DNA of 64,000 nucleotides, from NCBI GenBank assembly GCA_964016885.1, contig OZ024748.1, positions 45,508,001-45,572,000 of the forward strand, read 5' to 3'. The notes beneath the pieces are model-generated. The model saw only the letters and a list, made by a program, of their open reading frames with translations. It was not told where the DNA came from and ran no database searches. The stretch is from Eledone cirrhosa. Its lineage: Eukaryota. The position numbers were made by a program, and so were the translations under genes. Each line of letters starts with the position of its first letter. Positions within the stretch are counted from its first letter, which is position 1. Below, piece by piece: positions 1-64,000 of the stretch.

Positions 1-1083
1 ACACCACACCACACTACACTACACAACACTACACTACACCACACTACACCACACTACACTACACCACACCACACTACACCACACTACACCACACCACAGT
101 ACACTACATCACAGTACACCACACCACACCACACCATACTACCCCACACCACACTATACAACACCACACTACACTACACTACACTACAAAACACACCACC
201 ACACGACACCACACTACACCATACCACGCTACACTACACTAAACTACACCACACTACACTACACCACACTACACCACACTACACTACACTACAATACACT
301 ACACTACACCACACTACACTATATTACACTACACTACACCACACTACACTACACCACACCACACTACACTACAATACACTACAGCACACTACACTACACT
401 ACACCACACTACACTACACTACACCACACTACACTACACTACACCACACTGCACCACACTACACTACAATACACTACACTACACCACACTACACTACACA
501 ACACCACACTACACTACAATACACTACACTACACCACACTACACTACACTACACCACACCACACCACACTACAATACAATACACTACACTACACCACACT
601 ACACTACACTACACCACACTACACTACACTACACTACACAACACCACACTACAATACACTACACTACACCACACTACACTACACCACACTACACTACAAT
701 ACACTACACTACACTACACTACACAACACCACACTACACCACACTACACTACACTACAATACACTACACTACACCACACTACACTACACTACACCACACT
801 ACACAACACTACACTACACTACACTACACTACACTACACTACACTACACCACAATACACTACACTACACCACACTACACTACACAACACCACACTACACT
901 ACAATACACTACACTACACCACACTACACTACACTACACTACACTACACCACACTACACCACACTACACCACACTACACCACACTACACTACACTACACT
1001 ACACTACACTACACTACACTACACTACACTACACTACACTACACCACACTACACTACACAACACCACACTACACCACACTACA
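1..1083. repeat. Pentanucleotide satellite (CACTA/CACCA)n
   Basis: Continuous 5-bp period CACTA with CACCA/CAATA/CACAA variants from the window start to 1083. Confidence 0.95.
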
Positions 1084-1840
1084 CTTGGAATAAAAGGACA
1101 TTACTGGACGGAGGGTGGGATTAAGGGTTGAAGGTGATTTTGGTGTGAAATTGAGCTGCAACGAGACATCATGCGAGAAGTGGGGTGGGGGTTAACGAGA
1201 AATGTGGGCGGGGCTTTGTAATTAATTAAGGACCAGCTGGATATTAGTAGACATCAGATGTAACTGGAGACTATGGGCGTGGTCTTGCTGTTAATTAAGG
1301 AGAGCAACTGATTACAAATCAATGGATGGGATGGGAATGTGCAAATTGATTTTACATGCATTTGTGAGAAATATGAAGAGGACAGTTATGTTGAAGTAGG
1401 ACACTGTTGTTTGTGTTGTTGTTGCTGTCGTTGTTGTTTAGATCCGGGTCAACCTAAGGTTAAGCAGATCTACAAGGTAAGGCATTCCAAATATGACCAT
1501 CACATGATGATTTCAGAGATGTCCAAGAATTCACAATCCAATCCACCCATACCATTTTAATGGCGAATATATGGTGTCTAAGACTTATGTTGCAGCAAGC
1601 TTTGAAACCATGGGTAGCATGCAGAGGATTTGAACATTTATTTACAATTATATCCTTTATATAGGAAAAGATTTATACTACGTTACATACAAAAACATAC
1701 ACAAGCACATAAACACACCGACATTTAAATATATACATGTACGTGGATATACATGTAATTCACCTCCATGTTTTTTTTTGCGTACCTTTCACTCGATTTT
1801 CTCGTTTATCTTTTTATTTGTCCCTTTATCTCTCATTCAC

Positions 1841-1876
1841 TCTTCTGAAAAAGGGCGAACCTCTGAAACGTTAAGA
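1841..1876 (+). ncRNA. Decayed minimal hammerhead ribozyme (family D)
   Basis: tctt-CTGAAAA-agggcgaacctct-GAAA-cg-TT-aaga; stem I tctt/aaga, core G8->A. Downstream sequence is similar to the copy at 40913-40948 (-). Confidence 0.6.
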
Positions 1877-2433
1877 ATATTTCCCTCCTGTATCAACAGT
1901 TAAACTAATATATATCTTCATTGTATTCTATCGTTCCTCTCTTTGTTTGCTTGTTTCATATTGATAAGCATTAGATTCAAATATTAATAATTATTTCATT
2001 ATCATATATTTTGATCCAAACGATGAGGTGTGTTTTATTACTTCTTTTGACAATTATACTTTGTTAATAAACTAGCCCGAACTCGCTATCTTACAGGTAT
2101 CGTATTTATTTTGCACGATAGGTATACCTATATGGAAGCAAATATATACATAGGAGGCCAGAGATTGTATATATATACTTGTCGCATAAGGTGGTTTCCT
2201 ATTTAAAAACATGGTGCAATATAGAAAGAGCACACGACATCATGTATGTTCAATCAATTTTGATAGGGCATCGTATGGCGCATTTAAATATAAAACGAAT
2301 GTTAGATTTCATAATTTTATATATGTATGTAATTGAATATTTACTCCAGAAATTTGTTGAGAGCTTTGAATCAATTGTAAATATCTATATTTGTTGCATT
2401 TCCAACAAATTAAATATCTCTTATACGCACACA

Positions 2434-2482
<49 letters not shown>

Positions 2483-2494
2483 ACACACACACAG

Positions 2495-2603
<109 letters not shown>

Positions 2604-2730
2604 TATACATATATATATGAATATTTGCAATAATTTCTCTATGTGAAAGATGTCAAAATTCTAAATAATTACTTTATCGCCATAATCGTAATGTGTACAT
2701 ACGGTGATGGGGCCATTACCATTAAGTTAG

Positions 2731-2797
<67 letters not shown>

Positions 2798-2900
2798 CAT
2801 TTATATATATATATATACATTACATACATATAAATTTACACACGCACACACATATATACACACATATATATACGTATGCATATACACACACGAGGACACT

Positions 2901-3069
<169 letters not shown>

Positions 3070-3503
3070 CATATATATGCACACACATATACATATGCAT
3101 CAAAGGACATGATAGTGTCTTCCGTCATTGCTCTCTTATTGATGTATATTTTCCACACACCATTTTCAAAGATGTAAAAAATGATTATGTTGATAATGAT
3201 TATATTTAAACTGAAAAATACGAAAATACGAAAAAACAAAATACAAATTATGACTACCAACTAAATATTAAAATTAAAATAGAAAATAAAAAGAGAGCAG
3301 GAAACTCTCTGTGATCTTAAAACAAAGCATTACCAAACCATTCAATTGTATGAGATGGACAGACGATAAAAAAATGGTTCTGCATTTGTTTCTTTTGTTT
3401 TTTTTTTGTATCATTGCGCATGCATAACCGGAAGCTACAGACGGAAATTATAACTATCTCTTTCTATCACTTTCTCTGTCTGTATCCTGCTCTTTCTTTC
3501 TTT

Positions 3504-3579
<76 letters not shown>

Positions 3580-3726
3580 GGGTGTGTATGATTGTGTATA
3601 GAAGATTATATTAATAACAGGAATTCCAACTTTGTCTGATTTATTCGTTTTATTTACAATCGTTTAAAATTATAATGGTATTATAATGAAATAGTATGAT
3701 AGAATATTAAATGTTAAATGTTAATT

Positions 3727-3763
3727 GGACAAGTAATTTCATGCTTTCGCAATCTTCAGGGTC
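3727..3763 (-). ncRNA. Minimal hammerhead in the pLTR of PLE A (family H)
   Basis: gacc-CTGAAGA-t-tgc-gaaa-gca-t-GAAA-ttac-TT-gtcc; intact core, stems I and III partly decayed. Consensus with 17363-17399 gives gaac/gttc and palindromic gtac. Confidence 0.75.
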
Positions 3764-4171
3764 ATATTCAGTGGTGACAGTCAGGTTGGCAATTTTCAAC
3801 TGTAATGAGATGGCTAAAAACTGTGTCTTATATACAGTTAAAAGGGGCTACAGAATGCTATGTTTTGCAAACTGTATTTCGACCAATCGGTGTGTGGTTT
3901 CACTAGATTACTAAAGCTGATTGGTTTAGGCGCCACGGTCGGTTGAGCATGTCTAACGACTTCTATTTGACCCTATCCAAAGCACCAATTGTTTTGCTAT
4001 TTTTAGAAATGATGAAATTAGCATTTTCTAGGGTTTTTATAAAAAATCTTCAGTAATCATCAAAATCAACATCACTTTTATTATTATTATTGTTGTTCTT
4101 GTTGTTGTTAGTGGTGGTAGCCGACATAGCCGTAGGCGTAGTCATAGTAGAAGTAATACCCCTAAGCATTA

Positions 4172-5228
4172 TTATTGTTCATTTAACTTGGGTTGGAATT
4201 TATCAATAAAATTCTTTTCTTTAATTTTTCTCTTGATTTCACTTGGGCTGTGTAGTTTGTAGAATGGAAATATTATAAATATTTTCTGTCCTCATGTTGC
4301 TAGATGGTTACTCAGGGGTATATGACGGACATTTGGGTCTCTGATTTGCTGTCAGTGCACCCGTGCACGTTCCGATAGTGCATTTCCAGATTGACCGACA
4401 TATAGTTCTTCACAATTCGGGCATTTAATGCAGTAAATTAGATTTCTGCTTTTGCAGTTCATATTTGCATTTGGGAATATTTTTCCAGTTTTTGTGTTCA
4501 TATATTGACAAGTATGTATGAACATGTGCCACATCGACTATCATTGCATTTAGATACAGTGAATGATTGGTCTTTGTTGTTAAGGTCAAACTTTGCTTTT
4601 GTTAGTAACTGCTTCAAATTTTTCGGCTCTCTTTTACTAAGATTCAAAGTTCGGTCTGTGACTAAACCTTTTAATTCATTACTTTGAGCAATGATTGGCA
4701 GGTTTGCTCTGGCAGTGTTGAAGATATTCTGGTGACATGGGTTGTGTGTCATTATAAATGGTATGACCAGTTCTTGGTTTCTTCTTCCTTGGGTTGTCCT
4801 AAGTTGTTGTATAGGTATTTTTATAACCCGCTGTGCCATTTTCTATAAGTAGGGTAATTTTGTTTCAGCAAAAATTCTCTCAGTTCTGTTAGGCGTTTGT
4901 TCCTGGTATTCGTATCTTCTACAATGGCACAAATTCTTCTGACTAGGCAATATGGGATGTTGCGTTTTGTATGAGGTGGATGACACGACTTAAAATTCAG
5001 ATATTGATGGGTGTCTGTGTGTTTATAGTATATATCCGTGGTAATGGTGGTGTCGTTTTTGATTACCATTATATCTGGGAATGGTAATTTGGTACTAGTC
5101 ATCTCTTTTGTAAATTGGAGAGATGGGTGTAGGTTATTCAGGAGGATATTGAACTCATCCAGAGTATCTAGAGATTCTTTCCAGATGATGAAACAATCGT
5201 CAATGTATCTCTTCCAAGACTTTTCAAT
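4172..5228 (-). pseudogene. PLE reverse transcriptase (motif C to thumb) plus GIY-YIG endonuclease, frameshifted
   Basis: WKRYIDDCFIIW, LPFPDIMV...TDIYYKHTDTHQYLNFKSCHPPHTKRNIPY, CNDSRCGTC linker, NLIYCIKCPNCEELYVGQSGNALSERARVH, ending FQPKLNEQ*; several frameshifts and stops. Confidence 0.92.
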
Positions 5229-6010
5229 GAGTAGCAGTCACTAATGTCGAATTGTATGAAGTTATATGTTTCTCTATTGCTTATTTTGCTGAACCAGTCT
5301 ATTGCTTCGTTAGTGTTACCCCATAGCTTAATTACTAGTTTGTCCTTAATTTGTTCGATTACTCTATCTAGTATATACTTTCTAATTCTACCGATATCCG
5401 ACTTAGATGGGTATATTAATCTAATTGTGGGGTCTGTTTCGAAATTATTTTTGTGATCTTTTAGGCTAAATGTGGGCTTACAAGGAGTTAAAGGCTCGGT
5501 TCTATCAGATATTTTCATTTTTTTTTACTATGCTAAGTCCTTCCTTATTAATGCTAGTGAGTGCAGATTCAATTGTTTTTTTTGTGCAATTCTCGGCGTA
5601 TAAAATTATTGTATGTATTGAGGCTCATGGTGTATACGTTTGATGTTTTGTCCGCTTTTACTATAATACCGTTGGTGTTGCGTAGTTTTTTTTAGTAGTG
5701 CATTGATGTCCTTTTGCAATTTGTTGTGATGTGTCATTTTTAAAAATTTAGTTCCACTTATCATGTTCATGAGGTCGAGTTCGAAGGCATCGAGCTGGGG
5801 GTTATTTGGTGGATTTTTGCAGGATTTGAATCCGTATTTTTTCCTGGTAAATTCCCCCGTGTTATTAGCGAGTCCCTTGTCGTAATGGTATGCTTTCCAT
5901 CGGATTCGACGGATGAAATCATTAGTACGTTGTATCATGCCGAGTGTGTAGTCCTTGTTTATAGGTAGTGGTATGTTTTTCAGTGACATGCCTATGTGGT
6001 GCTTTTCCAT
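5229..6010 (-). pseudogene. N-terminal and RT-fingers part of a second PLE (B, probably Hydra-clade type)
   Basis: MSLKNIPLP...FIRRIRWKAYHY...YGFKS...FELDL, SLKDHKNNF...RLIYPSKSDIGRIRKYILD...WGNTNEAIDWF...FIQFDISDCY; frameshifts. Clade assignment is from recalled motifs only. Confidence 0.8.
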
Positions 6011-6051
6011 GTTAGTGCCGTGCGTTAAGGTTGTTGCTCAACCTAGTGGGA

Positions 6052-6384
6052 GCCGTGTATATGGGATAACAGGTTATCGTTATAGGTAATCCAGTTAGAG
6101 GTTATGAGTACTCCGCGTCGTGGATAGTTTTAACGTACGGCTTTGTTTGACTCAACAAGACGTTTCCATAGTTATGCAGCGAGATCGCAGAATATAAGAT
6201 TAGCTGGTCGAAATTATCGGTAGCAAAAGCCTACAGCAACGGTATGTCCTACTGCGGGCTTTGTAATTTAGAACTACTACATATTTTAAGGTGCGATAGG
6301 ATGCTGCTTAACAGCAAAATAGAAAGATCTATTTTCAGCAGGCATAAAATAGCTACTAGATTTATGAACTTCAAACCACCATGA
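6052..6384 (+). pseudogene. Inverted C-terminal GIY-YIG fragment of PLE B type
   Basis: The frame from 6181 reads EIAEYKISWSKLSVAKAYSNGMSYCGLCNLELLHILRCDRMLLNSKIERSIFSRHKIATRFMNFKPP* (CxxC, LLN, RH motifs of the PLE endonuclease end); degenerate VYMG and STR remnants lie upstream. Confidence 0.75.
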
Positions 6385-7009
6385 TTTGAACCAGCAATCC
6401 AAAAATTAGTACTGAACCACCTAGATTTTAACATATAGCATTTTACACCATGGCACCGCTATTAGCTATCAAACTGCCAACTGGTCACTGGATCATAAAT
6501 CTCTATACACTTCTTCCACTCTTTCTCCATCAACCCCATTAAGATAGAACAATCAGCAAAACATTTACAACAAGCGTTTATTAAACGTCCCGTCACCCCT
6601 AGTCCATAAATATAATACATGTATACATCAATTAATCTCTAATGTATTGTCTTTTCTTTAATCGGACCCTCTACACGTATTTATCTACATCTCAAATCTG
6701 GTTTCTCATGTTAGCACCAACGAATCCTTATAAGAACACTTACTCAAAAACTACTAATATCTACTTGCACTCTTACTTATTTATTTCTTCATATTTTCCA
6801 TTTCCTCATTTTCTTATTATTTTTTAATGTACCCTATATTATATTTTACTTTTTACATCTGTAACTTCTCTATCTATTTACCATACATGTTTTATTATTG
6901 ATGTTATTGTTTTAATTATACGCTATTTTATTATTGATGTTATTGTTTTGGTTTTACACTGTTTTTTCTATATAAGTCTTGCCTCGAGTGAATTATTTTC
7001 ATATCTACA

Positions 7010-7118
7010 TACTCTGATGTGTTGACAAGTGGTGAACAATGTATTGGAGATCGATTGACGCAACCTCAAGCGATTAGCAAACTCTAGACACACCTGATCA
7101 ACGAAACAATTGTCAGTA
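7010..7118 (+). ncRNA. Hammerhead with ~80-nt extended stem II (family C)
   Basis: tact-CTGATGT-gttga...tcaac-GAAA-caattg-TC-agta; palindromic stem III, A9->T. Related copies at 17637-17742 and 25370-25450. Confidence 0.72.
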
Positions 7119-7168
7119 CTTTAAATAAAGCCCTTATTGTACAGCCAACCATGTTACTCTTCTTTCTT

Positions 7169-7252
<84 letters not shown>

Positions 7253-7294
7253 TACAATTATTAATAAAATAGATGTTCTTTTGATCAATTAAAT

Positions 7295-7344
7295 GTTATT
7301 ATACATATTTCAGAGGTACAACAGTACGTCCTCATCAGACAAAA
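7295..7344 (-). ncRNA. Hammerhead ribozyme, intact core (family G)
   Basis: ttttgt-CTGATGA-ggacgtactgttgtacctct-GAAA-tatgta-TA-ataa. Confidence 0.75.
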
Positions 7345-7615
7345 TATAATGATACATGACATACCCTGAGATGTTAAATGGTTATTATTAGTTAAGTATA
7401 TCTCAGCTTTTGATTTTTTTTGCATATATATCTATAGTGTATTATAACATAATTACCGTTTACTTTAACGTATAGTTTGTACAAATATATAGTTTGTGCA
7501 AATATAGATATTTGTATAATAGCATATTTATTTGATGTACTTTAAGTAGAACTTATATAGAAATTTAATATAATATAACAAATATTAATTTATTACCATA
7601 ATTCCACACAGATAT

Positions 7616-7649
<34 letters not shown>

Positions 7650-8338
7650 AGTTGCTGAAAACTCTGCGTTAATCATTACACTAACTACTTGACAATTAAT
7701 TTTTAGATATTTCTAACAATAAGTACTTCATAAGCTTTACATACCGAAAATGTTGACATTTTTATAGGTAATTTTCGTTAAAGATTACATTTAGGAAAAT
7801 ATTTAACAGTGTAAATTTTCCTTTTGCTGACCAGGTAAATCCTTTAAATTTTATCCTCATAAAATTAATAAGTTTAAAAATGTTAACACATTGATTGAAT
7901 TTATAAAATTAATAAATATAAATAACCATCAACTTTAAAAAAAACCTAAAATCTTGATTCTTCACCCTTAAAATAACATAAATTAAATGTTTTGAAACTT
8001 AACCGTTTAACTTTTAGGGAAAAAAAAATCTCTTTCTGCATATATTACTCCCCTTTATCTTTCCCTCTCTTTAAATCCTCTTTCAGCGGCCTTCATAAAC
8101 AGTTATAATTCATGAGACGTTTTCCTAGATAACCATAACTTGTAGTATCTTACATTTTAAAATCTCTATAGCTGTCACATTAACCAACGTTTTTCTTACT
8201 CACACATTGAATTTATTACGTTTTCGCATTTTCTCATTATCAGGGTATAAATGTTGAGTTTTCTCTTAGGTTAATCACTTCCAATCTACTGTAAAACTCA
8301 TTATTTGATGTACTCATTGAATCTTGTTTAACTCTTTA

Positions 8339-8372
<34 letters not shown>

Positions 8373-8511
8373 ATATATATATGTATATATATATACATGT
8401 ATATGAATATATATATATATGTATATGTATGTATATATGATTATTGAATATATATATATAAGTATATATATATATATATATATTGTGTTGTTGCAAATGT
8501 GATATATATAT

Positions 8512-8960
8512 AAAATGAAGAATTAAACATAGAAGCCAGGACTATCCATCATCAGTGGTCTATTAGCCATCATAAGTATTTCATCGCATTAAAGACCAGA
8601 TATCTCAGGCTAGCGCAATACAATAACTAAAATAAGTTATTGGGATAAAGAGAATTGGGTGGAGAAAGAGAGACAGGTAAACAAACACGAATGGTGAGGC
8701 AACGTAAAGAGAGGAAAAAATGAGAAAATCAAGTCACTGATTCATTTGAACATAAGAACTTGCGAATATTGACGAGAAGACGAAAGACACATCTTGGCCG
8801 TGCGAGGTCTCTCTTTCTCCACCCAATTCTTTTTATCCCAATAACTTATTTTTGTTATCGTATCGCGCTAGCCTGAGGTTTCTGGAAGAAATACCTATGA
8901 TGGCTAGTAGACCACTGAAGATGGATAGTCCTGGCTTCTATTTCTAATTCTTCATTTTAT
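8512..8960. mobile_element. Inverted-repeat insertion in (TA)n (family E) with a rearranged hammerhead in each arm
   Basis: Arms ~8512-8673 and ~8808-8960 are reverse complements; the minus strand is homologous to 44280-44700. Confidence 0.8.
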
Positions 8961-8982
8961 TTATATATATATGTATATGTGA

Positions 8983-9235
8983 AGGCGCATGGCTTAGTGG
9001 TTAAAGCATTGGGGTTGCAATCGAAAGGTTGTGAGTTCAGTTCTCGCACCGGATGATGTGTTGTTTCCTTGAGCATGACACTTTATTTCACGTTGCTCCA
9101 GTTTACTCAGCTGTAGAAATGAGTACCAGCCTGTCCGCCCAGCCAATGGGATGGCGTTATCTTATGGCTAAAATAGCACGACGTGCTGTGACCAGCGGCG
9201 CCGATTGGTGCCCGACAGACTGATTGGTCAAGGTG
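8983..9235 (+). mobile_element. tRNA-derived SINE
   Basis: Box A TGGCTTAGTGG, box B-like GAGTTCAGTTC, then the ttccttgagcatgacactttatttcacgttgctcc central domain. Confidence 0.8.
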
Positions 9236-9249
9236 ATATGTATATGTAT

Positions 9250-9313
<64 letters not shown>

Positions 9314-9382
9314 GAAAGGTATAGAAATTGTTTTAGCGAGAAGCTAATAGTATTCTATAACATATATATTTTACCAACTGTG

Positions 9383-9450
<68 letters not shown>

Positions 9451-9465
9451 GTTGGTAAAATTGAG

Positions 9466-9510
<45 letters not shown>

Positions 9511-9734
9511 GTTGGTAAAATTGAGATGTCTGTGATTTAAATTATTAGCTTTATCACATTCTATTGAATTGGATTGCTGAATCTCCCTGAGAATAACATA
9601 AACCATACCATTTCCGGCTCAATGCGCAGTCAGTTGTACGTTGATCTTAACAGCAGGCTGTTCCATTGATCAATCAAATGGAACATCCGTCGGCGGAACC
9701 GGGCATGTCCCTCCACCAACCACCACATACACAC

Positions 9735-10270
9735 ACATCTCCATCTTCATCATCATCATCACCATCTCCATCATCATCACCATCATCATCATCATCACTG
9801 CCATCATCATCATCATCATCATCAGCATCACCACCACCATCACCATAAGCATCACCACCATCACCATCATCACCATCATCATCACCATCACCATCTTCAC
9901 CATCACCACCACCATCACCACCACCATCATCACCATCACCATCACCACCATCATCATCACCATCACCACCATCATCTCCATCACCATCATCACCATCATC
10001 ATCATCACCATCACCATCTTCACCATCACCATCACCATCACCATCACCACCGTCATCATCACCATCACCATCTTCACCATCATCATCACCATCACCACCA
10101 TCATCTCCATCACCATCATCACCATCATCACCATCACCATCATCACCATCACCATCACCACCATCATCATCACCATCACCACCACCATCTTCAACATCAT
10201 CACCATCATCATCATCATCACCACCACCACCACCACCACCACCACCACCACCACCATCACCCTCACCATC
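9735..10270. repeat. (CAT/CAC)n compound microsatellite
   Basis: Trinucleotide repeat. Confidence 0.95.
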
Positions 10271-10384
10271 CAAGGTAGACATCTATTTTAATGAAAGAAG
10301 CCCACATTATTTGAGGGAATTTGGTAGTTGTTTCTAACACGCTGAGTAACCACATCGTGGATTCTCCTCTAGATTGCTGGTGGT

Positions 10385-10614
10385 GTGAATGTGTGTCTAT
10401 GTGTGCGTGCGTCTGTGTGTGCATGCGAGCATGCGTCTGTGTGTTTGTCTGTGTGTATGTCTGTGTGTATGTCTGTGTGAGTGTATGTGAGTATGTGTTT
10501 GTGTGTGTGTTTGTGTGTGTGCATGTTTGCGCGTGACTGTGTGTGTGTGTGTGTTGTGTGTGTCTCTGCATACGTGCGTTCTTCTGAGTGTGTCTGTGTG
10601 TCTATACGTGTGTT

Positions 10615-10646
<32 letters not shown>

Positions 10647-10707
10647 CGTGTGCGTGTGTGTGCGTGCGTGTGTGTGCGTGTGCGCGAGCATGTTTGGGCT
10701 TGACTGG

Positions 10708-10741
<34 letters not shown>

Positions 10742-10928
10742 TTCTGCATGCGTGCGTTCTTCTGGGCGTGTCCGTGTGTATGTATGTGTCTGTGTCTGTG
10801 TCTGTGAGTATGCACGCTGGGAGTATGTGTGTGTGTGTGTGTGCGTGCGTGTGTGTGTGTGTCTGTGTGTGAGTAGGTGTATGCGTGTGTGTGTCTGTGT
10901 GTGTAGCGTGAGTGCGCGCATCACGGCA

Positions 10929-10972
<44 letters not shown>

Positions 10973-12381
10973 TGTGAGTAGGTGTATGCGTGTGTGTGTC
11001 TGTGTGTGTGTAGCATGAGTGCGCACATCTCGGCGTGTGTCTGTGTCTGTGTGTGTGTGTGTGTGTGTCTGTCTGTAAGTGCTGCACGTGCTGTAAGTGT
11101 GTGTGTGTGTGTGTCTGTTTTTATGAATATGTATCCATAAAAATGTTTGTATGTGTGTGTAAAATATATTGTGTGTGTATAGATGATGTGTGTATATCAT
11201 ATATACGTGTGTCTTTCAAACTGTGTGTATGACGCGTGTGTGTGTATGACGCGTGTGTGTATATGACGCGTGTGTGTGTATATGAAGCGCGTGTGTGTGT
11301 GTGTGTGTGCATGACGCGTGTGTGTGTGTATATGACGCGTGTGTGTGTATGTGTGTGTGTATGACGCGTGTGTGTGTGTATGACGCTCGTGTGTGTGTGT
11401 ATGACGCGCGTGTGTGTGTGTATGACGCGTGTGTGTGTGTATGATGCGTGTGTGTGTGTGTATGACGCGTGTGTGTGTGTATGACGCGTGTGTGTGTGGG
11501 TGTATGACGTGTGTGTGTGTGTATATGTGTATGATGCGCGTGTGTGTGTATGACGTGTGTGTGTGTGTATGACACGTGTGTTTGTGTATGACGTGTGTGT
11601 GTGAATGACGCGTGTGTGTGTGTGTGTGTGTATGACGTGTGTTTGTGTGCGCGTGTGCGTGCGTGTGTGTCATATATATGTGTTTCAAATAGTGTGTATA
11701 TATATATATCATATACTGTATATGTCACGTGTGTGTGTGTGCGTGTGTATATGTGTGTGGTTGTCTTTGTATCTGTGTGTGTGTGTGTGTGCGTGTGTAT
11801 ATGTGTGTGTAGTTGTCTTTGTATCTGTGTGTGTGTGTGTGTGTGTGCGTGTGTATATGTGTGTGTGTGGTTGTCTTTGTATCTGTGTGTGTGTGTGAAT
11901 CTTTAACACTGTGTGTATGACATGTGTGTGTATCTCTACTTGCTTGTGCGTGTGTGTGCGCGCACGCGCGCGTGTGTGTGTGTGAATCTTTAAGACTATG
12001 TAGATATCATATGGTGTGTATGTCGTGTGGGTGTGTGTGTGTGTGATTTTGTATGTGTATGTGTGTGTGTGTGTGTGATTTTGTATGTGTATGTGTGTGT
12101 GTGTGATTTTGTATGTGTATGTGTGTGTGTGTGATTTTGTATTGGTATGTGTGTGTGTGTGATTTTGTATCGGTATGTGTGTGTGTGATTTTGTATATGT
12201 ATGTGTGTGTGTGATTATGTATATGTATGTGTGTGTGCGTGTGTGATTTTGTATGTGTGTGTGTGTGATTTTGTATATGTATGTGTGTGTGCGTGTGTGA
12301 TTTTGTATCTGTGTGTGTGTGTGATTTTGTATCTGTATGTATGTGTGTGATTTTGTATGTGTGTGTGTGTGATTATGCATC

Positions 12382-12413
<32 letters not shown>

Positions 12414-13125
12414 ATTTTGTATGTGTGTGTGTGATTTTGTATCTGTGTGTGTGTGTGTGTGTGATTTGGTATCTGTATGTGTGTGTATGTGTGTGTGATT
12501 TTGTATCTGTATGTGTGTGAGTGTGATTTTGTATCTGTGTGTGTGTGATTTTGTATCTGTGTGTGTGTGTGATTTTGTATATGTGTGTGTGTGTGTGTGT
12601 GTGACAATATATAAGTGTGTCAGTGTGTGTGTATATGACAATATATGTGAGTGTGTGTGTGTATATGGCTATATGTGTGAGTGTGTCAGCGTATGTGTGT
12701 GTATATGACAATATATGTGTCAATGTATGTGTATGTTTATGGCAATATATGTGTGATTGTAAATCAGTGTGTGTGTGTGTGTATGTGTGAGTGTGTGTGT
12801 GTGAGTGTGTGTGTGTGTGGCTATATGTGTGAATGTGAATCAGTGTGTGTGTGTGTATGTGTATGGCTATATGTGTGAGTGTGTGTGTGTTTATGACTAT
12901 ATATGTGATTGTAAATCAGTGTGTGTGTGTATGTGCATGCTATATGTGTAAGCGTGTGTGTGTGTGTTTACGACTATATATGTGATTGTAAATCAGTGTG
13001 TGTGTGTATGTGTATGCTATATGTGTGAGTGTGTGTGTGTTTACGACTATATATGTGATTGTAAATCAGTGTGTGTGTGTATGTGTATGCTATATGTGTG
13101 AGTGTGTGTGTGTGGGTGTGTGTAT
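10385..13125. repeat. (GT)n-derived compound satellite with recurring ATGACGC and GATTTTGTAT interruptions
   Basis: Blocks of different higher-order motifs on a GT backbone. Confidence 0.92.
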
Positions 13126-13139
13126 ACTGTTACAAGACC

Positions 13140-13241
13140 ACCAGCAACGGCGACAACAACAATAACAACAACTACAACAGCAACAACAAAACCAAGATCC
13201 ACTACTACAAGAATGACCGCAACAACAACAACAGCAACCCT

Positions 13242-13282
<41 letters not shown>

Positions 13283-13590
13283 AAACAACAACAACAGCAA
13301 CAACAGCAACAATAATAACAGCAACAATAATAACAACAACAACAACAGCAACAACAGCAACAATAATAACATCAACAACAACAACAACAACACAAACATC
13401 AAATGCAACAACCACAACAAAAACAACAACAACCACAACAACAACAACAACAACCGCAACAGCAACAACAACAACAACAACAACAACACAACTATAGCAG
13501 CAACAACAACACAAACATCAAATGCAACAACCACAATAACAACAACAACAACCACAACAACAACAACAACAACAACACCAACTATAACGG
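13140..13590. repeat. (AAC)n microsatellite
   Basis: Trinucleotide repeat. Confidence 0.95.
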
Positions 13591-13746
13591 CAACTGGCTA
13601 AACTATATAACGTGTAAAGAGAGAGGGTGGGAGAGGATATGTGCGTGTGAGTGTATGTGGTCGTAGTGTATGTGCGTGTATCTGCGTGTGTGTGTGTGTA
13701 TATATGTGTGTATGTACGTGTTTATGTGTATGTATGTATGTATGTA

Positions 13747-13822
<76 letters not shown>

Positions 13823-13869
13823 ATTCCATGAGCAGAAAAAATTCGTAGATTAAATATTATATCACTGCT

Positions 13870-15035
13870 GCTGATTGTGATGTTGTTGATGATGGTGGTG
13901 ATGGTGATGATGGTGATGTTGATACTGATGGTGGTGATGGTGGTTGTGATGGTGATGGTGATGTTGGTGCTGATGGTGATGATGGTGATGGTGGTGATGG
14001 TGATGATGGTGATGTTGATACTGATGGTGGTGATGGTGGTGGTGATGGTGATGATGGTGATGTTGATACTGATGTGCTGATGGTGGTGATGATGGTGGTG
14101 ATGGTGATGATGGTGATGTTGATACTGATGGTGGTGATGGTGGTGGTGATGGTGATGATGGTGATGTTGATACTGATGGTGGTGATGGTGGTGGTGATGG
14201 TGGTTGTGATGGTGATGGTGATGTTGGTGCTGATGGTGGTGATGGTGGTGGTGATAGGTGGTGATGATGATGGTGGTGATGGCGGTGGTGATGGTGGTGG
14301 TGGAGCTGGTGGTGATGGTGGTTGTGATGGTGATGGTGATGTTGGTGCTGATGGTGGTGATGGTGGTGGTGATAGGTGGTGAGGATGATGGTGGTGGGTG
14401 GTGGTGGTGATGGTGGTGATGATGGTGGTGATGGTGTTGGTGGTGATGGTGATCATGATGGTGGTGATGGTGGTGGTGTTGGTGGTGGTGATGGTGATGG
14501 TGGTGATGGTGCTGATAGTGTTGATGGTGGTGATGATGGTGATGATGGTGGTGATGGTGGTGATGGTGGTGGTGTTGGTGGTGGTGATGGTGATGGTTGT
14601 GATGGTGCTGATAGTGTTGATGGTGGTGATGATGATGATGATGGTGGTGATGGTGGTGATGGTGGTGGTGTTGGTGGTGGTGATGGTGATGGTTGTGATG
14701 GTGCTGATAGTGTTGATGGTGGTGATGATGATGATGATGGTGGTGATGGTGCTGATAGTGTTGATGGTGGTGATGATGGTGATGATGGTGGTGATGGTGA
14801 TGGTGGTGCTGATGGTGGTGATGGTGGTGATGATGGTGGTGGCGATGGTGGCGGCGATGGTGGTGATGATGGTGGTGATGGTGGTGGTGGCGATGGTGGT
14901 GGCGATGGTGGTGGCGATGGTGGTGGGTGGTGGTGGTGATGGTGGTGGTGGCGATGGTGGTGGCGATGGTGGTGGCGATGGTGGTGGGTGGTGGTGGTGG
15001 TGGCGATGGTAGCGACATTGATGATGATGTTAATG
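13870..15035. repeat. (GGT/GAT)n compound microsatellite
   Basis: Trinucleotide repeat; the poly-His ORF here is an artefact. Confidence 0.95.
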
Positions 15036-15099
15036 ATACTGAATATATGGAACAGGATGAATTTGGTGAAACATGTGGGAGGAAGTTAAGCAAGGAAAT

Positions 15100-15172
15100 G
15101 AGAGGGAGAGGCAGAGACAGAGAGAGGGTGTGAGAGAGAGAGAGAGAGAGAGAGAGATGCTGAGAGAGAGAG

Positions 15173-15207
<35 letters not shown>

Positions 15208-15772
15208 GAGAGGGTGAGACATAGGGTGAGAGAGGGTGAGACAGAGGGTGAATGAGAGAGATAGAGAGATAGTGAGGGTGAGAGAAGGACAGAGAGAGAG
15301 AGAGTGAGGGAGAGAGAGATATATAGAGATATATAGAGAGAGAGAGTGAGAGAGAGAGAAAGAGAGGGAGAGAGAGGTTGAGATAGAGGGTGAGAGAGGG
15401 GGGAGGCTGCGACAGAGAGAGAGGGCGTGAGAGGGTGAGAGAGAGAGAGGGGGAGGAGAAAGTGTGCGACAGAGAGAGGGAAAGAGAGAGGGGGCGGGAG
15501 AGAGAGAGTGAGAGAGAGGGAGAGAGAGAGGGTGAGAGAGAGAGAGAGATAGAGACAGTGAGGGGTGGACGTACTGAAAAAGAAATATATCTAGTACGAG
15601 TTTTTTACCTTTTAATGTTGGAATGGAGGTTTATATCATTTATAATAACACATTGACACATGAGGGTGTGTGTGTATATGTATATATATACATATATATA
15701 TATATATATGTATATATATACATATATATATATATATATACATACATATATATATATATATGTATATATGCA

Positions 15773-15824
<52 letters not shown>

Positions 15825-15851
15825 AATATATACACACACATGCATACACAT

Positions 15852-15912
<61 letters not shown>

Positions 15913-15959
15913 CATATATATACACACACATGCATACATACAAACACACACACACACAT

Positions 15960-16040
<81 letters not shown>

Positions 16041-16077
16041 TATATACATATATATACACACACATGCATACATACAT

Positions 16078-16173
<96 letters not shown>

Positions 16174-16259
16174 TAGATATATATATACATATATATATAT
16201 ATACACACATATATATATATACATATATATATGTACATATATATATGTATATATATGTA

Positions 16260-16291
<32 letters not shown>

Positions 16292-16329
16292 CATATATAT
16301 ATACACACATATATATATATATACATATA

Positions 16330-16396
<67 letters not shown>
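15100..16396. repeat. (GA)n followed by (TA/CA)n microsatellites
   Basis: Dinucleotide repeats. Confidence 0.93.
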
Positions 16397-16399
<3 letters not shown>

Positions 16400-16552
16400 A
16401 TATTCAAAAGGTGTTTCAAGTATAATGACATAAACAATGAAATAAGAACTCAATACATACAGTGGAGTTTAGATCTGATTTAACAAAGAAACAGTGAGAA
16501 TCTCTTTGACATTTTCGTTGTAACTCGCCTACTCAAACAGTCACACATACAT

Positions 16553-16619
<67 letters not shown>

Positions 16620-16643
16620 TATGTATGGATATATACACACACA

Positions 16644-16704
<61 letters not shown>

Positions 16705-16728
16705 CTATATAAATATATGTAGTTTTGT

Positions 16729-16892
16729 CCCGGGTTCAATCGGGGGTATCCACAGTAAGTAAGGTACTCAATACATAGCAGAGTATGGCTTGTACAGGAC
16801 TAGAACTGTTTCATTCGGAGGAAATCATCGGGCTTTCCTGATGATTTCCTCCGAATGAACAGTTCTAGTCCTGTAGAACCCATCTGTATATT
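16729..16892. mobile_element. Palindromic PLE-pLTR-like insertion (family B) with hammerhead
   Basis: Inverted arms around ~16833; the + arm reads ttc-CTGATGA-t-ttc-ctcc-gaa-t-GAA(A missing)-cagttctagtcctg-TA-gaa. Confidence 0.72.
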
Positions 16893-16933
16893 ATTCACAC
16901 ACATATATATATACACACACACATATATATATA

Positions 16934-17070
16934 GTCCAGAATTAGCTGTCGAAACGGCTTGAGCTCTGCCGTCGGGGTCATACTTGTTCCTATTACGCAC
17001 TCTACTACCCTAAGTATTGAGTACTTTGGTGCATTATGGTCCATCTGGTTCCTTACCACATTTCCTTCTT
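16934..17070 (+). mobile_element. Family A element (3' half of hammerhead plus tail)
   Basis: gtccagaattagctgtc-GAAA-cggcttgagctctgccg-TC-ggggtc...ccttaccacatttccttc-(TA)n. Confidence 0.8.
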
Positions 17071-17159
17071 TATATATATATATGAAGATCCGCGAAGGTA
17101 AAACAATTGTTCTCGGTATGGTGAACAAACTGTTGTGTAACCATTTCTATATATATATA

Positions 17160-17265
<106 letters not shown>

Positions 17266-17276
17266 TAGATAAATAT

Positions 17277-17518
17277 ACACGGGTGTGTATGATTGTGTAT
17301 AGAAGATTATATTGCAATTTTCACAGTTGAAAATTGCAAACTTGACTGTCACCAAATATTATGAACCTGAAGATTGCGAAAGCATGAACGTACTTGTTCA
17401 ATTAACACTTAGAATTTAATATTCTATCATACTATTTCATTATAATACCATTATAAATTTTAAAGGATTGTAAATAAAACGAGTAAATGAGACAAAGTTG
17501 GAATTTCTCTTATTAATA
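17277..17518 (+). mobile_element. Solo pLTR of PLE A with inverted tail; hammerhead at 17363-17399
   Basis: The first ~35 bp match 3575-3612 directly and the remainder is the reverse complement of 3612-3805; gaac-CTGAAGA-ttgcgaaagcat-GAAC-gtac-TT-gttc. Confidence 0.85.
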
Positions 17519-17589
17519 TATATACAAATATATACAAATATATATATATATATAATATATAAATATATAAATATATATATATATATATA

Positions 17590-17628
<39 letters not shown>

Positions 17629-17636
17629 TCTCGCAT

Positions 17637-17742
17637 GCTCCGAAGATCTAACTGGTTATAATTTTGTATTGGCGATCGAGTAACGCGAAAATAAGCGAAT
17701 AGCGATCTCTAGACCTACCAGCTCAGTGAAACAAATGTAAGC
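17637..17742 (+). ncRNA. Family C hammerhead with extended stem II (decayed)
   Basis: gct-CCGAAGA-...-GAAA-caaatg-TA-agc; insert and tail align with 7010-7170. Confidence 0.65.
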
Positions 17743-17794
17743 TATGTGATTAAACCTTTTTTTGTATAGCAAACCATGTCAACCTTCTTTCCTG

Positions 17795-17847
<53 letters not shown>

Positions 17848-17848
<1 letters not shown>

Positions 17849-18021
17849 GTTATTCCGGGTTGAATCGGAGGTAACCACAGTAAGTAAGGTACTCAATACA
17901 TTGCAGAGTATAAAAGTTTTAATATAGATGAGATTCTACAGGACTAGAACTGTTTCATTCTTTAGAAATCATGAAAGAATGAAACAGTTTTAGTCCTGTA
18001 GAATCTCATCTATATTAAAAC
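17848..18021. mobile_element. Family B palindromic element
   Basis: Internal inverted repeat; near-exact reverse complement of 21491-21664. Confidence 0.85.
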
Positions 18022-18034
18022 TATATATATATAT

Positions 18035-18066
<32 letters not shown>

Positions 18067-18084
18067 GTATATATATAAGTAATG

Positions 18085-18148
<64 letters not shown>

Positions 18149-18154
18149 AGTATG

Positions 18155-18232
<78 letters not shown>

Positions 18233-18253
18233 TATATATGCATATATATATAT

Positions 18254-18403
<150 letters not shown>

Positions 18404-18448
18404 TATATATGCATATATATATATATATATATATAAATATATATATGC

Positions 18449-18479
<31 letters not shown>

Positions 18480-18485
18480 TATATA

Positions 18486-18566
<81 letters not shown>

Positions 18567-18619
18567 GCATATATATATATATATATGCACGTAACCACAA
18601 AATAACTAATTCCGATATG

Positions 18620-21060
18620 CGTGTGTAAATTCCGTGTGTGTCTGTATATGGGTCTGTGGCTGTGTATCTGTGTGTGTGGGTCTTGTGTGTGTGTGTGTGT
18701 GTAGCTGTGTGTGTATCTCTGTGTGTGGGTCTTGTGTGTATATGTGTGTGTGTGTGTATCTGTGTGTGTATCTGTGTGTGGGTCTGTGTGTGGGTCTTGT
18801 GTGCGTGTGTGTGTATCTGTGTGTGGGTCTGTGTGTGGGTATGTGTGTGCGTCTGTGTGTGTGCGTCTGTGAGTGTATCTGTGTGTGTATCTGTGTGTGT
18901 GCTTGTGTGTGGGTCTGTGTGTGGGTCTGTGGGCGTGTATCTGTGAGTGTGTGTCTTGTGTGTGTGTCTGTGTGTGTGTCTGTGTGTGTATCTGTGTGTG
19001 TATCTGTGTGTGTATCTGTGTGTGTGTCTGCGTGTGTATCTGTGAGTGTGTATCTATGTGTGTATCTGTGTGTGTGTCTGTGTGTGTGTCTGTGTGTGTG
19101 TGTCTGTGTGTGTATCTGTGTGTGTGTCTGTGTGTGTGTCTGTGTGTGTGTATCTGTGTGTGTATCTGTGTGTGTATCTGTGAGTGTGTATCTGTGTGTG
19201 TATCTGTGTGTGTATCTGTGAGTGTGTATCTGTGTGTGTATCTGTGTGTGTGTCTGTGTGAGGGTCTGTGGGCGTGTATCTGTGTGTGTGGGTCTTGTGT
19301 GTGTGTGTCTGTGTGTGGGTCTTGTGTGTGTGTGTCTGTGTGTGTGTCTGTGTGTGGGTCTGTGTGTGTGTCTGTGTGTGTATCTGTGAGTGTGTATCTG
19401 TGTGTGTATCTGTGTGTGTGTCTGTGTGTGTGTCTGTGTGTGGGTCTGTGTGTGTGTCTGTGTGTGTATCTGTGTGTGTATCTGTGTGTGTATCTGTGGG
19501 TGTGTCTGTGTGTGTGTCTGTGTGTGTGTGTCTGTGTGTGTGTCTGTGTGGGTGTGTCTGTGTGTGTGTCTGTGTGTGTATCTGTGTGTGTGTCTGTGTG
19601 TGGGTCTGTGTGTGGGTCTGTGTGTATGTCTGTGTGTGTGTGTCTGTGTGTGTGTCTGTGTGTGTGTCTGTGTGTGTATCTGTGTGTGTGTCTGTGTGTG
19701 TGTCTCTGTGTGTGTCTGTGTGTGTATCTGTGAGTGTGTGTCTGTGTGTGTGTCTGTGGGTGTGTATCTGTGAGTGTGTGTCTGTGTGTGTGTCTGTGTG
19801 TGTATCTGTGAGTGTGTCTGTGTGTGTGTATGTGTGTGTGTCTGTGAGTGTGTCTGTGTGTGTGTCTGTGTGTGGGTCTATGGGTGTGTATCTGTGAGTG
19901 TGGGTCTTGTGTGTGTATATGTGTGTGTATCTGTGTCTATGTCTGTGTGTGGGTCTTGTGTGTGTGTCTGTGTGTGTGTCTGTGGGCGTGTATCTGTGGG
20001 TGTGTGTCTTGTGTGTGTATCTGTGTGTGTGTCTGTGTGTGTGTCTGTGTGTGTGTCTGTGTCTATGTCTGTGTGTGCCTGTGTGTGTATCTGTGTGTGC
20101 GTCTGTGTGTGTGTCTGTGTGTGGGTCTGTGGGTGTGTATCTGTGAGTGTGGGTTTTGTTGGTGTGTCTGTGTGTGTGTCTGTGTGTGTGTGTCTGTGTG
20201 TGTGTCTGTGTGTGTGTGTCTGTATGTGTATCTGTGAGTGTATCTGTGTGTGTATCTGTGTGTGGGTCTGTGTGTGTATCTGTGTGTGTATCTGTGAGTG
20301 TGTGTCTTGTGTGTGTATCTGTGTGTGTGTCTGTGTGTGTGTATCTGTGTGTGTGTCTGTGTCTATGTCTGTGTGTGGGTCTGTGGGTGTGGGTCTTGTG
20401 TGTGTGTCTGTGTGTGTGTCTGTGTGTGGGTCTGTGGGCGTGTATCTGTGGGTGTGGGTCTTGTGTGTGTATCTGTGTGTGTGTCTGTGTGTGGGTCTGT
20501 GGGTGTGTTTCTGTGAGTGTGGGTCTTGTGTGTGTGTCTGTGTGTGTGTGTCTGTGTGTGTATCTGTGAGTGTATCTGTGTGTGTATCTGTGTGTGGGTC
20601 TGTGTGTGTATCTGTGTGTGTATCTGTGAGTGTGTGTCTTGTGTGTGTATCTGTGTGTGTGTCTCTGTGTGTGTGTGTGTCTGTGTGTGTGTATCTGTGT
20701 GTGTATCTGTGTGTGTATCTGTGTGTGTGTCTGTGTGTGTGTCTGTGTGTGTGTGTCTGTGTGTGTGTCTGTGTGTGTGTCTGTATGTGGGTCTGTGTGT
20801 GTGTTTGTGTGTGGGTCTGTGGGTGTGTATCTGTGTGTATGTCTGTGTGTGTATCTGTGAGTGTATCTGTGTGTGTATCTGTGTGTGTGTCTGTGTGTGG
20901 GTCTGTGAGTGTATCTGTGTGTGTATCTGTGTGTGTGTCTGTGTGTGGGTCTGTGGGTGTGTATTTGTGAGTATGGGTCTTGTGTGTGTCTGTGTGTGTA
21001 TCTGTGTGTGTATCTGTGTGTGTACCTGTGGGTCTGTGTGTATCTGTGTGTGTGTGTGTG
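18620..21060. repeat. (GT)n satellite punctuated by ATCT/GTCT/GGGTCT
   Basis: About 2.4 kb of ~10-12 bp degenerate units. Confidence 0.95.
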
Positions 21061-21190
21061 GGAGCCTGCATGCATTTGGTGCAGAGCGTGGGTTTGATGT
21101 GTTCAATAATGTGGGTGTATATATATATATATACATATATAAATGAAAAGTATAGAAAAATATATATGTATATATATATATGTATACATA

Positions 21191-21264
<74 letters not shown>

Positions 21265-21285
21265 TATATACATATATATATATAC

Positions 21286-21332
<47 letters not shown>

Positions 21333-21341
21333 TATATACAT

Positions 21342-21407
<66 letters not shown>

Positions 21408-21436
21408 GCATATATACATATATATATAAATATATA

Positions 21437-21490
<54 letters not shown>

Positions 21491-21493
<3 letters not shown>

Positions 21494-21663
21494 TTAATAT
21501 AGATGAGATTCTACAGGACTAGAACTGTTTCATTCTTTCATGATTTCTAAAGAATGAAACAGTTCTAGTCCTGTAGAATCTCATCTATATTAAAACTTTT
21601 ATACTCTGCAATGTATTGAGTACCTTACTTACTGTGGTTACCTCCGATTCAACCCGGAATAAC

Positions 21664-21664
<1 letters not shown>
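21491..21664. mobile_element. Family B palindromic element (inverted twin of 17848-18021)
   Basis: Reverse complement with about one mismatch. Confidence 0.85.
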
Positions 21665-21697
<33 letters not shown>

Positions 21698-21711
21698 GTT
21701 ATATATATACG

Positions 21712-21747
<36 letters not shown>

Positions 21748-21748
21748 G

Positions 21749-21792
<44 letters not shown>

Positions 21793-21824
21793 CGTACATA
21801 TATATATATATATATATATATACG

Positions 21825-21866
<42 letters not shown>

Positions 21867-21925
21867 GTTATATATATATATATATATATATACGTTATAT
21901 ATATATATATATATATATATATAAC

Positions 21926-21987
<62 letters not shown>

Positions 21988-22019
21988 GTTATATATATAT
22001 ATATATATATATATATACG

Positions 22020-22079
<60 letters not shown>

Positions 22080-22502
22080 GTTATATATATATATATATAC
22101 ATATATATGCATATATAGATCCTGCGAAAATATTAGTACCGTACCTATCCGAAAACATTAGTAGAACGTTCCGTAGATTTGTTATTTGTGGTGAGTTTGG
22201 ATGGGTGTGGTTTGGGATAGGGGTGGAATATGATCCTACGCACAGTCGGGGGTGGGGGCTAGGGGGGGGGGGGGTAAACAGGAAGGAACAGAGCGACTAG
22301 GGAGAAAGAGGAAGACAGAAAGAGAGTGGGACGATGAGGGTTCAGAGAGGGGCAGTGAGCGAGAGAGAGAGACTAAGGGGAAGGAAGAGAGGGAGAGAGG
22401 GAGAGAGAGAGATTAACAGGAAGGAAGAGAGGGACTAGGGAGAAAGAGGAAGAGTGTGAACGAGAGTGGGATGCTGAATGTGATAGAGGGCGAGTGAGGG
22501 AG

Positions 22503-22720
22503 TCTAAGAGGAAGTGTGAGAGAGAGAGAGACTAAGAGGAAGTGTGAGGCAGAGAGAGAGACTAAGAGGAAGTGTGAGGCAGAGAGAGAGACTAAGAGGA
22601 AGTGTGAGGCAGAGAGAGAGACTAAGAGGAAGTGTGAGGCAGAGAGAGAGACTAAGAGGAAGTGTGAGGCAGAGAGAGAGACTAAGAGGAAGTGTGAGGG
22701 ACAGATAGACAGTCTAAGAG
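22503..22720. repeat. 30-bp tandem repeat GACTAAGAGGAAGTGTGAGGCAGAGAGAGA (~6 copies) within (GA)n-rich 22300-24215
   Basis: Near-identical consecutive units. Confidence 0.92.
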
Positions 22721-22778
22721 GAAGAGAGGGGCAAGGGAGAAAGAGGAAGAGTGTGAAAGAGAGTGGGATGCTGAGGGT

Positions 22779-22816
<38 letters not shown>

Positions 22817-23428
22817 AAGATGAAGGAAGAGAAAGACTAAGGGTCAAATGGGAAGACTGTGAAAGAGGAGGAGTGAGAGGAAGACAAAAGAATAGAGAGA
22901 GAGAGTGCTAGATAATCCTTAAACAGATTTAGAAGAGGAGAGGAAGAGGGATTTAGGAAAAGAGAAAATAGAGTGAAAGTGTGTGCGGGGGGGGGGGCAG
23001 GCAGAGAGAGTGAAAGAAAGGGATAGATAGTGGGAGGGGTAGTGGTAGAGAGATAGGAGGAGTGGGGCTGATAGGAGGAGCATTTAGGTAAGACTAGCAG
23101 ACAGAGAGAGAGAGAGAGAGAGGAGAGCGAGAGAGAGATGGTGGCAGAGAGGGATGAAGGGAGGGCCAGAGGAGTCGGGAGGTGTGTGTGATGAGGTTTA
23201 CTAGGGGGGGGGGGGGGGGTGTTGAATAACTCGGAACGGATCAGGAAATAGTTTGTGTGTGTGTGTGAGAGAGAGAGTGAGAGAGTGAGAGGGAGAGAGA
23301 GAAAGAGAGAGAGAAAGAGAACGGAGAGAGGGGGAGGGATAGTGAGTGGGAGAGAAAGAGAGAGAGTCGCTGAGCGGAAAAGAAAGCAAGTGCGAGTGAG
23401 AGCGAGTTAGAAAGGAACGAGTGGGTCG

Positions 23429-23464
<36 letters not shown>

Positions 23465-23552
23465 GTGTGGGAGAGAGAGTGTGGGAGTGCAAATATATAC
23501 AGCAAGGGGTAAAAGGATAGAAAGATATATAGATAGATGGATGGATTGTTCA

Positions 23553-23616
<64 letters not shown>

Positions 23617-23622
23617 TGTGGG

Positions 23623-23653
<31 letters not shown>

Positions 23654-23897
23654 CGGGGGAGAGAGCGAGAGAGTTAGAGTGGGAGAGAACTAGATCTACA
23701 AAGAGAGAGCTAGAAGTAGTGAGAGCGAGAGAGTGAGGGTGGGTGGGGGGAACAGAGAATGCGAGAGAGAGTTAGAACTAGAGAGAGAGAGAGAGAGATA
23801 CAACTAGAGATAGAGAGAGGGGGGGGAAGAGCTAGAACTATAAATAGAGAGATAGAACTAGAGAAAGAGAGAGAGAGAGTGTGTATGTGAGAGATAA

Positions 23898-23928
<31 letters not shown>

Positions 23929-23948
23929 GAGTGTGTATGTGAGAGATA

Positions 23949-23996
<48 letters not shown>

Positions 23997-24043
23997 GATA
24001 AAGAGAGAGAGAGAAAGACAGAGATAATGCGAGAGAAAGAGAG

Positions 24044-24107
<64 letters not shown>

Positions 24108-24140
24108 CGAAGCGAGAAAGAGACAGAGAGAACGAGAACC

Positions 24141-24177
<37 letters not shown>

Positions 24178-24255
24178 GAGAGAGAGAACGAGAACCAGAG
24201 AGCGTGAGAGAGAGAGATGCATGTGTTTCGTAAATAATCGATAAGTGAGTGTTTT

Positions 24256-24437
24256 GACCAATGAGGTGGCACCGTAAAATGGTATTTATAAAAGACTGTG
24301 GAGAAAGTTGGCAGAAGTAGCAGCTACATCACTGTTCGCTCATTGTCGTTTATACACATTTATATATATATATATATGTGTGTATATAGATAGATATATA
24401 TAGCTACAAGAACATATATATATATACAAAGGTAAGT
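24256..24437 (+). promoter_or_regulatory. Candidate Pol II core promoter and non-coding first exon
   Basis: CCAAT at 24258, TATAAAAG at 24287 and a consensus donor AAG|GTAAGT at 24431/24432, in a unique island between microsatellites. Confidence 0.4.
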
Positions 24438-24513
24438 CATCTATTTCATTTATCTCAGAGCGTGTGTGTGTGTGTGTTGTGTGTGTTTGTGTGTGTGTGT
24501 GTATGTGTATGTA

Positions 24514-24563
<50 letters not shown>

Positions 24564-24569
24564 CTCTCG

Positions 24570-24603
<34 letters not shown>

Positions 24604-24712
24604 GTGTGTGTATATATATAAGTTATTCTCTCTCTGTCACGCACACTCACTCACTCTCTCTCTCCCTATTTATATATATACACACGCACACGCACACACA
24701 CACATATATATT

Positions 24713-24830
<118 letters not shown>

Positions 24831-24840
24831 CACATACATA

Positions 24841-24910
<70 letters not shown>

Positions 24911-25244
24911 CACATATTCATATCCATAGAAAACACAGCCACACGCACACGGACACATAGACACACTCTCTATACGCAGACACACACACTCTCTCTCTGA
25001 CACACATACACATACATACACACACACCCCTCTCTCTCTCACACACATATACACATACACAGACATTTAACACACCCGTTTAACCAATTATCACTTCTCT
25101 ATCTATCACCATTAACCAATCATATACCGTTATATATGTTCAAAACTTTTCACCTGCTTCAAGATATATTTTGTTTTACTTATATTTTTTATTCTACGCA
25201 TTGAACCTTGTGTATATATTGGAACCTCTGTGATAATGTAGATA

Positions 25245-25316
<72 letters not shown>

Positions 25317-25317
25317 G

Positions 25318-25450
25318 AAAAAGTGGAGAATAACATGGTCAACAGTACAAAAGTGGAGATTTATTTACAGTCTAACAATTGTTTCACTGGTAGAGTTGTC
25401 TAAAAGTTGCTAAACACTGAAAGTAGTGCCATTCAATTTAAAATACATGT
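25318..25450 (-). mobile_element. Family C fragment (3' half of hammerhead plus tail)
   Basis: ...ttagcaacttttagacaactctaccagt-GAAA-caattg-TT-agac...gaccatgttattctcc. Confidence 0.65.
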
Positions 25451-25459
25451 TATATATAT

Positions 25460-25490
<31 letters not shown>

Positions 25491-25492
<2 letters not shown>

Positions 25493-25906
25493 GGATCAAA
25501 AGATGGTTAAAAGAGTTCCACGTATTTTATTATGCGCATTTCAAAAACAAATATCATCATGCAATAACATTTTCGTTTTTGTCAGATAAAATAGGGAGAC
25601 ATGATATGAAGGTTAAAACACACTTGTGAATAGTGTAGTTTTAAATCAACATATGTTGATTTAAAACTACACTATTCACAAGTGTGTTTTAACCTTCATA
25701 TCATGTCTCCCTATTTTATCTGACAAAAACGCAAATGTTATTGCATGATGATATTTGTTTTTGAAATGCGCATAATAAAATACGTGGAACTCTTTTAACC
25801 ATCCTTTGATCTTATATATTATGTATACTCCAGTCCTACAAAGTGTAGAGTGCTACTTATCCGATATCTGCATTGCTTTATTGTACTACAATAAAACTCA
25901 CCTCCT
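25491..25906. mobile_element. Near-perfect ~320-bp palindrome plus tail (family I) with two hammerheads
   Basis: Centre at ~25652; ttttat-CTGACAA-long stem II-GAAA-tgcgca-TA-ataaaa at 25714-25780 (+) and 25525-25591 (-). Confidence 0.88.
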
Positions 25907-25971
<65 letters not shown>

Positions 25972-26093
25972 AATATATATATATATATATACAGATACAC
26001 GACGGGCTTTCACAGAATTACAGAACTCCCATTACCAAATTCCATCAACAGGGTATTTATGAACCACCCAGGGCTACAGTCGTAGGCGCTGGT

Positions 26094-26144
<51 letters not shown>

Positions 26145-26153
26145 CAGATTCAG

Positions 26154-26250
26154 GACCCCAACGGCCGAGCTCCAGCCGTCTCGACTGCTAGATCCGAACT
26201 AAATCACCGGTATTCGAACGGCGGGAATCTAGATGAACTCATCAAGGTGT
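26154..26250 (-). ncRNA. Full-length but decayed family A hammerhead with extended stem II
   Basis: acacc-TTGATGA-gttcatctagat...atctagcagtc-GAGA-cggctggagctcggccg-TT-ggggt. Confidence 0.62.
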
Positions 26251-26265
26251 ACCGTCTATATATGA

Positions 26266-26592
<327 letters not shown>

Positions 26593-26594
26593 TA

Positions 26595-26677
<83 letters not shown>

Positions 26678-26680
<3 letters not shown>

Positions 26681-27195
26681 AACATGTATGTATACCAACA
26701 TGTATGTGTACCAATATGTATGCATACCAACATGTAGCAATCTCCGAAGATGGTAAAAGATATATATCTTTAACCATCTTCGGATATTGCTACATGTTGG
26801 TATGCATACATATTGGTACACATACATGTCGGTATACATACATGTTGGTATATATACACGTTGCTATACATACATATTTGTATACGTACATGTTGGTATG
26901 CATACATATTGGTATGCATACATGATGGTATACATACATGTTGGTATACATAAATATTGGTATACATGCATGTTGGTATGCGTACATGTGGGTATACGTA
27001 CATGTTGGTGTACATTATATTGGTATACATACATATTGGTATACACACATATTGGTATACATACATATTGGTATACATACATGTTGGTACACGTATATGT
27101 TGGTATACATATATATTGGTATACATACATGTTGGTATACACACATATTGGTATACATACATGTTCGTATACATACATGTTGTTATACATACATA
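26678..27195. repeat. 16-bp minisatellite (TGGTATACATACATGT)n whose start is folded into a ~170-bp palindrome
   Basis: Inverted arms centred at ~26764; the right arm continues as a tandem array. Confidence 0.88.
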
Positions 27196-27342
27196 CACTT
27201 CCGTAACTTTGAGTTTACTATGGACGAAAACGTATTAACTTTTCGCATCGTTGAGTGTAATTTGTGACTGCCTCAAACTATGCGATTGGTGTCTACTATA
27301 CTGAGGCTACAACTTCGATTTATACTTATTATTATTATTATA

Positions 27343-28076
27343 AGGGCGGTGGATTAGCAGTATCGGTAGAGGGTCGGCCGCCATGCTTTCCAGCATAGTT
27401 ATATCACTTTACGATCTGAGTTCAAATCCCGCCGAGGTTGACTTTGCCTTTCATCCTTACGGGGTCGATAAAATAAAGTACCAGTAATGCACTGGGTAAT
27501 TGCTGGCTTGGGCCTAAAGTAGAAACAATTATTATAAGGGCAGTGGATTGGCAGTAGAGGGTCGGACGCCATGCTTTGATGCATAGAGTTACAGCCCTTG
27601 CCATTCTGAGTTCAAATCCCGCCGAGGTTAACTTTGCCTTTCATCCTTACGTGGTCGATAAAATAAAATACCAGTAATGCACTGGGTGATTGCTAGCCTT
27701 GTGCCAAAAGTAGAAACAATTATTATTATAAGGGCGGCGGATTGGCAGAATCGGTAGGTTGTCGGACACCATGCTTATCAGCATAGAGTTACGGACCTTT
27801 ACGATCTGAGTTCAAATCCCACCGAGGATAACTTTGCCTTTCATCCTTACCGGGGTGGATAAAATAAAGCACCAGTAACGTACTGGGGTCGATTTAATCG
27901 ACTTTATCCTCCCTCAAAATTGCTGGCATTATATATCTAATGTGTGATATATAAATATCTAAAGTTAACCTCCCGCCGAGGTTAACTTTGCCTTTCATCC
28001 TTACGGGGTCGATACAATAAAGTACCAGTAATACACTGATATAATTGCTGGCCTTGTGCCAAAAGTAGAAACAATT
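27343..28076 (+). mobile_element. Head-to-tail array of three tRNA-derived SINEs plus a partial copy
   Basis: Box A TGGCAGAATCGG, box B GAGTTCAAATCC, core gactttgcctttcatccttacggggtcgataaaataaagtacc, tail gtagaaacaattatt. Confidence 0.9.
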
Positions 28077-28356
28077 ATATATATAATGTGTGTGTATATA
28101 AGAAAGTAAGAAGGGTGAAGATAGATTTAATCTTTCGCCCGGTATTTGATTTGTAGACTTAATGCATCCGGTTTAACACATTACCCCTGTCCTTAGATGT
28201 TCCGAGAAGATAGACACTCGATTGGTTGCATTTCAACTGGTGTTCTGTCTGATGTTAGATAACCCAGCCCCTTTTTGCGCTTCAGTATTCTTTTGTTTAA
28301 ATTCTGTAATAATAAATGTAAAATAGTACCTCCTTTCATAAGTCCCACCCATGAGA

Positions 28357-28466
28357 AGGCGTGTAGCTTTGTTGTTAGGTGTGTTCAACTTGTAAGATTG
28401 TGAGTTCGATTCCAGGAGCCGCTCTGTGTTCTTAAGCAAGACACTTTATTTTACGTTGCTCTAGTT
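28357..28466 (+). mobile_element. tRNA-SINE 5' part (interrupted by a MITE)
   Basis: GAGTTCGATTCC box B and ttaagcaagacactttatt domain. Confidence 0.7.
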
Positions 28467-28633
28467 CAGTGGTTCCCAAAGTGGGTTTCACATAGGAGTG
28501 TCTGGGGTTCCACGAAAAAAGATAGAGGAGTATATTTATATTACGACCATATAACAGTGTTAGACTTTAGAGTTCCCCCTAAAGTTTCTGAACCAAAAAG
28601 GGTTCCGCGTTTGAAAAAGTTTAGGAAACCCTG
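28467..28633. mobile_element. hAT (Charlie-like) MITE
   Basis: TIRs cagtggttcccaaagt / aagtttaggaaaccctg; degenerate 8-bp TSD ctctagtt / ctcgagtc. Confidence 0.7.
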
Positions 28634-29170
28634 CTCGAGTCAATTTATCTGGAAAAATAATTGTTTCTACTTTTGGCACAAGGCCAGCAATTATCCCAGT
28701 GTATTACTGATATTTTATTTTATCGACCCGTAAGGATGAAAGGCAAATTTATCTGGAAAAATAAGGAGATCACCAGTAATACATAATAATAGCCTTGTCA
28801 TATACTATGTTAGATTGGATCTCAGCGAAAGATAATTTAAGGGTACAGATACCTGTGGAATTCTCAGCCACTTTCACATTATTTTCACGAGCATGTTGTG
28901 CTCTTTATCAAATAACTGGAACGCTCATCGTTGTAGCCAATAGGGGTTCGAACAACAACAACGACAGCCGCATCATATCCGACTCACATAGTTTCGATAC
29001 CCTTTCAAACACTTTTTAGCCGTTGCAGTTTTTTCTGGCAGCGAATTGGCAGAGTCTTTAGAACGTCTGATAGAATGCTTTGTAGTATTGGTTTCGGCTT
29101 TCTGATATCTCAGTTCAAATGCCACTGAGGTCAACTTTGCATTTAAACCTTTCTAATACTGGGGCCAGGT

Positions 29171-29505
29171 CTTCCTCTATATCTCTTTCCCACTTCTTTT
29201 CTCTCACTCTCTATACTTCTCAGGAAGAAATCTACTGTGTTTAGGCCTGGGTAAGGAGATGGGTTCTGCCAGGTTTTAAAATGTCCTAGAAACTCTGTGT
29301 GTCAATTTGGAGCCCATATCACCCCCTTAACATTTAAGTACTGATGTTGATTCTTCCTCTATATCTCTTTCTCATTTCCATTTCTCTCACACTCTTTATC
29401 CTTCTCTGGAAGAAAGCTGCTGTATTCAGACCTAGAGAGATCTAGAGATGGGTTCTGTCCGGTTTAAAAATGCCCTAGAAATGCCGTATGACAATATGGC
29501 GCCCC
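29171..29505 (+). repeat. Diverged tandem duplication of ~180 bp
   Basis: cttcctctatatctcttt...gagatgggttctg...ctagaaa occurs at 29171 and 29353. Confidence 0.75.
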
Positions 29506-29839
29506 TACTATTCCCACAGTTATATGACCATGTACACATGCATACATGTATGTATGCTGTTTCTGAACGAAATTATATTATATAAGGAGTTTAGGAGGCA
29601 ATTTATTATCGTTATGAAACTCGTATCTTTCCCATTTAAAATGTTCTACTTTACTGTAAATATTTAATATCAATTACATATATTTATATTTCACAATCAT
29701 ACAGAAATGTCACAGCAAATATCAATTACATTTATATCACAATATAATACACTATCCAATGTAAATTATATTGATTTATGTTATGTAATCCAGGTTTGTG
29801 ATATAGATTTAATAAATATAACAATGGTTAACAATAAAT

Positions 29840-30055
29840 GATTTCTAGTATAAGCACAAGGTCAGTAATTTGGGGAGAGGGAAGTGTCGATTAAATCGAC
29901 CCTAGTACATTACTGCTGCTTTATTTTATCGACCCCGTAAGGATAAAAGGCAAAGTTAACCTCGGCGGGATTTCAACCCAGAACGTAAAGGGCCACAACT
30001 CCACGCTGCAAAACATGGTGTCTGACGCTCTAGCGATTCTGCCAATCCACCGCCA
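29840..30055 (-). mobile_element. tRNA-derived SINE
   Basis: Reverse complement of the 27343 family. Confidence 0.85.
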
Positions 30056-30446
30056 AATAAGGGTTAATAATAATAATAATGATGATGATGATTTTAAATA
30101 ATCTGAATAAAAAAATAGTGTTTTCTCATCAACATTTCAACTGCTCTGACTTGTCTAAATAAAATAGAGAAGATTCCCCCTTCTGTCATAAGTGAACCCC
30201 TTAAAACATAAATTTATTCTAAGGAATTTTATTTAACTTTTGGAGGTCTACTGTTTGGTTTCCTCGATAACATATTCCCCACATCTCGCTACGTTAAATT
30301 GCTGAGAAATAACAAGATACCGTCGTTGAAGAAGTGTGTAGTTAAGGTATATCAATTGATATTCTATTTCGAGATTCACAAAGACTATATATAATTAGTG
30401 TATATTCATAATTATCACAATAAATACTCAATGTAAATTATATTTA

Positions 30447-31291
30447 CTAGCAGAAAAACCACCCTTCGGGTGCTTTTCTGCTGGCATGTGTAGTGTGTAT
30501 ATTGATATTATACGCAAGTATATATAATGTAGATATGATACATCAAATAAAATCGTGATTGACAATATAAACAGAAATTGAACGAAAACGTTGTTACACT
30601 GTCTTATGTAATCAGTAACGTAATCCATAATACATTAAAAAAGACGATATTATATATAAACTGCATTAGGAGAAAAATAGTTTGTTTATTTAAGTGATCG
30701 CCACCGAAAGTGTTGACATCACTCACTCTCTCTTTCTATATATATAGTAGTTGAAGTGGTGGTGGTGGCAACGATATACCGGAAGTGCAACTTTGAAAAG
30801 AAGTCAATTTTAAATTATTTATTTTTACGAAATTATTTTTGTTTACGAAATTTAGTAGATAAATTATGTAATATTCATTCATTATTTATTCAAATCCGAA
30901 GGCGGTGGATAGGGAGTATCGGTAGAGGGTCGGACGCCATGCTTTCCAGCATAGTTACGTCCCTTTATGATCTGAGTTCAAATCCCGCCGAGGTTGACTT
31001 TGCCTTTCATCCTTACGGGGTCGATAAAATAAAGTACCAGTAATGCACTGGGTGATTGCTGGCCTTGTGCCTAAAGTAGAAACAATTATTTATTCAAATC
31101 CCGCCAAGGTTAACTTTGCCATTCATCCTTACGGGGTCGATAAAATAAAGTACCAGTAATGTACTAGGTAATTGCTGGCCTTGTGCCAAAAGTAGAAACA
31201 ATTATTTATTCAAAGTAATCCAACTTATTTTACTAATGGGTTAAAAAAAAACGTACGCAGTCCCGCAGACCTTCCTTTATTATAGTTTAGA
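30447..31291 (-). mobile_element. Non-autonomous Helitron carrying nested SINEs (30900-31205)
   Basis: Minus strand 5'-TC...CTAG-3', subterminal hairpin cacccgaagggtg, inserted between A and T with no TSD; the empty site is visible at 31535-31575. Confidence 0.82.
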
Positions 31292-31341
31292 TTTTAAGAA
31301 GAAGGGAGGAATGGTGCGTGAGGTTAGCAACTTTACATTTA

Positions 31342-31534
31342 CAGACATGTCAACTCTCCGCGTTCGACGCGGAGATCTCCCACCCACTCTGAGGTGGGTG
31401 GGAGATGTCTTCTCTTGTGAAACTACGTATAGCTTTCATTATGTAAAATCTCCCCATTTTGCCTCATTTCTTCCCGTTTTGAGGCACATTTTTCATGGTA
31501 CTCCCGTTTGGGTTTTTAGAGGTTGGCAGGTCTG
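31342..31534. mobile_element. MITE with CAGACCTGYCAACCTCT-type TIRs (P or hAT superfamily)
   Basis: TIRs cagacatgtcaactct / agaggttggcaggtctg; copies at 39092 and 41843. Confidence 0.85.
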
Positions 31535-32363
31535 AATACTCAATGTAAATTATATTTATTTTGAGAAGAATGGAGGAATGGAGGGTGAGGTTAGGAACTT
31601 TATACCTATCAATAAAAATTGATACAGAAACGACGGGTAGATATTTAGTCCGGGGGTAGGTCCAGGAGAAGGTTTGGAGATCTCTCATCGCTTAGTCCTC
31701 CATACGAAGCAAAGCGTACAAAATACGAGGAAGACTCACTGAGTTATTAGTATATTCATCTATGTTATACAATAATACAGGGAATATATCAACATATATC
31801 AATATCAATTATATTAATTTAAGAAATTGAGACTTCGGGAAGACTTGGAAACAAATCAGGCAGCTCGGAGAAAGTGGATTTAAGATGGCGGAGAAAGAAA
31901 TAGCTGTGAATGTTGCTGCTTTGAGCAAATGAATTTTTGATGGTGGAGAAAAATAGATGTTGAATATATCAACCGTTCATAATTGTTCCATGAATCTATG
32001 GACAACATAGAACTAAGATTGGTATGGAGATCAAAGTAGACGTTAGAGCCATGTCGTATTCTGCTGTCTACACGGATTTCAGTAACCATTTAAAGACATA
32101 CGAGTGACAGACGTTCATTTTCAAAATATAACCATGCTTGTCGGTCAAAATCAGGTTTAATGAGGGATATTAAGATTACACATCCATCCATTCATGGATG
32201 GGCTCTTAATTCTTGTTGGTATCGTAGGGGCGCCATCATGATATAGGACTCATCTTGAGCTCGTCTACCTAACGGACAGCATCGCTATCCAGGTCTCAAC
32301 ACATCCGATTAATTCATGATAAACAGGTATAGTGAGGGAGCCAGAGAGAAAGATAGAGATAGA

Positions 32364-32408
<45 letters not shown>

Positions 32409-32955
32409 GGAGAGAGAGATAGAGAGAGATATATAGATGGAGAGAGTGGGGGAGAGTAAGATAAAAAAAATACAGGAAGAATTGAACCCTGTGCTCGATT
32501 CTCAGTATCGAGCACGAAAGGAAAAAAAAATGCCAACTTGACCTGGATGGAAATTGAGCTCAGAGCATAGAAAGGAATAACGCAAAGCATTCTGTCATTC
32601 ATTTTAACCATTTTCCCAGTTTGATGCCTTACAATAAAGATATCACACACATACAACTGCTAATCAAGGGATATTTATGGTGGTATCACACACTTGTAGG
32701 ATCTGAAATATAACTTCCAGCTGGATTTAAAAACCCCACATTTAAGGACATGAGAGCATCGTAACAAGAAAGTAATATAAAAAGCAAAAGAGGGCCATAC
32801 GCGGCAACTAGCAGAGAGTCATCATGTATGTATGTATGTATGTATGTATGTATGTATGTATGTATGTATGTATGTATGTATGTATGTATGTATGTATGCA
32901 TGCACGCATGTACGCATGTATGCGTGTACGCATGTACGCATGTACGCATGTATGC

Positions 32956-33004
<49 letters not shown>

Positions 33005-33016
33005 TATAAAAACCTT

Positions 33017-33133
<117 letters not shown>

Positions 33134-33272
33134 TTAAGCAAAAGGGATATTCAATTTGTTGGTAATTCAACAAATATGTTTATAACTGATTCAGAGCACT
33201 CGACATGTTTTCTGGAGTATAATATTCAATGATATTAAATAAATGGAAACTATATTTATAAAACCATATTTA

Positions 33273-33329
33273 TTCTGTTATATATATTTCAAGGGTACCA
33301 AAACTTTGGTACGCTCTCATCAGATAAAA
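33273..33329 (-). ncRNA. Hammerhead ribozyme, intact core (family G variant)
   Basis: ttttat-CTGATGA-gagcgtaccaaagttttggtaccctt-GAAA-tatata-TA-acagaa; stem II covaries with 7295 and 40627. Confidence 0.75.
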
Positions 33330-33396
33330 TACAGTTTGTTTTATAAATATTGACATAACCAAGAAAAAATACCTTAACGGTTCAAGTTTTTCCAGG

Positions 33397-33436
<40 letters not shown>

Positions 33437-33519
33437 CATATATATATATACACACACATATATATATATATACACACACATATATATATATACACATATA
33501 TATACATACTTGTACGCTC

Positions 33520-34070
<551 letters not shown>

Positions 34071-34081
34071 TTATATATATA

Positions 34082-34173
<92 letters not shown>

Positions 34174-34183
34174 ATATATATAT

Positions 34184-34442
34184 AAGATCAAAAGATGGTT
34201 AAAGGAGTTCCATGTATTTTATTATGCGCATTTCAAAAACAAACATCATCATGCAATAATATTTGTGTTTTCATCAGATAAAACAGGAGGACATGATATG
34301 AAGGCTAAAAAACACTTGTGGATAGTGCAGTTTTAAATCAACATATCTTATATATTATGTATACTCCAGTCCTACAAACTGTAGAGTGCTTCTTATCCGA
34401 TATCTGCATTGCTTTATTGTACTACAATAAAACTCACCTCCT
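34184..34442. mobile_element. Family I element: inverted body plus tail; intact hammerhead at 34217-34283 (-)
   Basis: ttttat-CTGATGA-aaacacaaatattattgcatgatgatgtttgttttt-GAAA-tgcgca-TA-ataaaa. Confidence 0.85.
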
Positions 34443-34471
34443 ATATATATATATATGTATATATATATATG

Positions 34472-34521
<50 letters not shown>

Positions 34522-34798
34522 TTTCAATGCCTATCTACATATCACGGCTTTTAGAAGTTAAACAGCTTGTGTGTTTTTGTATATGTGCGTGAGGTGGTAG
34601 GGAGACAGAACGCAATGCCAGATAATGGATTGCAAATAATTTGTTAGGTGGAGACGACGAGTTTAACTGTTAAAAGTATTGGTACGACATTTCTGTGGGG
34701 TTTCTTGACGTCACTTACATCTCAACAACTTCAAACTTTCTATCTCATTTCTTTTTCAATTGGATATAGGAACTGGTTGTCGCGTTTCTATTCATCGT

Positions 34799-34876
<78 letters not shown>

Positions 34877-34926
34877 TTATATAGTTATATAAAGTATATA
34901 TATTGGATATTTATATATATATATAA

Positions 34927-34963
<37 letters not shown>

Positions 34964-34975
34964 AATATATATATA

Positions 34976-35048
<73 letters not shown>

Positions 35049-35109
35049 GAAATGATCATTGTATAATAAACCTTTCACGGATTTACACTAGTCCAGCCTC
35101 CTGTTATTT

Positions 35110-35140
<31 letters not shown>

Positions 35141-35145
35141 TTATA

Positions 35146-35504
<359 letters not shown>

Positions 35505-35529
35505 CGTTATATAAAGTATATATATATGT

Positions 35530-35560
<31 letters not shown>

Positions 35561-35638
35561 TGCGTTATATAAAATATATATATATGTATCCAGTATATAA
35601 ATATATATATGTATGTATCGTTATAATCCTTATATAAA

Positions 35639-35683
<45 letters not shown>

Positions 35684-36783
35684 CTTTGAAAAATAAAAGC
35701 AGAAACTGCTAACTATGTCATAGTTTAATTTGCGTATATTTCATCCTTAATATTAAGAGCTCGAATGTTAAAGATGAAAGGCAAATCCCGGCGTCTGGAA
35801 GTTCTTTAGAACTGTCTGAGACATATCAGAGTGGTTAGAACGTCGGATATAATGCTTTGAGGTATTGGTTCCCAGTCTCAGCTTTCTGACTTCAGATCCA
35901 GCCGAGGTAAACTTTCTTTTCCTGTCATATATTCGAAGTCGATAAAAAACGTACCAGTCTAGTACAGAGATCGATTCGTCCTCTACGCGTATGTTTGTAT
36001 ATGTCTTCTATTTTAGCAGTTCAATAAAAAGAGATCGATAAACGATATGAATGAATAATTCCCCTTCTTGTTCTTGTCGGTATCCAAAAACTAATAAAAC
36101 AATAAAAGAATAAGAATGTAATATTTTGTTTGCAAATACGCTGTATCCGTATAGGTGGCCTACCTGGATAGTATATCGTTATATCTGCAGCGACACCTAC
36201 TGTAGGTTTCTTGGTGTGTGTGTGTGTGGGGGGGGGGGGTCATGATAAAGACTATGGCAACGTTTTTCTCGTGATAGGTGGCAGAATTTGAACTACGGTC
36301 GGATGAAATCATAAATTGAAGTTTGTTGTTGTTGTACATATCAGCTCAAGTATAGCTGGTCTATTATGAAGTCGTAACACAAAGGAGGTTTCATGTGAGT
36401 TTTATTCATATGGGGGCCCCCATTCCTACCATGTCAAAATATTTCCCTGGAAACAGGAAGCAGGGTTTCAACTCAGAACGCACTCAGCCGAGCCCCCCAC
36501 TCAAACCACCCAAAACAGACCCCCCCCCAAAAAAAAACGTATCTCGTTGGAGGCACTAACAGTTCCACATTTATTAGCCCATATATATATATAATTCAAG
36601 GAAACAACAAACAGCGATACAGAAGTCTTATTAGTTACACGCTTTATTTGGAAAAATGGAAAGAAAGTTGAGATGTCGGGCTTTAGCCCTTCTTCAGGAA
36701 TATAAAAGTAGAGACAAGATTACAAAGTATAAAAACAGAAAACAATACACACGCACACAACACACATATATATATACTTAACA

Positions 36784-36831
<48 letters not shown>

Positions 36832-36976
36832 TGTTAAGTATTTCCGAAGTAAAAGCAAAGGAAGAAAGAGTGCTCTATGTATAATACAGAGGTATTTAAT
36901 TAGAAAGTGAACAATACAATATATAAGTACTCCATTACCAAAAGTTTCAAGTCTTTCTAAATAAATATATATATAT

Positions 36977-37455
<479 letters not shown>

Positions 37456-37464
<9 letters not shown>

Positions 37465-37492
37465 GATTTACATATACACAAACTAGAGAAAG

Positions 37493-37554
<62 letters not shown>

Positions 37555-38209
37555 TGGCTCAATGACGAATTAATTAATTAAATAATCAACAATCAGAGCA
37601 ATATACAATAAAGTATGTCCATAGAATCATTTGATAAAATATATACACCATTTTCTCTCCCAATCAGCATAATCAACCACACAAAAAAACAATTAAACCA
37701 GGCTATAAGATTAAAAGACACCTATGAAGAAATAATAGATGAATAAACGACAGCTATCTATTCGCGATCAACATCCATAGAATATTTACCCAGCATTTCC
37801 AATAGCACGTGGGTATCGATTAAATATATCGTCAACCATACACAATTAGGTATAAAATCAAAGTTAAAAGAAAAAAATGTATATAAACATACCAAAATTA
37901 CGTTTCTATCCCATGAGATTTCATTCGCTTTTGGAAATATTCGATCAAGGATAAATTTACGAGCTTCAACATCACCAGGAAAAAACTCACTTGGACGAAG
38001 ATATTTTTTAAATGATCCCCGCCTGAAACGAATTTAAAATGGCTAAGAACTGTGACGTGGCAGTGGTCAAGTCAGAAAGAATGTGATTGGTGTCTTACGG
38101 CGAGTGGGCTGGTTGATAGAAAGCGCAGCCTAATATTGCCTAAATTGCATCTCAACCATATGGGAGATTATCAAATATAAAGATTTACATATACACAAAC
38201 GAGAGAAAG

Positions 38210-38284
<75 letters not shown>

Positions 38285-38465
38285 CAACCATTCACAATGT
38301 GGCTCTATGCCGAATTAATTAATTAAATAATCAACAGTCAGAGCTATATACAATAAAGTATGCGCATAGAATCATTTGATAAAATATATACACCATTTCC
38401 TCTCCCATTCAGAATGCTATTGGAAATGCTGGGTTAATATTCTATGGACATACTTTATTGTATAT
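37456..38465 (-). mobile_element. pLTR-like unit: ~720-bp-spaced direct repeats, inverted end fragment and decayed hammerhead (37892-37934)
   Basis: 37456-37670 is repeated at 38174-38415; ccaaaag-CGAATGA-aatctcatgggata-GAAA-cg-TA-attttgg on the minus strand. Confidence 0.6.
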
Positions 38466-38501
38466 ATATATATACTTCCAACAAATTAAATACCACTTCT
38501 A

Positions 38502-38596
<95 letters not shown>

Positions 38597-39091
38597 GGGC
38601 GATGAGAGAACGAAATCCCCAGGGCATCTAATTCGAGACTTGACGACTCTCCCAATTCAGCGCTTAAATAATATAAAATAATTAAAAAAACGACAACAAA
38701 AAACAAGAAGATATATTTTATTAAATCCGAATAAGGAAAACATATTTTAAAATGTCATAATTTTTTGATTATTTTATTCTGAAGAGTCAAAATAATGTGA
38801 ACAACTCTATACTTTTTATTGTCAGAATATTGATTTATTATTTCGCTAAAAGGTCAACAAATATATTGGGGATGGAGGTAATTCTTGAGTGGTTCACTTA
38901 ATCCGTTGTTAGAACCTAGAAAACAACACCTCCTGGCTTAGTCCGCACTGAGTTCAAATCACGCTGAGCCCAACTTTGACGTTCGAACTTTCTAGATCGA
39001 ATATAATACAATATAAGTCTAAGGTAGTGGATTAATGGAATTATTGGAGCCTTGCAGCCTTTGTTCCCCCGTTTAGCTCTTTGGGTTCAAA

Positions 39092-39286
39092 CATACCTGT
39101 TAGTTCTCCCTGTCCGATAGGGAGATCATCCACCCACTTTGTGGTGAGTGAGAGATGTCTTCTCTTGTGAAAAACGGTATAGCTTTCTTTATATAAAATT
39201 TCCCCATTTTGCCTAATTTTTCCTCTTTTGGGGGCACTTTTTTCATGGTACTCCCCTATTCGGGTTTTTAGAGGTTGACAGATCTG
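39092..39286. mobile_element. CA...TG MITE with 7-bp TSD gttcaaa, inserted in a SINE box B
   Basis: gttcaaa|catacctg...cagatctg|gttcaaa. Confidence 0.85.
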
Positions 39287-39539
39287 GTTCAAATCCCACT
39301 GTGGTCTATTGTGGCGGTACTGCTAATCGACCGTCCAGTTTAAGACAACTAAATGATTCAGTTAAATCACCGTTCTTGAAATTGAGTGCCCTGAATAGGA
39401 TTCGAAGGTGTTCGAAAACAACTCATTGGATTTTTAGAGAGTAATGCTTTAACTCGTCGTCTACCACAGTTAAGTACGGATAAAATATTGAATTCTAATT
39501 TAGCCATATGACCGACCAGTAAATTTTGGGCGATTGGGC

Positions 39540-40125
39540 AAATTTGACCTCGGCGGGATTTGAGCTCTGTATGTAAAGGGCCAGAACAAATACCACCATG
39601 ACATTTCATCTGACGCTCTACCAGTTTTGCCAATCCACCATCCTTAAGTAAGGATAATATATTGGTTTCTGATTTAGGTACAACGCCAACGAAATTTTGA
39701 GGAGGAGGATTTCGATTAAATCGACCTCCACTACATTACTGGTACTTTAATTTATCAACCTTGAATGGATGAAAGCAAAGCTAACCTCGGCGGAATTTGA
39801 ACTCAGAACGTAAAGGGACGTCACTATATGCCGCCGCAAAACATGTCCGTCGCTCAACCGATTCTGCCAACCCACAAACACAACAACAACAACAACAACA
39901 ACAACAATGATTTCTGATTTAGACACAAGGTGAACGATTTGTGGCGAGAGGAAAGTCGATTAAATCGACCCCTATGAATTAAAGGTATTTTATGGTATCG
40001 ACCCCGTAAAGATGAAAGACAAAACTAACCTCGGCAGGATTTGAAATCAGATCGTAAAGGGGCGTTACACTGTGCCATAACACATGTTGTCCGACGCTCT
40101 ATCGATTACTACAAAATCCACCGCG
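39540..40125 (-). mobile_element. Three tandem tRNA-SINE copies
   Basis: Repeated aacctcggc(g/a)g(g/a)atttga...tgccaa(t/c)cca units. Confidence 0.85.
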
Positions 40126-40394
40126 CTATGTAAGGATAACATATTGAAAGTTCATATTTATCGAAGGTGCGCAACTTGAAAGGTGTGGTGTGATGGCTCA
40201 AGATACTAAGACTATGTTTTCGGATCCCAGATGGGGCGCAGCGTGGTATCTTTTTCTGTCAGTCACTTCACCAATATGAAACCATAATAAATTCTCAGGC
40301 TTTATGAGGCTCAAAACATGTTTTAACTAGTTTCAATCATATTTATCTAGCTGTCGAAACGACCAGAGCTCAGCCGTCGAGGTCCCGAATTTTC

Positions 40395-40482
<88 letters not shown>

Positions 40483-40572
40483 AAGGTTAAACAAGGTTCA
40501 ATGAATAAATCAATGAATAAAGATTTACAATAGATTAGAAGCACTCCACAAAAATGGTTTTCAGGAGTTATT

Positions 40573-40799
40573 AATATTAATTCAAAATATTAACAAATAT
40601 AGACATTCGTGTGATCAAGTATATATTATTATACATATTTCAGAGGTACTGAGCTATTTACAACAGTACGTCCTCATCAGATACAATTTTATCTGATGAG
40701 GACGTACTGTTGTAAATAGCTCAGTACCTCTTAAATATGTATAATAAAATATACTTGATCACACGAATGTCTATATTTGTTAATATTTTGAATTAATAT
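40573..40799. mobile_element. Family G ~225-bp palindrome with two back-to-back hammerheads
   Basis: Centre at ~40686; the minus arm has an intact CTGATGA...GAAA, the plus arm has GAAA->TAAA. Confidence 0.88.
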
Positions 40800-40912
40800 A
40801 TATATATATATATTTATATATGTAGGTAAAAGGTAAACAGAAATAACAACACAATCGGTACAGTATTTGGAAGGGATATATTTGGTTAACGCTTGATATA
40901 GCAGGAAGAGGG

Positions 40913-40948
40913 TCTTAACGTTTCCGATGCCAGTCCTACATCAGAAGA
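40913..40948 (-). ncRNA. Decayed minimal hammerhead (family D)
   Basis: tctt-CTGATGT-aggactggcatcg-GAAA-cg-TT-aaga. Confidence 0.55.
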
Positions 40949-41842
40949 AAGTATGAGAAATAAGATAGATTGAGGGGACGGGCGGGTTGGAACTGGAAAA
41001 AATGTCTTTAGATAAAAATAACATATCCATTCAAGAATATGAGGTTTATTTTAATAAAAAGAAAACGAGATGTCCTACACAGGTGAAAGTATAAGGAAAA
41101 GAAATCGAAAATGCAACTCGAATCCTTTTAATGATATTTATTAATTTTTTAAAATTTATTTCCTTAGAAATAAATAGATATTCTTAAAAAAACTCCAGTT
41201 GCATTTTCGATTTTTTTTCCTTATATATATATATATATATATATATACATTCATACATATTCATTTAAACCGGAATTCCGTCGCTTATGATGATGAGCTT
41301 TGCAGTTGATTCATAAAATGTCTTGCTCACACGGTCGGGAATGGAACTCATAACCACGATTGTGCGCCGATTATTCTAACCACTGAGCCAGCACCTTCCA
41401 TAGATAATTTAAAAGATAATTGATAAATGACAGCAAAAACAATAGACAATACAAAGATAAATTTAACAAAAAAAATTATAAAAAATAAATAGTAAATTTT
41501 AGAACAAAGGTTATTCAAATTAATACATACTCGATTGTAAGTGATTTTAAAATAAATGTTAAGTGATTTTCATTAAAATAACCAAATTTAACATCATCAA
41601 AATATTTTAGTTTTGAGCAAGTAAACATTGCTTGCGGTGTTGGTAAAAATGTGGTCCCTCTGATATACACGTCGGGTTCAATCGTTGATTCACAACCACG
41701 AGTCACAGACTGGTACTTGATGTGTGGGTGTTACATATGAAGGAATCTACTATATGAAATCATAAATTTCTCCTGCCAACTTGATTCAACCAGTTCTTAT
41801 CAAGAGTCTCATCTCAATTTCTGATCCGTGAAACACTTAAAC

Positions 41843-42032
41843 CAGACCTGTCACCTCTCCCCGTCCGACGGGGAAATCTATCTACTTTGGTGGGTGAGAG
41901 ATGTCTTCTCTTATGAAAATAGGTATACCTTTCATTATGTAAAGTCTCCCCATTTTTGCCTCATTTCTCCCCGATTTGGGGCACTTTTTTCATGGTACTC
42001 CTCGTTTGGGTTTTTAGAGGTTGGTAGGTATG
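41843..42032. mobile_element. CA...TG MITE flanked by a 45-bp direct duplication
   Basis: TIRs cagacctgtcacctct / agaggttggtaggtatg; 41798-41842 resembles 42033-42077. Confidence 0.85.
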
Positions 42033-42080
42033 TATCAAGATTTTGATCACAATTTCTGATCTGTGAAACACTTAAACCTC

Positions 42081-42220
42081 AGATCGGATCTAGCTGTCGA
42101 AGCGACCGGAGCTCAGCCATCGGGGCCCTGACCCTTTTCCTATTACACACTCTACTACCCTAAGTATTGAGTACTTTGGTGCGTTATGGTCCACTTAGTA
42201 TCTTACCGCACTCTCTTTGT

Positions 42221-42222
<2 letters not shown>
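42081..42222 (+). mobile_element. Family A element (diverged subfamily)
   Basis: cggatctagctgtcgaagcgaccggagctcagccatcggggcc...taagtattgagtactttggtgcg; a related short copy lies at 40345-40396. Confidence 0.75.
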
Positions 42223-42264
<42 letters not shown>

Positions 42265-42267
42265 TAT

Positions 42268-43460
42268 AAATGGAAAAAATGAAACGAAAGTTCATTTCTC
42301 ACTCATAGTAAGGCAGTTACTTAAATGTAAGTATGTATGTATACGTACATACATATATGTATACATACGTACAGTAGTATGCATATATATACATACATGT
42401 ATACAGACGTACAGTAGTATGTACATATATAAATACATGTACACATATATATATACGTACGTATCGGTTTACCGAACATTTATTATAATGTTCGGTTTGT
42501 TTGTAAACAAACAGCCCGAATTAAGCCGTACAGTGTTTAACAACCATCGTTGCCCATTTGTTCAACACTGACAAAGGAACGATGTACTAGTTTCAAGCTT
42601 ATTAGCTATCGTCAGCATCCTATACCTTCCTGCCAGATGATTGAAGGTCGGAAAATATATACTTTCCTTATGCATATTAACGGCTGAGTATATTAACGAT
42701 AGCTAATAACTTGAAACTAGTACATCGTTCCTTTGTCAGTGTTGAACAAAAGGGCAACGATGGTTACTAAACACTGTACGGCTTAATTCGGGCTGTTTGT
42801 ATACAAACAAACCGAACATTATAATAAATGTTCGGTAAACCGATACGTACGTATATATATATGTGTACATGTATGTATATATGTACATACTACTGTAAGT
42901 CTGTATACATGTATGAATATATATGCATACTACTGTACGTATGTATATATATATATATGTATGTACGTATACATACATACTTACATTTAAGTAACTGCCA
43001 TACTAAGAGTGAGAAATGAAATTTCGTTTCATTTTTTCCATTTATCGTTTTCGGTCCGCCCGGCCGACTAAACTCACTCGATATACAAATTAGGCTGCTC
43101 AGCCGTTAATATACATAAAGAAAGTATATACTTTCCGACGTTCAATCATCTGGCAGGAAGGTATAGGATGCTGACGATAGCCAATAAGCTTGAAACTAGT
43201 ACATCGTTCCTTTGTCAGTGTTGAACAAAAGGGCAACGATGGTTGCTAAACACTGTACGGCTTAATTCGGGCTGTTTGTTTACAAACAAACCGAACATTA
43301 TAATAAATGTTCGGTAAACCGATACGTACATATATATATATATATGTGTACATGTATGTATATATGTACATACTACTGTACGTCTGTATACATGTATGTA
43401 TATATATGCATACTACTGTACGTCTGTATACATATATGTATGTACGTATACATACATACT

Positions 43461-43465
<5 letters not shown>
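42268..43465. mobile_element. Family F retrozyme/pLTR-like array: one inverted plus two tandem ~479-bp units
   Basis: Intact HHRs gatg-CTGACGA-tagc(c/t)aataagctt-GAAA-ctag-TA-catc at 42581-42619 (-) and 43167-43205 (+); truncated copy at 42697-42726. Confidence 0.9.
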
Positions 43466-43506
<41 letters not shown>

Positions 43507-43508
<2 letters not shown>

Positions 43509-43699
43509 AACGATTAGGACCCCGACGGCTGAGCGCAAGCCATTTCAACGGCTAATTCTGGACAGTCCAGAATTAGCCGTCGAAATGACTTCAGCTCAGC
43601 CGTCGGGGTCCTACTCGTTCCTATTACCCACTCTACTACTCTAAGTATTGAGTACTTTGGTGCGTTATGGTCCATCTGGTTCCTTACCACATTTCCTTC

Positions 43700-43700
<1 letters not shown>
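43507..43700. mobile_element. Family A palindromic element
   Basis: Arms joined as ctggac-a-gtccag; tail ends at (TA)n. Confidence 0.88.
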
Positions 43701-43764
<64 letters not shown>

Positions 43765-43959
43765 AACAAACATAAAATAGAACAACTAGTCACTGAACAT
43801 ATATAATATAGAGTACTAAAAGGTTTACACCTAGCTACACAACATACAGTATAAAGAAAGTGCTTAAGCGCAGAAATGCTATAAACAGCTCATAAAATCG
43901 GGGGAAGACCATTAAAAGACGGAAAGAGAAGTTGCCACCGGCCGCTATGTGGTAATATA

Positions 43960-44078
<119 letters not shown>

Positions 44079-44100
44079 ATATATATTCACACATATATAT

Positions 44101-44734
44101 TTTCCTCCGCTGTGACCCGTCTTTTTCATTCTTACTGCTTCCTCTTTCTCTGTATCTCTCACTTCCTTTTACCCCCTCTACCAGTCACTCTCTCTGTTAG
44201 CCTCTTCCTCACCTTTCCCTCACTCACTCTCTGCTACTCCTTCTCCCACTTCTTCCCGTTTAACCTGTGCGAAATTCTTTCCTCACGCACACTTTGACCA
44301 GGTTGGTTGTTCCTTTATTTTCTCTCTCGTCTACGATTTCACAGAACTTATGTTCACCAAATTCAGGGACTAGATCCCTTCTTCCTCCCGTTTGACCTGT
44401 GCGAAATTCTTTCCTTGCTCACATTTCGACTAGGTTTGATGGTCTTTATTCTCTCTCGTCCACGATTTCACAGAACTCATATTTCATCGATTTCTGGGAC
44501 TTGACTCCTTCTTCCTCACTTTTCGTTGCATTACCATCTTTGATTGTTTACAGTCTCGCTCGTTCCCCTTATTTACGTGTCCCAACGACTTTCTTTAGCC
44601 GTTGCTCGCACCAACCGGAGGTATATGGTCTTTAAAGCGATGAAATACCAATGAAGGTTGGAAGATCACTGATGAAGGACTAAATTTATTCATATGTAAC
44701 CCATTTGCAACCACGCAGCACGTCTTGTTTTCCT

Positions 44735-44738
<4 letters not shown>
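44101..44738 (+). mobile_element. Family E element with internal ~125-bp tandem duplication
   Basis: Pyrimidine-rich leader, duplicated cctgtgcgaaattctttcct...cacagaact block, homologous to the minus strand of 8520-8810. Confidence 0.72.
44611..44681 (+). ncRNA. Candidate non-circularly permuted hammerhead ribozyme with kink-turn
   Basis: ccaacc-gGA-ggta-TA-tggtc-tttaaagcgat-GAAA-tacc-aatGAa-ggttgg-aa-gatca-CTGATGA-aggac; helices covary with the copies at 8.5-8.9 kb. Confidence 0.68.
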
Positions 44739-44825
<87 letters not shown>

Positions 44826-44852
44826 CATAAACATTTAAACTGGCATTCCGTC

Positions 44853-44895
<43 letters not shown>

Positions 44896-44899
44896 TATG

Positions 44900-45026
<127 letters not shown>

Positions 45027-45035
45027 ATATATATA

Positions 45036-45094
<59 letters not shown>

Positions 45095-45204
45095 CTGGCA
45101 TTCCGTCGTCGTATATATATAGATATATATATATACGACGGAATGCCAGTTTAAATGTATATGTATGTATAATATGTATATATATATATAACTGGCATTC
45201 CGTC

Positions 45205-45259
<55 letters not shown>

Positions 45260-45324
45260 TATATATATATACATATACGAAGGAATACCAGTTTAAATGT
45301 ATATGTATCTATAATATATATATA

Positions 45325-46059
45325 TACAAATATAAATTACCGAGAATCGTATTTCGGCTATTGGAAATTAGCGAAAAACAACTTCCGAGATGTGTGGCAA
45401 GCGCTCAATGATTCAGATGAACCAGAGCTACAACATACGTTAAAGGCCAAACACACTGAGACGATGGTTAAACCGTCATCCGCACAACCGTAGAAACGAC
45501 CAAGTAATTCGGGTCAACCAAATAAAAAAATGTGATTGAAAAATTTACCCGGAGCCCTGGATGGTTGGTAAAATCCAGCATTTGGGTTTCTGCGACTCCT
45601 AAATCAAGTACTGTCCGCTTAAACAAATAATGTTAAGCTTTTGGTAAGATGATTGAACAAGGAAGTCACTTTCTCAACAGGTTTTAGTTCAAGTGCCAGG
45701 CCAAGGACTGACCGTTACCAATACCCACGTGGGGCTCGGCAAGGGAGGCAACCCTTATTTTTGGCGGAAGAATTCAGTGTGTAATATTGCAAAATTGCAA
45801 AATATCACAAAACGAATTAAATTCTAAACAGAATGGTTTTAAAGTTAACAAAAGCTATTCATCAGTCAATAGAATCAACTAAAAAAAATCAAGAAAATTA
45901 ACTGGTCAATAGCTAGACTCTGGAGATTAATACAAATATAAATTACCAAGAATCGTATTTAGGCTATTGGAAATTAGCGAAAAACAACTTCCGAGATGTG
46001 TGGCAAGCGCTCAATAAATTCTAACGAACCAGAGCTACAACATACGTTAAAAGGCCAAA
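45325..46059. repeat. ~125-bp direct repeats flanking a ~480-bp unique core
   Basis: tacaaatataaattacc...acatacgttaaaggccaaa at 45325-45451 and 45930-46059. Confidence 0.8.
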
Positions 46060-46285
46060 TGTGTTATATATAGAAGGTGTCCCCAATACATACACACACA
46101 CACATATATATATATGTTATATAAATGTAATCTAAGTTTTTTTAATATTAATAATAATATTCGATTCGTTTGTAATTATGCAAACAGCCTCTTTTATAAG
46201 CCATGTCAGTAGAATGAGCCCCTCATTCTCGCTTTTGTGTTGGCATGCAAACAGAACTGTAGATCGATAACTAATTGTTATATGC

Positions 46286-46327
<42 letters not shown>

Positions 46328-46645
46328 CACATAGAACACAGCTCTATGTGGTACTTACAATGTATCACATAGCATACCCTCGAACCTTCTCAGGTTGAGA
46401 CAACATACGTGAATTGTATATAAAAATAACACTATTACATACTGCACACGTATGTAGAATACCCGAGAACTTACACACATGTAGATCACTTATAAAAGAA
46501 TAGAACTTCTATAGACCTAACACATACAACACATAGAATAGACAAACACACAAACACACAGACATTAAGATATCACAGCACATAGCTTAAATGTGCTCAC
46601 AGCTACGTTTGGTTGTCTAAAGAAAGCAAGTAATAAAAATATATG

Positions 46646-46696
<51 letters not shown>

Positions 46697-46706
46697 GCTG
46701 CTGCTG

Positions 46707-46765
<59 letters not shown>

Positions 46766-47341
46766 GATGATGATGATTATGATAAAATTTTGCATAAAAT
46801 TAATTAAACTTTTTCTATTAGAAGAAAAAAAAAATAATGTAGTTTCCAAGTGTTTATTTTTTCTGCTGTAAAATTTCCAGCCATCCTATTATATTTAATT
46901 AACCCTATTATATTTAATTAACACGTCCAAGAGTAGTTAATTGCTACTTAAGTTGATTAAGACAAGTGTTTTTAAAATGTGTTGTGTAACATTTTTATAG
47001 AGACTGAGCCGAATATATATTTCTGCCGTCTCATATCTAAATATTGATTCGATTGTGATTTCTTACAATAACTTTTACAATATTCTTTCATTCTTTTTTT
47101 CGTTTTTTTTTTAATTGTTCAATTAGTAAACTGCTGCCATGCTACAGCACCGCCTTAAAGTGATTTTTGAAGTGATTTTTGTCTATTATATCGAACCCAA
47201 GGGCTTATTTTATAATCGATCTGTTTTTGGCAAACTGCAAAATTATAGGTCATAAACGCAGGCAGAGACATGATAACAAAGGACCCATACATACTTACAT
47301 ATATATGTATATATCCATACATGCATATATATATATAGGTT

Positions 47342-47381
<40 letters not shown>

Positions 47382-47383
47382 TT

Positions 47384-47423
<40 letters not shown>

Positions 47424-47462
47424 ATTCTCTCTCTCTCTATATATATATATGTATACATATAT

Positions 47463-47506
<44 letters not shown>

Positions 47507-47525
47507 GAATATATATATATATAAA

Positions 47526-47690
<165 letters not shown>

Positions 47691-48131
47691 GTATGTATGT
47701 ATGTATATGTGTGTGTGTATGGGTGTGTGTAATCTGAGAAAGATCGTGGAATTGATGAGGGATTTCAAGACTAGAAACAGATAGCGACGTAACCACTACC
47801 TACTACTTGATGTATCAATTAACCCTGTGAAACGATCGTAAAAATAATGAACTAATTAATTATCTATCACTGACTTTCGGTCTATCTTAATTGTTCAATA
47901 CAAACAATCACACAAATATACACACACACACACATTTTTATATATAGATATAAGTAATATATATACATATAGATATATATACGTATAGATAATATATATA
48001 CATATAGATATAAGTAATCACATATATATGAGTATATATATGAGTATATACATAAATGTATATATATATATTTGTGTGTGTGTGTGTGTGTACATATATA
48101 TGTATGTATAGATATATATTTATATATATAT

Positions 48132-48188
<57 letters not shown>

Positions 48189-48473
48189 AGGTGTACATAG
48201 CAAGATGGTGGAACGTCAGAAAAATCTATAGTTATTTGCTGTTAGCTGTCGAGTAATTATTGTGTTTGATCTAATGATATTGATAACTAAACAATTAGCG
48301 TTGTATTGACAGGAGTAAATGTTCAAAGAAGCGATTTATAATGTACATTTTTATATTAAGTACAAACAGTGGTAAACAAAACGGCCGCCATTTTCTTCTT
48401 GTTTGTCTTTTTGTGTATGTCAGTCTTTCTGTGTGTTTGTATTTATATGCGTGGCTATATTGATACGTTCTTT

Positions 48474-48540
<67 letters not shown>

Positions 48541-48541
<1 letters not shown>

Positions 48542-49573
48542 ACACACTGAGTGTGCCCAGGCGCTCACCGCCCTCTGGCAGGCGGACCCGGTTATCAGTG
48601 GAGACTCCACCGCAACATTCTATAGAGGGCTGGTACGCAGCAGGTGCGACGACGCCCTCGGAGAAGCCCTAGACATGGAGGTGGACGAACTGGCCAGCCT
48701 GTTCGGTAGGACATTCAGCCCGGGACCTATGGACAACTTCCAGAAGTCCCTGGCCTGGCAGTGCTACCGAGGAGCTTTACCCGTTCGAGAAAGGCTCTAC
48801 AGACACGGGCGTCCGGGTAGGCACCCCGCCAAAAAGATCTGTCCCAGATGCGTGTGCGACGAGGAAACCGTTGCACACGCATTGGTACACTGCTCGGGCG
48901 TAGCCGATCTGTGGGGCTATGTCGAACAACTGCTGTCAAGGGTGGGACCGATCCGGTTGACCACCGAGTCTTTTGTAATGATCAAGCCGCCTCCCCCCTT
49001 CAAAGATGAAGCAGAGGCGGTGTTTCTGTGCGTAATAGCCATGGCGAAAGAGGTTGTATGGTGGACGCGTCTGAAAGGACTGAGGTCAGGCACCTTTCTC
49101 TCTGGCCAACAACTGGTCCGTTTCTTCCGATATCATTTCGGAAGAAGGATCAGGATGGAGAGAGAGGTGCTGCACCCCAGTCGTTTTTATGAAAGGTGGG
49201 TGAAAGTGGCGAGAATGGCCCGTGTGAATGGGCCTTCTCTTTACATAAGCCTGTAGGTGGAAAAGAGGAAGGAACGAGGGAGCACCCCCTCTCTGTGCTC
49301 CTGAGGAAAAGGGTTGCACACTTTTTTCGGGGGTGTGTGCGACCCCCCAAGGCGCCTCCTCTCTATTGAGGATTTTGTTATAAATTTTATATTTTGTTAT
49401 ATTTTATAACAAAATCCTCTATTGAGGATTTTGTTATAATTCTATTTTTTGTTATATTTTATTTTATTTTTATATATTGTTATTGCCTCCTCCTTATTGA
49501 GGACGCCTTGTTTTGTAAACTCCCCCCATTGTACTTGTCCCACTTTTGATGCCCTTGTGGCAAATAAAAGAAA
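48541..49573 (+). mobile_element. Tx1/L1-type non-LTR retrotransposon 3' fragment inserted in (TATC)n
   Basis: ORF2 C-terminus, 3' UTR ending gcaaataaaagaaa, (TATC)n on both sides. Confidence 0.88.
48675..49256 (+). pseudogene. LINE ORF2 C-terminal zf-RVT region
   Basis: LAWQCYRGALPVRERL...CPRCVCDEETVAHALVHC...AKEVVWWTR. Confidence 0.88.
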
Positions 49574-49655
49574 CATATCTATCTATATATCTATCTATCT
49601 ATCTACCTATTTATCTATCCATCCATCTATATATCCATCTATCTATCTATATAAA

Positions 49656-49906
49656 CCTGTAGGTTGAGGAAGACAAACAGAGAGAAGACGGGAACACCTA
49701 CAAAACGTGTTCCTGGTTTTGAGGGTTGTTCTATCCACGGGGTGTAAAACAACCCCGCAGTAATGTTCCCTCTATTGTGTATTTCGATTGTTTTATTTTG
49801 TATATAGTTTATTGTTATTCATCATTGTTAAAATTTTTATGTAAAACCCCCGCCGTCACGTCTTGTAATGTCCCATTTCTGTACGCCCCTGTGGCAAATA
49901 AAGAAA
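49656..49906 (+). mobile_element. Second, diverged Tx1-type 3' UTR ending at (TATC)n
   Basis: Begins cctgtaggttga and ends gcccctgtggcaaataaagaaaga-tatctatc, paralleling 49251-49573. Confidence 0.75.
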
Positions 49907-49976
49907 GATATCTATCTATCTATCTATCTGTATATTTATTTATCTGCCTATTTGTGTGCTTGTCTGTGTATCCATG

Positions 49977-50009
<33 letters not shown>

Positions 50010-50011
50010 AT

Positions 50012-50080
<69 letters not shown>

Positions 50081-50260
50081 AATGAAGTAATTCCATCGGA
50101 AAAGTCCAGGAAAAAAGAGTGCTCTATGTAAGCAACAGAGCTTAATTATTATTAAGGATTAAACCAGGATTTTTCATTCTGAGGATTGAAAGCAAAACCT
50201 TTTGCTTTTAAGAAACCACTGGTAAATGGAATAATTGCCTTATGTTGTTTATTACATAAT

Positions 50261-50296
<36 letters not shown>

Positions 50297-50469
50297 AAAT
50301 AACGGAGCAAAGGACTCGCGTATAATCCTGCAATTAAATGAGTTCAAAGGAAAGAGTTTTCCTGGGCACTTTAAAATACCATATATAGAGTGGAAAGACA
50401 GAAGAGTGTATTTTTCTTTACAGGAATTTCAAACCATCAGCGTGTGGTTTGAAATTCCTGTAAAAACTC

Positions 50470-50745
50470 CGTTTATCGTTTTCGGTGCACCCGGCCGATT
50501 AACCCACTCGATATGCAAATTGGGCTACTCAGCTGTTAATATGCATAAGGTAAGTATATACGTTCAACAATCTGGCAGGAAGGTATACGTTGCTGACGAT
50601 AGCTAATAAGCTTGAAACTAGTACAGCGTTCCTTTGTCAGTGTTGAACAAACGAGCAACGATGGTTGCTAGACACTACGGCTTAATACGGGATGTTTGTT
50701 TACAAACACACCGAGCATTATAATAAATGTTCGGTGAATCCATAC

Positions 50746-50796
<51 letters not shown>

Positions 50797-50925
50797 CATG
50801 TATGTATATATATATACATACTACTGTACGTCTGTATACATATATGTATGTACGCGTACATACTTATATTTAAGTAACAGCCGTACTAAGAGTAGGAAAT
50901 GAAATTTCGTTTCATTTTTTCCGTT
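50470..50925 (+). mobile_element. Family F single unit with intact hammerhead (50589-50627)
   Basis: gttg-CTGACGA-tagctaataagctt-GAAA-ctag-TA-cagc; stem I pairing is retained despite substitutions. Confidence 0.88.
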
Positions 50926-50931
50926 TATATA

Positions 50932-50988
<57 letters not shown>

Positions 50989-51388
50989 GTATGTATGCAT
51001 ACATAAATACACACATACTTGCATACGTAACTATCAAAATTTTCAGAGGTGTGTCTGGTTTTAAATGTTCGTATGTATATATAGCGTATGTATATGTAAC
51101 GTATGTATATGTAGCGTATGTATATGTAACGTATGTATATGTAGTGTATGTATAATATGTTGGCGTGTGAGAACGTATGATTCCATAGTGTCAACAAGTC
51201 CCTTTTGATTCCTATGAACAGAATAGTGAAGTGTTAGCCAAGATATTTACTATGTCTAGGCCCCAGGGTGTAATTAAATCTGTCTATTTATTGTCTCATG
51301 ATAGTTTTACTACGGTAACCGCACGTGTTGTCACAGCATCTCTCACAGAGCGGATAATTAAACCGATAATGTATGATTACAACAACAA

Positions 51389-51484
<96 letters not shown>

Positions 51485-51555
51485 CTTCAACAGTAGCAAT
51501 AATAGTAACCACAACAATAACAACAGCATTAAAAATAATTTTTTAATTTAAGAAG

Positions 51556-52060
51556 ATGGCTCTCATTTTTGGAGGAGAGGAAAGTCGTTTAAATCGATCC
51601 CAGTGTATTACGAATGTATGGCGTCTGGCGCTCTACCGATTCTGCCAGACCATAATGATAATAATAATAATTGTTTCTACTTTTGGCACAAGGCCAGCAA
51701 TTATTCCAGGGTATTACTGGTATTTTATTTTATCGACTCCGTAATGATGAAAGGCAAAGTTAATCTCGGCGGGATTTGAACTCAGTCCGTAAAGGGACGT
51801 AACTGTGCTGCAAAGCATGGCGTCCGACGCTCTACCGATACTTGGTTTCTGACTTCGGCAGAGGGCCAACAATTTTTGGGAAGGGCAAAGTCGTTTAAAT
51901 CGACCCCAGTGCATTACTGGTACTTTATTTCATCGACCCCGTAAGGATGAAAGGCAAAGATAACCTCGGCAGGATTTAAACTCAGAACGTAAAGAGCCGT
52001 ATCTCAATGCCATAAAGCATGTTGTCCGACGCTCGACCCTCACTGCCAATCCACCGCTCT
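51556..52060 (-). mobile_element. Tandem tRNA-SINE copies
   Basis: Reverse complement of the 27343 family. Confidence 0.85.
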
Positions 52061-53799
52061 TAGGACAATAATAATAATGATGGTGATTTGTTTTATTGCC
52101 CTCAACACTCACACTAAGTGCCTGATTGGATACCGCATGACATCTCATCCGATACTCCAGCGATTCCACCAACTACCTTTATTTGTCGGCCCCCTAAAAG
52201 AATTCAGAGCCCAGAGAGCTGGGGGTGGATATCTCTTGGTAGTTTGTCCAAATCTCTGAAGAGTTTAATTTTTTATGTAATTTTGTCCTAGTCCTTTTTT
52301 GTATTTTTCAATTCTTGAATAGTACAAAGCAGCACTTGCTAATGTGGCTCTACGTGGTACAGGATGTTAGGAGTTAAATGGTAAGACACTCTCAGGAGTT
52401 CAGAACAGGAGAAGGTCTTCAGAGAAGAAACTCTCTTCAAGTGAGTGTTTCAGCCCTTAACTTCTTACATTCTAAGGGGACTGGGTCGCGTTCAGTTCGT
52501 GACTCCTGGGTGCCCTTCTTCTGACATTTAGACATTCGAATATCAGAGACTTTCTGTGTATTTAAACCATATGGACATTTTCTTGAGAGGATCTAGCTGA
52601 AACGCCTCCCCGTTAATAATTAAACGAAAGGAAAGACAATGGTATACATATGTGGCCGGCCTTAGATTGAAAGGGAATAAGTTTAATATCTCAGAACCCG
52701 AACAAGTAGAGGGCTAGTCCAAGGGTAGAAAGGTTCCCAATACGAAGGTATTGTACACGTAGAAGACTATATCTGGTATGAATGCAGTGTTTTCTTCATT
52801 CTTTCTTGCCATGGAATGTCAGAATATCTAACGATGTATTGATTCTAAATTAGTCTGTATTCACCATCCGCTATACAAGGACAGTCCAAGGACGAAATAC
52901 AAGCTAAAGTCAATATGGTAATAATGGTCATAAATAAACAACAACAACAACAATAATAATACTCGACAAACTGAAGCTATGCATTCACTACCCACGTTTC
53001 GTATTCAAAGTAGCTAAACAGATAATTTTGTTTTTCTTATATTTACTACACAAATAAAAGGAGTATATTTTTTATTATAAACCTATCTTCTGTTAGCTGC
53101 TTCTTGCTCATTTTCCTATCGTCTGCTATCCTGCCTTTTATTCATCACTCTCTCTTCTTTGTTAAATGCCTTTCACCCATTTTTACTTATTCATTAGCTG
53201 CCTTCTTCCTTTCAGCTACTTTCATACACAAGCACGCACGAAAACACAATCAGAAGTGATTTTTCCATTATAGGATGCTTACAATATAAGCGTAGAACAA
53301 TGATAGAATTATAGCTTGAAATAACTGACATTTATTTAAGAACAAATGATTAAATATGGAAGATATTAGACGAGGGGATTAAACGAACAAACACACAATG
53401 AAAATTAAATTAAGAATACAGTAGTAGAGACACTTTCGATCAATATGGAGGAGATAAGTAAGTAATACGACCGAAATAGATTTGGTATTAATGCATTAGA
53501 ATTACCGGTAATAATTTATAGTGTATAGTATAGAAACATTAGATAGTATAGAGGCAGATTATTAAGGTATAATGTGTAGATACATTACTTGTACCAGTAT
53601 AGAGATATAGTGTGGAAACTAACTCAAAAGATCATTTAGATGACTTATGAGGAGATGTAGAAAGCATAATAACAACAACTGGAAAGTATAGATGCCGTAG
53701 AAAGATAGATTCAGGGTATATTTACCGATGATAGAAAGGACCGAGAAAATGGCGCTCAGATTTCCACAAAGTAAAAACCATCATTATCTTTAATATTTA

Positions 53800-53990
53800 A
53801 GGGCGGTCGATTAGCAGTATCGGTAGAGGGTCGGACGCCATGCTTTCCAGCATAGTTACGTCCCTTTACGATCTGAGTTCAAATCCCGCCGAGGTTGACT
53901 TTGCCTTTCATCCTTACGGGGTCGATAAAATAAAGTACCAGTAATGCACTGGTTATTGCTGGCCTTGTGCCTAAAGTAGAAACAATTATC
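53800..53990 (+). mobile_element. tRNA-derived SINE with target duplication
   Basis: attatctttaatattt occurs on both sides. Confidence 0.9.
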
Positions 53991-54052
53991 TTTAATATTT
54001 CATTGGTAGATGTCTGTTTATTATTTTCCACACTTATGTCTATGATTCATAG

Positions 54053-54096
<44 letters not shown>

Positions 54097-54109
54097 AAAT
54101 ATGATAATA

Positions 54110-54179
54110 ATGATGGCTGCGCGTTGCAAATGGTGGTGCATATGAAAAAGTAAGTCCTTCATCAGTGACCCTCCAACCG
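54110..54179 (-). mobile_element. 5'-truncated family E fragment
   Basis: ggttgg-ag-ggtca-CTGATGA-aggacttac...catttgcaac matches 44656-44720. Confidence 0.75.
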
Positions 54180-54257
<78 letters not shown>

Positions 54258-54630
54258 GTAATAATAATACATTTGAAGACTAAAATCCAAAGAGGGCTCG
54301 ATAAGGATAAATATATATCAAATATATAAGAACCGTAGAGCAAATATTTAATAAAATAACAGATTAAAGTTTAAGTAAAGAATCGCTGCTTTCACCCTTA
54401 ACGGGATCTTCTGAAACTAACAAAGTCAATCTCTAAACGCAGAACTGGATATTTCAAAAAACGTTGCAACCGGAGGAAGACAGGAAGACGATACTTTGGT
54501 TCGTGGAAACGTTCCCTGGCAAAGAACGGGAGAAAACGAATATCATACGTCATTAATAGGAGCGGTGAAAAACAATTACGCGCAAAGACAGAACCACGTT
54601 TATGGTATTAAACTTTAATCTGTTATTTTA

Positions 54631-54691
<61 letters not shown>

Positions 54692-54710
54692 TATATATAA
54701 TCATACATAA

Positions 54711-54774
<64 letters not shown>

Positions 54775-54952
54775 AAACATAAATGTATATATGTATATAT
54801 TTATGTTTATATATATATATATAACTATGAATAATAGACATAAGTGTGGAAAGAAGAACATAATAATAAACAGACATCTACCAATCGAATATTAGAGACA
54901 ATGATGGTTTCTATACATATGTATACACACACGCACATACATATACATATAT

Positions 54953-55032
<80 letters not shown>

Positions 55033-55481
55033 GCATATATATACTTACATATTATCATATATATGCATATATATACTTACACATTATCATATATATGCAT
55101 ATATATACTTACACATTATCATATATATGCATATATATACTTACATACTATCACAACCAAATATTTGGCGTTTGGTTGTGATAGTATGTCTCCTTAACAT
55201 AACTAATACAATTTCTTGTTAGATAGTTTCGAAAATAACAGAGGAGAGTTAGATATTAATGTAAATTACAAGCACAGTTAGATATGTTGCCCAGTTTCTA
55301 GATTCTTCGCAGATATTCAGATACATTAAACAAGGACATTTTACATTAAAGACGGTGTAAACAGAGAGAAAAAGATAATGGATAAATGTGAAACTACTTT
55401 TGAACGAAAGTTTTATTAAAGAGAACTAAGAACAATATATAAGGAAGAAGCATTTAAGCAGAGACAGCAGAGACAACAAAG

Positions 55482-55482
<1 letters not shown>

Positions 55483-55513
<31 letters not shown>

Positions 55514-55815
55514 TTTACGTCCCCTTTTCCCTGCTTGCAAGGGTGAGACGGGTCATATTCATCACAGCATCTCTCCACTTGTCACGGTCCTTCGTCATCT
55601 CCTCCGTGAGTTTCAGCGATCTGAAGTCAGCTCTCACCACCTCCGCCCATGTTTTTCGTGGTCTTCCTCTACTGTGTTTTCTTTCTACTGCAATTTCTTG
55701 TCACTTCTTTACCCAGTAGTCATCCTCCATGCGCATCATGTGTTCATACCATCCCAGTCTTCTCTCCTGCACACTACAGTTTATCCCTATTATACCCAGT
55801 TTTGATAAAAGAAAA
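55483..55815 (-). mobile_element. RTE-clade LINE 3' end with (GAT)n tail
   Basis: QERRLGWYEHMMRMEDDYWVKK...GRPRKTWAEVVRADFRSLKLTEEMTKDRDKWRDAV. Confidence 0.88.
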
Positions 55816-56351
55816 CGTAAGAAACCAACTAAGTGCAGGATTGGCAAATACATTAAAATGTTTTGCGGTGTTTGTTTCGGTTCTCTACTCTTTGAGGTTA
55901 ACACCGAGGTTAACTTTGCCTTTCATCCATTCAAGCTCAATAAAAAAAAAGTACCAGCTAAATACTGGGGTTGATTCTTCTTCTATATCTCTTTTTCACT
56001 TCTAATCTCTCACTCAAACACTAAATGTTATCTCGACAAAGTCGTTTCGCCTCCTCATTCCTGGAATCCAAAAGTGTAACCTTATTAATGAACCTCGAAA
56101 GTTTTGACCTGGAGATCACAGTGGCCAGTAACTCGAAGTTGGAGTCTCTTGTGTTAAGAAAAACTAAATATAGCGTGACCCAAACACCACGAGACCATTA
56201 GAAATGTACAAGGGTCGGCTGAAAAGTTCATATGCTGACAAAGATGCTCTCGTGAATTTTTTAACATAGTCCTTGGAGAGAAACAAGGTGGTTATTAATA
56301 AGATTCGAAATTAATGCATACAAGATTTCTCAGTTCTAGTATCACTCCTTC

Positions 56352-56417
<66 letters not shown>

Positions 56418-56774
56418 TTTCGTTGACAAGTATATTAATGTGCACAGACACGCAGCTATATTATCCTTGGTATGACAGTGTGGTTTTAGCTCAATGTCGG
56501 ATAACTAGTATACTACAGAGCCGTTTTTATCATGCGGAGTAACACCCTCACTCATTTCTTGCTACCCTATCTGAACCTCGTTATCCTCTATTGCACCATG
56601 TATGTGATCAATTTTTGATGTAATTTTTTATGGCATTTTATGACATTATGTGCGTCTTGTATTGTGTGTTTTTCTATATGGCGCTGACCTTAGGACCTCC
56701 CTACTTGTCCTTTATCTTTGTTCTGGTGACTGAGCTGGATGGAGCCTGCAACCTATGGTATATTTTTGTTTATA

Positions 56775-56821
56775 GGCTCTGATGATTCCTGCCATAGGGT
56801 ATGGATGAAACACTGTTAGCT
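56775..56821 (+). ncRNA. Hammerhead ribozyme, intact core (family J)
   Basis: ggct-CTGATGA-t-tcctgcc-atag-ggtatgga-t-GAAA-cactg-TT-agct, followed by a short tail and (TA)n. Confidence 0.78.
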
Positions 56822-56865
56822 AATAAAACGACGTATTTCTAAGCACCCCTTTGGTTATTCCTAAA

Positions 56866-56911
<46 letters not shown>

Positions 56912-58324
56912 CATACATATATATTATTGGTTCTTTCGGATTTAGTATCTATCTTAAATATCGAGGGAGTTTCGAAAATTAGCAAAGTTGCAGTTGTTGA
57001 TGTTATAATAGACTTTTAACCCCACACCAATTCAACCGTGATGGACCAAAAATACGTTTAAATGGATTCTCGCGGAGATCATACTGTTTTCTATAGGTAC
57101 CAAAAACTAAACCATATGTCTCACCTCAGATCGGAAATTAAAAATGTCATCCATTTCCTGGTAAAAACATAGTTCAAAATGTTATTAGTTTAATATAGAT
57201 CTTCATTGGTTGAATATAATCACGACATCAGGCTTGGAAGTTAGTTAGTTCTCCACGATACCCTTGATTTTTGTTCATGTGGTGAATATAAAACGTCTTC
57301 ACTAAAGGTTAAGTCTCTGTTGGTCCAGTAAATGTGTCATATAACAATCAAAATGTCGTGGTTATGTATATGTAGTGAATATGTCATGTCACATAGAAAA
57401 TAACTACTGTTGATATTTATCTGCTTGTATGTATAAGACTGTGTTGATAAATGTTAGTGAATGTATCTTGCTATAGTTTATACAGTTATGGCTTATATAT
57501 ATACACACACACATATATATGTATATATATATATATTCTATAGAAATATATATATATACATATGTTATATAGAAATGATTCCTACAAGGCTAGATCTGTT
57601 TCATTCGATTGAAACCATCAAACACACACAAACATATACACACATATATAAACACATACACATGCACATATATATATTAGAGGGAGATATGTATATACAC
57701 GCACGAAAGTATATATATATATGTATATACACGCACGAAAGTGTATATATATATTACAGTTCGAATAATATATATTCGACGCATCCATTTAGATGATATT
57801 AAGATAACTTTGATAAAACGATCATTTCCGCTTCCGGTTGCTAGATAATGTCTTTACTCTACAAAAGAGCCTCCATTAGACGCGATCTTTTCCTAAATGA
57901 CTCAAAACAAAATGGATGCCATTAGGATTATATCTGTTCATCTTCCTTACCTTATTGATACTTACAAAACATTAAAAACCTTTTAATGGCCTTTTATGGG
58001 CCCGATATCGCTGCGATAATTTACACTGATAGTATTCATTAGGATTTATAATTGAAGTTGTTAGCATCTCTCACTTGCAATATTTTCACCGTATAATGGC
58101 GAATAAGTAAGTCAATCTTTGAAATAGATAGTTTTTTTAGGACGAAAGTAAAAAAGAAACATTAGCAAAATAAAAAAAAATAAAAATAATTACCAGGTAA
58201 TATTTTGTATTGTTTAGAATTATATCTCTTTCCACATTATAAATATTTTTTAGTTGAAAAATACGTTTAAATATCACAATGTCAGAAGGAAAACAATGAA
58301 TTTGAAGACGAAAAGTAACGCGAA

Positions 58325-58795
58325 GGCGTGGATCTACTCTTTTAGATGGAGGTCTAGGTGATACTTGGAGGATGGCGTTGATCTACACCTTTGACTGGAG
58401 GGTGGTGCGGCTCTATACCTTTAGATGGAGAGTGTATGTGATACTTTGAGGGTGGCATTGATCTACACCTTTGGAGGGAGGGTGTAGGTGATACTTGGAG
58501 AGTGATGCGGATCTACACATTTGGCTGGAGGGTGTATGTGTTACTTGGAAGGTGGCGTTGATCTACACCTTTGGATGGAGGGTGTATGTTATACTTAGAG
58601 GGTGGCGTTGATCTACACCTTTGTATGGAGGGTGTATGTTATACTTGGAGGGTGGCGTTGATCTCTACCTCTGGATGGAGGGTGTATGTGATACTTGGAG
58701 AGTGGCACGGATCTCCACCTTTGGATAGAGTGTGTAAGTGATACTTGGAGGGGGCGTTGATCTACATCTTTCGATGGAGGGTGTATGTGATACTT
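58325..58795. repeat. 50-bp G-rich minisatellite (~9 units)
   Basis: gatacttggagggtggcgttgatctacacctttggatggagggtgtatgt recurring every 50 bp. Confidence 0.92.
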
Positions 58796-59084
58796 ATTTT
58801 CTTATGTTTCATGTCTTCTATTCTGTATTATTTCCCCCTAGACCCCACTCACTTATCTCCCTTCTCTACTCTCTATAATAGACGTCCATTACAGTGAAAC
58901 GAAATCCCTGGCGTAGAGGAGGATGAGAATGCAGGGGAGGAGGTGTAGAGGAGGATGTGAAGGGGAAAAGAGGTGTAAAGATAGATATATTTATTTGTCA
59001 GGTATATAACACAGGTGAAAATACGAAAAGAAAGTTTTCGGGGTTGGGGATGAGAAAGGATTCTATGGTGTTTCGGATAATGGT

Positions 59085-59104
59085 AACTACTACTACTAAT
59101 ACTT

Positions 59105-59148
<44 letters not shown>

Positions 59149-60230
59149 GCTACTACCACCAATGCCACTAACACCACAAGCAACATAAACACCATCCTCT
59201 TCCTAAACAACATCCAACGCCACTAACGCCAAGAACACCAACTCCGACACCACCATCACCATCAACACCAACATCATCACCATCAACACCAACACCACCA
59301 CCAACAACACTACCACCAATACCACCGGAACCACAAACACCACTAACATCACCAAAAGCAGCAGCAGCAGCACCACCACCATCACCACCAATAACAACAA
59401 CACCATCATCATCACCACACCAACACCACCAACAACACTATCACCATCACCAACACCAACATCACCACCAATAACACCACTATCACCATCACCAACATCA
59501 TCACCATCACCACCAACACTAGCAACACCACCACCAACACCACCACCACCATCACCACCAACAACACCACCATCCACCACCAACAGTATCAAAAACACCA
59601 TCACCAACAGCAACACCACCAACAACTCCAACTGCAACACCATCACCATCACCAACAACAACACCATCCACCACCACCAACACCATGACCAACAACAACA
59701 CCACGAACCAACACCAACAACAACAACACAACCATCCACCACCACCACCAACACCATCACCAACAACACCACCACCACCACCAACACCAACAACAACACC
59801 ATCCACCAACACCATGACCAACAACAACATCATCACCGACACCAACAACAACACCATCCACCACCACCAACACCATGACCAACAACAACACCACGAACCA
59901 ACACCAACAACAACAACACCACCAACACCAACCACCAACACCACGACCAACAACAACACCACCACCACCAACACCAACAACAACACCACCACCAACACCA
60001 ACCACCAACACCACGACCAACAACAACACCACCACCACCAACACCAACAACAACACCACCACCAACACCAACCACCAACACCACGACCAACAACAACATC
60101 ACCACCACCAACACCAAACACCAACACCACGACCAACAACAACACCAAACACCAACACCACGACCAACAACAATACCACCACCACCAACACCAACACCAT
60201 CACCACCAACAACAACAACAACAGCACCAA
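59085..60230. repeat. (CTA)n then (CAC/CAA)n compound microsatellite
   Basis: Trinucleotide repeats. Confidence 0.93.
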
Positions 60231-61018
60231 CTACCCTCATGGTGTGTAGAAAGTTAAACACATAATTCTTTGCTCTGTCACACAAAGTGTGCTAACTAGA
60301 TGACAAGACAAGACAAGATAAGAAAAAGCACAAAAATAACAACGAAAAACGAAAGCAAAAGAAAAAACCCAAGCAACGTGTGACTGGCATTGACGTATTA
60401 TTTAACATGTGTTTTCAGGCTACGACTGCATTACACTTGGCTTCACCTCGATGAAACAACTTCAATGGCTGATTAAACTTATTAGAACAGTTAAGTCGGT
60501 AGATGTCCATGAATAAAGTGGCTAAGTGGAAGCCATTTAATTGCAGATTTTAGTTTTTGCTGGCGGCCAAACGGTGTCATTTGCGGTATATGTATTTGTG
60601 TATGTGTGTGTATGTGTGTGTATGTGTGTGTGTGAGTGTGTGAGAGAGAGAGAAATAGAGAGAGAATGTGTGTGCGAGTATGTGTGTGTGTGTGTGAGAG
60701 AGAGAGAGAGCGAGAGAAAGTGTGTGTGTGAGTGCATGTGTGTGTGTTAGAGTGTGTGTGTGAGAGAGAAAGAGAGAGAGAGAGAGAATGTGTGTGCGAG
60801 TATGTGTGTGTGTGTGTGTGAGAGAGAGAGAGCGAGAGAAAGTGTGTGTGAGTGCATGTGTTTGTGTTGGAGTGTGTGTATGTGTATGTGTGTGTGTCTG
60901 TGTGAGTGTGTGCATGTGTGTGTGTGTAGATGTGTGTCTATGAGTGTGTGTGTGTATGTGCATGTGTGCATGTGTGTGCGTGTGTAAGAGAGAGAACGAG
61001 AGTGTGTGTGTGTTAGTA

Positions 61019-61065
<47 letters not shown>

Positions 61066-61200
61066 TAATTCGCAATTATGATACATATTAAATGATGAAA
61101 ACTTAAAAAAAATGATAAGACTTAATTGCTCAACGATCACCTCGTAATGTAAAGTCATTATAAATGGACACACACACACGCACGCACACACACACACACA

Positions 61201-61263
<63 letters not shown>

Positions 61264-61391
61264 TCATATATAGATATGTGTGTGTGTGTGTGAGTGTGTA
61301 TATGCGTATCTATGTGTGTGTGTTTGAGGACATTTATTATCCTATACGTATATAATTGACAAATGTCTATCTATATATGTCTGTCTGTTTG

Positions 61392-61482
<91 letters not shown>

Positions 61483-61671
61483 GCCTGACGCGTGGAACAT
61501 TGCCGGTAAGATCCTTTGTAAATTTATATACAAAAAACAGAACAAATTGTATGAAAAAACATATTATTTTGTAGATTAACCCCCAAGCTGAATTGTCAGC
61601 TAGGTGGTAAACTCATTTTGCGCCCCTTTAGGGGCGAAAATTTAATTTAATAATTGTGCCAACTATAAAAC

Positions 61672-63570
61672 ATGAATAACACGAAGGGAACGCTGGAGAA
61701 GGTCGACAGAGAAAAGAGAGAGAAAGAGGCAGATTTTAACGTTATATCTGCTTCTGCTACTATGGACGTCGTCATAGATATGACTGTCAACAAAGAGGAA
61801 AAAATGTTACCACTCGAAAATTGTACAATTTCTACCGTCGAAGCGGAGAAAAATAACACTAACTCACATGAAAACACATAAATTAAACCTATTAACATAC
61901 ATACACATGAAAAAGACATCAACAACTCCACAGATACATCTACACATAAAGTTTCACCTCGTCAAGGAACTGAGATTTCCAACACCGAGGCTAACAACGA
62001 TAACAACAACAACAACAGCAACAGCAACACCACACAAAAAAAGAAAATGTCTTTCGCTGAAACAATAAGATTTTATAAATCTTGACATCTCCAATGCAAG
62101 AAATATGCTCCAGGAAGGGAGAAAATGTGTAACTTTCGAAGAGAAGGGTGGATTTAGAAGTAACTCACCCCTTGAAATAAAGGAAGACACAGTTCGAATC
62201 AGTCACTTTAGGACTGTGTCCAATTCCACGAGAAAGCCGATATTTGTTAGTCAAGCAGATATAGAAGCTACTTTCAAGGAAATTCTAGCAAATATCGATT
62301 TTCTCCAACGAGGAAAACAGTACGGAAGTGTTTCCGTACTGTTTAAAAGCGAGGCACTCGCCCAAAAAACATTCTGTGACGCCAATGTTGTCAAAAGCAT
62401 TCGCCTTTTTCCCTACATACATGGGAAAAAGGACACAAAAAATAAAAATAAAAAATATACCTCCAAACATTAATATCTGGTGAATCTTGGCTGGCTTCCT
62501 AGAGTCAGAAACTGATATGATTCTTTCGATACGAAAGTCTATTCGACAAAGGTGGGAGGGTACTGATTTGGAGATTCTGTTGCAAATGAGGCCGGAGAAA
62601 ATCTCCAAAATACCCGAAAGAGTCGTCATCGATGATAACAACAAAATAAACATTTCGGTATAAGGACCAAAATGTCATTGCTTTCGCTGTGGTAGCACAG
62701 CACACCTAAAAGCCTGTCGTCCTTCACAAACACACAACAACAACATCATTAAAAAAACACTATTACCAACACCAAATCAACCACCACCACCACAAGTACA
62801 ACGACAGACGAAACGAGCAACCACACCAAAACAAACAGACACTCAACCAACAACAACAGAACAAACAGAGACAACACCCCTGAAGAACACAGCCCCACCG
62901 CATCCCACTCCATCAAACACTACCTCAAACACACACACCGAAACACCACCACCACACAACATACCCCTACCCCACACACCTGACGATGATTATTCATCGA
63001 CGGATTAAGCTGCTTCTCCTTCTTTAAGTGAAGAAGTGGGAGATCCGCGGAAATCTAAAAAACAAAAGAAGAGACACCACAAAACCCCCAAAACACCAAT
63101 CACCAACACCAACACAAAACCACAAACACAAACAACAACACAAACAACACCACAGTCAAACATCCCCCTATCAGCAAAACCAATACCACCCCAAACACAA
63201 GCACCTACCATAAAAAGAAAACTCCCGGACGAACAACAAACTAAAACAACACAACAAAAACACAAACAACAATACGCATACATCAACACAACCAACAATA
63301 ATTTGATGGAGGTCATCTCTTAAAACCCCAAGGTGGAGACGGAGGGCAAAACTTTCGTCAAGGTAGAATCGTCTCCACACCTTAAACTTATAAGGGTTTC
63401 TATGGAAACCTATAATGACCTGAAAAATAAATTTTCACAGTAACTGGGCAACCCATGCCAGAAACACATCAACCGCGTCCTGTTAAAATGTTTCCCCATC
63501 CCACCCATCACCCCATCCAGCACCCAAATGGAGATTGAACAACCCGATCTCCAGGAAACGAAAAGGTAAG
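61672..63570 (+). pseudogene. ORF1 (gag-like, CCHC knuckle), multiply disrupted
   Basis: IDFLQRGKQYGSVSVLFKSEALA region and CFRCGSTAHLKA-C at ~62677-62716; Pro/Thr-rich C-terminal part; frameshifts. Confidence 0.7.
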
Positions 63571-63610
63571 TGCACCTTTCGCCCTTTTTCTCCAACTCTT
63601 CTTCACCAAC

Positions 63611-64000
63611 ATGGCTAGTTTAGGAATTGGAAGCGTGAATGTGCGTGGCCTAGGGATGCCCTGGAAATAGGGCCAACTTTTAAACGACCTTAGGTCACAC
63701 GGTATGGATGTGATAGCCATCACCGAGTCCAGGATCCACAACAGGCAGCAACTAACCCCCATCTTCGACGACTTTGAGATCTATGCATCTCTCTGTCAGC
63801 CAGAAGGTGGGGATGGAGTGGCTGTCATGTTTCGGAAGAACCTGGACGTCGAAGTAGAACAAGTACACTTGGACCCGGAGGGTAGACTGGTAGTCCTAGA
63901 CGTGAATAGTATTGGAGGTGGAACCTTCAGACTGGTGGCCGTTTATGCCCCGACCGGGCAATCGCAATCACGGACAGACTTCTTTAAGCGTCTAGAGTCC
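63611..64000 (+). pseudogene. ORF2 apurinic/apyrimidinic-like endonuclease domain with premature stop
   Basis: MASLGIGSVNVRGL...*...DVIAITESRI...GGDGVAVMF...DPEGRLVVLDV...FRLVAVYAPT; TAG at 63668. Confidence 0.92.

Follow-up and report, generated by a model that had tools for sequence, protein, structure and literature searches.

A decayed inverted pair of Penelope-type repeat copies in Eledone cirrhosa and the predicted split hammerhead motif of its family

The window analysed here is a stretch of 64,000 nt from the Eledone cirrhosa genome (assembly GCA_964016885.1, contig OZ024748.1, positions 45,508,001 to 45,572,000 of the forward strand), and coordinates are given relative to its first letter. 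Positions 8486-8958 hold a single Penelope-type insertion in (TA)n, composed of a tailed, 5'-truncated copy on the minus strand and an inverted, shorter copy on the plus strand (Table 1). An earlier note, made from the letters alone, had described this place as two copies of a permuted hammerhead on the arms of an inverted-repeat insertion starting at 8512. The inverted pair is indeed there, but its arms are unequal 5'-truncated copies rather than terminal inverted repeats, and the 3' tail of the minus copy lies outside the start given in that note. The tail-out arrangement in (TA)n, which had been likened to insertions of Penelope-like elements (PLEs), held for both 3' ends of the pair.

Table 1. 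Features of the repeat copies and their motifs in the window.
Position	Strand	Feature	Remarks
8486..8805	-	Primary 5'-truncated subfamily A copy	With 3' tail; ends in (TA)n
8486..8511	-	3' tail	Minus arm only
8542..8647	-	Whole minus-arm motif	Y5, Z hairpin, stem II 5' strand, kink-turn helix, S, G, C, Y3
8549..8560	-	Block C	GACCA (stem I 5' strand) and CUGAUGA
8563..8587	-	Block G and kink-turn	GCGA (stem II 3'), U, GAAA, TACT (stem III 5'), bulge TAT, GA, U, GGCTAA
8594..8604	-	Block S	GATA (stem III 3'), UC, TGGTC (stem I 3')
between 8599 and 8598	-	Predicted cut, minus arm	Placed by analogy with hammerheads
8605..8618	-	Upstream strands	TTGC (gives stem II), CTAGCC (kink-turn helix), TGA (kink-turn)
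8620..8647	-	Z hairpin and 5' strand of closing helix Y	Partner is GGATA after CUGAUGA
8806..8958	+	Inverted, shorter, tail-less 5'-truncated subfamily A copy	
8868..8921	+	Damaged plus-arm motif	11-nt deletion; A16.2 changed to U; CUGAAGA
44096..44735	+	Full subfamily B monomer	97-99% identical to best 40 relatives
44577-44682	+	Intact subfamily B motif	Predicted cut after 44625
54108..54180	-	Subfamily C 3' fragment	40/40 scored matches 100% identical; 699-792-nt tandem arrays elsewhere

The strings quoted for the two arms were found as given. On the minus arm, CTAGCC (8613-8608) is followed by TGA, GATA, TC (8600-8599), TGGTC and GAAA (8582-8579), and then by TACT, TATGAT, GGCTAA, GACCA and CTGATGA (8555-8549); the plus arm runs from CTAGCC at 8868 to CTGAAGA at 8915-8921, with 11 nt deleted in between. 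With it went the distal strand of stem I, the linker and one half of the 3' strand of stem II. The minus arm keeps every core base, has one mismatch and one wobble in stem III and is mismatched at the end of the kink-turn helix. Within the shared part, the minus arm departs from the majority of 25 family copies by about 8 substitutions; for the plus arm the number is about 4, besides its deletion. The changes are private to each arm and one subfamily variant is common to both, which fits a single insertion event followed by independent decay; it is likely that one event left both arms and that they decayed afterwards. The same majority reads ggta/tacc, the pairing that had been restored from a consensus of the arms, although the two arms alone are insufficient to settle it. 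Complementarity between the arms is 92% across 84 and 79 nt. An RNA reading through the locus on either strand is predicted to form a hairpin of about -249 kcal/mol. Such a hairpin would bury both motifs, and the two copies are therefore probably inactive. The locus itself is just a decayed pair; the finding is the wider repeat family.

Searching the 3.0-Gb genome for GAAA-N7-GA-N14-CTGATGA gave 20,880 matches, compared to 54 for the reversed control pattern, so the occurrence of the motif is not a matter of chance. A variant of the pattern that excludes the main subfamilies matched 3,350 times, against 24 for its control. DNA searches with the three copies in the window yielded 2225, 1657 and 1057 first-look candidates for subfamilies A (the 8-kb locus), B (the copy at 44 kb) and C (the copy at 54 kb), respectively. 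Among the 40 scored in each search, identity was about 93-95% for A, 97-99% for B and 100% for C. Judged from sequence, the three subfamilies would be of falling age in this order, B and C being young. The 8-kb locus aligns with 44509-44679 at 72% over 175 nt, and a match of 85% joins 54116-54178 to the 44-kb copy. The copy at 54 kb, formerly taken as a truncated fourth copy able to pair with TGGTC, does hold a further instance of the motif, but represents a third, very young subfamily of its own with TGGCC rather than TGGTC as the stem I strand. Both this strand and the stem III pairing GGCA/TGCC of subfamily C are compensatory.

The monomers are non-coding and often tandem, measuring 574-575 nt in A, 516-652 nt in B and 699-792 nt in C. 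Tandem neighbours were seen at 2/30 A, 11/30 B and 12/20 C loci (25/80 in total) and inverted neighbours, with varying junctions, at 10/30, 7/30 and 5/20 (22/80 in total), in a sample in which some loci overlap one array and one is the 8486-8958 locus. The 5' ends of family copies are variable, and the 3' ends form two groups some 40 nt apart, which in A lie about 40 and 80 nt past CUGAUGA. The family has the hallmarks of Penelope-like insertion, namely 5' truncation, tandem and inverted copies, a tail at one end and a microsatellite target, together with a feature of non-LTR retrozymes, tandem non-coding units with a single predicted ribozyme each. An internal segment with a conserved GACCTGTGCGAAATTCTTTCC hairpin, located at 44249-44523 in the window and present in the A, B and C monomers, is preserved across the subfamilies and duplicated in the B and C monomers. 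An Rfam scan of the window gave no hammerhead among the best 150 of 325 rows, in which only microsatellite matches to miRNA models appeared.

Reading from its 5' end, the motif comprises Y5, the Z hairpin, X5 (4 nt), a single nucleotide, NC5 (6 nt), the kink-turn strand (3 nt), the stem III 3' strand (4 nt) and UH. The stem I 3' strand (5 nt), 6 nt, X3 (4 nt), N, GAAA, the stem III 5' strand, a 3-nt bulge, GA and N follow, and the motif ends with NC3, 2 nt, the stem I 5' strand, CUGAUGA, N and Y3. The permuted hammerhead named in the earlier note was recognised in a non-circular S-G-C block order with core bases kept and helices that covary, and its kink-turn in a bulge of 3 nt and the G.A and A.G pairs that come after it, with a helix on either side. 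Positions are numbered here by the hammerhead and kink-turn schemes (U16.1, H17, A1n, G2n etc.). For the alignment, 173 distinct segments were reduced to 111 with at least 14 of 19 pairs (62 were dropped, many of them truncated) and these to 28 clusters, whose representatives were aligned except for three with non-element upstream DNA, leaving 25. The hammerhead core of CUGANGA, GAAA and UH was found, with U16.1 in 108/111 segments and H17 other than G in 110/111; A1n of the kink-turn was kept in 108/111 and G2n in 90/111 (U in 17). CUGANGA and GAAA were part of the search pattern, as was the GA of the bulged strand for divergent families, whereas U16.1, H17 and A1n were not imposed.

The 25 representatives lean toward structure, since each had to show at least 14 of 19 pairs. 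In them, 89% of cells are paired, compared with 27-48% in slid controls, and changes on both sides are seen in 17 of 21 pairs. We repeated the count on 136 of the 173 segments (49 clusters), chosen by linker sequence alone with pairing ignored. The paired fraction in this set was 0.62 for the stem II helix (X), 0.73 for the kink-turn helix (NC), 0.70 for stem III and 0.84 for stem I, against 0.18-0.52 when slid. The single 10.1-11.1 pair reached 0.80, which does not clearly exceed its slid controls (up to 0.77), and one subfamily lacks it; A or U often replaces C at position 11.1. Helices Y and Z, aligned in 15 representatives, were paired in 86% of cells, and 7 of their 13 pairs change on both sides. 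These alignments showed covariation in six helices (stems I, II and III, the kink-turn helix, Y and Z) around core bases that are kept.

The stem II helix that abuts GAAA draws 4-5 bp from the upstream strand, and 3 of 4 pairs change on both sides; its X5/X3 variants are TCGC/GCGA, TTGC/GCAA, ACGC/GCGT and GTGC/GCAC. X5, which lies upstream of the predicted cleavage site, is the partner of the strand before GAAA, and Y5 that of the bases after CUGAUGA, while the base directly after CUGAUGA pairs with the one before GAAA in 20/25 representatives. Stem II would then consist of one pair from after CUGAUGA and four from the upstream strand, or be wholly upstream. The latter is illustrated by the L150/L192 subfamily, where GGCGC/GCGCC abuts GAAA and an A stands after CUGAUGA, so that the core is opened directly after A9; a plain 3-nt bulge takes the place of the kink-turn there.

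We then compared the conservation of the motif with that of its surroundings. Between the A and B majorities, core and kink-turn are identical at 14/14 positions, stems at 33/38, the 5' flank at 84/143 and the 3' flank at 20/56; between A and C the corresponding figures are 14/14, 29/38, 70/142 and 21/55. Across nine subfamilies, the core was identical in 396/396 cells (10 of its 11 positions being imposed by the pattern), stems in 57% and flanks in 42-44%, the flank figures resting on majorities that are poor for old families. The earlier note had proposed that the idea would fail if the motif were conserved no better than its flanks; in the A/B and A/C majorities it is better kept. Its remark that the flanks align only loosely with the 44-kb copy, with core, kink-turn and pairings retained, agrees with these counts, and the selection on structure in master elements that it suggested is borne out by a constant core, covarying stems and diverging flanks.

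The S-G-C order differs from the cyclic C-G-S order of types I, II and III. It is the order of type SGC, known from HRIMA-1 and its variants, in which the stem II 5' strand lies within 0-1 nt of CUGAUGA and whose descriptors require CGAAA (PMC10085705, here and below as far as its consulted sections go). Eckert et al. 2023 took block C, that is CUGANGA with its stem II strand, as uninterruptible, and their descriptors demand contiguity; SGC and CSG monomers cleave in vitro, and the SGC tested needs stem II (PMC10085705). The motif shares with type SGC the order in which cleavage site, GAAA and CUGANGA follow one another, every core base, the short linker joining stem I with stem II and a pseudoknotted core. 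It differs in that at most one pair of stem II follows CUGANGA directly, the 5' strand being mostly or wholly upstream, and in the kink-turn on stem III and helices Y and Z. Formally, it corresponds to a type CSG chain that is opened anew inside block C, the break falling between CUGAUGA and the 5' strand of stem II.

A second comparison is with the non-LTR retrozymes, described in the consulted parts of PMC7229834 and bioRxiv 10.64898/2026.07.22.740005. The repeat resembles them in its non-coding tandem monomers, the one hammerhead per unit, its thousands of copies and its relation to PLEs. Retrozymes, however, carry type I hammerheads, which the repeat does not, mostly in 150-450-nt units with demonstrated circular RNA, whereas the repeat has a non-circular permutation and units of 570-790 nt, and is known here from DNA alone. 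Eight of nine Xenopus retrozymes showed no cleavage in vitro (Li et al. 2026, bioRxiv 10.64898/2026.07.22.740005). In the open-access literature, permuted hammerheads were found described neither for Naiads nor for animal genomes, and no tested precedent was found for a split core opened at A9/10.1 by helices. What appears to be new is the split, non-circular variant; the ribozyme class and the kind of element that carries it are both known.

Among PLEs, Naiads have been reported without canonical hammerheads, eight of them, including Octopus and Euprymna elements, being marked 'HHR_half_core' (Craig et al. 2021, PMC8557442, in the sections and supplement consulted). The same source describes 5' truncation, partial tandems, an inverted 5'-truncated copy and a 30-40-bp tail at one end as PLE anatomy, and (TA)n as the target of Naiads. 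The repeat shares with Naiads the (TA)n targeting, 5' truncation, tandem and inverted copies and tail at one end, and differs in having no ORF; its likeness to the published Naiad consensi was judged by eye, not by DNA alignment. About a dozen of the 54 consensi were read in this way, around search matches. The 3' ends of Naiad_Obim and Naiad_Ovul have the same order, the kink-turn, an upstream 5-bp stem II and a similar Z hairpin. Three near-identical Acropora Naiads and four or five further records display the split form with a bulged stem III, and three Nippostrongylus (nematode) Naiads with three further records appear as type CSG.

The check proposed in the earlier note, a search for longer copies linked to a PLE ORF, gave none inside this genome but succeeded in metagenome contigs. 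There, a scan with a Naiad reverse transcriptase (RT) motif found 120 loci, 65 of which had at least 500 nt downstream. The split form or type CSG lay downstream in two of the 65 (L255 and L294), and in none of the 65 for antisense and reversed controls. L255 combines a Naiad-type RT with the split hammerhead form about 70 nt past the stop, and L294 has a perfect type CSG behind an intact 1046-aa EN-RT ORF. The other 63 loci, many from one data set and with broken ORFs, were without the motif. When all 120 loci were scanned more widely, two further matches came up, both loose and long-range, and were taken as chance. The motif belongs to a subset of Naiads, and that of the repeat has likely descended from the 3' end of a Naiad retrotransposon. 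At L255:605-2365 (minus strand), the RT is in frame with a C-terminal ubiquitin hydrolase (Pfam UCH, E 2e-32), followed by the split hammerhead; this was the only domain named by Pfam on the PLE proteins. The intact Naiad ORF at L294:831-3968 (minus strand) is followed in its 3' UTR by a type-CSG hammerhead of 6, 8 and 4 pairs, a type previously known from two sequences only.

Within this genome, a Naiad RT protein query gave 5765 candidates, of which 150 were scored. The best ~20 of these are decayed Naiad-like RT relics, many with stops, and had no motif within 1.5 kb; an intact Naiad was not found among the 150. One group of ancient relics (L346-L365) shares a long 3' region, likewise with no motif within 1.5 kb. 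The two matches to a Naiad RT pattern were due to chance and lay antisense to another LINE, L161 as a DNA query found an unrelated repeat, and a 23-nt motif from the Octopus Naiad end had no match in this genome. No PLE ORF was found upstream of 29 old CCAT-type copies and in 15 extended regions. The intact PLE ORFs here have C-terminal endonucleases and belong to other clades, one family having a canonical minimal hammerhead, and none of them shares its 3' end with the repeat. PLE relics from the window matched three loci by tblastn, and no consistent link emerged. Broken Penelope-like ORF pieces lie at 4498-6037 (minus strand), with RT, thumb and Cys-rich linker recognised by eye and no Pfam match. 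Given the youth of B and C, there is either an intact Naiad that the search missed or a different PLE working in trans, and the present mobiliser may not be a Naiad. A candidate mobiliser in trans is a young PLE family (L380, L384-L386, L388) that has a long ORF, a C-terminal GIY-YIG-like end and a long 3' region rich in C and A, and whose terminal repeat includes a minimal hammerhead.

Taken together, we hold it to be probable that the locus arose by head-to-head insertion of a non-coding repeat of Penelope type and has since decayed, and that the masters of this repeat carry a covarying motif of stem II strand, S, G and C, predicted to be a self-cleaving ribozyme that folds in cis and likely to stem from a Naiad 3' end. 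The kink-turn (or a bulge of 3 nt or more in relatives) would bend stem III and return the chain from GAAA to stem I, and helices Y and Z would close the opened point into a further junction. Tandem copies would be transcribed and cut after UH into unit-length RNAs, which may be ligated to circles, as in the type I retrozymes described in the consulted part of PMC7229834. A PLE reverse transcriptase/endonuclease acting in trans would prime at a fixed site 40-85 nt beyond CUGAUGA and insert 5'-truncated, tandem or inverted copies into (TA)n.

Were the 5' ends of some templates at the cut, inverted copies would be expected to break off at that point. Head-to-head pairs whose junctions lie within 17 nt were sought by a pattern, which matched 22 loci, compared to 5 for a control pattern; in each of the 22, one arm or both contained element sequence. 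Scored with a degenerate prefix, the longer arm ends at the predicted cut or a single base past it in 11/22 and continues through it in three; uniform-breakpoint nulls simulated for this analysis expected 16-26% (p 0.0002-0.012). A stricter first scoring with family strings, in which several loci were mis-assigned to subfamily, gave 7/22 and was not significant (p 0.06 and 0.24), and 10 of the 11 stops are readable one base further. Among unselected copies, 7/220 5' ends fall at the predicted cut and most copies run through. The fold-back stops give a hint of cleavage in vivo. With more reserve, we incline to the wider view that non-circularly permuted hammerheads drive many Naiads, and the non-coding elements derived from them, across the invertebrate phyla, that these hammerheads include a four-strand form in which the catalytic core is open between CUGAUGA and stem II and a kink-turn and an additional junction close it, that the ~20,000 copies here cut and circularise in vivo, and that fold-backs record the cut.

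Other readings were weighed against this one. The fold might be real but no longer cut, being kept near the 3' end as an RNA signal for the PLE reverse transcriptase. That the motif always lies 40-85 nt from a fixed 3' end, that most copies run through the cut site and that eight of nine Xenopus retrozymes did not cleave in vitro (consulted parts of bioRxiv 10.64898/2026.07.22.740005) would suit such a role. We nevertheless consider it unlikely, as stem sequences change while the catalytic bases and the UH rule persist, and fold-back arms stop at the predicted cut. The strands could also assemble in trans or across tandem units as a domain-swapped dimer, in the manner of minimal PLE hammerheads, for which dimeric cleavage is known. 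No knotted monomer would then be needed, tandem arrays are common, and three mutually crossing helices with linkers of 1, 2 and 6 nt are demanding for a single chain. Against this, stem III has considerable length and is no palindrome, the bend and the short linkers of fixed size are understandable for a fold in cis, autonomous Naiads end in single-copy forms, and SGC and CSG monomers cleave in vitro (PMC10085705, consulted sections), making a dimer distinctly unlikely.

It is very unlikely that the motif is an ordinary type-SGC hammerhead with a one-pair stem II and a merely peripheral upstream helix. The pair between the bases after CUGAUGA and before GAAA, present in most representatives, speaks for it, but is impossible in L150/L192, L255 and the published Octopus and Acropora Naiads, where the base before GAAA pairs upstream; moreover, the SGC tested needs stem II (PMC10085705, consulted sections). 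Highly improbable, finally, is a functional inverted repeat, either a MITE or a hairpin-RNA gene, despite the complementarity of the arms and their predicted fold. The arms are unequal 5'-truncated pieces of one monomer with different private changes, and inverted neighbours occur with varying junctions in more than a quarter of the sampled loci. The terminal inverted repeats of a fixed element, as in a MITE, are lacking, and both the MITE and the functional hairpin were rejected.

If the preferred reading of a split, cis-folding hammerhead is true, non-circularly permuted ribozymes would move from rare unassigned contigs to high copy number in an animal genome, and the published assumption of a contiguous CUGANGA and stem II would be broken. 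It would also explain the apparent absence of hammerheads in Naiads, standard descriptors being blind to such an order. The natural subfamilies would serve as ready compensatory variants, and the CSG and split forms within one element clade would offer a possible route for the origin of such permutations.

The window also contains three canonical-order hammerhead-like copies (CUGACGA, short stem II, GAAA) of another repeat family at 43171 (+), 50593 (+) and 42615 (-). Canonical-order or partial minimal hammerhead-like motifs in PLE-type terminal repeats occur at 7338 (-), 33323 (-), 40680/40693 and 36697 (-). A 97% palindrome spans 40574-40799, and other long palindromic (TA)n insertions, as expected of PLE 5' inversions, lie at 25477-25827, 42266-43045 and 21118-22044.
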